From NCBI RefSeq assembly GCF_021028975.2, contig NC_059430.1:102734001-102798000 (forward strand): 64,000 nucleotides of DNA. Reading direction: 5' to 3'. Shown in pieces: positions 1 to 64,000 of this stretch; position 1 is the stretch's first letter, and the number at the start of each line of letters is the position of its first letter. This DNA is from Sphaerodactylus townsendi. Its lineage: Eukaryota. The translations under genes and the position numbers were made by a program. The notes beneath the pieces are model-generated. The model made no database searches, was not told the DNA's origin, and was given only the letters and a program-made list of their open reading frames with translations.

Positions 1-779
1 ACCAGGAATAGACTACATACACCACTTACCCCCAGAATTTTTCCATTCCCACGTAAGCAGTACTTTCACCTACATGCTAGTGCATCTCTCTCATAAAAGA
101 GAATGCCTCTCATTGACTTCTACACAGAAGGTTTGAAGAAGAAGATTAGTTTTGGGCTTCAATCACGCCAGCTTACATTAAGCTTCTGTATTTCCCAAGC
201 TGCAAACATTCTCCTTTTGTAGCTGCAAACCAATAAACTCTTCCCAGAGAGGTCACTGGAGCCACAGTTCAAAGATACAGAAACCAACAATTAACACAGT
301 GCTTCACAATCTTTGATCACTGCTCCTTCCAGCTGCAAGAAACCAATGCAGCATAGCCGTTGACATCCAGCTGCAAATCAGGAACCCCCTTTCCCCGAAA
401 CTTCACCTCAGGTAGGCCAGATGGTCTCCAAGAGACTCAGTTCTCACATTAATAACAAATGTACTGGATGACCTCTCAGGGCTGCAGTAAAAACTGCTGA
501 GGTAACTCTTGAGGCAGACTGAAACACTTGACATATAAAACGTGCCTGAGATTTCTGCAGCCTAGAATATGAAAAAAGGCAGCTAAGGAGGTACCCAACA
601 AAGGCTTGTGCAATTTAGGTACTAATACAGAGCAGCTTTTTTCCTTTTTTTTTCCTGATACAAACCTGAGGCACCCAACAAAATTGACAGGTCATGGGTT
701 CAGGGCACCGGTGGGCATTGGGTCACCAGCATCAGTAGCTTCAAGGGAGTTTGACAAACATATGGAGGGAAGGTGCATC

Positions 780-1965
780 GCTATTGCAGGAGGCAACCTC
801 CATGGGATCGGCGGACCGTGAGTTTAAACCGGCAGGGCTGCCCTCTGACAGTATCCCCTCCTCATTTGACAGCGGGGAGTGCAAGCCCCAGCACCACTAC
901 CATGGCAAAGGGAGGACCAGGTTCGGCTGCCCCACGTCGAGCCAGCTCAGCTCTGTCACTGGGCCCACAGTCACAGACTGAGAAGGGAGCCGAGTAGCTC
1001 GATCCCCCGCAGGGCTGGCGGCGCCCAGGATAGTCAGAGGAGCATCCCGCCCTACCTTTCTCTCCGGCCAAGGGGGGCCGGCGGCACCCCGCCTCCAACC
1101 TCCTCCACGTGCTCCACGCCCCCCACTCGCCGCGGTTCCCCAGGCTCCGAGCAGCGCCGCACACCCTTGGCAGGCGAGAGAGGAGCGCAGAAGAGGACGC
1201 CAGACTCCGCGGGGGAGGCCGCGTCTGACGGTCTCCTCGGAAACAAAGAGGAAGCAAGACTGACAGCGCAGGGAACGGGGGGGGGGGAGTCTAACAGGTC
1301 GGAGAAAGAGATCCGAGAGAGGGGGACTCTGCAAGGCGCGCGGCGTCTCGTACGAACAGAACCGACTCCCTGTGCAAAAGCCCCGCAGCCTGACGCGGGT
1401 CCGGAGAGGATCCGTCGGAACTGGGGGAGGGGCGCGAGGCAGGAGAACCCCCCGGAGCAGCTTCTCCCCCACCCCCGGAGTCCACTCATCGGCCGCCACG
1501 CCCACCGCTTAAAGAGCCGCAGCGGGCCTGTTTCCCCCTTGGTCCTCCGCCTCTCCTCACCCATCCCCGCCGCCTCCAGGCCCGGCCCCGCCGGCCACCG
1601 TCCGCCTCGTCTGGCCCCTGCCAACTCGGGCTTTCCGACTCCGCCACCTGACAACGGACATGACGCGACGCTTACGTCACCGCCGCTGGCCACGCCCTCT
1701 CCCCAGCCTCCCGGAGCCAAGAGTAAGAAACTGCCGCCCGCCATCTTCTTTCCGGAAATAGCGGCTGTCCCTAAAGACACGATGTCGGCTCTTGCTTCTG
1801 ATTGGTTAAAAGACGGAGGGAACGCTCCGAAAAGGAGATGGTATTGGTGGACAATGTAACACTCTCCCGCCCGCTCTCTGGGAGCACCGCCCTCCTCGCG
1901 AGTCCCTGCCTCTAAAAGGTGGGGAAAGAAACGCCTTGAAGCGCCAGGGGTTTCCCCTGTCACGT
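780..1965 (-). promoter_or_regulatory. CpG-island promoter and probable non-coding first exon of a gene transcribed leftwards (likely STK40 by synteny)
   Basis: Very GC/CpG-rich. Has a YY1-type CCGCCATCTT (~1738-1747), ETS CCGGAA (~1752), CCAAT (ATTGG ~1801) and CRE-like TTACGTCA (~1672). Candidate minus-strand donors are GG|GTGAGG (1561/1560) and AC|GTAAGC (1676/1675). Gene identity is inferred only from the conserved order after LSM10. Confidence 0.65.
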
Positions 1966-2231
1966 GCTGCGAAAGATTTTATTTATTTATATTTACATTT
2001 ATATCTCGCCAATAAATGTCAGTGCTAACCCCCTCAAGGGGAATACAGCCCAAGAAGATTTATATCCCGCCAATCTCCCAAGGGACTCGAGGGGGCTTAC
2101 ATATGATAAAAGCAATACAAAGTATAAACATTGAGCAAACCATTGACATGCGAATTGGCTGCCATATTTTTTAATTATTATTGTTAAACGTTCTTTGCCT
2201 CCTGTTCCCTCCCTATGAGAGGCCGATGATG

Positions 2232-2345
2232 CACTAGCACCTTAAGAGACCAACAAAAATTTCAGGATGGGAGCTTAGACTCTCAAAAACCTATAACCCC
2301 GAAAATCCTCTGGGTCTTTCATGTGCTACTGGACTTAAATTTAAC
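2232..2345. mobile_element. Degenerate palindromic Penelope-type terminal fragment (family B)
   Basis: TAGCACCTTAAGAGACC...GGTCTTTCATGTGCTACTGGACT inverted arms. Related pieces at ~19490-19680 and ~31545-31630. Confidence 0.4.
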
Positions 2346-3156
2346 TATTCCTTTGAAGAGCAGCACAGCTGCCTTCTCAAACTTTGTTAAGAAAGGAGCT
2401 GTAGATAACAGTCCTGTGGGTTTAAAAGAAATGCGACAGCAAGACAAAGAAGGCCTTGCACACAGGCAAAGCTTCTCCAGAGGGTGCAGTAAAGAAAAGC
2501 AGCCCTAGATAGATATCATATGGCCTTTCTGCAGCTGCTCTGCTCCTGCCTACTCATGGCCTTTGGATCAATTACAAAATGAATCACTTTGCAAACTTGT
2601 ACCTGCCCTGCCCAGGGAAACTGCCAACCTTCAGTGGAGCAAAGAGGAGTCACATGCATGCCCTGTGGGAGGAGAATGTGGCTGCAACTAGCTAACTATC
2701 TAGGGCTGGGGACCTGAATGGTTCTCTAGTTGCCAGCTTTTCTTTCAGGCCTTTTACATCTTCTGAATATGCACAAGAACAATTGCTATGATGTGTAGGC
2801 ATTTGCAACACCCAGGGGGAGGGGAGGCTGTGCATCAGATTACAGCTTCTGTCGACTGGCTGTAAAATTAAAATCCTTCGTGAGCTAGGATTTCACTGGT
2901 TTCCCACGGCCATACTTGCATGCTGCAGCCCTTTGGCCAATATCACATCCTATTTCACTATTAACAAACCCAATCCTATCAAAGAATTCTAAACAATAGA
3001 ATTGTCTATTGTGTGTATAACATCCCTTTTTCACTGCAGTCCATGCAACATACTTCTCCTGTATCTATGCTCCATGTCTTTTTGGTGTAAATCAGTGTTA
3101 AATTTAAAATCTCCTCAAAAGGGAGATTTTTTTTTAAAAACCCACAATTTGAGTAA

Positions 3157-3370
3157 CGTCAAAGGCTTTCATTACCAGAATCACTGGAGTGTTGTGGGAT
3201 TTCCAGGCTGTGTCACCATGTTCTAGCAGCATTTTCTCCTGCCATTTTGCCTGCATCTGTGGCTGGCATCTTCAGAGGATCCTCTGAAGATGCCAGCCAC
3301 AGATGCAGGCAAAATGGCAGGAGAAAATGCTACTGGAACACGGCCATACAGCCCAGAAATCCCACACATG
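3157..3370. mobile_element. Palindromic Penelope-like element remnant (family A) with mutated hammerhead cores
   Basis: Head-to-head arms of CTCTGAAGATGCCAGCCACAGATGCAGGC... centred on GGATCC at 3277-3282. Same family as 19892-20085 and 54831-55045. Confidence 0.75.
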
Positions 3371-4069
3371 TCCTACCATTTGAGTGCCTTTTTCTGACCC
3401 ATTTTTGTTCCTATTTCTTCAAACATATTTGCTCATGGTTTTCCTGATGAAGCTTTCTAACTTTGAAATGCCATCATGAGTCAAAAATGTCATTTGCAAT
3501 TTCAAAGCCATCAATAAGTCATACTACATTTAAATGTTTTTAAAGTTTTCTCTTTTAAATGGAAATATGCTAATAATTTATATGCCATTAAAGGTTAAAA
3601 TGAAAATGAAATGAAAGTCATACTACACACCGGCACAGAGTTTTGGGTAAGGTGCATGCAAACACTTGCAAAGCCCACTAGTTATAGGGAACTTTTTTTG
3701 GATATTTACATATATTCAACATTTGATTGCTTCTTGTACAGGTTTGTAAGCAATATTCAGTATCTACAAAAGCTTTTTTTTAAATGAAGAACATTTAAAA
3801 CCATTTATTGATCAGGGTAGTTCAGTGAGATTGTACTACTAGCTTTGAGTATATAAATTAAGTATATACTTCTTGCCCTTGATATATGTGGTAAGGTTGT
3901 CGCTTCCTTAAAAAAATTCTTCAGTTTTTAAATGTCAGGGAGGGAATTTATAATAGATCTACATGTAAATATATTTATGTAGTTTTCTCTGACGGATAAG
4001 ATGCTGAAAATGCATTGGGATACAAAACATTTGTCTTTCAGTTCAGTTTAAGGTTTTCCAGTTAATGTA

Positions 4070-4218
4070 CTGTTGAAGGTTTTCACAGCTGAAATCGATA
4101 GGCTGTTGTGGATTTTCCAGGCTGTGGTCTGATAGTTTTTGTTGCTAATGTTTTGCCTGTACCTATGGCTGGCATCTTCAGAGGTATGTCATGGCTATAG
4201 CCTGAAAAACCCACAAAA
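4070..4218. mobile_element. Older Penelope-like family A remnant
   Basis: TGTTGAAGGTTTTCACAGCTG...GGCTGGCATCTTCAGAGG followed by a short inverted arm. Confidence 0.6.
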
Positions 4219-4378
4219 GCCCATTTTCCATTTAAGTAGTGATCAGGTGCTACTGGGCTAGCCAAGTCAAGAACATAAATCAAAACTAGCACTGCTGTTG
4301 GTCAAGTGGTTAGAAACAGTGTGCAAAAGGACAGAAGACCCTAAACAACATGCAGATTGATAAGTATTGATACAAAAG

Positions 4379-4384
4379 TTTATT
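4379..4384 (-). terminator. Probable LSM10 polyadenylation signal AATAAA
   Basis: TTTATT on + strand, ~290 nt downstream of the stop codon. Confidence 0.55.
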
Positions 4385-4669
4385 TGTAAAAATAAAAACA
4401 CAAAATCAGAATTTATCAAAATAGAACAAGCTCTATAGAAGCATCACATATTAGAAACTTAAGGGAATTTTAAAGTACAAAGAGGCTCAAAACATTTCTC
4501 CTTTAAAAAAAAAGAAGTGAAGTCCCTGAAACATCAGAGGAGATGTAGTCAGCCATGGAGCAATGAAGATTTGCTGAAACATCATGTGAAGCCCTAACTC
4601 AAGAGAGCAGATTTCAGTGCAAGACAACCAAAAGGACAGAATAAAATCAGGGCACACTGCCAGTCCCAT

Positions 4670-5041
4670 TCATTTGTCCTTTGACCTAAGAAACTCCTTC
4701 CTTCCCTTGTCGCGGCCACCAAAGGTGCGAATTCTTTGGATGAGCTGCAGCTGTTTCTCAATTGTAGTCTTGATATCCACATTATCCGGGATGTGGATGT
4801 AGCGAATGTTCCTTCCTGTCACAAAGAGGCTGTCCATCCAAGAGGAGCAGCCATACTGGTCTGTGAATGTTGCTTCAGCCAAACGAACATTCATGAAGGC
4901 ATCGACGTTGATGATGCGGCCCACAGCCATACTCTCGTTCCGCAGCTCCACTGTGGTGACCTGTCCATGGAGGCCCTGCAGCAGGATCACCAGACTGTTC
5001 TCAGAGATTGTGCGCTCCTTAACAGAGTGAGTGATTTCCAT
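4670..5041 (-). CDS. LSM10: U7 snRNP-specific Sm-like protein LSm10, 123 aa, single coding exon
   Basis: [36 protein letters not shown]...[10 protein letters not shown]...[15 protein letters not shown] matches LSm10. Strong Kozak ACCATGG. Acceptor TTTTGTTTTAG at 5062-5063, exon starts at 5061. Confidence 0.97.
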
Positions 5042-5317
5042 GGTGAAACACCATCTAATGGCTAAAACAAAAATACCAGCGGGTCAAGTTCAGCACCTGA
5101 TACATCCAGGACCATTACCATCCATGGCTGTAGCTTCACATTCTCCAAGCATGGAGCTCTGGTGGAGAAACAGTCTTTTGGAAAAGAAAATCCAGCACAT
5201 GGCACGCCCACTGTACCCTTAAGGCCAGCTTGAATACATGCTGGCAAAGCCAAGAGAAGCCTCAAGAGTCAGGGGCCCCAGCACAGTTTACAGCATTCAG
5301 GGCTCACCTTCCTCCCT

Positions 5318-5493
5318 TAGGTTGCCAGCCTCCAGGTGGAGCCTACTAATCCCCCAGAATTACAACTTTAACCCGGATTAAAGAGACCAGATGTTTTGGA
5401 CAGTTGTCTCTATTGCCTCATGCCCCCCTTAGGTCCCTCCCCAGGATCCACCCCAAAATTTTCAGGAAATTCTCTACCAAGAGCTGGCAACCA
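5318..5493. mobile_element. MITE with TAGG(G)TTGCCA termini; abundant family in this window
   Basis: TAGGTTGCCAGCCTCCAGG...GAGCTGGCAACCATA. Related copies at ~6890-7059, ~13440-13637, ~32327-32519, ~45151-45350 and ~45986-46198. Confidence 0.6.
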
Positions 5494-5499
5494 TAAGTC

Positions 5500-6000
5500 A
5501 ACCGGCAGCCGCTTCGCCAACGAACACAGTTGACACAAGCCGACCCATCCTGCAAAATCAGGCTTGTCTAGGCGCTCCCTAAGGCACGAATCAGGGCTAA
5601 GCTTGCAGGCCGTAGCAGCGCCCCGCACAGTGGGCTCAGGCCAAGACCCTTTTAAGGACCCCTTTCTTGGCAAGCGGTGCAGGAATGCAGCCTGAAGCTG
5701 AAAACTCAATGGAGAGCTGCCGCTACCTCCCGTCTGGCCCCCCGGCCTACCGACCTGAGTCGAGGGACGTCTCAAGCCCACCCTCGGGGGAAGCCTAGGC
5801 CCCAGCCACCTATTTGCGACCCCTGCCAATTACAATAATTTCCGGGTCAATGCCTTTGAGTGTCATGAGGCGGGGCATAGGGATGACAACGGGTTGCTAT
5901 AGGCTATCGCCCAGCCTCGCTGTTCTGATACCGCCCAGACTAGATACCCTCCTAGACCAACGCTTCCGCCCATGCTGCGCCCCCTGGAGCCTCAGTGCGG
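5500..6000 (-). promoter_or_regulatory. CpG-rich promoter and non-coding exon 1 region of LSM10
   Basis: Local CpG enrichment just upstream of the coding exon, ETS-like CTTCCG at ~5963, candidate donors near 5728 and 5750. Exact exon not resolved. Confidence 0.5.
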
Positions 6001-8034
6001 CAGAGCAAGAGCCTGGCTTGCAAAGGATGCTCTCTCCTGGTCCAGGGCTTGCTGCTGCCTCCGTAAAACTCCCGAGCCCGGAGTTTTGCTTGCAGCCCCC
6101 TCACCCCCCGGGAGGGAGCAGGGGGTCTGTGAAGGTGGGGAGAGTTCTTCCTATCTCAATAGACCCAGCCCCCTTTGCAAAGCTGGATCCAGGCTTTTCA
6201 AGAGCCTGTGAAGATGGGGACAGTTCTGTTTGCAAGGCTGGATTCCGACTTTGTGAAAGGGGGGTGCGGGAGGCGGCACCTTGCATCCTCAGTCTCCTCA
6301 CAGCTGCTCGCTTCTTATGCAGCAGTTGCGGGGGGGGGGGGGGCTGGGACTTGCCCACATTTCTTTCTCCCCGGACCCTTGAAGCTCGAAGAGTTTGCTT
6401 TAAATTTAATTGTTAAAATTAGTTTCAGGTGAGTGGCTGTGGCAGGGAGGAGACTGGGGGCAGGAACAAGGCCAGGAAGGATGCTTTCCCCTAGCCTTGT
6501 CCCCACCCCCAGTCTTTGGTGGCCTCAGCCAATTATTATTACAGGCTTTGCAGCAGTTTTCGGGGAAAGGGGCGGCCAGTGTTCCCCAGGCAACTGGTAC
6601 CCAGGCAAAAGCCCTGGGTTGCCCCACTCTAGTCCCTGCATCTTACAGGTGGAACTGTTCTCCAAATGGTCTGTGATGGCAGTTCAAGCATCTGCTGGGT
6701 CTTTTTGGTGGGGGCACCCACAGTAGGGATCTGGAAGACCAGGTCTAGCCTGGTTTTGAGACAATTGGTAAGTACCATTGTAGAACACCATTTTGCAAGA
6801 ATCTGAAGTTTGTTTAGTCATCCCAGAAGCATCTTCCAAGAACATAGTGGAATCATGTACCAACAAAAGCATCACAGCTAAATAGATATGGGTTGTCAGC
6901 CTCCCGGTGGAATCTTAGAGACCAAAATTACAACTGATCTCCATACCACAGTGATCAGAAAATGGCTGCTTTTGAGAATGGTCTCTGTGGCATTGTACTC
7001 TGCTAAAGTCCCTCCCTTCTACAAATCCTGGCCTTCCTAACCAGGAATTGGTAGCCCTAAGAAGTCACAATTATACATGCTGCAATTTGACTGTGCTATA
7101 TGTTCTGGATAGAACTGCCTTTGAGACCATAATGAAGCTTCAAACTACTTGGAAATGCATCAGCAGTATCAAAGCTTGCCCTCAAAGGGGTCCTCCATAG
7201 ATTGTATGTCCTTGCAGCAGAGGGGCATCTGTCACATGACCATTATGCTAGATCCAGCTTCCACCTATCAACTAGCTAAGCCAGATATGATGGGCCTAAT
7301 AAAAGCTATTATGTGGCCTGTGGTTTGTTTTTTGGATCTTTCCATTGTGCCTGGGTTGAAACCTTACAGTTGTCTTTCAATTGATGTTTGTATTGTTTTT
7401 TAAATTGGTTGAGATTGATGCGGAAATCCATCTTTTGCATGGCACAGCAGAGTACAAATAAAACAAATAGGTTTTAAAGGGGGAGTTTCTGTAGGCATGG
7501 CTTTCAGTGTGATGGGAAAAGCTAGAAGCTTGCTGAAAACAAAGGGGGATCCCTATTCACCCCTTTAACCTGCCAAAGCACTAGTGGGAAGAAATGTGGG
7601 TACAGGGAACTTTCTGTAGGCAAACAGGCCAGAGCTAGAATCCATTTGGGAGTCACACTTGATCTCACTGCATGCAAATTAATTACACACAAAGCACACC
7701 TTCTGGCCGCCAGCATTTTAAGGTTTTCCTAATACAGTTCCTGTGTCTTCGACAGCTGTTTGACAGCTCATCAGATGCAACTTCCCTCAGCATGGAGGTG
7801 AGGGACTGTAGTTCATTTGCAGAGGTTATGTTTTACATGAAGAAAGTCCTAGGTTTAACCCTAGCATCTCCAGCAAAAAAGGATGAAAAGTCTCTATACT
7901 TGAGACCCTGGAGAAATGCTGCTAATTTGAATAGACAACATTGGAATGGATGGCTCTGACTCAGTATAAGACAGCTCTGTGTGTTAATGGATGAAGAAAA
8001 CCTCATTTGTTGAAGTTCTGGGTGCCGCAGGAAC

Positions 8035-8616
8035 TGTGATGGATGGGAGGCTGCCCTGCCCCTGAAAGGAAAATCAGCCATTCAGATGAGACCATGGAAG
8101 TGCTGCTCCAGCAACCAATCACAGAGAAATGCTGGAGGGAACATAGGAGAAGAGGGAATTGGGTTCTGCCTCATGGGGAAAGCAGTGAAAACTCAGGTGT
8201 GACTCAGGAAAAACAGCAGACAGAGTGAAGGCTAGCTCTGCCTGTAGTATGTCTCTGGGAGAGAAGACAGGGTTTGATTGCTAGGCCTGTCTCTGGTGAT
8301 GAACAGGCCTTGTGCAATTTGACTCTAAGGAAAGGGCAGGCTGGTAAGGGAGGAGTCCTGTGCATGTGAGAGAATCCTAGCTAGTAGCTAGTCAATAAAA
8401 TTATATTTGAAAGTAATGTCGATAAGCTACTCTCTGAAGTCAGAACCAGTTTAAATTTTTATGCCTCAGTCAGGTTTCTTTGTCTACCTCGAGACTTGTG
8501 CTGCCGATTTGTTCCTTTAAAACCAACCTACAAATAAATCTTCTTAGTTCTTTATATATCACTCCAGCCTCAGTGACCTCAGTAATCTCCTTGTGCGCCA
8601 CAAAACGTATCTCACA
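8035..8616 (+). mobile_element. Candidate solo LTR
   Basis: TGTGA...TCACA termini with internal CCAAT and AATAAA signals. No clean TSD. Confidence 0.4.
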
Positions 8617-9215
8617 GCAGCAAACCAAAAGCCTATACACTCGATACCTGTAGAATACCTGGAAACTGAGGGGCAGGTTTATAGTTAAAAATGAACCTAG
8701 ATTCCCAAAACCTTGTGTGCGTCTTCTTAGTAGGAAAAAAAAAGGTTTGCCACATCCTGCATGCCCAAGGAGCTGTTTCAGAAAAAAAAAATGGAAACCT
8801 TAGTAAGAGATTATCCTTTCCATGCACACTCATGGGAAAAGTGAGGAGAAGGTTACATAGACAGAATCAGGGGCTACAGTTATGCCCAGATGGGTTAATG
8901 CAAAGTGAGCATACAGGAGGCATTTGGTGGGTGTGGTGTTGGAGTTAGCTGTCCACAGCCAGTTTCCCTGAAGAGGCTCATCTGAAAAGTGAATACAGAG
9001 ATCTGATCTAGAATCAGGTAAAGTGTCAAGAAAAGGCAGAAATGCTAAAAAGGCCATATAGCCCATTGTTGGAACCTCCCCCACAACAGAAGGAGCATAA
9101 CCATTTTAGATGTGGGCCACAAGCTGACATGTGAGACTGCAGATTTTCACAGATCGGCACATACACTGTTCGCAATCAGTAAGGCACTTCTGGAAACAGC
9201 AGGTTGTTTTTGGTC

Positions 9216-9221
9216 TTTATT
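9216..9221 (-). terminator. Possible OSCP1 polyadenylation signal
   Basis: First minus-strand AATAAA I noticed downstream of the stop codon (~480 nt). Confidence 0.4.
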
Positions 9222-9700
9222 ACTGCAGCAGATAAAGAATGTGGCTGATACATCAATCCAACCTTCTTGCCAGCTTTGGCTGCTATATTAAAAATGAAGG
9301 AACTGTTCCTTCTGTTCTTTGTAGGATACATTCACAAGATAATTAGCATCACTGCACAGCTGGCATTTCTAATTATGAAAGATACCTGGGGGAAACAATG
9401 CCTCTTCCATGAACACGTGTGAGTTAAAGGCAGGATGAATGTCCACTTCCACTGCTGAAACATCTAACTGACCCCACAGGGGTCAAGGTAGGCCACGACA
9501 ACAAAGCGAGGAGGCTACTGAATCACCTCCGTCCATTTCCCCAAAGGTCAACTGGGCCTCTGTGCCATCCAGCTTGTATAACCCAACACAAATGGACGGC
9601 CTTGGCGACCATTCCCTTCTGCAGGAGGCTGGTGGCTGAGTTCTACGAGGGACTGGATATGACATGCTGCCCAGACAATTCTGTTCCCCAGAGCCAGGCC

Positions 9701-9817
9701 TTACAGCTCGTCCATCATGGCTAGTAAGTCAGCTCCCTTGCTGGTGCTCTGCTGGGGCTGCTCTGCCACCTCAAACTCTTCCATGATTCGGCTCAGCTCC
9801 TCATTCCGCTCTTGGTC
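9701..9817 (-). CDS. OSCP1: OSCP1 last coding exon (117 nt incl. TAA)
   Basis: DQERNEELSRIMEEFEVAEQPQQSTSKGADLLAMMDEL*. AG acceptor at 9818-9819. Confidence 0.95.
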   Translation of the reverse strand, partial: DQERNEELSRIMEEFEVAEQPQQSTSKGADLLAMMDEL

Positions 9818-10595
9818 CTATTTAAGAGAGTAACATCATTACAAAGAACAGCTTAAAGGAAAAGAATGAAAATTCAATATAGGCCAGTTCTAACTCAACT
9901 ATGTCAGAAACAGATTCTTGAACTCTTTACCTTTTCTCTTTAGAAAATCGATTTAAAATTAATGTAACCTCAGATAATTTCAGAAGTTGCAAAATGTGAG
10001 TGACAAGTTCCAGGTATTGCCTCAACAAAACTGTTGTATGACCAGATGCATTTACCAGGAGCTCTGAGTAAGATTTTAAAGTGTGGTGCCAAAACCTGAG
10101 TTACCAGGAGTTTCAGCTGTGGCAAGACTGTCTTAGATGCCCCTAGTAAATGCATCTGGCTGTACAACAGTTTTGTTGAGAAGAAGCCTGCAAAACTGGA
10201 ATTTGTCTTATGTTCCAGGAACAAAATGCCTTAGGAATTCCCTACTGCAAGATATAAGTGTTGCAAACTGGTTAAAATTTTTGGTAAAGCAAACCTAAGA
10301 TGTCCACGATGAAATAAGTCTACCTATCATTGGAGAAAACTGCATGGAAAAGCAGTCACTTGAATATACACTTCCCATAAACACCTGCCTGGTTCTTTTG
10401 CGTGCTGGATCTTTGTTCTGATTCACCCAGTTGCATTCTGCTGCATTCACAGAATGCAGGGTCCTCCCATATTCAAAGATATTCAGTGTGAGCCACACCC
10501 TCATGTAGTTACTTATGCAGGCAGATCACATTAAACACACATCCACCTGCATATTCTGTGAAACTGAAAAGCTTGCATACCATTACTCACACAAA

Positions 10596-10736
10596 GGCTC
10601 ACTCCGCACATGCAGAATAATGCACTTTCAAACTGCTTTCAGTGCTCTTTGAAGCTGTGCAGAATAGCAAAATCCACTTGCAAACAGTTGTGAAAGTGGT
10701 TTGAAAATGCATTATTTTGCGTGTGCGGAAGGGGCC
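10596..10736. mobile_element. PIF/Harbinger-like palindromic MITE
   Basis: Long imperfect TIRs GGCTCACTCCGCACATGCAGAATAATGCA / TGCATTATTTTGCGTGTGCGGAAGGGGCC with 3-bp TSD AAA. Confidence 0.7.
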
Positions 10737-10869
10737 AAAGTGTTGTTTTCTAGCACACATGACATATTCAGTGTCTACATGGGCACTGCGCAATCCATCC
10801 AAATATACATTTTATTCAGCTACTAAAGTCAGTCTCCAAATGAAATGTCACAGAGTTGTGATGGCATAC

Positions 10870-10933
10870 CTGGTCAGCTTGTATGCTCACAACCTGATAA
10901 GAGAGTTCCTCCGGACGTGTCAGAGCTGCGTGT
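10870..10933 (-). CDS. OSCP1: OSCP1 exon (64 nt)
   Basis: HAALTRPEELSYQVVSIQADQ. GT-AG, phase consistent. Confidence 0.95.
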
Positions 10934-11251
10934 CTTGAGGAAAAGAATAAAGAGACTTAGATGAATTTCATTTGCTGCCCAACAGGATGCCACAAAGACA
11001 AATTGTCTGAGAAGTTGCCCTTGGTAGCTTTTGCCACTTCTCTCTCTCACTGAAATTTTTGATGCTTAGTGCATCAATTGTTGATCCATAGTGCCATATC
11101 TGGAGAGGATCTTTGGTGACCCTTATGCTAGTCAAAGTGGGTGCTGACCTTCTCCAGTAGAGAAGGCACACAAACTCCACTCTCCACTTTCCCCCCTTAA
11201 AGCTACCCCTTTCTTGCACCAACATCACAGCAAAACAGAGACTAATCATAC

Positions 11252-11391
11252 TCTTCTTCTTCATCTGTGGTGAAGAGATTCAGCCGGAAGCCTGCCTCAG
11301 TGCCCAGGGGCTTCTTTATCTCCAGGCCACCCATCAGCCTGGCCAAAAAGTTCAGCTCTTCTTTGGCTAGAGGGTTGGGAGTGGCATTCTC
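11252..11391 (-). CDS. OSCP1: OSCP1 exon (140 nt)
   Basis: ENATPNPLAKEELNFLARLMGGLEIKKPLGTEAGFRLNLFTTDEEE. Confidence 0.96.
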
Positions 11392-11875
11392 CTGCAAGGA
11401 ATGGCAATGGGCTTGTTACACATGGAAGCAAATAAATAAACAGACAGATACTGGGAGGTCTCACCCATTCTAGTTTAGCAAACTACCGACTCTAATAGCC
11501 CAGATTAGCCCACTCTCATCAAAGCTCAGAAGCAAACCACGGTTGGTACTTGGATGGACAACTGTGGCTGCTTCAATGGCAAACCTCCTCTGCTTATCTC
11601 TTGAAACTTCACTGGGCCGCTATGAGTTGGTTGTGTCTCAACAACACACTTTACCTTAGTTCAGCAAAGGGGAGGGTCGTAAGCCTGGACTTTAGAGGAA
11701 AAGGAACTTTACAAGGGAAGGATATATACTTGCATCATGAAACTATTCTCAAGAACTTGGGCAGCTGAAACTTCTATCAAGCTACATCTCAGAGAGTGGA
11801 CTGTAATGCTGTGGGATATTTTGGGGCTCAGTTTACAATTGCATAAATCTACAAGATAAACCTCTTGTTCTAGAG

Positions 11876-12229
11876 CAGATATTCTCAAACTCTTTGAGTT
11901 GCAGAGCACTTTTCAGCAGAGAAATTTATCATGGAACACTATCTTTGCCCTTGTGCTAAAGGCATGTATGTGCATTCTTGGCTGTTTTCTATCTACTGTA
12001 TTTTTTCAAGTTGTTATCTTTTATTGTACATATAGCAAAAGCACAAATTATTTTTTGAATTTTAAATAACTTAAAATTTGACCTAAACTTAATTTTTTGC
12101 ATTGAAAGTCATTAAAAATTGTAACTTTAAATATCGTTTTCTCAAAACCACTGATCACATTTATTCCAACCTCTCTGTGGAGCACTTGGACATCATTTGT
12201 GGAGCACTTGAACTGTTTGGGAACCATTA
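11876..12229. mobile_element. hAT (Charlie-type) non-autonomous element
   Basis: CAGATATTCTCAAAC...GTTTGGGAACCATTA ends with identical 8-bp TSD TTCTAGAG. Confidence 0.7.
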
Positions 12230-12804
12230 TTCTAGAGGCTCTCTCTTTCTCCTCTCTGGAGATCTCTTGGGAAAAGAGATGCTCCTCTCCTACCCTGGTG
12301 GCCTATGCTCTTCTCTTCTGCCATCCTGCCTTAATTTTCTTCCAAGTTCTTCAGAGCTCCGTAAAAAATTCCTATAGCAGACTACTGAAGTTGTGCCTGG
12401 CAACTGAGACAACCCAATCACAAGCAGGGTTGCCAGCTTCCAGGTGGTTCTAACAAAAGACAGTGAGGTGCAGATACTGAATGGATACAATACAGTAAGC
12501 TGTACCAATCAGCACTGTAAATATTCCAATAAAACAATAATGAACAATAAAGTGTATTTTTTGTTTCACAAAAGTAAAGCAGCTGTGAACATTTTTACTG
12601 CAACCCAGGATTGAAATTAAACCTGTTTAGTCCCATGAAAAAGTCCTGATCCATCCCAGCGAAAACATGCTTCGAAATCTTCATCATGGTCAAATAATCA
12701 TAAATCTAAATGCTGATATTTTTCATAAATAACAACACAGTTCAGGATCTTCAAACGATCTCTAAGCTGAATAAATCAGGACTTTTTCTTGGAACTGAAC
12801 AGGT

Positions 12805-13190
12805 TTACTTATTTGGTTTCATTTATATGCCGCCCTCCCCGAAAGGGCTCAGGGTGGCTTACAATAATAAAATATAACACAGTAAAACTCTATTTAGTAA
12901 ACAATTAAAACTGCTATTAATAATTAAAACCAAGTCAAAATTAATTAAAATACAACTGAAATAAAAGTCTACTTAAAACTTAAAACCAGAATTAGGATTA
13001 GGGCCGGCAACAAATGTAATTATATAGGCCTCAACCAAAGGCCCTGTGGAATTGCATCAAATCCCGCAGGGCCCCGGTGTTAAGCGGCAGAGCATTCTAC
13101 CAGGTAGGGGCCAGGGCGGAAAAATCCCTGGCCCTGGTTTAGGCCAATCTAACAGTAGAAGGGCAGGGGGCTACCAGGAGGTTCGTATCT
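12805..13190 (-). mobile_element. L2/CR1-group LINE 3' fragment
   Basis: Tail TTTATATGCCGCCCTCCCCGAAAGGGCTCAGGGTGGCTTACAA plus degenerate ORF2 end. A similar + strand piece lies at ~25560-25910. Confidence 0.5.
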
Positions 13191-13250
13191 GCAGGAAATA
13201 TAGGATTATGCAGGAAATATAGGATATATAGGAAATATAGGATAATGCAG
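13189..13250. repeat. Short tandem repeat, ~19-nt unit (GCAGGAAATATAGGATTAT) x3
   Basis: Directly visible in the sequence. Confidence 0.8.
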
Positions 13251-13836
13251 TTTCAAGCAAGGGTTTCTTTTTTTTTTTTGTATATGATTTCTGTTTTGTG
13301 ATGTTATGACTGACATCTAGTGGTGAACATTTTTACTGCTTTTTATATACCAAAAATACATATTTACCATTGTTAATTATTGTGTTATATTGGAATATTT
13401 ACAGTGTTGATTAGTACAGATTATTGTATTGTAATCTCCTGATAGTAGCTGAAGATCTCCCACTATTACAACTGATATCCTGGTGAAAGAGATCGGTTCA
13501 CCTGCAGAAATTGCCTGCTTTGGAAGGTGAACCTTATGGCATTGTAATTAATCAAAGTCCCTTCCCTTCCCTCCTCTCCCCAAAACCAACCCTCCTCTGG
13601 CTCCACTCCCAAAATCTCCAGATATTTCCCAACCCTAATCACAATGGAAGGGTTAGAAAATAAAATCAACCTGACGAGGCTGAGTAATGTTCTGATGAAT
13701 GTTGTTCTAATTTGAGACAAGGGGGTTGTTCACCTCACAAAGGGACTGCACAGTGGGGAGGGGTGTGTGTGCAGCAATATTCCAAGTGGGCTCTAAACAC
13801 AGAAGTGCCTGAGAAGATAAAATACAAGAGACCAAC

Positions 13837-13906
13837 CTTTATACGGGACGCTGTATTTTTGGCTGTTCCTGACATGTGTGTCTCTACAGGCCGGCTGATG
13901 CTATAC
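13837..13906 (-). CDS. OSCP1: OSCP1 exon (70 nt)
   Basis: YSISRPVETHMSGTAKNTASRIK. Confidence 0.95.
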
Positions 13907-13996
13907 CTAGAAGGCAAACAAAAAGTGTACAGAAGACACAGAGGGAAAGTGCCAAATGCTCACAACAGAGGTGTGACTTTGCAAGCTGTTGCTTAC

Positions 13997-14125
13997 ATGT
14001 TTGTTCCCAGTTTAATGACTCTGTCTCCATAAAGGTCGAATGAGCCTTCCCGGAGAGGAAGGAGATAATTCCCACCATGAACAAATTCAGTCCTTTTAAT
14101 TTCATCCCCTTGATTGTTGAAAAGC
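13997..14125 (-). CDS. OSCP1: OSCP1 exon (129 nt)
   Basis: LFNNQGDEIKRTEFVHGGNYLLPLREGSFDLYGDRVIKLGTN. Confidence 0.95.
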
Positions 14126-14414
14126 CTGGGGGGGGGGAAAAAAAGCAAAATCTGATCACCAATTTTACAGTACAGGCTTGTGAAGCTCTAGAAAGTCTTT
14201 GTCTTCAAAAGGGTCTATCAGAAGCAATTCAACTGGGATAGCTTAGTAATGTGTACTATTATAGGAGTTGAGGAAAACATGTTTTCCAGTCTAGGGCATA
14301 CCCTAAACTGAATCAGACCATTGATCAATCAAAGTCAGTACTGTTGTCAGACTGGCAGTGGATTTCCAGGGATTCTGGTGGAAGTCTTTCGGATCATCTA
14401 GCACCTGATCCTTT

Positions 14415-14710
14415 AGAAGAAGAAGAGTTGGATTTATATCCCTCCTTTCTCTCCTGTAAGGAGACTCAAAGGGGCTTACAATCTCCTTGCCATTCCCCCC
14501 CCCCCCACAACAAACACCCCGTGAGGTAGGTGGGGCTGAGAGAGCTCAGAAGAACTGGGACTAGCCCAAGGTCACCCAGCTGGTGTGTATTGGAGTGTAC
14601 AGGCTAATCTGAATTCCCCAGATAAGCTTCCACAGCTCAAGGGGTAGCGGGGAATCAAACTCGGTTCCTCTAGATTAGAGTACACCTGCTCTTAACCACT
14701 ACGCCACTGC
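14415..14710 (-). mobile_element. tRNA-derived squamate SINE with (CTT)n tail
   Basis: Minus-strand head GCAGTGGCGTAGTGGTTAAGAG...GGTTTGATTCCC (A/B boxes). Copies at 28249-28543 (+), 35458-35680, ~60068-60345 and ~63505-63806. Confidence 0.85.
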
Positions 14711-14918
14711 TACTTTAACTGGATATGCTGGGGATTGAACTTGGAACCATTCGTATGACCAGCTGATTCTCTTCCATTGAGTGATGGCCCTTCCAGAGAC
14801 ACTCTTGCTCCTATTCAGGATGCCCATTTGACTTAGACAGCCCATCTCAGGACAGGGTCTCCCTCCAGGACTGCTGACCTACCCCAGCAATGTAGAGAAA
14901 GCTGATGGAAAGAGTCAC

Positions 14919-15022
14919 CTGATGAGTCCTGGAACCTCTGTCCCCCAAGGAACTGGACCCGAGGTCGGGAGCACAAAGCGGCCATTGGAGTTCTGAACTT
15001 TATCTTTTAAGAAGATGGAGAC
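14919..15022 (-). CDS. OSCP1: OSCP1 exon (104 nt)
   Basis: VSIFLKDKVQNSNGRFVLPTSGPVPWGTEVPGLI. Confidence 0.96.
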
Positions 15023-15160
15023 CTGTGGAGGGACAATCCCAAAGGTTTGTCAGCGCAATGGCACCATTTACAAATTATTTATGCTTTGTTTCTACATCTT
15101 ACCATGCAATATTTTTCCCTTGCCCCATTTCCACTGGACAGGCTTTTTGGAAATACATAC

Positions 15161-15241
15161 CCTGATGTGCATGTCCTGAAAGAAGATGAGCAATGTTTGC
15201 CGAATGAGCTGAAATTCCCCATCAGAGAGTGATCCATATGT
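15161..15241 (-). CDS. OSCP1: OSCP1 exon (81 nt)
   Basis: TYGSLSDGEFQLIRQTLLIFFQDMHIR. Confidence 0.96.
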
Positions 15242-15911
15242 CTGGGAAAGAGAATTGGATTGTAACATGAGCAACGCACAAGGCTTCAGCTTTAGTGTCA
15301 TTCATATTTATATAGCTCTTTTTAATGGGCAAGGTGCTTCACATATCCCTATAATGGATGGTAAAAAGATTCACTCTTCCCATTTCAGCGACAGGCCACT
15401 TAAAACAGTATGACTTTCTCAAAGCTATCTAGTGGATCTCTGGATGCTTATGGGATCTTAAACCAGGTTCAACAATCAAGTAATCAACATGGAAATCTGG
15501 ATCAAAACAGCACACACTTATTTCATGAAATCTGTGCTCTGTTTTCAAATGCCACTCAGTTCAGAACGGGTTACAACTTTTGTACTGCAATACTGACATA
15601 ATCCAGACTTGCTTGTGTTATATTTAAGGCTGCTGATCTATTGCTGTCTGCTGCTTAAATCCCTAAACATTACTTTATTTCATCACTAATCATCCTACCC
15701 CATTTTATATCCTCCTCTCTGATGCTTTTATACTTCCCTTTTGGAAATCTGTATCTACTTTGTTATTTGCAAAGCTGTCACCTCTTCTGTAATCAAGTGT
15801 GACTTGCAACTAGACAAGTGAGCTAGCCACCCAAAAGCCATCTTGTAGCACTTTTGTCATTACATATAACCAAAAGTTGAACAACTCACAGAAGGCATGA
15901 TGTATGCTTAC

Positions 15912-16079
15912 ATCAATTAGCTGCCGAAAGGTTTCATCGACTTGATTCAGAATGCTGGGTGAATCTTGGATAAAATCCTTGATGGAATCCAAGTGGTTGA
16001 AAGTGACGAGCAGAATGTCTTTGGGCCGAGGGCAGAGTAGAACCTGGTACTTGAAGGCCATGGTCATAAGATCGTAGAG
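15912..16079 (-). CDS. OSCP1: OSCP1 exon (168 nt)
   Basis: LYDLMTMAFKYQVLLCPRPKDILLVTFNHLDSIKDFIQDSPSILNQVDETFRQLID. Confidence 0.97.
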
Positions 16080-16260
16080 CTACAGAAAAAATGCAAGTGG
16101 CATCTAGTTAGACTGCAGAACCCAGAACAGATAGCTAAGCCACCACATATGTAGTGCAGTTCCAAGCAGAGTTTACACCCTTCTGAACATCAGTGGGCTT
16201 AGTTATAGAAGCAGTGTGACTCTCCTTGAGACTGCTCTGATAACCCTGATAATGCCCTGA

Positions 16261-16659
16261 TTTTGGGACCAATTTATGCCTGAATAAATTAATTAAAAAT
16301 AATAAATTAGGGTTAGGGTTAAGGCAAGGGCAGGGGCTCAGGCTTGCCTTAGTGTTCTAGGGCGCAGTCCAATAATAGCGCGATGGTCATTTTTAGGTTT
16401 CGGGTTTTTGTTACAATTTTGGGACCAATTTGTGACTGAATAAATTAAATAAAAATAATAAGTTAGGGTCAGGGTTAAGGCAAGGACAGGGGTCAGGCTT
16501 GCCTTAGTGTTCTAGGGCGCAGTCCAAGAATAGGGCTATGGTCAGTTTTAGGGTTGCGGTTTTTGTTACAATTTTGGCAACAATTTAAGACAGAATAAAT
16601 TAAATAAAAATAATAAATTAGGTTTAAGGCAAGGGCAGGGGCTCAGGCTTCCCTTAGTG
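16261..16659. repeat. ~155-bp tandem repeat x2.6 containing TTAGGG motifs
   Basis: Units start at 16261, 16417 and 16572. Unit 1 contains TTAGGGTTAGGGTT. Confidence 0.85.
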
Positions 16660-17529
16660 CAGCAATTCCCAACCAGTGTTCCGGGGCACCCTGGGGTGCC
16701 ATGAGCATGCTACTGGAATTCTACTGGCCCTCCTCCCTTTATCCCTACCCTGCCCCTTCCTTGTTTTCCTTTGTGGCCTCCCTACCCCCTCCCTGGGGAC
16801 TTCTCCTGCTCCCGCTGCTCACCTTGCCTCTTGCTTTTTCCCAAACTCCTGTTCCTCCTGCGGGCGGCAGTGTTTTGGTTACTTTGCCACCTGGAAGCTT
16901 GCTTGCTACCCCCGCTGGGCCCCCATGCATCCTGAAGGCACCCCTCCCCCGCGATCGTGATGGTTCAGGGCTGGAGTCCGGGGCACAGGTGAAACCTCCC
17001 TGCCTCCCCCTCCCACCCCAGTCATCTAAATTCCACCCTCCCACACCCATACCCACCCCTTTCAACCCTTCCCCACCCCTATACTCATCCCAACCCCTTC
17101 CCAACTCCTACTCACAACTTCCAACCTTGTCACCCTGCCCCACCAGGACCCTCTCCCAATCTGTCACCCCAAGCTTTCCCTTTCAACCCCCCTGCCATCT
17201 CCAGTTGCTCCTCCCCACCCTCCCCTTATCCTCACATTCCAACTTACCCCAAGCCACACCTCTCTGACCCCCAAGCCACAGACTTAGAATCAGGTAAGTG
17301 TCGTGCCATGAGAAAGGGGTGTAGGATTCACTACAGCTTCACTAAAGCCCACCATGGTGTGTATGTGTGTGTGTGAAGCAGGGGCACTGGGAGGGGAATA
17401 TGGGGGTGCCAAGCAGGGGCACGGGAGGGGAAGGTGGGGTGTGGCAGGGGCATACAGCCCATGGGGTACCGTGAGATATGAAGAGTGAGGTCAAGGGTGC
17501 CGCAACGTCAAAAGGGTTGGAAAACATTG
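16660..17529. mobile_element. hAT-like non-autonomous element with C-rich interior
   Basis: Ends CAGCAATTCCCAACC / GGTTGGAAAACATTG with subterminal GGGTGCC motifs. No clear TSD. Confidence 0.55.
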
Positions 17530-18503
17530 AGTTAGCTGTTTGGAACTCTCTAATTGAAGTGCTGACAAGACTTAATTTCTAAATTCAGTTCAATGTAACC
17601 ATCATCGTTCCTAAACCACTAACTCCTAGACTATTCCCGCCCCCCCCACTTAAAGACATCTATTTCACCCATTGCTTACCAAAGAAGGACTTGTGGCTTT
17701 TCTCCAGGAAACTCAGTTCTTTCTCTATTTACAATTTCACCACACTCAGGAGCTTTACTGCCCCATATCAAGGTTTGGTCTCCTCAGAGAAACTAAACCA
17801 AGTCACCAGTGTGATTAATTAGGGTTTCTGTGTAACGGTTACATATAGGACTTTGGCACAGATTCCTTCACTTAAATCTGACCTTACTGGCCCTTACTCA
17901 TAGTAGCTCAGCTCTCACAGAACTAGCCCTCAGCCACCAGATAATGGATCTATAACAGAACAAGCGATCTATAATAGAACAAGACTTCACTCTGGGGCTC
18001 CAAACAGTTCTCTCCCTCAGCTCTAATTGCCTTTGGGTTAACAATGCGCAGCAGTTCTCTCTGGCCAATCAGGCTGCGTTCTCAGTAAACCCTTTATGCT
18101 CTCCACATTCTAAGGTCAGAATGAGCCTACGTGGCAGTATAGGTTACATTAGGTGATAGGAATTAAGTGGGATGAGGTTGTCTGCAGGAGTCCAACAAGC
18201 AATGAATGTGGTCATGAAAGTGCACCCAGCATGGTACACCAAAGTGGTTGCATCATTTTCCTATCACACATGCAATTCCTGCAGCTTCAGGGATTTTGTA
18301 ACAGCCTTCTGAAGCTGGACTGTGATGGTGCAGTAAATCCCCTGCAGTGGAGCATCTCAACTTTGGCCATATCCCCACTATGTGCTCATCTATACCCAGT
18401 CCACATGCAGAGTTGTGTGATTTGCCTCTAGTTGCATTCAATGGCAGTATTTTTTGGTAAAGAGTGAGTGGAAGCTGAGGGAAATTGAAAGGTTGTACCT
18501 TAC

Positions 18504-18658
18504 CTTATCCATGCTGGCTTGGTTCAGCCTCATGATGGATGCGTGCGCTAGCCGGTCATACACGGTTCTCAAGGCCTTCTTGGAATAGAGCTCCTGTGGT
18601 TTAAACAACTCCTCCATAAACTTTTTATTGAACATGGTTGTAATGATGTCATTCATAA
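18504..18658 (-). CDS. OSCP1: OSCP1 exon (155 nt)
   Basis: VMNDIITTMFNKKFMEELFKPQELYSKKALRTVYDRLAHASIMRLNQASMDK. Confidence 0.97.
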
Positions 18659-19283
18659 CTGCAAAGACAAAAGAGTCCAACTTGTCAGGACCGCCTATGC
18701 TCCATTTTAATTCTGCAGGACAAAAAAGACGTTTGTGGCTGAGGGAAGGGTGGACTGCACAGGCCGTTCCAAATGCAACATGGAGGCACCATCCCCAAGA
18801 ACCAAGGCCCCATACATGGCTCTGCCTGTTCCCAAGATCCTTTCAAGAAGGCAGCCAAGGATTTCATTACTAACATTAGCAATGCAGGACTGGGAAACAT
18901 ATTCTTCTCTTGGGAATGAAATATCAGCACCTGCTCTTCCTGTTGCTCCTCCAACAAAACGATCACAACAAAAAAGTGGAAATGTGTCTTAATTCAACAA
19001 CTCCAGGAGTGGAATGACAAGTGTCTCTCCTTTCACATCAGCAAGCTCCACCAACTCTGTTTCTTGTGACTGTGACTTAAAACCTTCTGAATCTGCAGCA
19101 GTTTGTTTGAACCAGGAAGTTATTGTACCTGGTCTGCACTTGCAATTAGTTTGGGCTGAGATACACAACCAAATGCCACTAGTGGCAAAAGATTAATACT
19201 GGTGGCTTTTTATTAAATATTAATACATATCTAAAGGGGCTTCCAGGTCTGCCTGGTACATGCTAACAATACTGCCCCTGCAG

Positions 19284-19420
19284 CAGTGGTGGGGTTCAGC
19301 AGGTTCGCACCACTTCGGCAGAACCAGTTGTTAAAATGGTGCTTGTAAACAACCAGTTGTTAAATTATTTGAATCCCACCAACGGAACCGGCTGTTAAAT
19401 TTATTTGAATCCCATCACTG
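19284..19420. mobile_element. hAT MITE (137 bp)
   Basis: TIRs CAGTGGTGGGGTTCA / TGAATCCCATCACTG with perfect 8-bp TSD CCCTGCAG. Confidence 0.9.
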
Positions 19421-19891
19421 CCCTGCAGTCTTCAACATCTCTACATGCATAATAACTGTGATATAACACCACTGCTCTTTAATTACTAGTTTCAGGTGGA
19501 TATCCATTTTGGTCTGCGGTGGAAGAGCAAGATTTGAGTCCAGCAGCACCTAAAAGAGTAGCAAGATTTCCAGGGGATAAGTTTTCAAAGTAAAAGCTCC
19601 ATCTGATGAAGGATGTTCTGACTCTTAAAAGCTTATACTGAGAAAATCCTGTTGGACATGAAGATTGCTACTCAATTAGTAGACATATTCCTTTTGCCTC
19701 TAGTGATAGGCAAGAACTGCTTGGTCTTCAGAGGATGCTCCCATTCATCACAGTAGATATCCCTTGTGCTATAGTTGTTTGGACACATATAAATAATCCT
19801 CAAAAATGGGAGACAGTAAAAAACCCCTACTCTTAGAAATGACCGCACACCTGGGGACTAAAAATAGAGCAGGAAAAATATATCACACTCT

Positions 19892-20085
19892 GGAGTGTTG
19901 TGGGGTTTCTGGGCTGTATGGCCATGTTCCAGCAGCATTTTCTCCTGACTTTTCACCTGCATCTGTGGCTAGCATCTTTAGAGGAAGGTGAAAAGTCAGG
20001 AGAAAATGCTACTGGAATATGGCCATACAGCCTGGAAACCCCACAACACTCCAGTGATTCTAGCCGTGAAAGCCTTTGACAATAC
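19892..20085. mobile_element. Palindromic Penelope-like family A insertion
   Basis: Inverted arms with 12-bp TSD ATATCACACTCT (19880-19891 and 20086-20097). Confidence 0.8.
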
Positions 20086-21811
20086 ATATCACACTCTCAT
20101 TTGCCAAAAATCAAAGAACCAAGCTGATAGGTTATCCTCGAGTATGGCTGGAAAATCCTCCAGTCACCAGCATCAGATTTGAGGTAGATGGGATTTCTGT
20201 AGGCAAGCTGAGATTACCTGCAACTTTCTGGGACAAAGGAACATTTTATGGGGTTTAGCCTTGAATGAAACCAGATTCACGAGGGCAGTTCTGACACTTG
20301 AGAGAGCATCAGCAATGATTGAGGTGGTCTTGCCTCCTGTCTTAGACAATCTTATGAGTGGTTTTTCTCCAGACTTTCTACATAGTAGTTTCAATTATTA
20401 AGCCTTTTTTTCTATGTTCCCTTGCACTAACAGCAGATGACCTATCTAGTATCCAGCAGTGATTGTTAATGCACAGGCACTGGGGATGAATGCATAGAAC
20501 CTTTATTTTGCAATTCCCTCTTGATCATTTCTGCAACAATCCTTGACAAGCTCTAGGCATGGTATGAAATCTACCTCGCAGGATGCCTCTAAAGAGCTTC
20601 CAGGACACTATTCATTTCTGCTCGTGGAAAGAGCCACCCATAGCAGAATTTGACAGTCCTTCCATGTCTCCGTTTAGGGCTTTTGGAACGGGCAGCCTCG
20701 TGTCTGAGTTGTTTCTCTGTCAGCCCCAACCGGAAAAGCCCCTCTTGCTAGTTGGGAAACACACCCCAGAGAGAGTGGTCCCAAGAGTCACTTCTCACAT
20801 TGTTCTTTCATGCCCACATGATGCGTTAGGTAACATGCCACTCTGCCAAAACTGAAGCCATGGGAAAAACCAAGCGGGTGAGACGGCCTAGCCAGCTGCC
20901 CTGTCATCCCTCAGGATCTTCTGTACCAGGAAACAATTAAACTTTGGGAGCGTCAACATGAGACAAAGTGCTGGGTCTCCTTAAGCAGCCACCAATGAAA
21001 ACTAGAGAGGGGAGTCGTTATATACTGTCTCTTGAGTAGCTGTGCCAGTAGCCGTGCCAAAGCCACCTCGCCATACAGCTCATATCTCCATGTGGCACAT
21101 CAGCAATGCAGGACACGCCCCCCTAACTACTTCCAAAATTGCAGTGCAATTTGAAGCAAGAAAAACAGACACCTGGCGGCACTTGGAGCTGGATTTGTCC
21201 CAGGGCGTATTTGCTAAAACTTGATCATTTCCTCTCTTTAATTCATTTCAGGCCTATTAAACAAGACGCAGCAACGGTTTTAGGATTTAACTCAGGATAT
21301 CTGAAGGTGCCAGAAGAGAACGGTGACACTCTCTGGACTTAGTCAGAAAACAGTGGACTGGGACTAGTACAAGACAGCTGCCTACAGGAGCTGGGGGGAG
21401 GGGCTGCAATTATGCGGCAGGGGAGGAAAAGGGGGAGAGAGCTGGGAACAGGGTGACACATAGACAGTATGCATGCTCTCTGCCTGCATTTGCTCATGAA
21501 CAATGCTCATGGTACTCATGCAGCTGCATGCTCGCGCTCACATGGGTTTGAAAAAGTTTTCCAATGGCGATGTTCAGCAGTCAGTTGGGTAAAGCCCACT
21601 CAGGTGAGTTCCCAAAGAAGCTCGCCTGAGGAGCACTGGTGAAGTCTCTTGGTTGTTCAGCTCACCGTCAGGGTCATTTCTGCCTGTTTTTAAATGCAGA
21701 AAAGCCTCAGTTGAAGAGCTGCTACCACTACAGCAGTGAAGCGGTGGGGGGACGGAGTGTGTATGTGTGGGCACATGGTTCTACTGCATGCAACTAAAAA
21801 TGTTACAGTAC

Positions 21812-21841
21812 CTCGTCTCCTGTCCACATCAGTCCATTCAT
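21812..21841 (-). CDS. OSCP1: OSCP1 30-nt in-frame cassette microexon (DEWTDVDRRR)
   Basis: GTGTAG|ATGAATGGACTGATGTGGACAGGAGACGAG|GTACTG, phase 1/1. Resembles the DEWTEVDRKR insert I recall from the longer human isoform. Confidence 0.88.
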
Positions 21842-22988
21842 CTACACGAAGCATAAAACAGAAAAAACGATGGGTCAAGGAGTAAGAACAACACACTGAC
21901 AAGCAGGCTGAAAGGGGGAAAAAATAAATGAAAAAGAATCCTAGCAAGGGACAACAGCATTAAGCGTGCTGCTGCAGCATTGGAAATATACAAAAGAGGG
22001 AAGTGAGTGTTAATTTCGTTTTAAAAAATAGATATATGAAAATTTAAAAACTACACTATGGCCCTGTTATTTCATCTAAAGGGCTACAAGAATCTGAGAT
22101 CTCTGTCTATTGGAGAACCTGGAATATTTATGAGATTTACTTCTTAGCCTTCCTTTAAAGAGACTGGGGAACGAAGTCACATGGAGTTAGCCCATGTTAT
22201 CCTTGTAAGTTAGAGGGACAGAGAATGACTTGCCCAGTAAATCTGATGGGGAATTGATTTGCGGGTCTCTCCAAAACCAAGATTTCATCAACTCCATCAC
22301 ATTGGTAGAAAATTTAAAATATTCCCCTAATAGAATCAGCACCTCAGTATCTGATGCTGGTACCTGGAGAGCAGAAATCTTTTTCTGGCTTTTTCTATGT
22401 GTACCAAGTTACTTACATCCCTTCACACATCAACCTTGCTTTGACACCCCCCCCCCTTTCTCTTACAATTATATTCCAAATGGTTTTTTCTGGGAAATCA
22501 GGACTAATACCCCTCAAAGCTAACCCAGTAAAAAAAATTGTCCTAGAAGTAAAGGAATGTTTCCTCATAGCATCTGGAATTGCAACCCTTTGTGTGACTG
22601 CTAATATAGGATCAGGCATTTTCTCCTCTATGGCTTCCTCTTCTTTTAGGATGAAACATTCCCAGTATTCAAAACTCTACTGAGGAATATTCTTTACTGT
22701 CATGTTTCCAAGTACTACTGACATGGAAATGCTTTCAGACATGGTGGTCCAAAACCTATCACCAGATAGAAGACTCAAGATCATACAAAGACACACAGGT
22801 CATCAGTTAGAAATTGAGAAGAACTTTATGAACTTGATAAACAGGTGGGAATTAAATGCCTCTCTTTATTCTTGTATAAAGTTTCTGAGTTTAAAATGTG
22901 TGGGACAATAGACACTCAAGAATTCAGGATCCTCATGAGGAATGGCAAAAGAAAGACCCATTGAAAAACATTAGAACTACAAGTAAAA

Positions 22989-23354
22989 TATCAGCTCAGT
23001 ACCTTTATTGGTAAGTCTTGGCTCAGTATGTCTGAGAAATCAGATTATTTATTCATCTGCTTCATTTATACCCTGCCCTTTTCGCCACTGGGGACCTAAG
23101 GCATCTTAAATCATTCTCTGGTCCTCCATTTTATCCTCCTCAAAACCCTGTGATGTAGGTTAGGCTGGGTACCTATCAGCTCAGTACCTTTATTGGTAAG
23201 TCTTGGCTCAGTATGTCTGAGAAATCAGATTATTTATTCATCTGCTTCATTTATACCCTGCCCTTTTCGCCACTGGGGACCTAAAGCATCTTAAATCATT
23301 CTCTGGTCCTCCATTTTATTCTCCTCAAAACCCTGTGATGTAGGTTAGGCTGGG
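22989..23354. repeat. Recent direct tandem duplication, 181-bp copies, period 185
   Basis: Copies at 22989-23169 and 23174-23354 differ by two substitutions that I could see. 4-nt junction TACC. Confidence 0.9.
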
Positions 23355-26300
23355 GGTATGACCAAAGTCACCCAACAAGCTTCTGGGATTCAAAACTGGG
23401 TCCTCCTGGCTCTTAGCCCAGCATTCTAATCACTACACAATACTGGCTGTTTAGTAAAAGTGGCTTTTTGTGCTGTCTGAAAAGAATCCCAATAAGAATA
23501 AAGAAAGAATGAGAGGGTCTTCATAAAAGATTGGAACTAATGATGCAGAATGCTATGCCTGCAGACTGGTCTTTGGAATGGAGACATTTCAAATCTTTAT
23601 GCGTGGAGGGATTCTATAAGTCAGAAGAGTCCAACTCTGGCCCTCCAGATGTTCATGGACTGTGCTTAATGCTGGCAGGGGCTGATGGGAATTGTAGTCC
23701 ATGAATATCAGGGCCAGAATTCAACACTCCTGCTCTAAGTGCTGCAAATTGTTGGTCTGAGAGTCCCAAAACATGTGAATCTTCTGCCAATTAAAGACAA
23801 CATTCTTACTGCTCTGCCCCCACATCCGTAGTAAGAGAAGTCCTTCCTGGAACACATAAATCACCAGCAACTGTCTATTTCTGGAGGGTAAATGATGCAC
23901 ATTTTTGCACCCCTTCCCCACGGTCTCTTAACTGTACATGTCAATGTGCGTAACCATCAGCAAGTAGTCTACCTGTACCAACAAACACAGGGAAAAGCTT
24001 GCAAATCCCAGATGGAAAACAAATCAAGTTACAATTAACGTAGCTTGCAGAACATTTGTGTCTGGGTACACACGGAAAGCCAGGAATTGGGGAGCCTGCA
24101 TCCCAGACCAACATTCCCATTCTCATTTAGATGACCTGAACACCCAAGGGAAACACATTTTTGCCAAAAGCTGGTAACCTCTTCAATGGTAAGCAGTAGC
24201 CCCTCACTCTACAGGACTCAGATGGACATAAATGGCATATGGCATAAGGCAGCTGCCTATCCAAAGGACCACCGTTGGTGTACAGTGCAGCTTCATGTAG
24301 TTACTCTAGTTTAAGCCAATGGAATTCGATGGGCTTAAACTGGAGTAATTCTGCACATAAATGAACCAGGAGTCAAGCATATGAATGTTCAGTCTTGACT
24401 GTATCATCTCCCCCACCTGTTTGATACTGGGGCATATCTTTGAGGACCACAAATCACCACTTAAATCTAAATGCATTTTCCAATCCAGAGCTGGCACCTC
24501 TACCATTGGTCCACAGCCCACTTTATTTTATGCCAGTTCTCTTAAACTTCCTCTGATCTGCTAGATACATGCCGTACCCAATCTTATTTCGGAAGAGACT
24601 ACAACTATCACCTCTGACCAGGAAAGAAGTGTTGCAGTAACAATGATACCATTCCTTTTTTTCATGCCAAATTTGCAAGTTGAATGAAAGATTATACGTC
24701 TGCTGATCACCCTTTGTCTTTGACAGCTGGAACAACTCCAGAAAAAGATTTAATTGCTTTTCAGAAGTCATAATTGGGCTTTTTGCCTTCATATATCAGA
24801 TTATCTCATATGCACTTGCTGATTGGCTATTTGCATCTGTCTTGCTTATCTCTAATTTAGTGTAACCAATCAGAAATCCAGAAATAACTATGTTTATGAG
24901 AAAACAGAGAAATACTATTTTAAAAAGAAATAAGCACATCACATACAAATGAGAAAGAGATTATATTTAATAACTTGGTTATCTTTAGTATGTTTGGGAA
25001 TTTGTCCTAATCTATAACCTGTGACTTCTCAGCCTACAGGTGCATGGACTTCACAATGATTAAAAAAGTGGGCATCCAGCTGAGTTTGAATAGCAAATGT
25101 TTGCTAAAACTGAAATGTTGGGGTTGTAGGGTATTTTCAAGGTACCCAGTACCCAGTTTGGCAGGATATGAATATGCAGCACATATTCTAGATCATTTAA
25201 TGCTAACAGTGGGATCTACAAACATGCAATATTAATTAAGGAGTGAAGTGCCACATGATAGGGCAGGTGCAACACAAATCAAGCCGGGATTTTAATTTGT
25301 GTTATTAATTTGGAAATGATTTCAAACTGACTTAGAGTCCTGAGTTCCATGCAAGAAGATTTAGATGTCATTTCAATGGCAAGGGAATCTGGCTAGAATT
25401 CTTCTTGTGTGCTACTTCAAAATGTTTGTACATCAACCATAGCGTCATGCCCTTTAATTAGTTCAGAAACCAAAACTTTTAGCAAACAAGATTTGGTAAC
25501 AACCTGCTGATGGTCCCCAGCCTGAAGTGCCCAGCTGTCCTTAACTAGATCCAAGGATTTCTTGGTTCTGACCAGGGCCCTGCAGGACTTATCTCACTTC
25601 CGCAGGGCCTGTAAGACAGAACTGTTTCTCCAAACCTACAGTTGAGGACAGCAACAGATATATTTCCATCTTAGTTGGCCTTCTTTTCTTCCCCATCCCT
25701 GTTATACTGAATTTATTTTAGCATGAAGGGTTGGGAACTTTTTGAGCCCTTTCATCCTTGGTTGGACCAAGTGACATCTTTATATGTTTTAGTGTATTAT
25801 TGTTTATTACAAGTTCATGTCTAATTTTGTTTTGTTTTTATACAGTTGTGAGCTGCTCTGAGCCCACTATAGTGGGGGCGGGGAGAGGGATTAAAAAAAC
25901 AAATAAATAAGTAAATGATATGTTTGGAAACTTGCATTTGCTGACTTCAAACAGCAATGGATCAAAGAGAAATCTGTGCCTTTGGAAGTTCTACCCAAAA
26001 CTCACCTCTTCCTTGTCCTTTTAACTGATTTGGAAATAAAATCAAAGAAAACTTTTGTAGCATCTGGAAGACTCTGATTTGTTAGAGCCACTCTGTGGAC
26101 TGCAGGAACTGGAATTGCAGTCAGCTGTTCATAGAACACATGCAAGAACACTTCTGCCACAATAAAAAAGGCAAGTCTTTCATGAAGCCTGTCTACCCCA
26201 TTCCTACACATGCAGCAATTCAGGGGCATATTGATGAGGGGAGAATCACCTGTGTCACTGAAGAGCAAGGATTTTAATTTTCAAAGAAGTTCTAGATTAG

Positions 26301-26931
26301 TGTTCCAATAAATAAAGGGCATTACTAATCTCTTGCACTTTCTTATAAGCAGAAAGCTAGTTCCTCATTGATAACCCCTTTTTCTCTATGGCTTTTAAAA
26401 ATTTGGCAGATTTTTTATGTGGGAGAGCATGAGCCATGCGGTTTCTGAAGCCAGCAGTCCGAAGGGCTCCAGTTCATCTCAGGATTCGACCACTTCACTT
26501 TACTACCTGTGACAGCTGTGGCTTCTAAACTAAGCAGTTCCCCCAGGGTTCAGAGCGTGCGTTTGGCGACTAACACACGATCTGCAAAGAGGAGGCAGCA
26601 AAGCGGGTGAACGAACTGCGTCACTGCAGACTCCAGTTCTGAACGCTCCTTTGCACACACGCGCCTTGCAAGTAGAAAACTAGTCATGGGGCCTCACGAC
26701 GACCACCCCTTTGTGTCCTGTGCTGGTTTTCTGCTTGCAATGCCGACACTATCTAACAGAGAAATCCCGTTCCGGAGTAGGCGAGCAATCTATCCCACGC
26801 CCTTATTCTCCGACACGTTTCAGCCAAACCAAGCGGGGGAGGGGGGTTTGCACTGACAGGAACACTTCTCCCCCCCCCTTCCAGGGTGCTTTCAAAGGGG
26901 GCGGGGCGTTTCCTGAGGCCGTCCGGCTGAC

Positions 26932-27043
26932 CTTTGCGCGCCTTCTCTCCCGGAATGCTCTGCGCGCGCAGCCGTTGGTCCAGAATGTAGAGCATCTCCC
27001 CGCCTAGGTTAAGGAACAGAAGTGGCAGCGTCCGCGTCGACAT
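26932..27043 (-). CDS. OSCP1: OSCP1 exon 1 coding part (112 nt); spliced CDS is 1140 nt = 379 aa (389 aa with microexon)
   Basis: MSTRTLPLLFLNLGGEMLYILDQRLRAQSIPGEKARK. Kozak GCCATG, donor AAG|GTCAGC. Confidence 0.97.
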
Positions 27044-27350
27044 GGCGCCCGACTGCGGCCCAGGCCCCGGCCTGGCTGGAAATGTCACCCCACCGAGCGA
27101 GTTTCGGGAGCCACTTTGACGACGCCAACCCTGTTGCTCGGAGACGGGGAACGAGCCAATCGCAGGGCGTCTTCGTGACAGGTGGGACTTGACGTTCTCC
27201 GAGGCTTCGCCCGCTCCACCCACTCCCGGCAAAGAGAGCAGCATCGAGGTGGGAAGGACTGTTTTGTGCGTTCTGTGCGCATGCGCGGTGTGGGAAATTT
27301 GGCTCTCGCTTGAAGGGGGCGGAGTCAAAGATTCGCCCTTCGCCTCTGGC
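27044..27350 (-). promoter_or_regulatory. OSCP1 CpG promoter with RFX X-box, CCAAT, NRF1 and GC box
   Basis: GTTGCTCGGAGAC at 27133-27145, CCAAT ~27156, TGCGCATGCGC at 27276-27286, GGGGCGGAG ~27316. Confidence 0.75.
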
Positions 27351-27526
27351 TTTTCTGAAGTTACCAAGTGCCAAGTGGGACCTGAATATATCCAGCCTTG
27401 GGGAAATGGCAACTTGTCCCACGGGAGGCCCTGCTTTCAAACCTCCATGAATTTCCCAGGCCAGGGTTGGTAGCCCTCCTAAAATGTAGAAAAGTGGGCA
27501 CCGAAAGGGTTGCCAGGTATGTGTTG

Positions 27527-27673
27527 GAAATCGTACTATTTACACTATGCCCAATGGCGTAAGACAGAAACATATGCACAGAGAAGGAAAGTGCAAAGCA
27601 CACTTAGCGCTTTCCTTTTCTGTGTGTGTGTTTCTGTTTTAAGCCATTGGGCATAGTGTAAATGATAGGTTTC
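27527..27673. repeat. Long imperfect hairpin (probable old MITE)
   Basis: ATTTACACTATGCCCAATGGC...GCCATTGGGCATAGTGTAAAT, with pairing continuing almost to the centre. Confidence 0.8.
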
Positions 27674-27848
27674 TAATTCTTTATACAATAATCACATTGC
27701 CCAAGATATATTATGGATTGGAAATCACCTGGAGATTTTGGGAATTGAACCTGGGGAGGGACTTAAGTAGTGAATAATGCCACATGCTCCATTCCCCAGT
27801 GAGGGTGTTTTCTTGAGGGAGGACTAGTCTTGGTTGTCAGGAGATGAG

Positions 27849-29241
27849 CAGGGACGTAGGTATAGATTTTTTATGGGGTGGGGGTTCGGGGTGGGGCCAC
27901 ACCCCCACCCGCCCCAAGCCCCGCCCCTGACCTAGCGTTTATAAAAGCAGCTCTCCAAGGTCGGGGATGGCAGACTCCCCTGCCCTGCCCTGCCCCTCCC
28001 CTCTGGGCTGAGGCATAGAGGGAAAATGGAGCCTGGTGCAAAATCTGAGTTTTGCCCCCCCCCCCCCCCCCCCCCCCCGGGCAGCCACTGTGATGCAGGA
28101 ATCCACCCCCAAACAGCATCACTTTCAATGGTGTTTAAACTAGATCCACCTTAAAGGGAGAATCTGGGGTCCCTAGTTAAACAACATTGAAAGTGATGCT
28201 GTTTGGGGGTGGATTATCCCCCACCCTGAAACAGCATCACTTTCAATGTGGCGTAGTGGTTAAGAGCTCGTGTATCTAATCTGGAGGAACCAGGTTTGAT
28301 TCCCTGCTCTGCCACTTGAGCTGTGGAGGCTTATCTGGGGAATTCAGATTAGCCTGTGCACTCCCACACACGCCAGCTGGGTGACCTTGGACTAGTCACA
28401 GCTTTTCGGAGCTCTCTCAGCCCCCCAACTCCACTTCACAGGGAAAAAGCTTGGTTGTGAGGGAGCAAGGTCAAGGAGATTGTAAGCCCCTTTGAGTCTC
28501 CTACAGGAGAGAAAGGGGGGATATAAATCCAATCTTCTTCTTCTAAACTGAGGACCTCAGATTCTCCCTTTAAATCCATGCCTAAGGGGGGTGGATTTAA
28601 AAGGAGAATCTGGGGAAATTTGGGTGTGCCTGGATGTCAGGGGTGCACCATGGTTAAGCTAGAAGCACCAAACTTCAGGGTATCTTTAGGAGACTCGCCT
28701 AATGATACCCCCCAGGTTTCGTGGAAGTTTGTCCTAGGGGGTCCAAAGTTATGGGAGCTCCTCAAAGCGTGTAGCCCCATTTCTCCTAAGCCTCCCATTG
28801 GAAACAATGGGAGATGGGGAGCACCCCCTTTGGGAGTCCCATAGCTTTGGACTCCTGGACCAAACTTCACAAAACCTGGTGTGGTATCATAAGAGACTCT
28901 CCCTGATAGTATCCCAGGTTTAGGAAAGCAGCGGGTTCAGGGGGTCCAAAGTTATGGACCCTCAAAGGTGTAGTCCCCATCTTCTATTAGTTCCCATTGG
29001 AAACAATGGAGGATGGGGCACCCCCTTTGGGAGTCCATAACTTTGGACCCCCTGAACCAAACCTCACCAAACCCGGGTAGTATCATCAGGAGAGTCCCCC
29101 AAACAATCCCGGAAAGTTTGGTTCTGCTAGCCCAAACACTGCACCCCCTGCAGGCCAAAAACTGAAAAAGCACTAAAACGTTTTAAAAACCCTCAAACGG
29201 GTGGGCGGAGCTTCGGACATGAAAACTTACCTATGTGCATG
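27849..29241. mobile_element. 1.4-kb hAT-type non-autonomous element with nested SINE and internal repeats
   Basis: Perfect 8-bp TSD GAGATGAG. Imperfect TIRs CAGGGACGTAGGTA / TACCTATGTGCATG. It splits a TAGGGTTGCCA-family MITE, and a SINE sits inside at 28249-28543. Confidence 0.8.
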
Positions 29242-30294
29242 GAGATGAGTTATTGGATTGCATCTCCAAGTGCTACTAAAATGGTGACAACCCTAAGGAT
29301 TGGCCATCTCAGCTGGGAATGTGGTTACTGGCTCATTGCATCGCCCAAACAACACATGCCTCACTTCAGAGACATCAATGAAAATGGTTTGAAGTAGTCC
29401 CAGGGTTGCATTTCAGGCCAAAATGTCATTGTAACCTGCAGAGGAATGCAAAATTGTGCTATTTTGTATGCATAACATTGAAGTGCAAGGACATACCCCA
29501 AACCTTGTTTTACTAGAGGTAATGGACAGTTTTCTCAAAATAATTCTTTTCACAACAGAAACTACTTTAAGATCACAAAAATGATGAAATCTCTGATTGC
29601 AATGTTAAGCATGGTAGTTTTCCTAAGCAATTAAGCGCAGAGATCTTCACAACTGTGGTGCCTAAAGGTCATCAGAACCCCACAAATAATTTATGTCCTT
29701 GAGAATTGAAATGTCTGTGCTGCTGTATCTTCAGTTTATTTATTTAGAGCAATTTCCACCAGTTTACAGTGCTATCGATACAATTTTAAGCAAAAGGATT
29801 ATTTTTAACAGAATAAAATCAGTCCAAGCTTCTCTTCTCCATCTTTGCAGCAGTACAATTTCTGGCAGTTCTGCTTTTAAGAACTCCGGGAGCGGGTATG
29901 GACTTCACGGGCCATGCGGCATAGTTCACACCAGCCACAACAGCACATGGACAGTGCATCCTGACAAACGGTACCCTGTGTTATTCAGATCAAGAGAGAT
30001 TGTGAGCTTGTGTTCAGGCTTCCATTTCTTTAACAAAAAAACACTTTAAAAAGATTCATGTCAGTGGTGCAGTTGGATCATTTTAGATTCTGGACCTAGG
30101 TTCCTCTGAGGATCCACTTTTTATGGTAATGTATGCTTCCAATGCAAAACTACAGCCTAATTTGGGCCCCTTGCTTCTGAAAACCATGAGGCAGAAACCT
30201 CCATGGATCACTACTTTATATTCTTCTCTTCCACAGCTCAGAGTAGTTTAAAGTATAAAATTTGCTACACCCCCACGTTCATGCCTCGTTCAGG

Positions 30295-30580
30295 AATTGA
30301 TGCACTCTTTAATTTGTTCATAAGTGATTTGGAACTCGGGTTGAGTTTTGCAGAGGCCAGGTTTGTCTGTGACACCAAATTATTCAGGATGTTGAAAAAT
30401 CAGGATTGATCATGAAGAGCTCCAGGAAGAACACTTTATCCACACGCTTGTTAACCTCCTGAAAGAACTCCAAAAGGTTGCTGAGGAAGCCTTCCCTTAG
30501 CAGAAACTGGGCTGATTTTCCCTCAGCAGACTTAGTTCTTTGATGGGATTAATAATTCTCTGTTTGATAAAAATTTCTAC
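30295..30580. mobile_element. Two old CR1 RT fragments joined in opposite orientations
   Basis: + strand LFNLFISDLE...DTKLFRM to ~30431, then minus-strand HGF/LLEFF-region sequence. Confidence 0.6.
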
Positions 30581-33500
30581 ACATACAAGGCTTGTCTAAA
30601 TTAATATTAGGGGAATGGTAAGCCAGCCTTTCCAAGCTGGCTCCATAATACAAGAGAAGTCAGAAAACAACAGATGATAATTCTTGCTAGGCACTGTGGA
30701 ACCATTTATCCCAAGGGGAAAAAATAGATAGCATTCCATGCCTGTTTTCCACCACACAGAAACATGGCTGTAATGGGGGAGCTATAGCAGGGGTCCCCAG
30801 CACCGTCCCTTTGAGTATTTTTGGGAAGTGGTTGGAGCCAGGTAGGGCTTTTGCTCTGCAAGGCTTCTGATTGGCTGTTGCTTTGGCAGCAGCTGCCACC
30901 ACAGCACAAGCATCGGCACTGTGTCACTGAAGTGTCACTGAAGTTTTGTCGTCGTGCCACCACGCTATGTCAGAATTTCAGATGTGCACAAAATGTTGGG
31001 CCCGCCTAACCTGTTAATATATCTTACAACTTCCTCTGCGACATGGCAAAAGAAATGCCACATGTTGTTGGGTTTTTTTGACTGAAAAGGACAACTTGTT
31101 CAGAGAGGGGGATATTCTGTAACCCACAGGAAATTATCTGTGATATTGCAATATCAACGGAAATGGTTCCATTTTGCAATAGGGGCAGGCCCATTTTAGG
31201 ACAGTCTTGAGGAAATTTGTCCCTATTAGAAAGTACACGGAATACATTTATAGCAATAAGCAGTGAATTCTTAAAGCACACTGCAACTTTTCCATTATTG
31301 AACAAGGGAGAAGGGCATCTCTAGGCCACTCAAAAGGTTATACTGGAAATCCTGTGATCTCTAGGGACAAAACCCATTTGGTGGGGGCTGTAGTAAGGCA
31401 AGAAATTGGGTACCGAGCAGAAAAACTAGCTGGATCTAACCTCCTGTTTCTTTCACGGTGAGTAATTCTTTCATTTAGACAGTAAAGGTCGTAGCAAACC
31501 AAGCTTTGATTACCCCCGATTTCCCCTATATGATTTCCCCTTAAATATCTATCTGAATAAGTGAGCTGCAACTTACAAAAAAATATTGAAATAAATGTTA
31601 TTAGTCTTTAAGGTTCTTCTGGACTTTTAATTTTACCTGGACCACCCTTTTGCAATCACACTGCAGACTACAATTCTGCAGAAACCTGAAAACTGTCATT
31701 AGTCATGTTACCGGAATGCCGTAAGAGAGCCGCATGTGAGTCCGTAATGCTGTCATTCCACCAGGCACCATCCCGAGCCAACAATTCTCGCCATATTTGT
31801 GTGATACATAACAGGATAGGATTGTCGGGCATATTAATCCCACACAGCCTGCCAAAAGAAGCACACACATCTTTGTGTGGAGTAACTCATAGTTAAACCT
31901 TTCAAAAACAAAAGAAGCTTACACTGTGGTTCGTATCTTCTCTTTGATAGCTCTTTCCTTGGTCAAAGTAGCAAAGTGGGAATTATGTGCAGATATCCAC
32001 GTTTGTTCACTACCATATCTACATCATTTCATTTCTTAGAGAAAATACATGTGGAGTTTCTTTTGTCTTAAAAATAACGTTATTGAGAGGCAAGCAAGAC
32101 AGAGGAAAAACAAGCTGAATGCATCAATTTTAAATATACCTTTACTGATGCTAGATCTAGGAAGAGAACTCCCCCTCACCCTGCAGAGAAAGGTCACCCT
32201 GAAATCAAAGAATCTGGCAATTAGTTCAGTGTACCCCAGAGATTTCGGTCTTGTATTTCTCCAGCAGCCACCCTCTTTCTCTTGCTGCTGCCAAGCCATT
32301 CTTGAAACTAAGAGGATGTTCATCGGTAGGCTTGCCACCCTCCAGGCTGGAGATCTCCCACCATTACGACTGATCTCCAGGCGACAGAGATCAGTTCCCC
32401 TGAAGGTTATGGCTACTTTCAAAGGTGACCTCTATGGCATTACCTGCTGTTGAAATCTCATCTCTCCCCAAATCCTGTCCTTGGGCTCCACCCCCAAAAT
32501 CTCCAGGTGGCAAACCTATTCATAAACTGCAGGTACAGCCTGGGAACTCTGTTCTTTAAAGAACATATGGATGAAGCATCCAGTGTCGACAGCCACACCA
32601 TAGAGGTACCTTAAAAGGGTCTTTGGATCCCAGCTCCTATAAACAAATCCCCCATGCCAAGGCTGGCAGTTGCTTAAGAGTCACTTTAAATCTGACACCA
32701 TTCTGTCCCCAAATAACTTCAGTTTTTCCCTCTTTCCCAGATATTCCTGCAGCTGCAGTCCCAGACAAAAGTCCCACTGAACCCAAATCAGATTTCAAGA
32801 AGCCCACATGCTATCAGCATGGCTGCCACAGCTTTGTTACCTCAAGCTCATTCACCTGAAACGGGGCAACATGGGAGAAATAAGCCCCAAGAAAATGTAC
32901 ATGTGGGACAAGTTTGCAAGCTCCCCCCCTCCCCCCCCCCGGCCACATTAAGTTGCCCACAGCAGCACTAGTGCAGAGAATAAAAACCACAGAGTGCACT
33001 TACACATGGGGCAATCTGCAAAAAAGTCGTATCTGGCTGTGCTCCAGCTGCCTTCAGAAGACATAGTCACAGGGTCGATGGTGGCAGCTGGCTGACAAGT
33101 CACCAGATCAGTCATGGTTTGTTGCCAAGGGCCCTAGAGCTGCCCAGAGATGCAGTTGCCTTGCAAACTGTGTGCGAAACACTCTTTACCAAGGCTAAAT
33201 CTGCTGACACTTCCTGTGCTGCATTTGGAAATTGAGGAAGGGGAGGGAGACATATTCACACAAGACATAGTTATGCAGGGGTGAGCGAAATGTACCTGCC
33301 TATGGGAGCTCTTTCACTGCTTATCAGATTTAACCTATGCAAAAATCTTGATGATTTCTCTGTGAAATATTCCTTGCAAGCACTTCTGGTAGTTCAGAAG
33401 GATGCCAAGTACAAAGTTACAGCTGGCACTGGTGCTGAGATCTGAAATGAGAGATGTTGAGTGTCAGAATGTCTGGTATCCCTTTCAGGTAACTATGTGT

Positions 33501-34419
33501 GTGTGTGTGATGTGCCATCACAAGTGATTTATGGTAACTCCAAAGGGTTTTCAAGGCAAGAGATGAACAGGTGTTTAGCCATTGCCTGCCTCTGCAACCC
33601 TGGATTTCCTTGGAGATCTCCCTCTCATCTAAGCACTAGGCTAATCATGTTTAGCTTCTGAGACGGGACTAGCTACAGCTGTCTAGGTCAGGACATACTG
33701 ATAGTTAAAATGAATATCGGGATGTACTGATATTTAAAATCATGGCCATCTGTCAGTGCTTTGATGTGTATTCCTGCATGGCAGGGGATTGGACTTGATA
33801 GCCCTTGTGGTCTCCTCCATGATTCTATGAATCTATGAAAAGAGGAAAATATATTTGAAATAAACCTGGTCTCTGTCACTAGCACCACAATATGATCATG
33901 TTACAGATATAAGACAGACAAAGCTACCTTGGATGGATCTTCCCTATTCCTTGCTGCTCAGACTTCATTTACTCCATCACACCTTCAAACATTTCTGTAT
34001 AGGTTACTCAAGAGAGTGTGCATAAATGCTTTACAGGAATATATTTCCTGGTCCCATGTCCTCCCTTTCCACCCTGCTGGAAAGGCTAATTTTCAGTATA
34101 ATCAAGCTATAGAATCCCAAAGTCTCTGATCTGTATCCTGGCAAAAACAAGGCATTCTGGAGAGGAAGGTGTGGAAGCAGGCCCTGATGTTGCAAGACAT
34201 ATGGATGAAGAATTTAGGAAGGGAGGCCTCTATCACTTTGCTCCCCCCCCTTGCCTCATCCCTCTCCATGAGAGAATGTGACAGTTCAAACCAGTCAACC
34301 GATGCTCTACTAAACTAACCCAGCGAAGCTTCCAAATGGATCACAGAACTGAAAGAGGGCTGTGTGTGCCCCCCCCCCCCCGCTACACCACAGTAGAGAG
34401 AACGCTTGCAGTAAAACCA

Positions 34420-34425
34420 TTTATT
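34420..34425 (-). terminator. MRPS15 polyadenylation signal AATAAA
   Basis: 42 nt downstream of the stop codon. Confidence 0.75.
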
Positions 34426-34467
34426 GGTAATCATTGTCAGGATCCCACAGAAAAGTATAAGCTCTGC

Positions 34468-34584
34468 TTATACTGGAGTTCCTTCATTCTGTTCTTTCAG
34501 TGCTCGTTCCTTTGCAGCTCTGGCCCGCTCTTGCCTCTGCTTCAGTCTCTTAGGGGCTTTCATCTTCTGTACCTCTTGAAAGAC
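34468..34584 (-). CDS. MRPS15: MRPS15 exon 8 (117 nt incl. TAA)
   Basis: VFQEVQKMKAPKRLKQRQERARAAKERALKEQNEGTPV*. Confidence 0.92.
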   Translation of the reverse strand, partial: VFQEVQKMKAPKRLKQRQERARAAKERALKEQNEGTPV

Positions 34585-35340
34585 CTGAAGGGGTTAATGA
34601 AAAAGGGAGAGAAATGGAGATGACCTGCTGTAAACCTGGGTATAGCACAAAACATAAGGTCATGTTTCCATTGCAATCAACCTGTTCCTAGTGAGCCCTC
34701 TTGTCAATACATTAATTGAAAGGGCAGGCACAAATCTTTTAAAAAGGATTTTTTTTTCACTATCAACCCGCTGCAACTGTGCCTTACCCTTAGTGGCTCA
34801 TGGCTTCTCAGCCATGACAGCCATCTTGGATTTCCATAGACATCTGACAAGATTAGTTTCCCTGCTGATGCCTTCAAGTGCTGATTGGGGAAGCTGTTAA
34901 CACCCTCAGTCCAGAAGCCATGCTGCATTTATGATACTGTTCACCAACAACAAACATGCCAAATAAAATTTTGCCAAGTAATGGGTTGACCACAGCTAGC
35001 CATATAAAAATACTTTGATAGTCCGTCTAGCACCCACATTCATTAGTGCTCCTTTGTTCTGCAAAGAGAAATGCATTTGCTATTTGGACTCTTGAGCCCG
35101 TTCTTAATTAATTGTCAAATTCAGGATTTCACAAACTGACAGGTAGGACAGTTTCTTCATCACCTCAGAGTAGGGCTAGCTGATTTTCCACAGGTTGCTG
35201 GGCAAATCTAGCTTCTTGCCTATATTATTTTCTTCTCAATTTGTTTCCTAAATCCAACTTGCTATGCTCAGCATGACTATTCTGCTGTTCCAGCCAACAT
35301 TCTCTATTAAGTGCCAGCTGAGCTTCCCAATACCCCAGAG

Positions 35341-36785
35341 CACAGGCCTCCAATGTGGTGCCCTCCAACCGTATTTAGAATGTGGGTGTGGCTAGGTGGG
35401 ACTTTTGCATGTCAGGGTTTCTAACTGGCTAGGTAGATTAAAAGGCATTCTGTTTAAGAAGAAGAAGAGTTGGATTTATATCCCCCCTTTCTCTCCTGTA
35501 AGGAGACTCAAAGGGGCTTACGAACTCCTTTCCCTTCCCCCCCTCACAACAAACACCCCGTGAGGTAGGTGGGGCTGAGAGAGCTCAGAAGAACCGTGAC
35601 TAGCCTCACTCAGCTGGTCACTCACTCACTCAGCCTCACTCAGCTAGGTCACTCAGCTGGACTGATAGGCTAATCTGAATTTAACAGACCTTTTGCCCGA
35701 AATGTTGAAGAGGTGCTATTAAGAAGAACTGGTTTTAATACCCTATTTTTCTCTACTGTAAGGAGTCTCAAATTGGCTTCCCATGCTCCTACCACAGGCA
35801 CCCTGTGAGGGTGTGGGTGACTCCACCTCAGCTTCACCCCCCAGGGACTTTGCTGGCCAAGCCTTTGCTGGCCTCAGAAGAGGTGGAAGCAGACCTCTCT
35901 TCTGCCCTGGCAAGAACCCTCCCTGGTTATTCAGGAAAAGCCCAGCAACTTCCTCCTCGGTCTCAGACTCTGGCTCCTTTTAAGGGGGTTGCCTTTCCCT
36001 TCATTGGTCCCCTGGGTTGCCTGAGCTGGGAGTGAGCTCCTCCTGCCTTGGGATTGGCTCCTACTACTGTCTGTCTTCGCTTTGTCTTCTTTCCTATCCC
36101 TTCTCTCAGCCCCAGGTACTGCTTTCCCTGAAACCCTCTCCCAAATCCTTTCATAGATGTTGGCAGTCTACTTGATAGCTTTGCTGATGTGGGTTAAATC
36201 TTGCTCTGCTAAGTTTGGGCTTTCACCCCGCCCCCAATTCCCCAGCCAGGTCTCTGCTGTGCTGGCTGAAGGAAGCCCTCTTTCTTGGCTCAGTCAGAGA
36301 AGCCCTTTCCTCTGGCTTCCCCTGACCTGTTGCCTTCCTCCACCCTCAGCAAGCCTCCATTGCCCAGCTGTGCAGCAGCCTGGCAGAATCTAATCTTATG
36401 TGCTTGGGCATGCTTTCCTGGGGTAAATGAGGCCAGGAGCTCCAGGAGCACCCCTGGGCAGAGGTAGATGGGGCTGAGAGAATTCTGACAGAACTGTAAC
36501 TGGCCCAAGGTCAATCAGTCAGCTTGGTTTGGAGGGGTGGGGAATAAAACCTAGTTCTCCAGAGTCTGTTGTTCATGTGGAGGAGCGGGGAATCAAGCTC
36601 AGTTCTCCAGATTACAATCAACTGCTCTTAACCACTACACCATGCTGGCTGGAGTTATGTGTAGCCTTGCTCCCTAACATTTTGTGACTGGCTCCACCTC
36701 CTGTGACAGCCATTTTGTGCCTGTTCCTGCTGCCATGCGCAGAACTCCAAAGGTGTCTGCAGGCTCAAAAAGGCTGGGGAGCCTG
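35341..36785. mobile_element. Nested stack: old hAT element containing two SINEs, one split by an LTR-like insert
   Basis: Outer ends resemble the hAT at 47822-48182, with TSD-like CCCCAGAG/TTCCAGAG. SINEs at 35458-35680 and 35721-35810 + 36461-36650. Confidence 0.6.
35811..36460. mobile_element. 650-bp candidate solo LTR inserted in a SINE
   Basis: Interrupts the SINE motif CACCCTGTGAGGTAGATGGGG with duplicated GAGG. Ends are (G)TGTGG...GGGCA. Confidence 0.55.
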
Positions 36786-36834
36786 TTCCAGAGGCTGCTG
36801 CTCTGAAAACCAGAGCCAGCCACTGTCCACATAC

Positions 36835-37026
36835 CTTTATGCAGAAGGCTTTCTTTACCAACCAGCGTCGGGTGCGCCTCCGGCGGTACTGTTCTGGAAG
36901 GGTGTATTCAATGTCCAGCTGCTTGCATGTATTCTCAAAAACATCATACTTTGTGTTGCGCAGGGCCTTCAGCAACAGGTTCCGCCGGTCAATGCTCATC
37001 AGCATTATGCGTTTGTTTGTTTTGTC
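36835..37026 (-). CDS. MRPS15: MRPS15 exon 7 (192 nt)
   Basis: DKTNKRIMLMSIDRRNLLLKALRNTKYDVFENTCKQLDIEYTLPEQYRRRRTRRWLVKKAFCIK (ribosomal S15 domain). Confidence 0.96.
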
Positions 37027-37441
37027 CTGGGGATGGGACAGAGGTTTATTCACTACAGTCAGGGCATGTGCAAGGCTATCTGCGGATAGTTACTCAACTG
37101 TTTTATTAAGCTGCTGCTCAAATTTATTCACATATTGCAGAGCTTCACTGAATGTAATGTGCTGAAAAACAGATGCAGTTTTTCAAGCAAAAGATTGATG
37201 TGAATATAAACTGCTGTGGCTTCTGGGTGGAAGGAAAGGGCTGTCTTCATCATAGTGGGGGATTATGAAACGCTGCATCTCAGTGTGGTTTCCCAAACAA
37301 GTGAAGTTCAACATCATCTTTATTATATTTACAAAGATCTGAAGCTGCTGTATCCCAAATCAGCATAGTCCACCACATTCAGCACTTTTCACTATGACTG
37401 GCAAGTGCTCTGCAGGGTCCCAGTCACTGGAATATCTATCC

Positions 37442-37560
37442 CAGGGGTCTGCAACCTGTGGCTCTCCAGATGTTCATAGACTACAATTGGCCATGGTAGC
37501 AGGGGCTGATGGGAACTGTAGTCTATGAACATCTGGAGAGCCACAGATTGCAGACCCCTG
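37442..37560. mobile_element. Palindromic hAT MITE (URR1-like)
   Basis: CAGGGGTCTGCAACCT...AGATTGCAGACCCCTG with TSD ATCTATCC/ATTTATCC. Second copy at ~37690-37847, third at ~23625-23731. Confidence 0.85.
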
Positions 37561-38308
37561 ATTTATCCTAACATCTGCTGCCAGGGACTAAACCTTAGGC
37601 CTTCAGCCCACAAGACTCTATTATCAGGCCACAGTTTCTCCAGGTTTAAATAGGCATTTTAATCTGAATGAAGCAGAAGAAAAGCTGTTAGGGTTCAGCA
37701 ACCTGCGGTGCCTGACAGCCTATCAGCTCATGGATTACAATTCGCTAATCAAGTTCCCTGCCAGCATAGCCAATTGGCCATGCTGGCAGGGAGTGATGGG
37801 ATTTGTAGTCCATGAACATCTGGAGAGCAGCAGGTTGCAGACCCCTGCTGTATAGCATCTGGAGAGCATCTGCAATGGTAGAGAATCTGCTTGGCAGACG
37901 GAAAGTCCCAAGTTCAATCCCCACCATTGCCAGTTAAAAGGACCAGGCAGTGAGTGAAAGACCTTTAGAGTCTGGAGAGCACCTGCCAATCTGAGTAGAC
38001 AACACAGACCAATGGTCTGATTCAGTATAAGGCCACTTCACTTGCTCCTGTTCAACAAAAGCCACACCAGGTTTAAGTTATCATCTCTTGACGGTGGAAA
38101 CTATCATCAAGTTGCGGCTGACTTATGGCAACCCCATTTAGCTTTCCAAGGCAAGAGATGGTTTGCCATTTGTCTGCATCTGCATAGCCGTTGTTCTTCC
38201 TTGATAGACCCCCATCCAAGTACTAACCAGGTTTCCAAGACCTGGCCAGTCTGGGTAATTTCTTACTTAGGTAATAACACATAAACAACTTGCTTCAAAG
38301 AAAATCAC

Positions 38309-38367
38309 CTTGGGGTGTGTCTGTACATGCTCCCGGAGTGTACGGATCTTGGCCGTCAAGTGAGCAA
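38309..38367 (-). CDS. MRPS15: MRPS15 exon 6 (59 nt)
   Basis: IAHLTAKIRTLREHVQTHPK. Confidence 0.93.
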
Positions 38368-39194
38368 CTAGAATGACAAACAACAGTCACTGTAGGAAGC
38401 AGAGTTACCCAGAACTTCTTATAATGGAACATTTTCTTACTCTCATATATATATAAGAAGTGTCCTTCATCCTCTTGGATTTTTGCCTTGAGTTAAACAT
38501 GTTCCTGGTGAGACAAATGCACTCACTTGTGAGACTCTGGACATGCCTGGTGTCTCATTTGAACTGGGCTTCGAGCCATCCAAAGGAACCCAGTTTAAAC
38601 CGGATGCTCTACCAATGCAGAGTCCCACAGAAGAGTGCTTTTGCTTCAGTCAATATTTAAATCAACGCGAGAGACTATGGGACAGCTGCTACTTCTCAGT
38701 TGCAGACAAAGAGAACAGCGATCATTTGCTCCTCCTTGAACCAGGCACATGGTGCCAAAATGTGGCAAGTGAATGGAGAAGTGCAAATGTCCGCTTCCTA
38801 ACACTGCAAGAAATCAAATAAAATCCTGGCTGTCCTGACTGGGCCAGAGGGCATGCTTAAGGAGATGCTCTTGTTCAGAGTCAGAGGGACAAAGAGGCTG
38901 TGTCTGAGACTTCAAGCTTTTTCATACTAGGGAGGGAGGAAGCAGAGAAACCACCACCAGAATCATTAATGGGTTCTATGTTGGCCCAAGGGCTGGATCT
39001 AAGTGCCAAGAGACCATCCTGAGCTACCTCCATGCAATACCGGCTGTTGCCATGCCATAGTCAGTTGCAGCTGTTTGCGCAAAAATGTTCTTCCGACAGC
39101 TCTACATCCTGCCACACAGCCCTCTTAGCACCATTGCATCATTGCGGTTTTGAAATCTGGAGCAGCAAGAAGCTTAGAGGTGCAAATGTCCCCG

Positions 39195-39505
39195 TATGAT
39201 TGGTCATGGTGGGTTTTCCGGGCTGTGTGGCCACAGTCTGGTGGATCTTGTTCCCAACGTTTCGCCTGCATCTGTGGCTGGCATCAGGAGCTAGGCCTTA
39301 GGATAGAGGTGCCCGTTCCACAGCAGGTCCCTTCTCACTGGAGGTTCAGAACAGACTTCCCAGTGATACAGCTCTGAAGATGACAGCCACAGGATGCAGG
39401 CAAACCCACAGGGAATGAAGATCCACTTCCTGACTCAATGTCACACACAGTCCTTGAAACCTGACATGACACCCAGTTGAATCCAGCCATGAAAGTCTCT
39501 GTATG
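39195..39505. mobile_element. Degraded palindromic Penelope-like family A element with ~85-nt spacer
   Basis: AACGTTTCGCCTGCATCTGTGGCTGGCATC arm and CTCTGAAGATGACAGCCACAGGATGCAGGC arm. Confidence 0.65.
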
Positions 39506-41003
39506 ATGATGACAGGTTACAAATGGGAGGTGCCCTCCAATATTTTATTCCTTTCTGCAATGTTCAGGACTGGGTATCAACAAAAAAACTATTTCATTTG
39601 GGGCCATCCAATGAAACAGATAAAAACATAAAGCTAAGCTCCTCTGCTCAATAACACTCAACCCAAAAGATCTTGGAACACCTTGAAAAGATGTCAGTCT
39701 TAGAATTCAGCAAAACTTCTAGCACTGGTAGAATCCTAGAGATGGAATCAAGTCCAGGAAATAGTTGAGCTTGCCCAGCATATGACTGCCCAGGCCCTGC
39801 CGGAAGACCTGACAGAATGGAGCTCTGCAACTGGTTCAGCCATCACAACAACAGCAGCTATCCAAATGGGAAGCAGTAACTGGCAAACCCAACCTTGTTA
39901 GTCTTCAAAGTTGTGGCAGGATGGAGTCCCCGAGGCCAGAAGCATTGCAGAGGAAGACAAACTAAGCTCCAGCTGATGCCAACCTTACGATTAGCCCTCG
40001 TGGCAAGAACACTTTTTGTTTGTTTGGCAAGCTAAAAAAATGTGTTGGAATCCTGATGGTGGGGTGGGGGACAGCCATGGGGCTCCACTAAGGAAGTAAT
40101 CCCCTTCGGAATCCTCCCAAGTAATTGGTAGAAGCCTCAAATCTGGCTTCTTTGTTTTAACACAGTGTGTCTGTCACAGGTAAGTTAAGGAAGACACTTG
40201 TCGAGGGCTGCTACTGAAATAAAAACGTCAAAACCTTCTTTGAACGGAAGTTTGATTGAATACTAGGACAGGTCCTCTGCAAACTTATACCCAAAGCAAC
40301 TGCTTCATGGCAAGGCTAGTCTGATTTGTTTTGTTCTCACGTAAACAGAAGGAAGCAGAGTTAGGTGGTGGTGGAAAGTGCTGTCAAGTCACAGCTGACT
40401 TACGGTGAACCCAAAGGGATGGTTTGCCATTGCCTGCCTCTGCGTAGCAGCCCTGGACTTCCTTGGTGGTCTCCAATGCAAGTCCTAATAAGGGCCGACC
40501 CTGCTTAGGTTCTGAAATTTTACAGTATCGGGCTAGCCTGGGTACTCTGGAAGAAAATATATGCCTCAATTATGCATTTTTTTTTAAAAGGAGTAGCTAC
40601 TAGCATCCATCCACAAGGAGGAACATAGTCACAATATCTGGGGGAATGAGAAAATTCTTTTCTAGTCCAAGTATCAAACACCCAGTAACACCAAAGGAGA
40701 CATTTCTCTGTGTACTTCCCTGTGCATGAGTTTGAGTATTGCTCCTCTTTGGCAAGACTCTCCTTCTGCAGTTTTTTTGTCATTTTACCTGCTCCCTTGG
40801 TTTGAGCAACACAGAAATTTGTGAACATTGAGTATTTCAAAGTTGACACCCCATCGTCTAAACTGGGCTCAACGCTGTTCTGTAGGCCAGATGCCCTCCA
40901 GCTCAAAGGAGGCCTTTCTGATTTCCCCTTGGTCAATGTTGCAAGGCTCATATGGGATACTGTGACCCAGCTGGTAGCTTCCATTGTGGATATTTCTGCT
41001 TAC

Positions 41004-41088
41004 TTTGAACTTCAATAGAACCATTATCAGTGGGTGACCTCCGCACTTTTTCAGCCAGCTGCTCTTTCTTTATTTTCACTTTCTCCCT
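41004..41088 (-). CDS. MRPS15: MRPS15 exon 5 (85 nt)
   Basis: REKVKIKKEQLAEKVRRSPTDNGSIEVQ. Confidence 0.93.
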
Positions 41089-41559
41089 CTGAAAGCAAAA
41101 GGAGAAGATACAAAGCATATCTGAAATTACTGACTATGAATTTCCTGATACACTTTTGGACTGTGAAGGGCCTGGCAAGAAACTGATCTAGCTTTTGTTG
41201 GAAATACTAAATCCAATGCCAAGGGTCACCTCCCCAGCCTACAACATAGGTTGGAATTGTGTTTTAAGAACTCAACTAACTGTATTAGTTGCATTATGCA
41301 ACTAATACAATTATTGCTTTTATGATTCTGTATGAGTATTTTAGCTTGGTTTTAATTAAATGTTTTATTTGATGTTCATGGTTCTTAAGACACATTTTAT
41401 TATGCATGTATGTTTTAATGGTAGCCCCCTCGGTGGTTCTGATGACAGCAGAAAGGTAGGATATAAATTATGTACTGGTAAGTAAGTAAGTGAATAAATT
41501 AATAAAGCTTAGCTAGTCCTGTTCCAAAAACCACACCACACACATAATACAAAACTGAC

Positions 41560-41608
41560 CTGGCTTGCCATTTCCAGTGACAGGATTCTTTTCACAACAT
41601 CATCTACC
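41560..41608 (-). CDS. MRPS15: MRPS15 exon 4 (49 nt)
   Basis: VDDVVKRILSLEMASQ. Confidence 0.95.
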
Positions 41609-41701
41609 CTATGGGAAAAAAACAGAGTCCCTTAGTTTCTGCCTCCTGAGCAACTTAGCATTTTGAGAAGCCTCACGGAATTTTAAAGTCCAGAAAATCA
41701 T

Positions 41702-42608
41702 GAATCCATGCCCTACAAGGAGAGACTTTGGGAGCTGGGTATGTTTAGTTTGGTGAAGAGAAGGTTAAGAGGTGACATGATAGCCATGTTTAGATATTTG
41801 AGGGGATGTCATGTTGGTGAGGGAACAATCTTGTTTTCTGCTGCTCCAGAGACTAGGACCAGGAGTAATGGGTTCAAGGTGAAGGAAAAAAGATTCCACC
41901 TAAACATCATGAAAAACTTCCTAACAGTAAGGGCTGTTTGACAGTGGAATGCACTAACTCTTAGTCTCTGGAAGTTTTTAAAGATGGATGGATGGCCATC
42001 TGTCTAGAGCAGTGATGGCGAACCTATGGCACGGGTGCCAGAGGTGGCACTCAGAGCCCTCTCTGTGGGCACACGCAAACAGAGTCCCACACACACACAC
42101 ATCCCTAGGCTGGCCTGGGCTTGATTATTAGCATTAAACTTAAGACCTAGTTTTGGGGAAGCAGTGTAGGTAACTCTGTTAAGCACTGTTAAACCCCACT
42201 GATTTTCATACAAAGAACTAAAGCGCGATCCTTTACCTGGAAGTAAGCTCAGTTGCTGGCAATGGGGCTTGCTTCTGAGTAAACCCTCCTAGGGTCGTGA
42301 TTCACTCATGTGAAATGTTGCACTGTTGCTTCAAAGCAAAGCCACCGACTACCATCAAGCTTACTCACTCGGGAGTAACGAACGCCTTGGAGCCACCCGT
42401 TTGTTCTAAACTGAAACCTCTGTATTCAAGTTAAATTGCCGTGTTGGCACTTTGCGATAAATAAGTGGGTTTTGGGTTGCAATTTGGGTACTCGGTCTCG
42501 AAAAGGTTCGCCATCACTGGTCTAGGGTGCTTTAATTGTGTATTCCTGCATGGCAGGGGGTTGGACACAATGGCCCTTGTGGTCTCTTCCAACTCTATCA
42601 TTCTATGT
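41702..42608 (+). mobile_element. CR1 3' fragment split by a hAT MITE
   Basis: PYKERLWELGMFSLVKRRLRGDMIAMFRYL ORF2 C-terminus. The tail resumes after 42527 and ends in ATTCTATG-like repeats. Confidence 0.85.
42010..42519. mobile_element. hAT MITE (510 bp)
   Basis: Perfect 16-bp TIR CAGTGATGGCGAACCT with TSD GTCTAGAG/GTCTAGGG. Confidence 0.92.
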
Positions 42609-42902
42609 CCTTGAAAGTTTAGAGTGAAAAGTAAACTCAGTCTTGAGAGCATTTGTTTGTTCTGGAATGTTAGCGTAAGCAAATGAGAAATGTGTAAAAG
42701 GAGGGACAAGTTTGATAGGATCAGGACAGCACAATGATCATGATCTCATTCAGTAAAATGAGGCCTCTTGTCCATCTTTTATTAAACAATATTTTGGGTG
42801 GTAGCAGAGTTAATGATAACACAATGCTGCATAAGCACCATCTAGCTTTATCATTTCCTTTGCCACCTTTCTTTGCCACAACTCTGGCTTTGCAAACCTT
42901 AC

Positions 42903-42978
42903 TTGTCGATAATTGGGACGTTGGTATATTTTTTCATCAACAACGTAGGAGGAAGGTCATCCAAATGGCTGGGGATTT
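42903..42978 (-). CDS. MRPS15: MRPS15 exon 3 (76 nt)
   Basis: EIPSHLDDLPPTLLMKKYTNVPIIDK. Confidence 0.93.
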
Positions 42979-43477
42979 CTGCAAAGAACAGATATACATA
43001 TATAAATGTGAGTGCCACCTTCGACCAAAATCACTTTAGTTTAGCTTTCTGTTTCCACCAGGAACCAGCTAGATATTTCTGGATCTAAAAAGTTAGTGCC
43101 TGCATAAACTCCAGAGAGAAATTTCTTCAACCCTTGGCAGAAATAGAATAGGGAAGTGCCTTACACAGCAGAGAAAGATTCCAGCTGAGAAAGTTTCAGT
43201 GACTCGGAAGTCATAAGGAAGTTAGCTCAACATTTTTATTGAGCCAATAGGACATCAGAATAATTGGTGGATCTGTGTCAGTTTGGGCAGAAACATGCCA
43301 AAACGCAGAACATTCCGCTTCTCTACCAAGGCTCAAAAATACAGACCATAGATCTCCAGGACTTGGACCCCAAACAGGTGATATGGAAAATTCCATTAAT
43401 TCTGTGACATTAATAGTACAGGAGAGCAAGCATTTGGAGTGATAGAACGGAACCACAGAATAATTCAAAATACAAAC

Positions 43478-43540
43478 CTGTCTTCCTTTTCCGAACAGCC
43501 CTGGCATAACTCCTTGCTGTTTGAAGAAGGGGACTCCTAC
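43478..43540 (-). CDS. MRPS15: MRPS15 exon 2 (63 nt)
   Basis: SRSPLLQTARSYARAVRKRKT (compare human LLLQAARGY). GT-AG, phase 1/1. Confidence 0.88.
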
Positions 43541-45397
43541 CTAAGCAGAGAAAGATTCACAGGGAGGGGAAGAGCTGTTATAAATTGTGACATTCCACAC
43601 ATCTCCAGAATCTTTTCAGTGCAACACATAGAGGAACATTTTCCTTTTGGGTAGTTATTAAACAATAAAGCAGCACTTCCATGTATCTTCCCTGTTTTGA
43701 GTTTTGGGCCGCATTAACAGTCCTGCCTTTCTGAGAACATCATCATATTAAGGGGCTTATTTTTGATATTCAAAACAGTTTCATATACTATGAAATGCAG
43801 CTCCATTTACTTGTCAGAATGATTTGATATCTGTGTATAACATCACTGCTGAAAGAACCCCACTGGTTACTGATCAAAGTCCAAGTTCAGTTCAAAGGGC
43901 GGGTTAAAGACCTTCATAGCTTGCATGTTTGGGGAATGTCTTCTCCAGCTCTGAGCCTATCAGCTCTCACTCCATGCTGGCCATGCCCTCTCTTCTCTTT
44001 GCCAGGTATACACAGCCTCCATCAGCAGCTGAGCCTCTCCAGCAGACACCTGTTATCTCACAGAACCTAATTCCCATATACCATTACTTTTAAAAGTATG
44101 ACACTCCCACTTGTGATGCCTACTTGTGATGCCCTAAAAAACTGTATGAATTACTTGGCCAGAATTTTTAACGCACAGAATGGCACTATTTTTATGACAT
44201 GCCGGTAAGAATGCTTGTATACGCAAAAGGTCTCTCTTCTGCATGCCATATTCCCCTCACATCCTCTTCTCCATGTCTCTTATTCTTCTCTTCTCATATA
44301 GGCTTTGGTCTAGTAATATTTCTATTTAGACTTGTAAAACTTGGCTCACCAGGGGACATGGCTCATGTCCTGAGAAGAGTTTGGTAGCAGGAAGGAACTA
44401 GAATGTATCAGTTTGGAAGCTGGTCTTGTGTGTGTGAGAGAGAGAGATCTAGGGTAGACACCAAACAGTTTAAAAGATTTCCAAGTAATGGGAAGTAAGA
44501 GCTGGACTGCATGATCACTTAATGGCTGTTTGATGGACTTTTAATCACACTGCCCTGCCAACAGTACAAAAACCCAGTACTTCAGATCACAGCACATTAA
44601 TCATACAAACTGAGATGAGGACAGAATCTCAGTTTAATGCTTGCTTTGTGAGCATGTCTTTGATGGGTGAGTAGGATCAGAGAGACCCACGTCTGAATCC
44701 GCACTCTGCCATGGTAGCATGCTGGGTGACACTTTGCCAGTCACACATTCTCAATCTAGGCTACACCATTAAGTTGATGTGAGGATAAAATGGAGAGAAG
44801 AATGATGTAAGCCTCTTTGGGCTCTTGCTGAAGAGAAAGGCAGGGTATAAATGAAGTAAATATGTGTGTGCTGAGCTAGACAGCATCAGATGGTTGCTGT
44901 GAATTTTAATAGGCCTTGATGCAAGAGGCAGCTGTTGGGATGCTCCATCACCTTATGTCTGATGCTGATAACTACATCAAGGAATACTTACTAAAGTGAT
45001 TATTTCAGTCCCAGGCTACCATGGTTTCTCTTTTTACAGTACTAACCCTGTTGTTACTGCAACATCACCTGCTGCTCATATAAAGGCTACTATTTTTGCT
45101 TTGTTGGAGCATAATCATGCATTCAAGCAATGCGGATTCGAATCAAGCCATAGGATTGCCAACTCTGGGCTGGGAGATTCTCAAAGATTTAGGAGCCTAG
45201 AGAAGGCGGCGTTTGGGGACAGCCGACAGCGAATATGTGGTTCCCTAAGGTCTAACCCTCCAAAGCTGCTGCTTCCTCCAGTGGAAATGATCCCCAGACT
45301 CTGTAGATCACTCATAATTCCGGGAGGACACCAGGCTCCACTTGGATGTTAGGAACCCCAGCCCTGGGTCCGAACTGCACAGGGCCGAGCGCCTTAC

Positions 45398-45473
45398 TGG
45401 GGATCATTGCCGCTGTCCTCGCCGTCGTCGCGCTCCACCGGCGCAGCACCGCCGTCGCCAGTCCTCGCAGCAT
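45398..45473 (-). CDS. MRPS15: MRPS15 exon 1 coding part (76 nt, mitochondrial presequence); spliced CDS is 717 nt = 238 aa
   Basis: MLRGLATAVLRRWSATTARTAAMIP is Arg-rich with no acidic residues. Donor CA|GTAAGG gives the required phase 1. Confidence 0.85.
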
Positions 45474-45760
45474 CGCCCCACGATACTTTCAGCCGCCACC
45501 GCGACTTCCGTGCTCAGTGAGAGGGCGCCGCCATCTTGCGAAGTCAGAAGACCGGGAGTACCGAGAACATCGATCGGAGGCAGAATAAGCCGCTCGCCCA
45601 CTCCCATGATTGACAGCCGACTCTTCCCAAAATCTTGGCTCTCTGGCTCCGAAACCCCGAGGGGGCGCTTCCAGAAGCGACTATATTTGCATAGAGAGTC
45701 CCGCCCCCTGGCGAAAGGTGCCTGTTGAAGGCGCCTCGGAGCCCGGGGAAGTGAATGCCT
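45474..45760 (-). promoter_or_regulatory. MRPS15 CpG promoter
   Basis: ETS/GABP ACTTCCG at ~45504 and YY1 CCGCCATCTT at 45528-45537. Confidence 0.7.
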
Positions 45761-46789
45761 ATTGCTTTGCGTGGGTTCCCTTGAAACGTTGCAAATTATT
45801 TAATGTTTAGAGCCCTAGTTATATTGTATTTAGATTTATGAGGGTGCTCTTTATTTGTTAAGTTATGATGTTTATGTTGTACACCTCCCAGAGGGCGGTA
45901 TAAAAGTTTAATTAAATACTACTACTACTACTACTAATAAAAATAATAATGATGTGAATGAAGCGGGGTGGGTGGGGGAAATAGTTAGGATTGCACGCTC
46001 CAGGTGGTGTCTGAAATTCTCCTGGAATTGCAATTGATTTACAAACGATAGAGCTGAGTTCTTCTGGAGGAAATGGCTGCTTTAAAGGGCAAACACTCTA
46101 GTAGCTATAGAGTCTAGGTGGAATTGCTTCCCAAATGCTTTCCTCCGCAGATGCTGTCCCAAATATCCAGGAATTTTCCAGTCCATTGTTGGCAACCAAA
46201 GGTCAAACTGGATCCCTGGGAGAGGAATCTGCACAAGAACAGAGCAGGGTACACCTTTCCTTCTATCTATTCTGTATCCTCTGTCTCTGCTTGCTGCACT
46301 GTGTTCTCTTTGCAATTAACACATAACAGTGGAACCATTCCATAAGGTGGCTCTATGCTTGCAGGGATACAATCCATTCCGCCAGCACTGCATTCTGCCA
46401 CCTCATTCGCCTTTGCCCTGTCTGCTCCATCCCAGAATTAGCTGCTCTGAGTGGTTGAAGCATCTCTCCTGCTAAAAAAGTTCTTTCCTGGAATCTGCTT
46501 GTTGTCAGGGATTGAACCTGTGATCTTCTGAGTGTAAAACTGTGACTGCTGCACCACAGTTGTGGTTGGATCTACAGATCTGAAAATTACAGCGGCACCT
46601 CCTGTTGGGCTGGAGGACAGTCCCTGCTGTGAGTCTTTGGACTTCATATGGCAAATCTGCGGGGAGTTCAGGATGCTTCCTTTCACACAAATTTCAGCCC
46701 GAAGGGCCTTCTCAACAGTAGCCTCTACACTGTGGAATGCCCTCCCAGCAGAGGCACCTACTCACTTGGAGTTTTGGCACTCAGTAAAG

Positions 46790-47028
46790 CAGGGGTGGGC
46801 AATTATTTTTTCCATGGGGCCGCATAAGAAACAGAAAATATTGTGGAGGGCTAGGCCAAAAGGCAGGGGGGCGAGGCGCTTTTGAAAGCCCCGCAGAAGC
46901 CAGCAGCCAAGGCAACTGGCTTCTGCGGGGCTTTCAAAGATGCCTCACTCCCCAGCAAGGCAGGGGGGCCAGTCAGGGTCATCTGGCAGGCCGGATGTGG
47001 CCCGCGGGCTGTATAATGCCCAGGTCTG
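46790..47028. mobile_element. hAT MITE with internal perfect hairpin, inserted into an L2-like 3' end
   Basis: Perfect TSD CAGTAAAG. Internal 23-bp stem TTTGAAAGCCCCGCAGAAGCCAG / CTGGCTTCTGCGGGGCTTTCAAA. Confidence 0.85.
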
Positions 47029-47821
47029 CAGTAAAGATTGGCCTATTTTCCTGGGCATTTAGCTGATTACCCCACTACTGGGAGGGGGCTGGAGTCGAGT
47101 TGTCCTTATACTCCTCCCACTTCGGGGGATGGTTGGGGTGGGACTTTTAGAGTATAGAATGTTTTATGGTTCTATGATTGGTTTTATAGTGGCTTTGCTG
47201 TCATTTTGTATGGGATTTTATTATAGCTTTTATTTTAACTTCTCCCGAGACTGTCAAAAAGGGTGAGGAGTAAATCTAAACAATAATAAAAAACAATAAA
47301 AGTTCCCTCACATATATCTCAGATTTTTGAAGTGGAAACGGAAGAAATCTGCAGAAATTGGTTTGAAACCTATTCTCCAGCTCTGGCTTGTTTGCCTAAA
47401 GTTGGATTTATATCCCCCAATACGTTTTTAAAAATAGGTTTCACATTTATGTGTTTAAGTAAGATGAGGTCACAGTCTTGACTGTTAATTAATACAGCAT
47501 GGAATTGCCTTAAGTTATTGCATGTCATCCATACAAAAGCTGCATTCTCTGTGAGTGTGTGAAATATCCTGGAGTAGGTCACACTTCTTGGACTGTGCTC
47601 TTTCATTCAGACCCCATCTTTTGGACTGACCCCAAAGGAAATAACTAAGAATTGGTCAGAGGAGCCTGCAACCCGTTGCCTTGGTGCCAACATTGAATGA
47701 AGCCAGCATTTTGCACAGGAAGTTATCTGGGGTATGTGTGATAGCATCGGACTTTTCACCCAATGAAGAAGTGTGTTGCTGGCATGGTAGGGGCCACTTC
47801 CTGTATGCAGAACAAGTAGGG

Positions 47822-48182
47822 CAGGGGCCCCCAATGTGGTGCCCATTGGCACCATGGTCCCCATTGCTAGTGTCTACCAAATGTTTTCAAAATTATTGTA
47901 GTGAGGTAGGGCTCTTGCCCAGCATCTTTGGCCATGGAAGATCTAATTGGCTGTGAGGGTTAAAATAAAGCTGTTTTGATGGCAGCTGCCGCTACAGCGT
48001 GGTTGTGTTCTTTTTTCTGTTCCCCAGTGTATTGTTTAAATTACCGCTCTTCTTCCCTGCACTTGAACTTTCTCTGGGGATGTGTGGCTCCGCCTCCCAC
48101 AGCAGCCATTTTGTGATTGTTCCCCGTACCCTTTGGTAGAATTCCAAAGGTTCCCAAAGCTTTAAAAGGCTGAGGACCTCTG
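47822..48182. mobile_element. hAT non-autonomous element
   Basis: CAGGGGCCCCCAA...TGAGGACCTCTG with perfect TSD AAGTAGGG. Confidence 0.8.
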
Positions 48183-50445
48183 AAGTAGGGAATGCAAGAG
48201 GACCTTCCTCACAAGAGTACTTTGACTGCACACTGTTAAGAATCTTTAAGTGCATAACATTTTATATATAAAACAATATATAAATGCAAAACATTTTATA
48301 TACAACAATAAATAGTATTGTTTGCAGGTTAAAGAAGAGTTTCCTGCCCAAGAACTTTTGCCCATTTTGGTCTTTTTGCCTGGTGAAGTTGAGACCAGAC
48401 CGGGCCTGCTTCTAATCCTCCAAGCTGCTCCTCTTATTTAACCCCTTATTTAACCAAGGCTTTGGGGTTCATAGGTCACCTAGAACTGATGGGAAAGGTT
48501 TTTGTTTGTTCATGGATTAACTTCCTCTCCTTTACATTCTGTCCATGCTCTGGGCAGCTCTTGGACATGGGTTCCTTAGAGCCAGTCTACTGCTCAATAG
48601 TCTCTGTAGCCTCCACCAGAAATGCACAAAACGATTCTTGTTTCTCCCTTGTTCTGTTGCAGTGAACACACATGCATATTGCCTACATCTGTTTGTAAGA
48701 AAAAGCCAATACACATTCACTTAGGAATAAAACTGAGGACCAATACCTGGATAAATGTGTGGTATGTATCACATATTCAGCTGTGCGTGTGTTGAGTTTA
48801 ACATGAAAATTACTCTCTGTAAAGAACAATTAAGTGTATACATTACGTGGCTTATGTTTGCATTCACTGTAACTTTCAGACAGGGCTATACTCTATGACA
48901 TTTGCTTCTTGGAGGCAAGGGCCCTTGGAATTGTAGTGCCCTTTCCAATTGTGCAAGCTGCTGTTGTGATTGGGGCAGCCACGTCTTCATACACTTGTTT
49001 CTTAATGTACAACATACTTAAAAACTGTCCAGTGCAGACTGGCATGGCACCATGGAGGCTTTCCAGATTGCTGTCTCTTTAAAATATGCTCCCATGTTTT
49101 AAGCGGCTTTCACTTCTCTGCTTATCTTAGTTATTTCTGTTGCTTGCATTCCTGAATTGATCCTCAATCATGAGTTCTCATTGGGCGGTGGGGAGGCGCT
49201 TTAATGAAAACTGTTCTTTTTGTAGTCAAAGAGTTTTAAAAATTAGTTTCCTTCTTTTGTAGTTGTAATTGCATGATTACAATAATGGTTTTTGGAACAA
49301 ACGAACACTCGTTTTGACTGCAGAAAAGAAAAGCAGCAATTCAAGCCCCTCTTCCCACGTACAACGTTGAAATGCACGGCCACCATGAGAAAGCAGTGGG
49401 AAGGGTTCCGGAGCAATCCTAAGCAGAATTACACCTGTCTAAGTCTCTTGACATCAGCGAGCTTTGAATGGCGCGAGTCGGCTTTGAACTGCACTGTTAA
49501 GCAGAGAACAAATATGACTGTAAAATGAAGCCCTTGGCACCAGCACCTTCCCTCTCTCACTGGCCCATTTTCTGTCCCTGGTAAGGGTGGAGGTACCAGC
49601 ACCATTCCTGACCACCTTGTTATGCACCTAGCTTCTTTTGTGACTGGCAGCAGCTCCACCACCACCATCCACCTTCTCCCCCCTTCCAATGACCAGGGGT
49701 CATTTAAATTCCTCCTGCAGCTTCCTTCTGCCCTGCTGCCTTTCCTCCCCTTTCTCTGCTGCCTCTGTCTTTCCCCCTTTCCTTATGTCTTTTCTTCCCC
49801 ACTGCCTCTCCCACTGCTGCCTTGCCTTCTTGCTCATGGGCACACACCGCTCTGGCTTACCCAGGAGTGGCACCTCTGCCACCCTCCCCACCACTTCCTC
49901 CCTTCACAACATTTGCAGTTACTGCTTCACTTTCTAGAGGTGGCAACAGTCCTGTGCCAACAATGTGCCAACAATGGTTTCTTCTTGCTGCCTCTGCCCG
50001 TGTCTGGGGTTGCTAAGCCACCTTCAAATCAGTGGCTAAGATCTCGCAATGTGCTATTTCAAGATCTGTTTCCTCCTTGGAGGTAAACATTTCTGTCACC
50101 TTTTTTTCATTTGCAGATTTTTGTGCAAGCTTGAAGGATGTCTTAGGTTTGTGGAAAAACCTCCCTTATTTGTACATGGCCCTAATCCGTGGATTTAATT
50201 ATTCATATTTAGGGCTGTATTCAGAATGAAATGATATCAAGTGACATAAGTGTCCAGCATTCTAGCAATGTAATCCTATGCAGAGCAGCTCTAGACTATA
50301 TCTGTTGAATTCAATGGTCTTAGACTGGAGTAAATTCACAGGATTGTACCATCTTTCTACTTGCTGATGGTTGCAGTAGAGAGGAATGACAGAGCAGTGC
50401 AAAAGGCTCCTAGCCAAGAAGTAACAGCAGCACTAAAGGTGTGAG

Positions 50446-50835
50446 CAGTGGCGTACGAGGTCCAAATGGCGCCAGGAGACAAAAAATCCTCCGGGTGCCC
50501 CCCCCCCCCCCCGAGTCTCCCACCTCTACTCACACAGGATGCTTTCCTCTCGATCAAAGCCTTACTCATTCTTCATTTCTTTCCTTTCCCCATAGGCTCT
50601 GAGGCTCGGCTTCAGGGAAGTTGCCTCTCGGGCAGCCTGTCTCCATGACTTTCTTAAAAGGGCAATGCTCCAAAGGTTGCTTAAGCCGAGCCTCAGAGCC
50701 TGTGGAAAAAGGAAAGGGTGGCGGTGGCGCAGCGGCAGGTGGGTGGGGGGATGGGCAGGAGCCTGCTGGGCGCCCCCACAGGCGTGCACCCGGCATCATG
50801 GATGGCCCCATGTCTCCATAGGTGGTACGCCACTG
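50446..50835. mobile_element. hAT (Tip100-like) MITE
   Basis: TIR CAGTGGCGTAC with perfect TSD GGTGTGAG and an internal inverted repeat. Confidence 0.88.
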
Positions 50836-51047
50836 GGTGTGAGAAGGGTTATGGGAACACCGGTATGTCCTTGTTTCAATCAGTTAAGCAGTTAAGTGTA
50901 GACTGAATCTTTCCTCAACTGAATCTTGGAGAAAGCAGAGGCACCTGGCAGTACTTCCTTCATGGAGAAGAGGACTACGGTCGCAAGCAGGAACAGAATT
51001 GGATCAAGCCCCCTTGCGCCTCCAAAGCCAGCAAGGTGCCACAACCT

Positions 51048-51548
51048 TCAGAAGTTGCTCAGATCTTCATTCCCATTAATCTTTAGACCCTGCAGCAATG
51101 GGAACTCCACCAGGGCCCCATCCAGGAAGACAGCATCTTCTTGGAAACTGCAGCTGTGCACTCTTGCTGGCTGCTCGCCATGAAACCACAGGTTCTCATA
51201 GAGCTCTGGGCTGGGCGTCACGTCACCCAGAAGTGGCTGTGTGGAGTTGGAGCGCAAGTAGAGAGAGGACGGTGCCTCCTCCTGCCTGTGGTAGCTGTCC
51301 AAGAACACCCTGGCATACTGGACAGACTCTGAGCCATTCATGCGAGAAGCTGGCTTGGGGGTGCCAGATGGTAAAGCAGCATTGGCGTTAGAAGCATCCG
51401 ACCACGGCCCATCTGACAGGGGCACGGGAGGGTCACTCTTCTCACTCTTCTCAGCGGAAAGGCATTTCTTCTTATCCTTTTCAAGCACTAAGATAGCAGG
51501 AATGATGATGGAACCAAGTTCCCCTAACCTGTTATCTAGGAGGGCCTC
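51048..51548 (-). CDS. CSF3R: CSF3R last exon (cytoplasmic tail, 501 nt incl. TGA)
   Basis: Box2-like ILVLEKD, then YLRSNSTQPLLGDVTPSPELYENLWF and FPLLQGL, all G-CSFR signatures. Confidence 0.93.
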   Translation of the reverse strand, partial: EALLDNRLGELGSIIIPAILVLEKDKKKCLSAEKSEKSDPPVPLSDGPWSDASNANAALPSGTPKPASRMNGSESVQYARVFLDSYHRQEEAPSSLYLRSNSTQPLLGDVTPSPELYENLWFHGEQPARVHSCSFQEDAVFLDGALVEFPLLQGLKINGNEDLSNF

Positions 51549-52362
51549 CTAGGGAGCAATTGGAAAGAAATGGAATGGTTAAAGCAAGCAGCCCAGAGCT
51601 TAACATGTAGCACAGAATTGCCTGCTAAGGTCACAGCATCTAAGCAGCATCTTGCCTGAGATCAGAGCTCAGGTTCCTTAGGCAGAGGTCCACGCCAGGT
51701 CTGATGGGGACTCCATCCCGTGTAAATAAGCCAAATTGTGCAGTGTTAGACTGCCTGGGAACGTGGAGGATTGGCACAACAGCTACTGGCAGACTTATAT
51801 CCCATCTATTCAACTGGACGAGCACAGCAAGAATTTCACATTGCAGGCCCATTCTCATCTATCTTCCTTGTGGGTAGTTGTTGGACTTTTGTGTCTCACT
51901 GCAGAGTCTCACCTGTGAGCTGACTGGGGAGGGGAGTGGTTACAGGTAGGTAACATGACAGTGCACATCAGTGTGGGTTTTGCACACTTTCCCAGCAGAG
52001 GCACTGAACTGTAGGCAAGAAGAACACTGAAATGGCAGCCTATTGATTTGAAAGGGAGCAGTAGCAGGAGCTGCCATTTGTTGTGTGTATGTTTTGTTAT
52101 CAAATCACAGTTGACTTATGGTGACCCCTGGTGGGGTTTTCAAGGCAAGGGCCATTGAGAGGTGGTTTGCCACTGCCTGCCTGGTATTTCTTGGAGGTCT
52201 CCATCCAACTACTCGCCAAGGTTGAGGCTGAGAGTGTGGGACTGGGCCAAAGTCAGCCAGCAAGTTTCAGTGGCAGATTGGGGATTCGAGCCAGGGTTTC
52301 CCAGATCCTACTCTGACACCTTAACCACAGAACCATGCTGGCTCTCAGGCCACCATCGTTAC

Positions 52363-52444
52363 CTCTTGTAGAACTGCTGGAGCCCATTTGCCTAGACTGC
52401 TGTTGGCTGGATCAGGGACGCTGGGCCAGAACTGCATCTTCATC
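52363..52444 (-). CDS. CSF3R: CSF3R Box1 exon (82 nt)
   Basis: MKMQFWPSVPDPANSSLGKWAPAVLQE. Confidence 0.95.
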
Positions 52445-53362
52445 CTGTGGGTCACAGAGGAGAGAAACATGCTGAGACTTGGGAGGGGAGACGGGTATCT
52501 GGCCTCTCCACAAAGAGGGCAGCTAAAGCCAGCTCACACACTGACCTTGTGGGTTTGCCTCACCAGAAGCTCAAAAGCTCCTGGCTATCCCGATGTTCTG
52601 TGAAACTAAGGCAGCAGCCCTTCACATCCCACTCTCCTTGCACTTTATCCCTTCTCAACTGCTGGTCCTTCTCCTGCGCCCATCTGTATCTTCTGCCAGG
52701 TTATATCTTCCCACCTTGGTCCAAAGCATCTTCCTCTGGACCAGTTTTTGCAGCAAGCCAAAGCATGCTCATCCTGCTATTCTGTAGTCCTCCAAAAGTC
52801 TCACAGCATCCTGGTTGCCCAAAGATGATAACCACATGCATCCCATGAGGACCAGGACTAGCTCTGGGTGCTGTGGAAAACCCAGGCCTCTTTCTTTCCT
52901 CAGTGGCCTTCTTGCTGTTCCTGCTTGGTGGAATGTGCTGATGAATCCCAGCTGACTTATAGCAACCCTCATGGGTTTTTCAAGGCAAGAGACGAATAGA
53001 CGTGGTTGGCCATTGCTTGCCTCTGCATAGCAACCCTAGATTTCCTTGGTGGACTCCTGTCTGAGTACTAACCAGGGCCACAACCTGCTTCGCTTCTGAA
53101 ATTTGATGTAACCAAGTCAGCATCAACCAAGTCAGGGCTTTCCTGCCTAAGATGCACTATTTCAGCATTAACAAAAACTGAGTCCAGTAGCCAACTTTTC
53201 TTCTGCTGCACTGAAGTTCCTCCTGGCTCATCCAGAAGACTCATATTCTGGTCCTTGCCCCAGGTACTCTTGGCAGGCATCCTCTTTCTCTCTTAGCTCT
53301 ATACAGCACAAAGCACTCAGATATTTAATCAAGTCTACCACCTAGCTCCTTCCCATTCTCAC

Positions 53363-53447
53363 CTTTTGCTGTTCTCAAAACAGATAACCAGGACAATCAG
53401 CATGACCAAGAGCAGACCGATAAGCAGGTACGCAAATGAGAAGTCAT
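53363..53447 (-). CDS. CSF3R: CSF3R transmembrane exon (85 nt)
   Basis: DDFSFAYLLIGLLLVMLIVLVICFENSKR, phase 1/2. Confidence 0.92.
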
Positions 53448-53622
53448 CTGGAATGGAGAGCAGAGAATTAGCAGGCAGGAAGAGCTGGGCATTTTGAACT
53501 GAGCCAGCTAACACATGCATCCCTTCCATTTCTTGAATGTAGCATCAAATGGGACATGGGCAAATCAATTATCACAGGCAGAACTTTTATGTCTCCAGAA
53601 ACTGAACCAATCAACTCAACCT

Positions 53623-53833
53623 NNNNNNNNNNNNNNNNNNNNNNNNNNNNNNNNNNNNNNNNNNNNNNNNNNNNNNNNNNNNNNNNNNNNNNNNNNNNNN
53701 NNNNNNNNNNNNNNNNNNNNNNNNNNNNNNNNNNNNNNNNNNNNNNNNNNNNNNNNNNNNNNNNNNNNNNNNNNNNNNNNNNNNNNNNNNNNNNNNNNNN
53801 NNNNNNNNNNNNNNNNNNNNNNNNNNNNNNNNN
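53623..53833. other. Assembly gap (211 N), intronic, next to a CCTA/CCCA microsatellite
   Basis: Run of N. Confidence 0.99.
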
Positions 53834-54562
53834 TACCTACCCACCTACCCACTTGACTTCCCCCGTATTTTATATTAGAACTGAATACTGCAGTGTTAAC
53901 ATTTTAAAAATTGAAATATACACACTCCCTCTCCTAAAGACTGGATTTATTTGCAGAGCACTGCTCTTCTTCTGCAAATCAGGCCTTTCTGTTTCAGACC
54001 TAAAAGTACTGGATGCCAGGAAAAACAAAAACAAACAAACAAACACTGGCAAGTTCTGGAAAGTCACGGATACTAAGGTCCAAGCTACATGCTGTGATTT
54101 TCAACATGGTGTATCAGAATTATCCAACCTAATTTTGAATGAGTCAGTCAGTCATGCATTAACTGAGAGTTCTCCACTGGGAACCCATTTCACAAGCACG
54201 TGGACCCCTGATTCGGATTTGGATTGTGGTGTGTGGGGAGGAAAGGGCTCCAGCCTTCCCTCCTGTGCTGATTTCCTGACCCAAAAATATCCCTGAGGGT
54301 GCTGTTTGTCTTGTTGAGGAGGGGGGTTGCAGAAGTAGCCCCTCAGTGCACATGCAGCACGTTTTCCTTGTGAACCATGGTTCTGATATGAATTGAGGCC
54401 CCACATACTTGGACAACGGGACTGGCTTATGACTGATTGAAAGCTAGCTAAGGAAGCCAGGCGCACTGCTCCAAAACACACAGCTTGAGCCTAGTTAATG
54501 GATCTCTCTCTTTTCGTGGCTTTCACCCCAAGCACCAGTTCCTCTTCCAGGGCTCTCCTTAC

Positions 54563-54703
54563 CTGTTCCTTTGGTGTAGAGCATCAGGCTGGTTCCATTG
54601 GTGCTCCCAGCCACAGTGGAGGCCATGATGTGCACTTTGTACATAGTCATAGGCTTGAGATCTGTGATGGTGAATGAGTTCACAGAGGAGTTCACAACAG
54701 CAC
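54563..54703 (-). CDS. CSF3R: CSF3R membrane-proximal FNIII exon (141 nt)
   Basis: AVVNSSVNSFTITDLKPMTMYKVHIMASTVAGSTNGTSLMLYTKGT. Confidence 0.94.
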
Positions 54704-54830
54704 CTAGGAAGGAAGGCAGCCACTCTTAGCCAAGCCAGCATGGAAGGAAACAACAGGCCACAGGGGGAGCAAAGAAGGAGCTGGAGCCAGACTGCCAGTG
54801 GGAGGGGCTTGGCATCCAGCATCCAGTAGA

Positions 54831-55045
54831 TGCATTGTTGAAGGCTTTCACAGCTGGCATCAATGGGGTGCTGTGTGGTTTCCGGGCTGTATGGCCGTGT
54901 TCTAGCAGCATTCTCTCCTGACGTTTCACCTGCATCTGTGGCTCATCAGATCCTCTGAAGATGCCAGCCACAGATGCTGGCGAAACGTCAGGAGAGAATG
55001 CTGCTAGAACACGGCCATACAGCCCGGAAACCACACAGCACCCCA
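54831..55045. mobile_element. Young palindromic Penelope-like family A insertion
   Basis: 10-bp TSD ATCCAGTAGA and near-perfect inverted arms. Confidence 0.85.
54951..54993 (+). ncRNA. Minimal type I hammerhead ribozyme motif
   Basis: TCCT-CTGAAGA-T-GCCAGC-cacagat-GCTGGC-GAAA-C-GTC-AGGA: stem I TCCT/AGGA, 6-bp stem II, palindromic ACGT helix III, GUC cleavage triplet. Expression and activity are unknown. Confidence 0.7.
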
Positions 55046-55152
55046 ATCCAGTAGAGGGTTTATTTCTCTCCTAAAGGTGGAGACAAACAAGGATTCAGGC
55101 GGCACTTGAACACACAACTTATGGACAGATGTCGGGAAAGAAAACATGGAAC

Positions 55153-58100
55153 CTTCTGGAACCAGCAGAGAGGAGTAGCAGCAGAAGAGACTTGGCCAGG
55201 AAGAGCAGAGTGACCTGCTGGTGTTCATTTTGGAGGGCTTTTCTCAAAGCCACAGCTTTTAAAACAGTGTTATTTTAACAGGGGTTATCTCTTTTTCTCC
55301 TTGTAAGGCTGCTGAATCTGGAAGGTGGGGCTTAACAGGGGTTAACAGAGTTCATCTCTTGTTCCTCTTTGTCCTAAGAGGTGGGGTTTTTGTCCCTGAG
55401 GAGGTGGGGCTTTAATCTCCAGTCTCTAGGAACCAGCATGAGAGGAGCAGCAGCAGAAGAGACTTGGCACAGGAGAAGGAGCAGAGTGACCTAAGCTGGC
55501 GGTAACAAGCGCTGCTAATTTTAATTTCTAACTTTTTTTTTTCTAAATTAATAAGGACATATTTGACAGATAGTACGTGCAGATAGCTCCAGGGGCAGTG
55601 ACTAAAAGCTTAATATCTAAATATCTAAACAAATCCAGATACATGAAGGCAGAAAGCCAGCAGGGGATGGGGGAGCTTTCCAGTGTTTTGCTCCTTGAGT
55701 GTCCCAAGGATGTATGATTATCTGCCACTAGGACAGAAGTCGTGGGTGTGCCCTCGCTGCAATGAGCTCTCCCTGGCACTCAAGGAACATTAATGCGTTC
55801 TCTTGAAGCCAAGAGTGGCAAAACCTGGAGAAGCTGAAAGAGGGAGGAGAGGGTGACAGACGAGGCTCAGGGGACCCTAGCAGCCGGGTCCCCACTCCCA
55901 AGGTGACATCTCTTCAGATGTCATGGAGAATGAAGACCTTGGGGATGGGAGGGGTGCCAGTCTGAGGTGGGGAAGATGCTCCCTTTAAGATGGGATCCCC
56001 TTCCTTAACTGGTTGATCAGCTATCCTCTAGCGACTGGAGGATAACTCCCCTTTGGGAGAAGTGGGGCTCCTTGTGGTGGGTGATTCGATCATTAGAAAT
56101 GTAGAGAGTTGGGTTTGTGAGAGGCGTGATGACCGCATGGTGACTTGCCTGCCTGGTCGCGAAGGTTCACCCGGATGTCAACGCTTCGTCTAGATAGGCT
56201 TTTAGACAGTGCTGGGGTGGAGTCAGCAGTTGTAGGTCCACATTGGCACCAACGACATTGGGAAATGTACCCGGGAGGTTCTGTACGCTAAGAATTTAGG
56301 GCTGCTAGGGAAACAGGTTGAAGTCCAGGACCTCCAAGCGGTGGCATTCTCAGAAATGCTACCCGTTCCATGGCGCAAGAGGTGAGCTAGGCAATGCTGG
56401 AGATACAGGGTCTCAATGGAAGTGGATGAGAAGGTGGGTGTAAGGCAGAGGGTTTCTAGATTTGTCAGGAACTGGGGACCTTTTGGGACAAGGTAGGCCC
56501 TGTACAAATGGGATGGAGCTTCATCTTAACCAAAGAGGAACCAGGCTGCTGGCGCTTCCAACATGTAATTAAAAAAAGGTGGCAGAACTTAGCTTTTAAA
56601 CTGGGATCACTGGGGGAAAGCCGACAGGAGCTGAGGTGACTTTGGTCTTCGGAATACAGTATCTATGGGGATGCAGACAGAGAGAGGAGGTTTTTCCTAA
56701 ATCAACCACATACAAGTTTAGGGAACATAGCAATGTGCAGTATGTGACAAGGGATAAGATGTCTACAAAAAGACTTGAGGGTAAAAGCACATAGAAATCC
56801 CAGGTTAAGGAACCCAGGAGGACAGGGTATACAGGTGTCTCTATGCTAATAAGTAGAAGCATTCCTCGAACGTAAAATGGGGAGCTAGAGTACAGAGTTT
56901 TGAAGGAGGACTTTGATATAGTGGGCATTACATGAGACATGGTGGAATGAGGGAGAACCAGTGGGATGCTGTTCATACCAGGCTACAGGCTCTATAGGAA
57001 GGATGGGACAGGAAGCATTGGGAGTTGGAGTTGCCCTTTACATCCAAAGAGAAACGACATAGTATCACATAAAATAGACAATGCAAGGGGAGCTGGTTCC
57101 CCTACAGAATCACTATGGATATATCAATACCAGGTGTGAAGGACAGTTTAATATTAGGAATATATTATAAGTCCCCAGACCAAAGTGCACAAGAGGATTC
57201 TGAGATGGAAAAAAAAAAAAAAAAAAATTAGAGAGGCCAACAAAGAAACAAAATGCTATGTAGTGGTAATGGAGGTGATTTTAACTATCCCCATATAAAC
57301 TGGAAAAATGCATGTTCAAGGTCATAGTATGGAGAGAGCATTCCTGGATATGCTAAATGACTGTGGCTTAGAAGCGGATGGATTTGTGGAACCAACCAGG
57401 GGAGAGGTGATCCTAGATCTAATTCTATATGGGACCCAGGACCTGGTGCAGGAGATCAGTGTTGTTGAGCCAATGGGGAACAAACCACAATGCTGTCAGA
57501 TTCAGTATCTCAGCATGCAGTCTCAAGTGGCAACTACTAAGAAATGTAGTTACATTAAGCCTTCCAGAAAGGGAAATTTCTCAAAGATGATGGGGGGATA
57601 GTGCGCATGAGAGCTGAAAAGGAAAATCAAAGGAGAGTCAAAACTGTCCAGGATGCTTGGAGGTTATTTAAAAACACAGTAATAAAAGCTCAGCTGGAAT
57701 GTGTTCCCTGGGTTAGAAAAGGCAGCACCCAGTCCAAAAGAAAGCCACCATATGGATTTAACAAGAGAGGTTGAGGAAATTATCAGAGAAAAGAAAATGT
57801 CTTTTAGAAAATGGAAGTCCAGTTTGGCTGATAGAAGAATATGAGAGGGGCACAAATGGTGTAAAGAGAAGCAAGTTAGCTGTAAGGGAGGCAAAAAAAG
57901 GATTATGAGGGCAGCATGGCTATGAACATCAAGACCAGCAACAAACAGTTCTTCAAGTACATCAATGGGAGGAAGCCAGCAAGAGAAGCGGTAGGCCCAT
58001 TAGATGACAAAGGAGGAGACAAAGGGTGTGCTAAAAGATGTAGAGTGCAGAGAAGCTGAATGAATTCTTTGCATCTGTCTTCGCAAAGAGGGAGGTGAGG

Positions 58101-59926
58101 AACGATTCCTGCACCTGAACCAAGCTTCTTAGGAGGCGAATCAGAGGAACTAGCGAAGATAGTGGTAGACAAAGGGAAAGAAGTTCTGGCAGCCATTGAT
58201 AAACTAAATGTTACCAAATCCCCTGGCCCAGATTGCATTCACCCAAGAGTTCTTAAAGAGCTCAAGCATGAAATTGCTGATCTTCTCAACTTTAATATGC
58301 AACTTATCCCTGAAATCAGGCTCCATCCCTGAGAGACTGGAAGATGGCCAATGTCACACCAATCTTTAAGAAAGGATCTAGGGGGGACCCGGGAAATTAG
58401 AGGCCAGTCAGTTTGACACATCTGTTCCCTGAGTAAATTAGTAGAATCTATCATTAAAAGATAACATTATATAAGACATGTAGAAAAGCAAGACCTGCTG
58501 AGAAAGAGTCAGCATGGCTTTTACAGAGAGCAAATCCTGTCTTACAAGAGCTTACTAGAGTTCTTTGAGGGTGTAAAACAGGCATGTGGACGAGGGTGAA
58601 CCCGGTGGACATTGTCTACTTGGATTTCCAAAAGGCTTTTGACAAAGTTCCTCACCAGAGACTGTTGAGAAAACTCAGCAATGAAGGGAATAAGAGGGGA
58701 AGTCCTCCCTATGGATTAAAAACTGGTTGAGAAACAGGAAACAAAGGAGTGGAGTGTAAATGGGAAGTTCTGTGTGGAGATGCTCCGGGAGTGGTGTCCC
58801 CCAAGGATCCCGTTTGGGACCAGTGCTCTTTAACCTATTCATAAATGACCACAAAGGAGGGGTGCAGGTAGCAGTGGTGGCCAGAGTTTGCAGATGATAC
58901 CAAATTATGTAGGGTGGGTGAGAGACTTCACAAAGGGATTGCTTGAGCTCCATGAGGATATGATAAATTAGGTGAGTGGGCTCAGAGAGGCCATGAAGTA
59001 CAGTTCAATGTAGCAAAATGTAAAGTGATGCACATAGGGGCAAAAAATCCAAACTTCACATACACGCTACAGGGGTCAGTGCTATCAGTCACAGACCAGG
59101 AAAGGGATTTAGGAGTCTTAGTGGATAGTTCCATGGGAATGTCAACTCAATGCATGGCAGCTGTGAAAAAGGCAAACTCTATGCACAGGGATCATTAGAA
59201 AGAGGAATTGATAATAAAACTGCAAAGATTGTCATGCCCTTATATAAAGCAGTGGAGTGCGACCCCACTTACAGGTACTGTGTCCAGTTCTGGTCACTTG
59301 CATCTCAAAAAGGATATTGAGGGAGATAGAAAAAGGGCAGAGAGAAAGGGCAACAAGGATGATTAGGGGACTAGAGCACCTTCCATTATGAGGAGAGAAC
59401 TGCAGCGTTTGGGACTCTTTAGTTTGGAGAGGATGCGGCTGAGGGGGGATATGATTGAAGTCTACAAAATTATGCATGGGGTAGAAAATGTTGACAGAGA
59501 GACATTTTTCTCTCTTTCTCACAATACTAGAACCAGGGGACATTCATTGAAAATGCTGGGGGGAAGAAGTGGGACTAATAAAAGGAAACACTTCTTCATA
59601 GCGTGTGATTGAATTGTTTGGAATATGCACTACACTTGGGGGGGGGTGGTGATGGCCACTAACCTGGATAGCTTTAAAAGGGGCTTGGACAGATTTATGG
59701 AGGAGAAGTTGATTTATGGCTACCAATCTTGATCCTCTTTGATCTGAGATTGCAAATGCCTTAACAGACCAAGGTGATAAAAGGGTGTGGCCATGAAGGC
59801 CATTGCGTTCACATCCTACATGTGAGCTCCCAAAGGCACCTGGTGGGCCACTGCGAGTAGCAGAGAGCTGGACTAGATGGACTTTGGTCTGATCCAGCTG
59901 GCTTGTTCTTATGTTCTTATGTTCTT
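55153..59926 (+). mobile_element. Near full-length CR1 LINE (frameshifted), antisense within a CSF3R intron
   Basis: Repeated 5' UTR. ORF1 from ~55643 has a CxxC...CPRC finger and esterase LVVGDSIIRNV. ORF2 has endonuclease (CLYAN, GDFNYP) and RT (LDFQKAFDKVPH, GVPQGS, FADD ~58888) motifs. (TTCTTATG)3 tail and candidate TSD ATGGAAC. Confidence 0.93.
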
Positions 59927-61590
59927 ATGGAACTTTGGTTTTATATACGAAAACAGCAGCAAGAATATTACATGCACAGAAATGGAAAACTCCAACTATT
60001 CCTACAATTGAAGAATAGTGGGTGAAGATAACTAAGTTAACTGCTATTAAAAGAAAATAACTTTAAGAGTTTGGATTTATACCCTGTTTTTCTCAGCTGT
60101 AAGGCGTGTCAAAGTGGCTTACAAGCTCCTTGCTTTCCTCTCCCCACACCTTGTGAGGTAGATGGGGCTGAGAGAGTTCCGAGAGAACTGAGACTAGCCA
60201 AAAGATCACCAGTAGGTGTCATGTGTAGGAACAGGGAAACAAATTCAGTTCACCAGATAAGAATCAGCCACTCATGTGGAGGAGTGGGAAGATCAAACCT
60301 GGTTCTCCAGATTAGAGTTCACTGCTCTAAACCACTACAACATGTTGACTTTGAAGGTTAAGGATTGTTAAATTAAAGACCCAACTGAGAAAAGTAAGAC
60401 TGTTTATTAGTAATTATGCTAAAGATTTAATTTCATTGTGAAGCTTAATGGCCAAGTGGAGGATTTTAGGGTAAATATTACCTGCAGAAGAAACTGGAAG
60501 TTTCTGTGAACACTTTACAATTTGGTGATTTTCTGTCTTTGTGTATGCTTTTGACTTTAATTTTGAAGTAGAAATAATTTTTTTGGGGAAAAGAACATAT
60601 AACACACAAGAAGCTGCCTTATACTGAGTGAGGCCATCATCAGCCATCAAGGTCAGCTGTGTCTACACAGACCAGGGGTGGTTCTCCAGGGTCTCAGGCC
60701 GAGGTCTTTTGCATCACCTACTGCCAGCTCCTTTAAACTAGAGATGCCAGGGATTGAACCGGGCACATTCAGCATGCAAAGCAAGGGCTCTTATAACTGA
60801 GTGACAGCCCTTCCCTTGTCCGGGCCACGGAGAGAAGCTATGGCAAGATCAGTACACGGGAAGGTCCAAGGGAAAGGAGAACCAGGAACTGGGAAGAAGA
60901 GAGAAAGGGGAAGCCTTAATGGACTAACTAACTGACTCCAGAACTGGAGCTCAGGTACTTGTTGACCTGTCCTGAGGCATTTATGCTATGGGGCCCTGAA
61001 GGGTTCCATCTTGCTCCCCAGACTGTTTAACTTCTATATGAAATTGCTGGAGGGATTTGGAGCGAGGTGGCATGAATATGGGGATGCAACCAGCTGGAGG
61101 ACAGATTAAACTTCCTGTGTGCTGAAGTTCTGACCCAAATACATCCCTCAAAACCTGGAATTCGAGTTCCCATCATGGAACCTCAGGTGCATCTTTGGAG
61201 CAGCTGGATATCTTCCACAGGGACTCTGTTATGTGCAGATTGGCCCTTGGATTCCAGACCTTAGAGTCCAGACCTTGCTATGGATGAGGCTGAGTAATTT
61301 GGTAGAAAACAGAAGTAGCAACATGTTTGAGAGCTATGCAAAAACCAGTAGGGTGTAGTAGTTAGAACAGTGACCTTTGTTCTGGGAGACTTGGGTTTAA
61401 ATCTCTACTCAGTTATGAATCCTGCTGGGTGACCTTGACTAGTCAACTTAACCTACTCCACAGTAGGATCAAACTACTTCTCCTGCTAGGAGGATCAAAT
61501 GGAGAAGCATGCTGTTGTTATCTCCTGGGGGGAAGGGCAGGATGAACTGATACGGATCGACAGAGGGACTGAACTGTAGATGGGACTCAC

Positions 61591-61737
61591 TGCTCATATC
61601 ATCATTGGGGCTGATCCAGAAGATTGTGTAGCTGGTGATGAAGCCGTTGCGCAGTTCCAAAGGGATGGGATCCCAGAGAAGCTGAGCGGTTGTCTTGCTG
61701 ATAGCCCCTGGGTGAAGTTGGGGACTCTCAGAAGGAG
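61591..61737 (-). CDS. CSF3R: CSF3R FNIII exon (147 nt)
   Basis: APSESPQLHPGAISKTTAQLLWDPIPLELRNGFITSYTIFWISPNDDMS. Confidence 0.94.
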
Positions 61738-62149
61738 CTGTAGGAAGAGAGGATTGTTAATAGCAGACCACAGGACTGCGGGAAGTGCAGCTTCAGTGAG
61801 GCTTGGCAAGGCAAAGACTTACCTGCAGAACCTGTTCTTAGGTCCACAGCTTAGGAAATGTGGTGATGTCTGAGCATGTGCAGAGTGTTTGCTGGGTAAC
61901 CACAAGTGGATGTGGCATCCAGGAAAGGTTATCCCCATATAAAAATTAGGCAGCGGGACTCAAAAGCAACATGAAGGAGAGTCTTTTCCCCCCTAAATAT
62001 CTCTATTTCCAACTTCAGTGTCAGTAGGGTCATGGAGTGAATCTAATGGATCCATTTTGTTGACAGAGGTACTTCCTCTGGTTCAAGGAGCCTTCAGAAG
62101 ATGCAGTAGGCTCAAGCAGATCTCTTTGCCCCAAGGGAGAGGGGTTACT

Positions 62150-62377
62150 GTTAGTGGATTTTTTTTTGCCATCAAACCACATCTAACTCATAGCAATCCT
62201 GGTGGGGGTTTTTAAGACAAGAGACATTCCGAGGTGGGTAGCCTTTGCCTGCCTGCCTCCGTGTCACAACCCTGGCATTCCAAGGAGGCCTCCCATCCAA
62301 ATCCTTGCCAACCTCGACCCTGCTTAGCTTCTGAGATCTGACAAGGTCAGGCTAGCCTGGGCTATCCAGGTCAGGGT
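62150..62377 (-). mobile_element. 5S rRNA-derived SINE
   Basis: Minus-strand head GATCTCAGAAGCTAAGCAGGGTCG...TTGGATGGGAG followed by a non-5S body. Copies at ~11490-11650 (+), ~33500-33690, ~38100-38270, ~40380-40550 and ~52940-53140. Confidence 0.7.
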
Positions 62378-62542
62378 GTCAGTGGAATAAATCTATTGGA
62401 TCTAATCGTGGACTTGTAAACAAATAGAAACAATGAACTCTCTCCAAGGCAAATGTCACCCTCCCAACAAAAAGCTTGTTTGAATGATAGTTGTATGCAT
62501 CTATATCTCATCCATCTCCTGCGTGGCATGGCATCAGCATAC

Positions 62543-62644
62543 CTTTCTGCCTGGTGTACGCTTCTGTACTCTGGGGCATTCCCACTCCATCCTCGTAGAG
62601 GGGGTAGATGGAAATAAGGTACCGCTGGTAAGGCTCAATGTTTT
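62543..62644 (-). CDS. CSF3R: CSF3R FNIII exon (102 nt); upstream exons lie beyond the window
   Basis: NIEPYQRYLISIYPLYEDGVGMPQSTEAYTRQK. Confidence 0.93.
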
Positions 62645-64000
62645 CTGGAAGAGACAAGGGAAAAGTTGTCTGGAGGATGTAGACCTGGAGTCAGAAGGGA
62701 AGGAAAAGCCCACAAGGAAGAGGTGGTCTTAAGAAGGCAGAGACACTACAGCAGAAAGGGGCCAGAAGTCTTTAAGTTAACCCATTTGGCCTCTAAGTCC
62801 AAGTCATATGTGAATTAACATGCTCTTTAGACGTGGTCTGGTTTATTGGACCGTGTTCAGCTTTGGGAAGTGGATAATCAGTCTTGTGAAAATAGCAGTT
62901 TCTGGTATTAACATTGGAATCCACAAAACTGCAGCTTAGGCAAGGTACCTCTCTTGCGTTTGGGTACAACAACAGCAGGATTCTGTTTTGTCAAATACTT
63001 ATAAAAATCTGGTGGTTTATTAAAGGCAAGATCCCCCCCTCCCCCCCACATTGGTCTGTGTGAACATTTGAAAATGGACCAACTTCCCCTACATGTTCAC
63101 ATCCATCAAATTTAACAACTCACTTCATTCTTTGATTAGAGTCTGTCTAAGTGCATGTCTGCCATGTGGGGAAAAAGAAGTACAGTCAGAAGCGTCACAT
63201 TTTCAGTGACCAAAATAGAAACACTTTAAAAAGAAACCAAGAGCCAAAGCCGACACATTCAGGGGCAAGAGCCACAGGTGCTCTCCGTGTGTCTGGGCCA
63301 TTCAGGTAGATGGAATGTGGGTGCCAGTCTCCTTCTCACAACACGAAGTGGACTCAGGCCTGAGGTGTTGAACTCTCCTCTCTTTGCTTTCTGCTGCTCT
63401 TTCCCAGTAGGCCTTTTCCTTCCCACTTGGCTCTTATAGCACAACGAAGAAAACCACTTGAAGACATGGAGTGGAACTGGAATAGGAGGGCAAGGGGGAA
63501 GGAGAGCCAGCATGGTGTAGTGGTTAACAGCAGATGGATTCTAATCTGGAGAACCGGGTTTGATTCCCCACTCCTCCACCTGAGTGGCAGAGGCTTATCT
63601 GGTGAACCCAGATGTGTTTCCACACTCCTACATTCCTGCTAAGGTGGCGTTGGAGGCTGGAGGTTCATAGATTCATTCAAAACCCCTCTCAACCCCACCT
63701 ACTCCACAAAGGTTGTTGTAGGGAGAGGAAGAGTAAGAAACTTATACGTCACAAAGTCTACTTACAGGAGAAGGTAGAGTGATATAAATCCAAAACTCTT
63801 CTTCTTTTCCCCCCAGCACCCCCATCCTGATGTACAAATCAATTCCCTGCATTAAACATGGCTGTCGTCATACTTCTGGACCTTAGAGAAGCTATTATGC
63901 TTATGGAAGTGGCAACTATTGTTTAGGGGGTAGCTTTGGCCATAAAATCAGCACTGTCTTTTCCCCAGATGCAGAGTTGCTCTTGGCCTCTGAAACAAGA

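What the first reader, a model, noticed from the sequence alone, without database searches (positions are those of the whole stretch)
54831..55045. Intact minimal hammerhead ribozyme inside a TSD-flanked ~215-bp palindromic retroelement in a CSF3R intron
Seen: at 54951-54993 the + strand has every hammerhead core element. These are CUGAAGA, one extra U, a 6-bp stem II, GAAA, GUC (predicted cut after 54989) and a 4-bp stem I; helix III is only the palindrome ACGU. The opposite arm, sense to CSF3R pre-mRNA, reads CUGAUGA-GCC...GGU-GAAACGUC, a second core with almost no stem I. Established: Penelope-like elements carry such minimal hammerheads, which cleave mainly as dimers. Inference: at least five related copies in 64 kb point to a very abundant family of short ribozyme-bearing hairpin insertions, either truncation products or a non-autonomous family. 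These place ~90-bp dsRNA stems in host introns, here ~130 nt from an acceptor.
Basis: partly seen in the sequence, partly recalled or inferred. Interest (0 to 1): 0.7.

Follow-up and report, generated by a model that had tools for sequence, protein, structure and literature searches.

The report
Head-to-head Penelope stub, hammerhead buried
This hairpin in a CSF3R intron is two short pieces of the front end of a known kind of jumping gene (a Penelope-like element) joined head to head, one of thousands in this genome; its self-cutting RNA motif is predicted to be locked inside the hairpin, but sister copies that stop exactly at the cut site suggest the ribozyme likely does cut in living cells.

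Summary
The element is real: 54831-55045, 10-bp target duplication, 80-nt arms 98% complementary, a complete minimal hammerhead on the + strand. It is the ORF start of a Poseidon-type Penelope-like retrotransposon: an intact 819-aa RT + GIY-YIG ORF in this genome begins with the same sequence and is 85% identical to an Anolis protein. The arms cover ORF +6..+118 and -17..+85, the known inverted-copy-plus-tail layout. In 90 sister copies, outer ends are fixed, inner ends peak at -12 but vary, and junctions are mostly unique (67 kinds in 75), so this is not a discrete non-autonomous family. The second 'core' is a junction by-product, and the intact one is predicted buried (38 kcal/mol). Two side results: arms starting exactly at the cut site are about 2.4 times as common as at two control positions, with the partner arm also ending there in 5/20 vs 0/40 loci, and family RNA reads show A>G/T>C excess. 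Lizard Penelope editing is already published. The scan found this class before in at least 8 other genomes.

The parts
54821..54830 (.). Left target-site duplication (10 bp, exact)
54831..54863 (-). Unpaired 33-nt PLE 'tail', ORF +86..+118
   Evidence: alignment to the L071 ORF head; tail defined in PMC11167929
54831..54943 (-). Tailed (sense) arm, ORF +6..+118; truncated inside stem II, lacks its own CUGAAGA
54943..54949 (-). Junction-made CUGAUGA (pseudo second core): antisense of -17..-12 plus ORF base +6
   Evidence: sequence against natural upstream sequence in L062; junction variety
54944..55045 (+). Inverted arm, ORF -17..+85; ATG of the PLE ORF at 54961
   Evidence: 96% identity to the L071 head
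54951..54993 (+). Minimal type I hammerhead motif; predicted cut after 54989 (ORF +29); predicted buried in the hairpin
55046..55055 (.). Right target-site duplication (10 bp, exact)
54560..54703 (-). CSF3R FN3 exon downstream of the element (3' boundary approximate)
   Evidence: gene identity

Best explanation
The element is a short head-to-head insertion of the ORF-start region of a Poseidon-type Penelope-like retrotransposon, likely made when both cut strands of the target each primed a cDNA on the element's RNA. SHOWN: the arms are ORF +6..+118 and -17..+85 of an intact RT + GIY-YIG element of this genome, between a 10-bp duplication. INFERRED from the Anolis protein's published behaviour: the endonuclease makes staggered nicks, one strand primes at about +118 and the other at about +85, both cDNAs run towards the RNA's 5' end, and the two cDNA ends are joined with trimming, microhomology or filler. 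INFERRED: the peak of inner ends at -12 marks the RNA 5' end, set by a TATA box 28-29 nt upstream; priming at the 5'-most site of the transcript gives run-off stubs of about 100-130 nt, which is why short copies dominate. PREDICTED: in any read-through RNA the two arms pair and the hammerhead cannot fold, so this copy is a dsRNA and editing substrate, not a working ribozyme. INFERRED: a small minority of templates (order of 1-2% of arms) had already been cut by the hammerhead, leaving arms that start at +30.
For: Intact 819-aa ORF at L071:3299-5758 starts with the element's sequence; RVT_1 E=1.1e-12; 690/816 identical to Anolis carolinensis P0001. PMC11167929 (parts 1-2 of 4 read): ORF starts at stem II, cut 26 nt after the start codon, RT starts at +111-118 and a second site one tail-length upstream, both strands are cut and extended, uncut RNA is the main template. 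First 90 of 6,341 tail-word matches: inverted arm in 75 of 90, its outer end at +75..+91 in 60 of 75 (3 at +118/119, 12 unassigned); inner ends at -17..-7 in 46 of 90 and 46 of 75, mode -12; 8 of 15 copies without an inverted arm end at -13..-11; two long ORF copies, L071 and L073, start at -10 behind an inverted head. The inverted arm reaches 30 nt or more further upstream than the tailed arm in 12 of 75, the reverse in 3 of 75, so neither arm is simply a copy of the other. Stem I and II pair probabilities 0.000 in whole-element RNA; forcing the fold costs 38 kcal/mol. Cut site: 151 arms start at +30 vs 69 at +28 and 59 at +33; partner arm ends within 1 nt of the same place in 5 of 20 vs 0 of 40 loci, Fisher p=0.003; 7 both-arm +30 palindromes.
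Against: No RNA 5' ends were seen: no place where many molecules begin, at -12 or +30, so the start site is inferred only. The -13/-12 AG also looks like a splice acceptor behind a pyrimidine tract, and the GATC palindrome could pull joined ends to -12. Arm asymmetry could arise after insertion by deletion at the palindrome centre. PMC11167929 reports no difference in RT start between strands in vitro, whereas genomic copies nearly always have one long and one short outer end. The +30 excess rests on two control positions; 3 of the first 20 loci are microhomology joins and 1 an internal deletion, both-arm loci are counted twice in the 151, and an RT pause at the ribozyme core would look similar. 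PMC11167929 found no RNA-seq reads starting at the cut site in Anolis. The sample is the first 90 hits on one chromosome and favours young copies; a TSD of 8 bp or more was found automatically in only 50 of 90.
Confidence: 0.78

Rival explanations
1. One cDNA folds back on itself (or is self-primed on an antisense template, as proposed for rotifer Penelopes), and later deletions at the palindrome centre make the arms unequal.
For: PMC3846280 proposes self-priming from junction palindromes (passages). 8 of 75 copies are -12/-12 joins on the GATC palindrome and 32 of 75 have inner ends within 4 nt of each other.
Against: In 12 of 75 copies the tail-less arm holds 30-820 nt of upstream sequence that the tailed arm lacks, and a cDNA primed at +85 cannot supply the tail. 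Many junctions carry filler. The Anolis protein extends both strands in vitro.
Confidence: 0.13
2. A discrete non-autonomous hairpin family (SINE- or MITE-like, or a retrozyme) that is copied as a 215-bp unit.
For: Many near-identical 210-223-bp palindromes with their own TSDs were retrieved with this copy as query; both arms end at -17..-7 in 27 of 90 position-ordered copies.
Against: 67 different junction strings among 75 copies, commonest 6; arm lengths run from about 40 nt to over 900 nt in one continuum up to full ORFs; this copy's junction occurs in none of the other 29 best matches; the TATA box is absent from short copies.
Confidence: 0.05
3. This copy is a working or host-adopted ribozyme that cuts CSF3R pre-mRNA or an antisense RNA, alone or as a dimer.
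For: All core letters are intact on the + strand, and stem II forms with probability about 1 if only the right arm is transcribed.
Against: The intact motif is antisense to CSF3R; the sense-strand core is a junction product with G-U at the base of stem II; the hairpin outcompetes the fold by 38 kcal/mol, also in nascent + strand RNA; stem I is under 0.11 probable even in isolation. The Anolis motif needed the element's protein.
Confidence: 0.04

Closest known systems
Poseidon of Anolis carolinensis (PAc; PMC11167929, main text parts 1-2 of 4 read; 3 text supplements searched, no hits)
   Same: ORF starts at hammerhead stem II; cut 26 nt after the start codon (+29 here); ends at +111-118 and one tail-length upstream; closest database protein is an A. 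carolinensis ORF at 85% identity.
   Different: Other genome. That P0001 is the Repbase Poseidon_Ac protein was not checked. The parts read do not analyse inverted short copies, their inner endpoints, or ends at the cut site.
Inverted pLTR with one-sided 30-40-bp tail of endonuclease-bearing PLEs (PMC3846280, PMC8557442; passages)
   Same: Head-to-head inverted truncated copy, palindromic junction, optional tail, TSD, TATA plus initiator-like motif in the pLTR.
   Different: Here both halves are reduced to about 100 nt and the form is present in thousands of copies.
Minimal type I hammerheads of metazoan PLEs (PMC4209133, parts 1-2 of 4 read)
   Same: Short helix I, extra base after A9, palindromic helix III remnant; most occur as single or opposite-strand motifs from truncated PLEs.
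   Different: Here the motif sits in a near-perfect hairpin with its own antisense copy.
Non-LTR retrozymes (bioRxiv 10.64898/2026.07.22.740005, part 1 of 5 and passages)
   Same: Derived from PLE pLTRs, carry type I hammerheads.
   Different: Retrozymes are head-to-tail tandem units with a ribozyme in each; this is head-to-head and not a repeated unit.
Hyper-edited lizard Penelope repeats (PMC5625713, passages)
   Same: Penelope is reported as massively A-to-I edited in lizard (over 40,000 sites).
   Different: The passages read explain frog Harbinger editing by self-folding but give no such explanation for lizard Penelope; the head-to-head stubs would supply one.

Membership tests
Penelope/Poseidon clade EN+ PLE | Single ORF with RT and C-terminal GIY-YIG endonuclease in a parent element | tested here: met
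   819-aa ORF L071; RVT_1 E=1.1e-12; YVDD and GVY-x-CSC-x-YIG read in the sequence. Pfam gave no GIY-YIG hit; the motif is by inspection.
Penelope/Poseidon clade EN+ PLE | DKG motif; CCHH with two Cys between GIY and YIG; no CX2-5CxxC linker finger (PMC8557442) | tested here: met
   DKG and CxC present, no such Cys finger between RT and EN (sequence; definitions).
Penelope/Poseidon clade EN+ PLE | Placement in the clade by RT phylogeny | not tested
   No tree built; only 85% identity to an Anolis ORF.
Penelope/Poseidon clade EN+ PLE | Inverted truncated copy, 30-40-bp one-sided tail, variable TSD | tested here: met
   33-nt tail and 10-bp TSD here; 75 of 90 sister copies with inverted arm; TSD mode 12 bp.
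Minimal type I hammerhead of PLEs | Core CUGANGA / GAAA / NUH, extra base before stem II, G10.1-C11.1, short helix I, palindromic helix III | tested here: met
   + strand 54951-54993. Not met by the minus-strand motif (G-U pair, no stem I). No Rfam hammerhead match.
Minimal type I hammerhead of PLEs | Self-cleavage (dimer or protein-assisted) | not testable with these tools
   Indirect only: excess of arms starting at +30; fold predicted inaccessible in this copy.
Discrete non-autonomous family (SINE/MITE-like) | Fixed unit with a shared internal junction inherited by copies | tested here: not met
   67 junction strings in 75 copies; continuum of arm lengths.
Non-LTR retrozyme | Head-to-tail tandem units, each with a hammerhead | tested here: not met
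   Arms are head-to-head here and in 75 of 90 sampled copies.

The most novel reading that the evidence does not exclude
The family's insertion ends record the life of the element's RNA: two fixed priming sites used one per target strand, run-off to a start site 2 nt above the hammerhead, and a minor class whose two arms both stop at the hammerhead cut site. That last class would be genomic evidence that a minimal Penelope hammerhead cleaves in the germ line before reverse transcription, which the in vitro study could not see in RNA-seq. The self-folding stubs would also explain why lizard Penelope is so heavily edited.
Probability: 0.55. Interest if true: 0.55.

Novelty: new member of a known kind. 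Interest (0 to 1): 0.3.

Why it matters
The locus itself is ordinary: one stub among thousands, of a described layout. The family is useful because it is a close relative of the only Penelope-like element working in vitro and has thousands of young copies, so open questions become countable: how the inverted head forms, where the RNA starts, and whether the minimal hammerhead cuts in vivo. Both arms stopping at the cut site in some copies is a direct handle on the last question. Thousands of 80-100-bp intronic hairpins are also a large dsRNA load for ADAR.

Tried and rejected
Rfam scan: no hammerhead family, only hairpin-driven miRNA matches below gathering score. Pfam did not detect the GIY-YIG domain. 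No RNA holder of the locus was listed. Laying RNA on 54000-62800 gave exon depth of 0-0.6 and no splice joint among the rows shown, so splicing, editing and cleavage of this copy are untested; reads on the element come from other copies. No molecule-start pile-up on the single-arm reference; random fragmentation makes this uninformative. Presence or absence of the insertion in other individuals was not settled. The BLAST-picked set L001-L030 looks like a uniform family but is biased by the query; it was replaced by position-ordered samples. A 2028-aa frame at L072 is a simple repeat next to an ORF fragment. A spliced upstream exon as the cause of the -12 peak: no shared upstream sequence was seen by eye in the 15 solo copies, but it is not excluded. 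No covariation test and no RT tree were run. Five paper searches listed no paper that, by title or abstract, reports insertion ends at the PLE hammerhead cut site; subscription papers are not covered, and the dimer-cleavage paper of Lunse et al. 2017 is recalled, not seen. Figure supplements of PMC11167929 (S1, S2, File S1) could not be read and may show such ends.

Full report
Observation. The window sequence holds the element at 54831-55045 between exact 10-bp repeats (54821-54830, 55046-55055). Arms 54864-54943 and 54966-55045 are 80 nt and 98% complementary; 54831-54863 is unpaired. Five family loci lie in the window. Rfam matched no hammerhead family. The host gene is CSF3R on the minus strand: an exon 7.4 kb beyond the window matches G-CSF receptor at E=1.3e-16, a second matches gp130 and G-CSF receptor about equally, the next exon is FN3-like, and an MRPS15 exon lies in the window (its neighbourhood to CSF3R in mammals is recalled).

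Abundance. A 40-nt hammerhead word has 10,249 exact matches in the 1.81-Gb genome, the reversed control 0. A 28-nt tail word has 6,341. These are lower bounds for young copies.

Parent element. One of the first 30 hammerhead-anchored loci, L032, ran upstream into RT and GIY-YIG coding sequence. Searching with that piece led to L071, an intact 819-aa ORF whose first 118 nt are the element (91-96% identity). It has RVT_1 (E=1.1e-12), DKG, YVDD and a GIY-YIG motif with CxC inside, and no Neptune-type linker finger (definitions). Its best database match is an Anolis carolinensis protein, 690 of 816 identical; the best non-Anolis named hits are insects at 56-57%. In the Anolis element PAc, the ORF starts at stem II, the cut is 26 nt after the start codon, and RT starts at +111-118 and one tail-length upstream on both target strands (PMC11167929). 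Here the ATG is at 54961, the cut falls after +29, and the arms end at +118 and +85.

Anatomy of this copy. The tailed arm (minus strand) is ORF +6..+118. The inverted arm (+ strand) is -17..+85 and carries the intact motif. The minus-strand CUGAUGA is six bases of antisense upstream sequence plus base +6, so it is a junction product; its stem II starts with G-U. Folding gives the hammerhead stems probability 0.000 in whole-element RNA and in nascent + strand RNA, and forcing them costs 38 kcal/mol. These are predictions.

Not a discrete family. I took the first 90 of 6,341 tail-word matches in chromosome order (L076-L165; two rows are one locus) and aligned them to one natural copy. An inverted arm was found in 75 of 90; its outer end was +75..+91 in 60, +118/119 in 3, unassigned in 12. 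Inner ends fell at -17..-7 in 46 of 90 tailed and 46 of 75 inverted arms, mode -12, and otherwise ranged from +80 to -827. There were 67 junction strings among 75. A TSD of 8 bp or more was found in 50 of 90, mode 12. The inverted arm reached 30 nt or more further upstream in 12 of 75, the tailed arm in 3 of 75, and 32 of 75 were within 4 nt. This fits two cDNAs made per insertion better than fold-back, although later central deletions could add asymmetry. The layout itself is published (PMC3846280, PMC8557442).

The -12 peak. Eight of 15 copies without an inverted arm end at -13..-11, and long ORF copies L071 and L073 start at -10. A TATATA lies 28-29 nt above -13/-12. I infer the transcription start. 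The same AG could be a splice acceptor; in Drosophila virilis Penelope an intron ends at helix I. RNA reads showed no start pile-up.

Ends at the cut site. Arms that begin at a position with three non-matching bases before it number 151 at +30, 69 at +28 and 59 at +33 (ratio 2.4; only two controls, both-arm loci counted twice). In the first 20 loci of each list the partner arm ended within 1 nt of the same position in 5, 0 and 0 (Fisher p=0.003), mostly with filler between. Against: 3 of the 20 at +30 are microhomology joins and 1 is an internal deletion. Seven loci in the first 100 of the 151 rows have both arms at +30 (six blunt, one with 2 nt of filler); none in the 69 or 59 control rows. 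In the 90-copy sample 4 of 165 arm ends were at +29/+30. The simplest reading is a minority of templates already cut by the ribozyme; an RT pause at the core is not excluded.

Editing. On a single-arm reference (L062:815-1075) three RNA runs showed A>G at 8, 15 and 21 places and T>C at 16, 20 and 22, against 2 and 3 in DNA contigs; C>T and G>A counts were similar (9-12 vs 9; 15-18 vs 12). At six sites that I picked from the 40 of 100 rows shown, RNA had 3-33% and DNA 0.09-2%; three C>T/G>A control sites had 11-29% vs 18-23%. The RNA runs are coded as another organism (D) than the DNA run (B), and contigs drop rare variants, so this is family-level and likely, not shown. Massive editing of lizard Penelope is published (PMC5625713). 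This copy could not be tested.

Earlier notes. After stating my reading I found 17 notes in at least 8 genomes with the same class; none by sequence. They are not independent support.

Verdict. Real, explained, a new member of a known kind; interest 0.3. The cut-site class is the part worth following.

Noticed in passing
window 39199-39420: A second family shares the hammerhead core but has other sequence on both sides; its flanks appear as the main loose ends in RNA and DNA at L062:920 and 961.
   Followed up: partly
L071:3299-5758: After Anolis (85%), the best named homologues of the ORF are beetle proteins at 56-57%; no other vertebrate is named until a goby at 39%. Possible horizontal transfer; no tree built.
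   Followed up: no
L062, just above the hammerhead (ORF -35..-12): Pyrimidine tract plus CAG directly before helix I looks like a 3' splice site, as reported for D. virilis Penelope; longer copies in sense orientation could add cryptic acceptors to host introns.
   Followed up: partly
L034, L037, L072: Long G-rich simple-repeat arrays (unit about 16 nt, up to 5 kb) directly abut Penelope pieces in three loci; filler synthesis or assembly artefact not decided.
   Followed up: no
L158 and L163: Two loci 1.26 Mb apart share an identical 34-nt junction filler: a segmental duplication or a rare copy of a whole stub.
   Followed up: no
L053, L051, L180: Some short insertions hold ORF sequence beyond +118 between two heads, i.e. 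template jumps or tandem templates.
   Followed up: no
window 27529-27672, 37442-37560, 46863-46956: Other short inverted repeats of unrelated families.
   Followed up: no
window 36889-37089: MRPS15 exon on the minus strand, E=1e-15 to mitoribosomal S15.
   Followed up: yes
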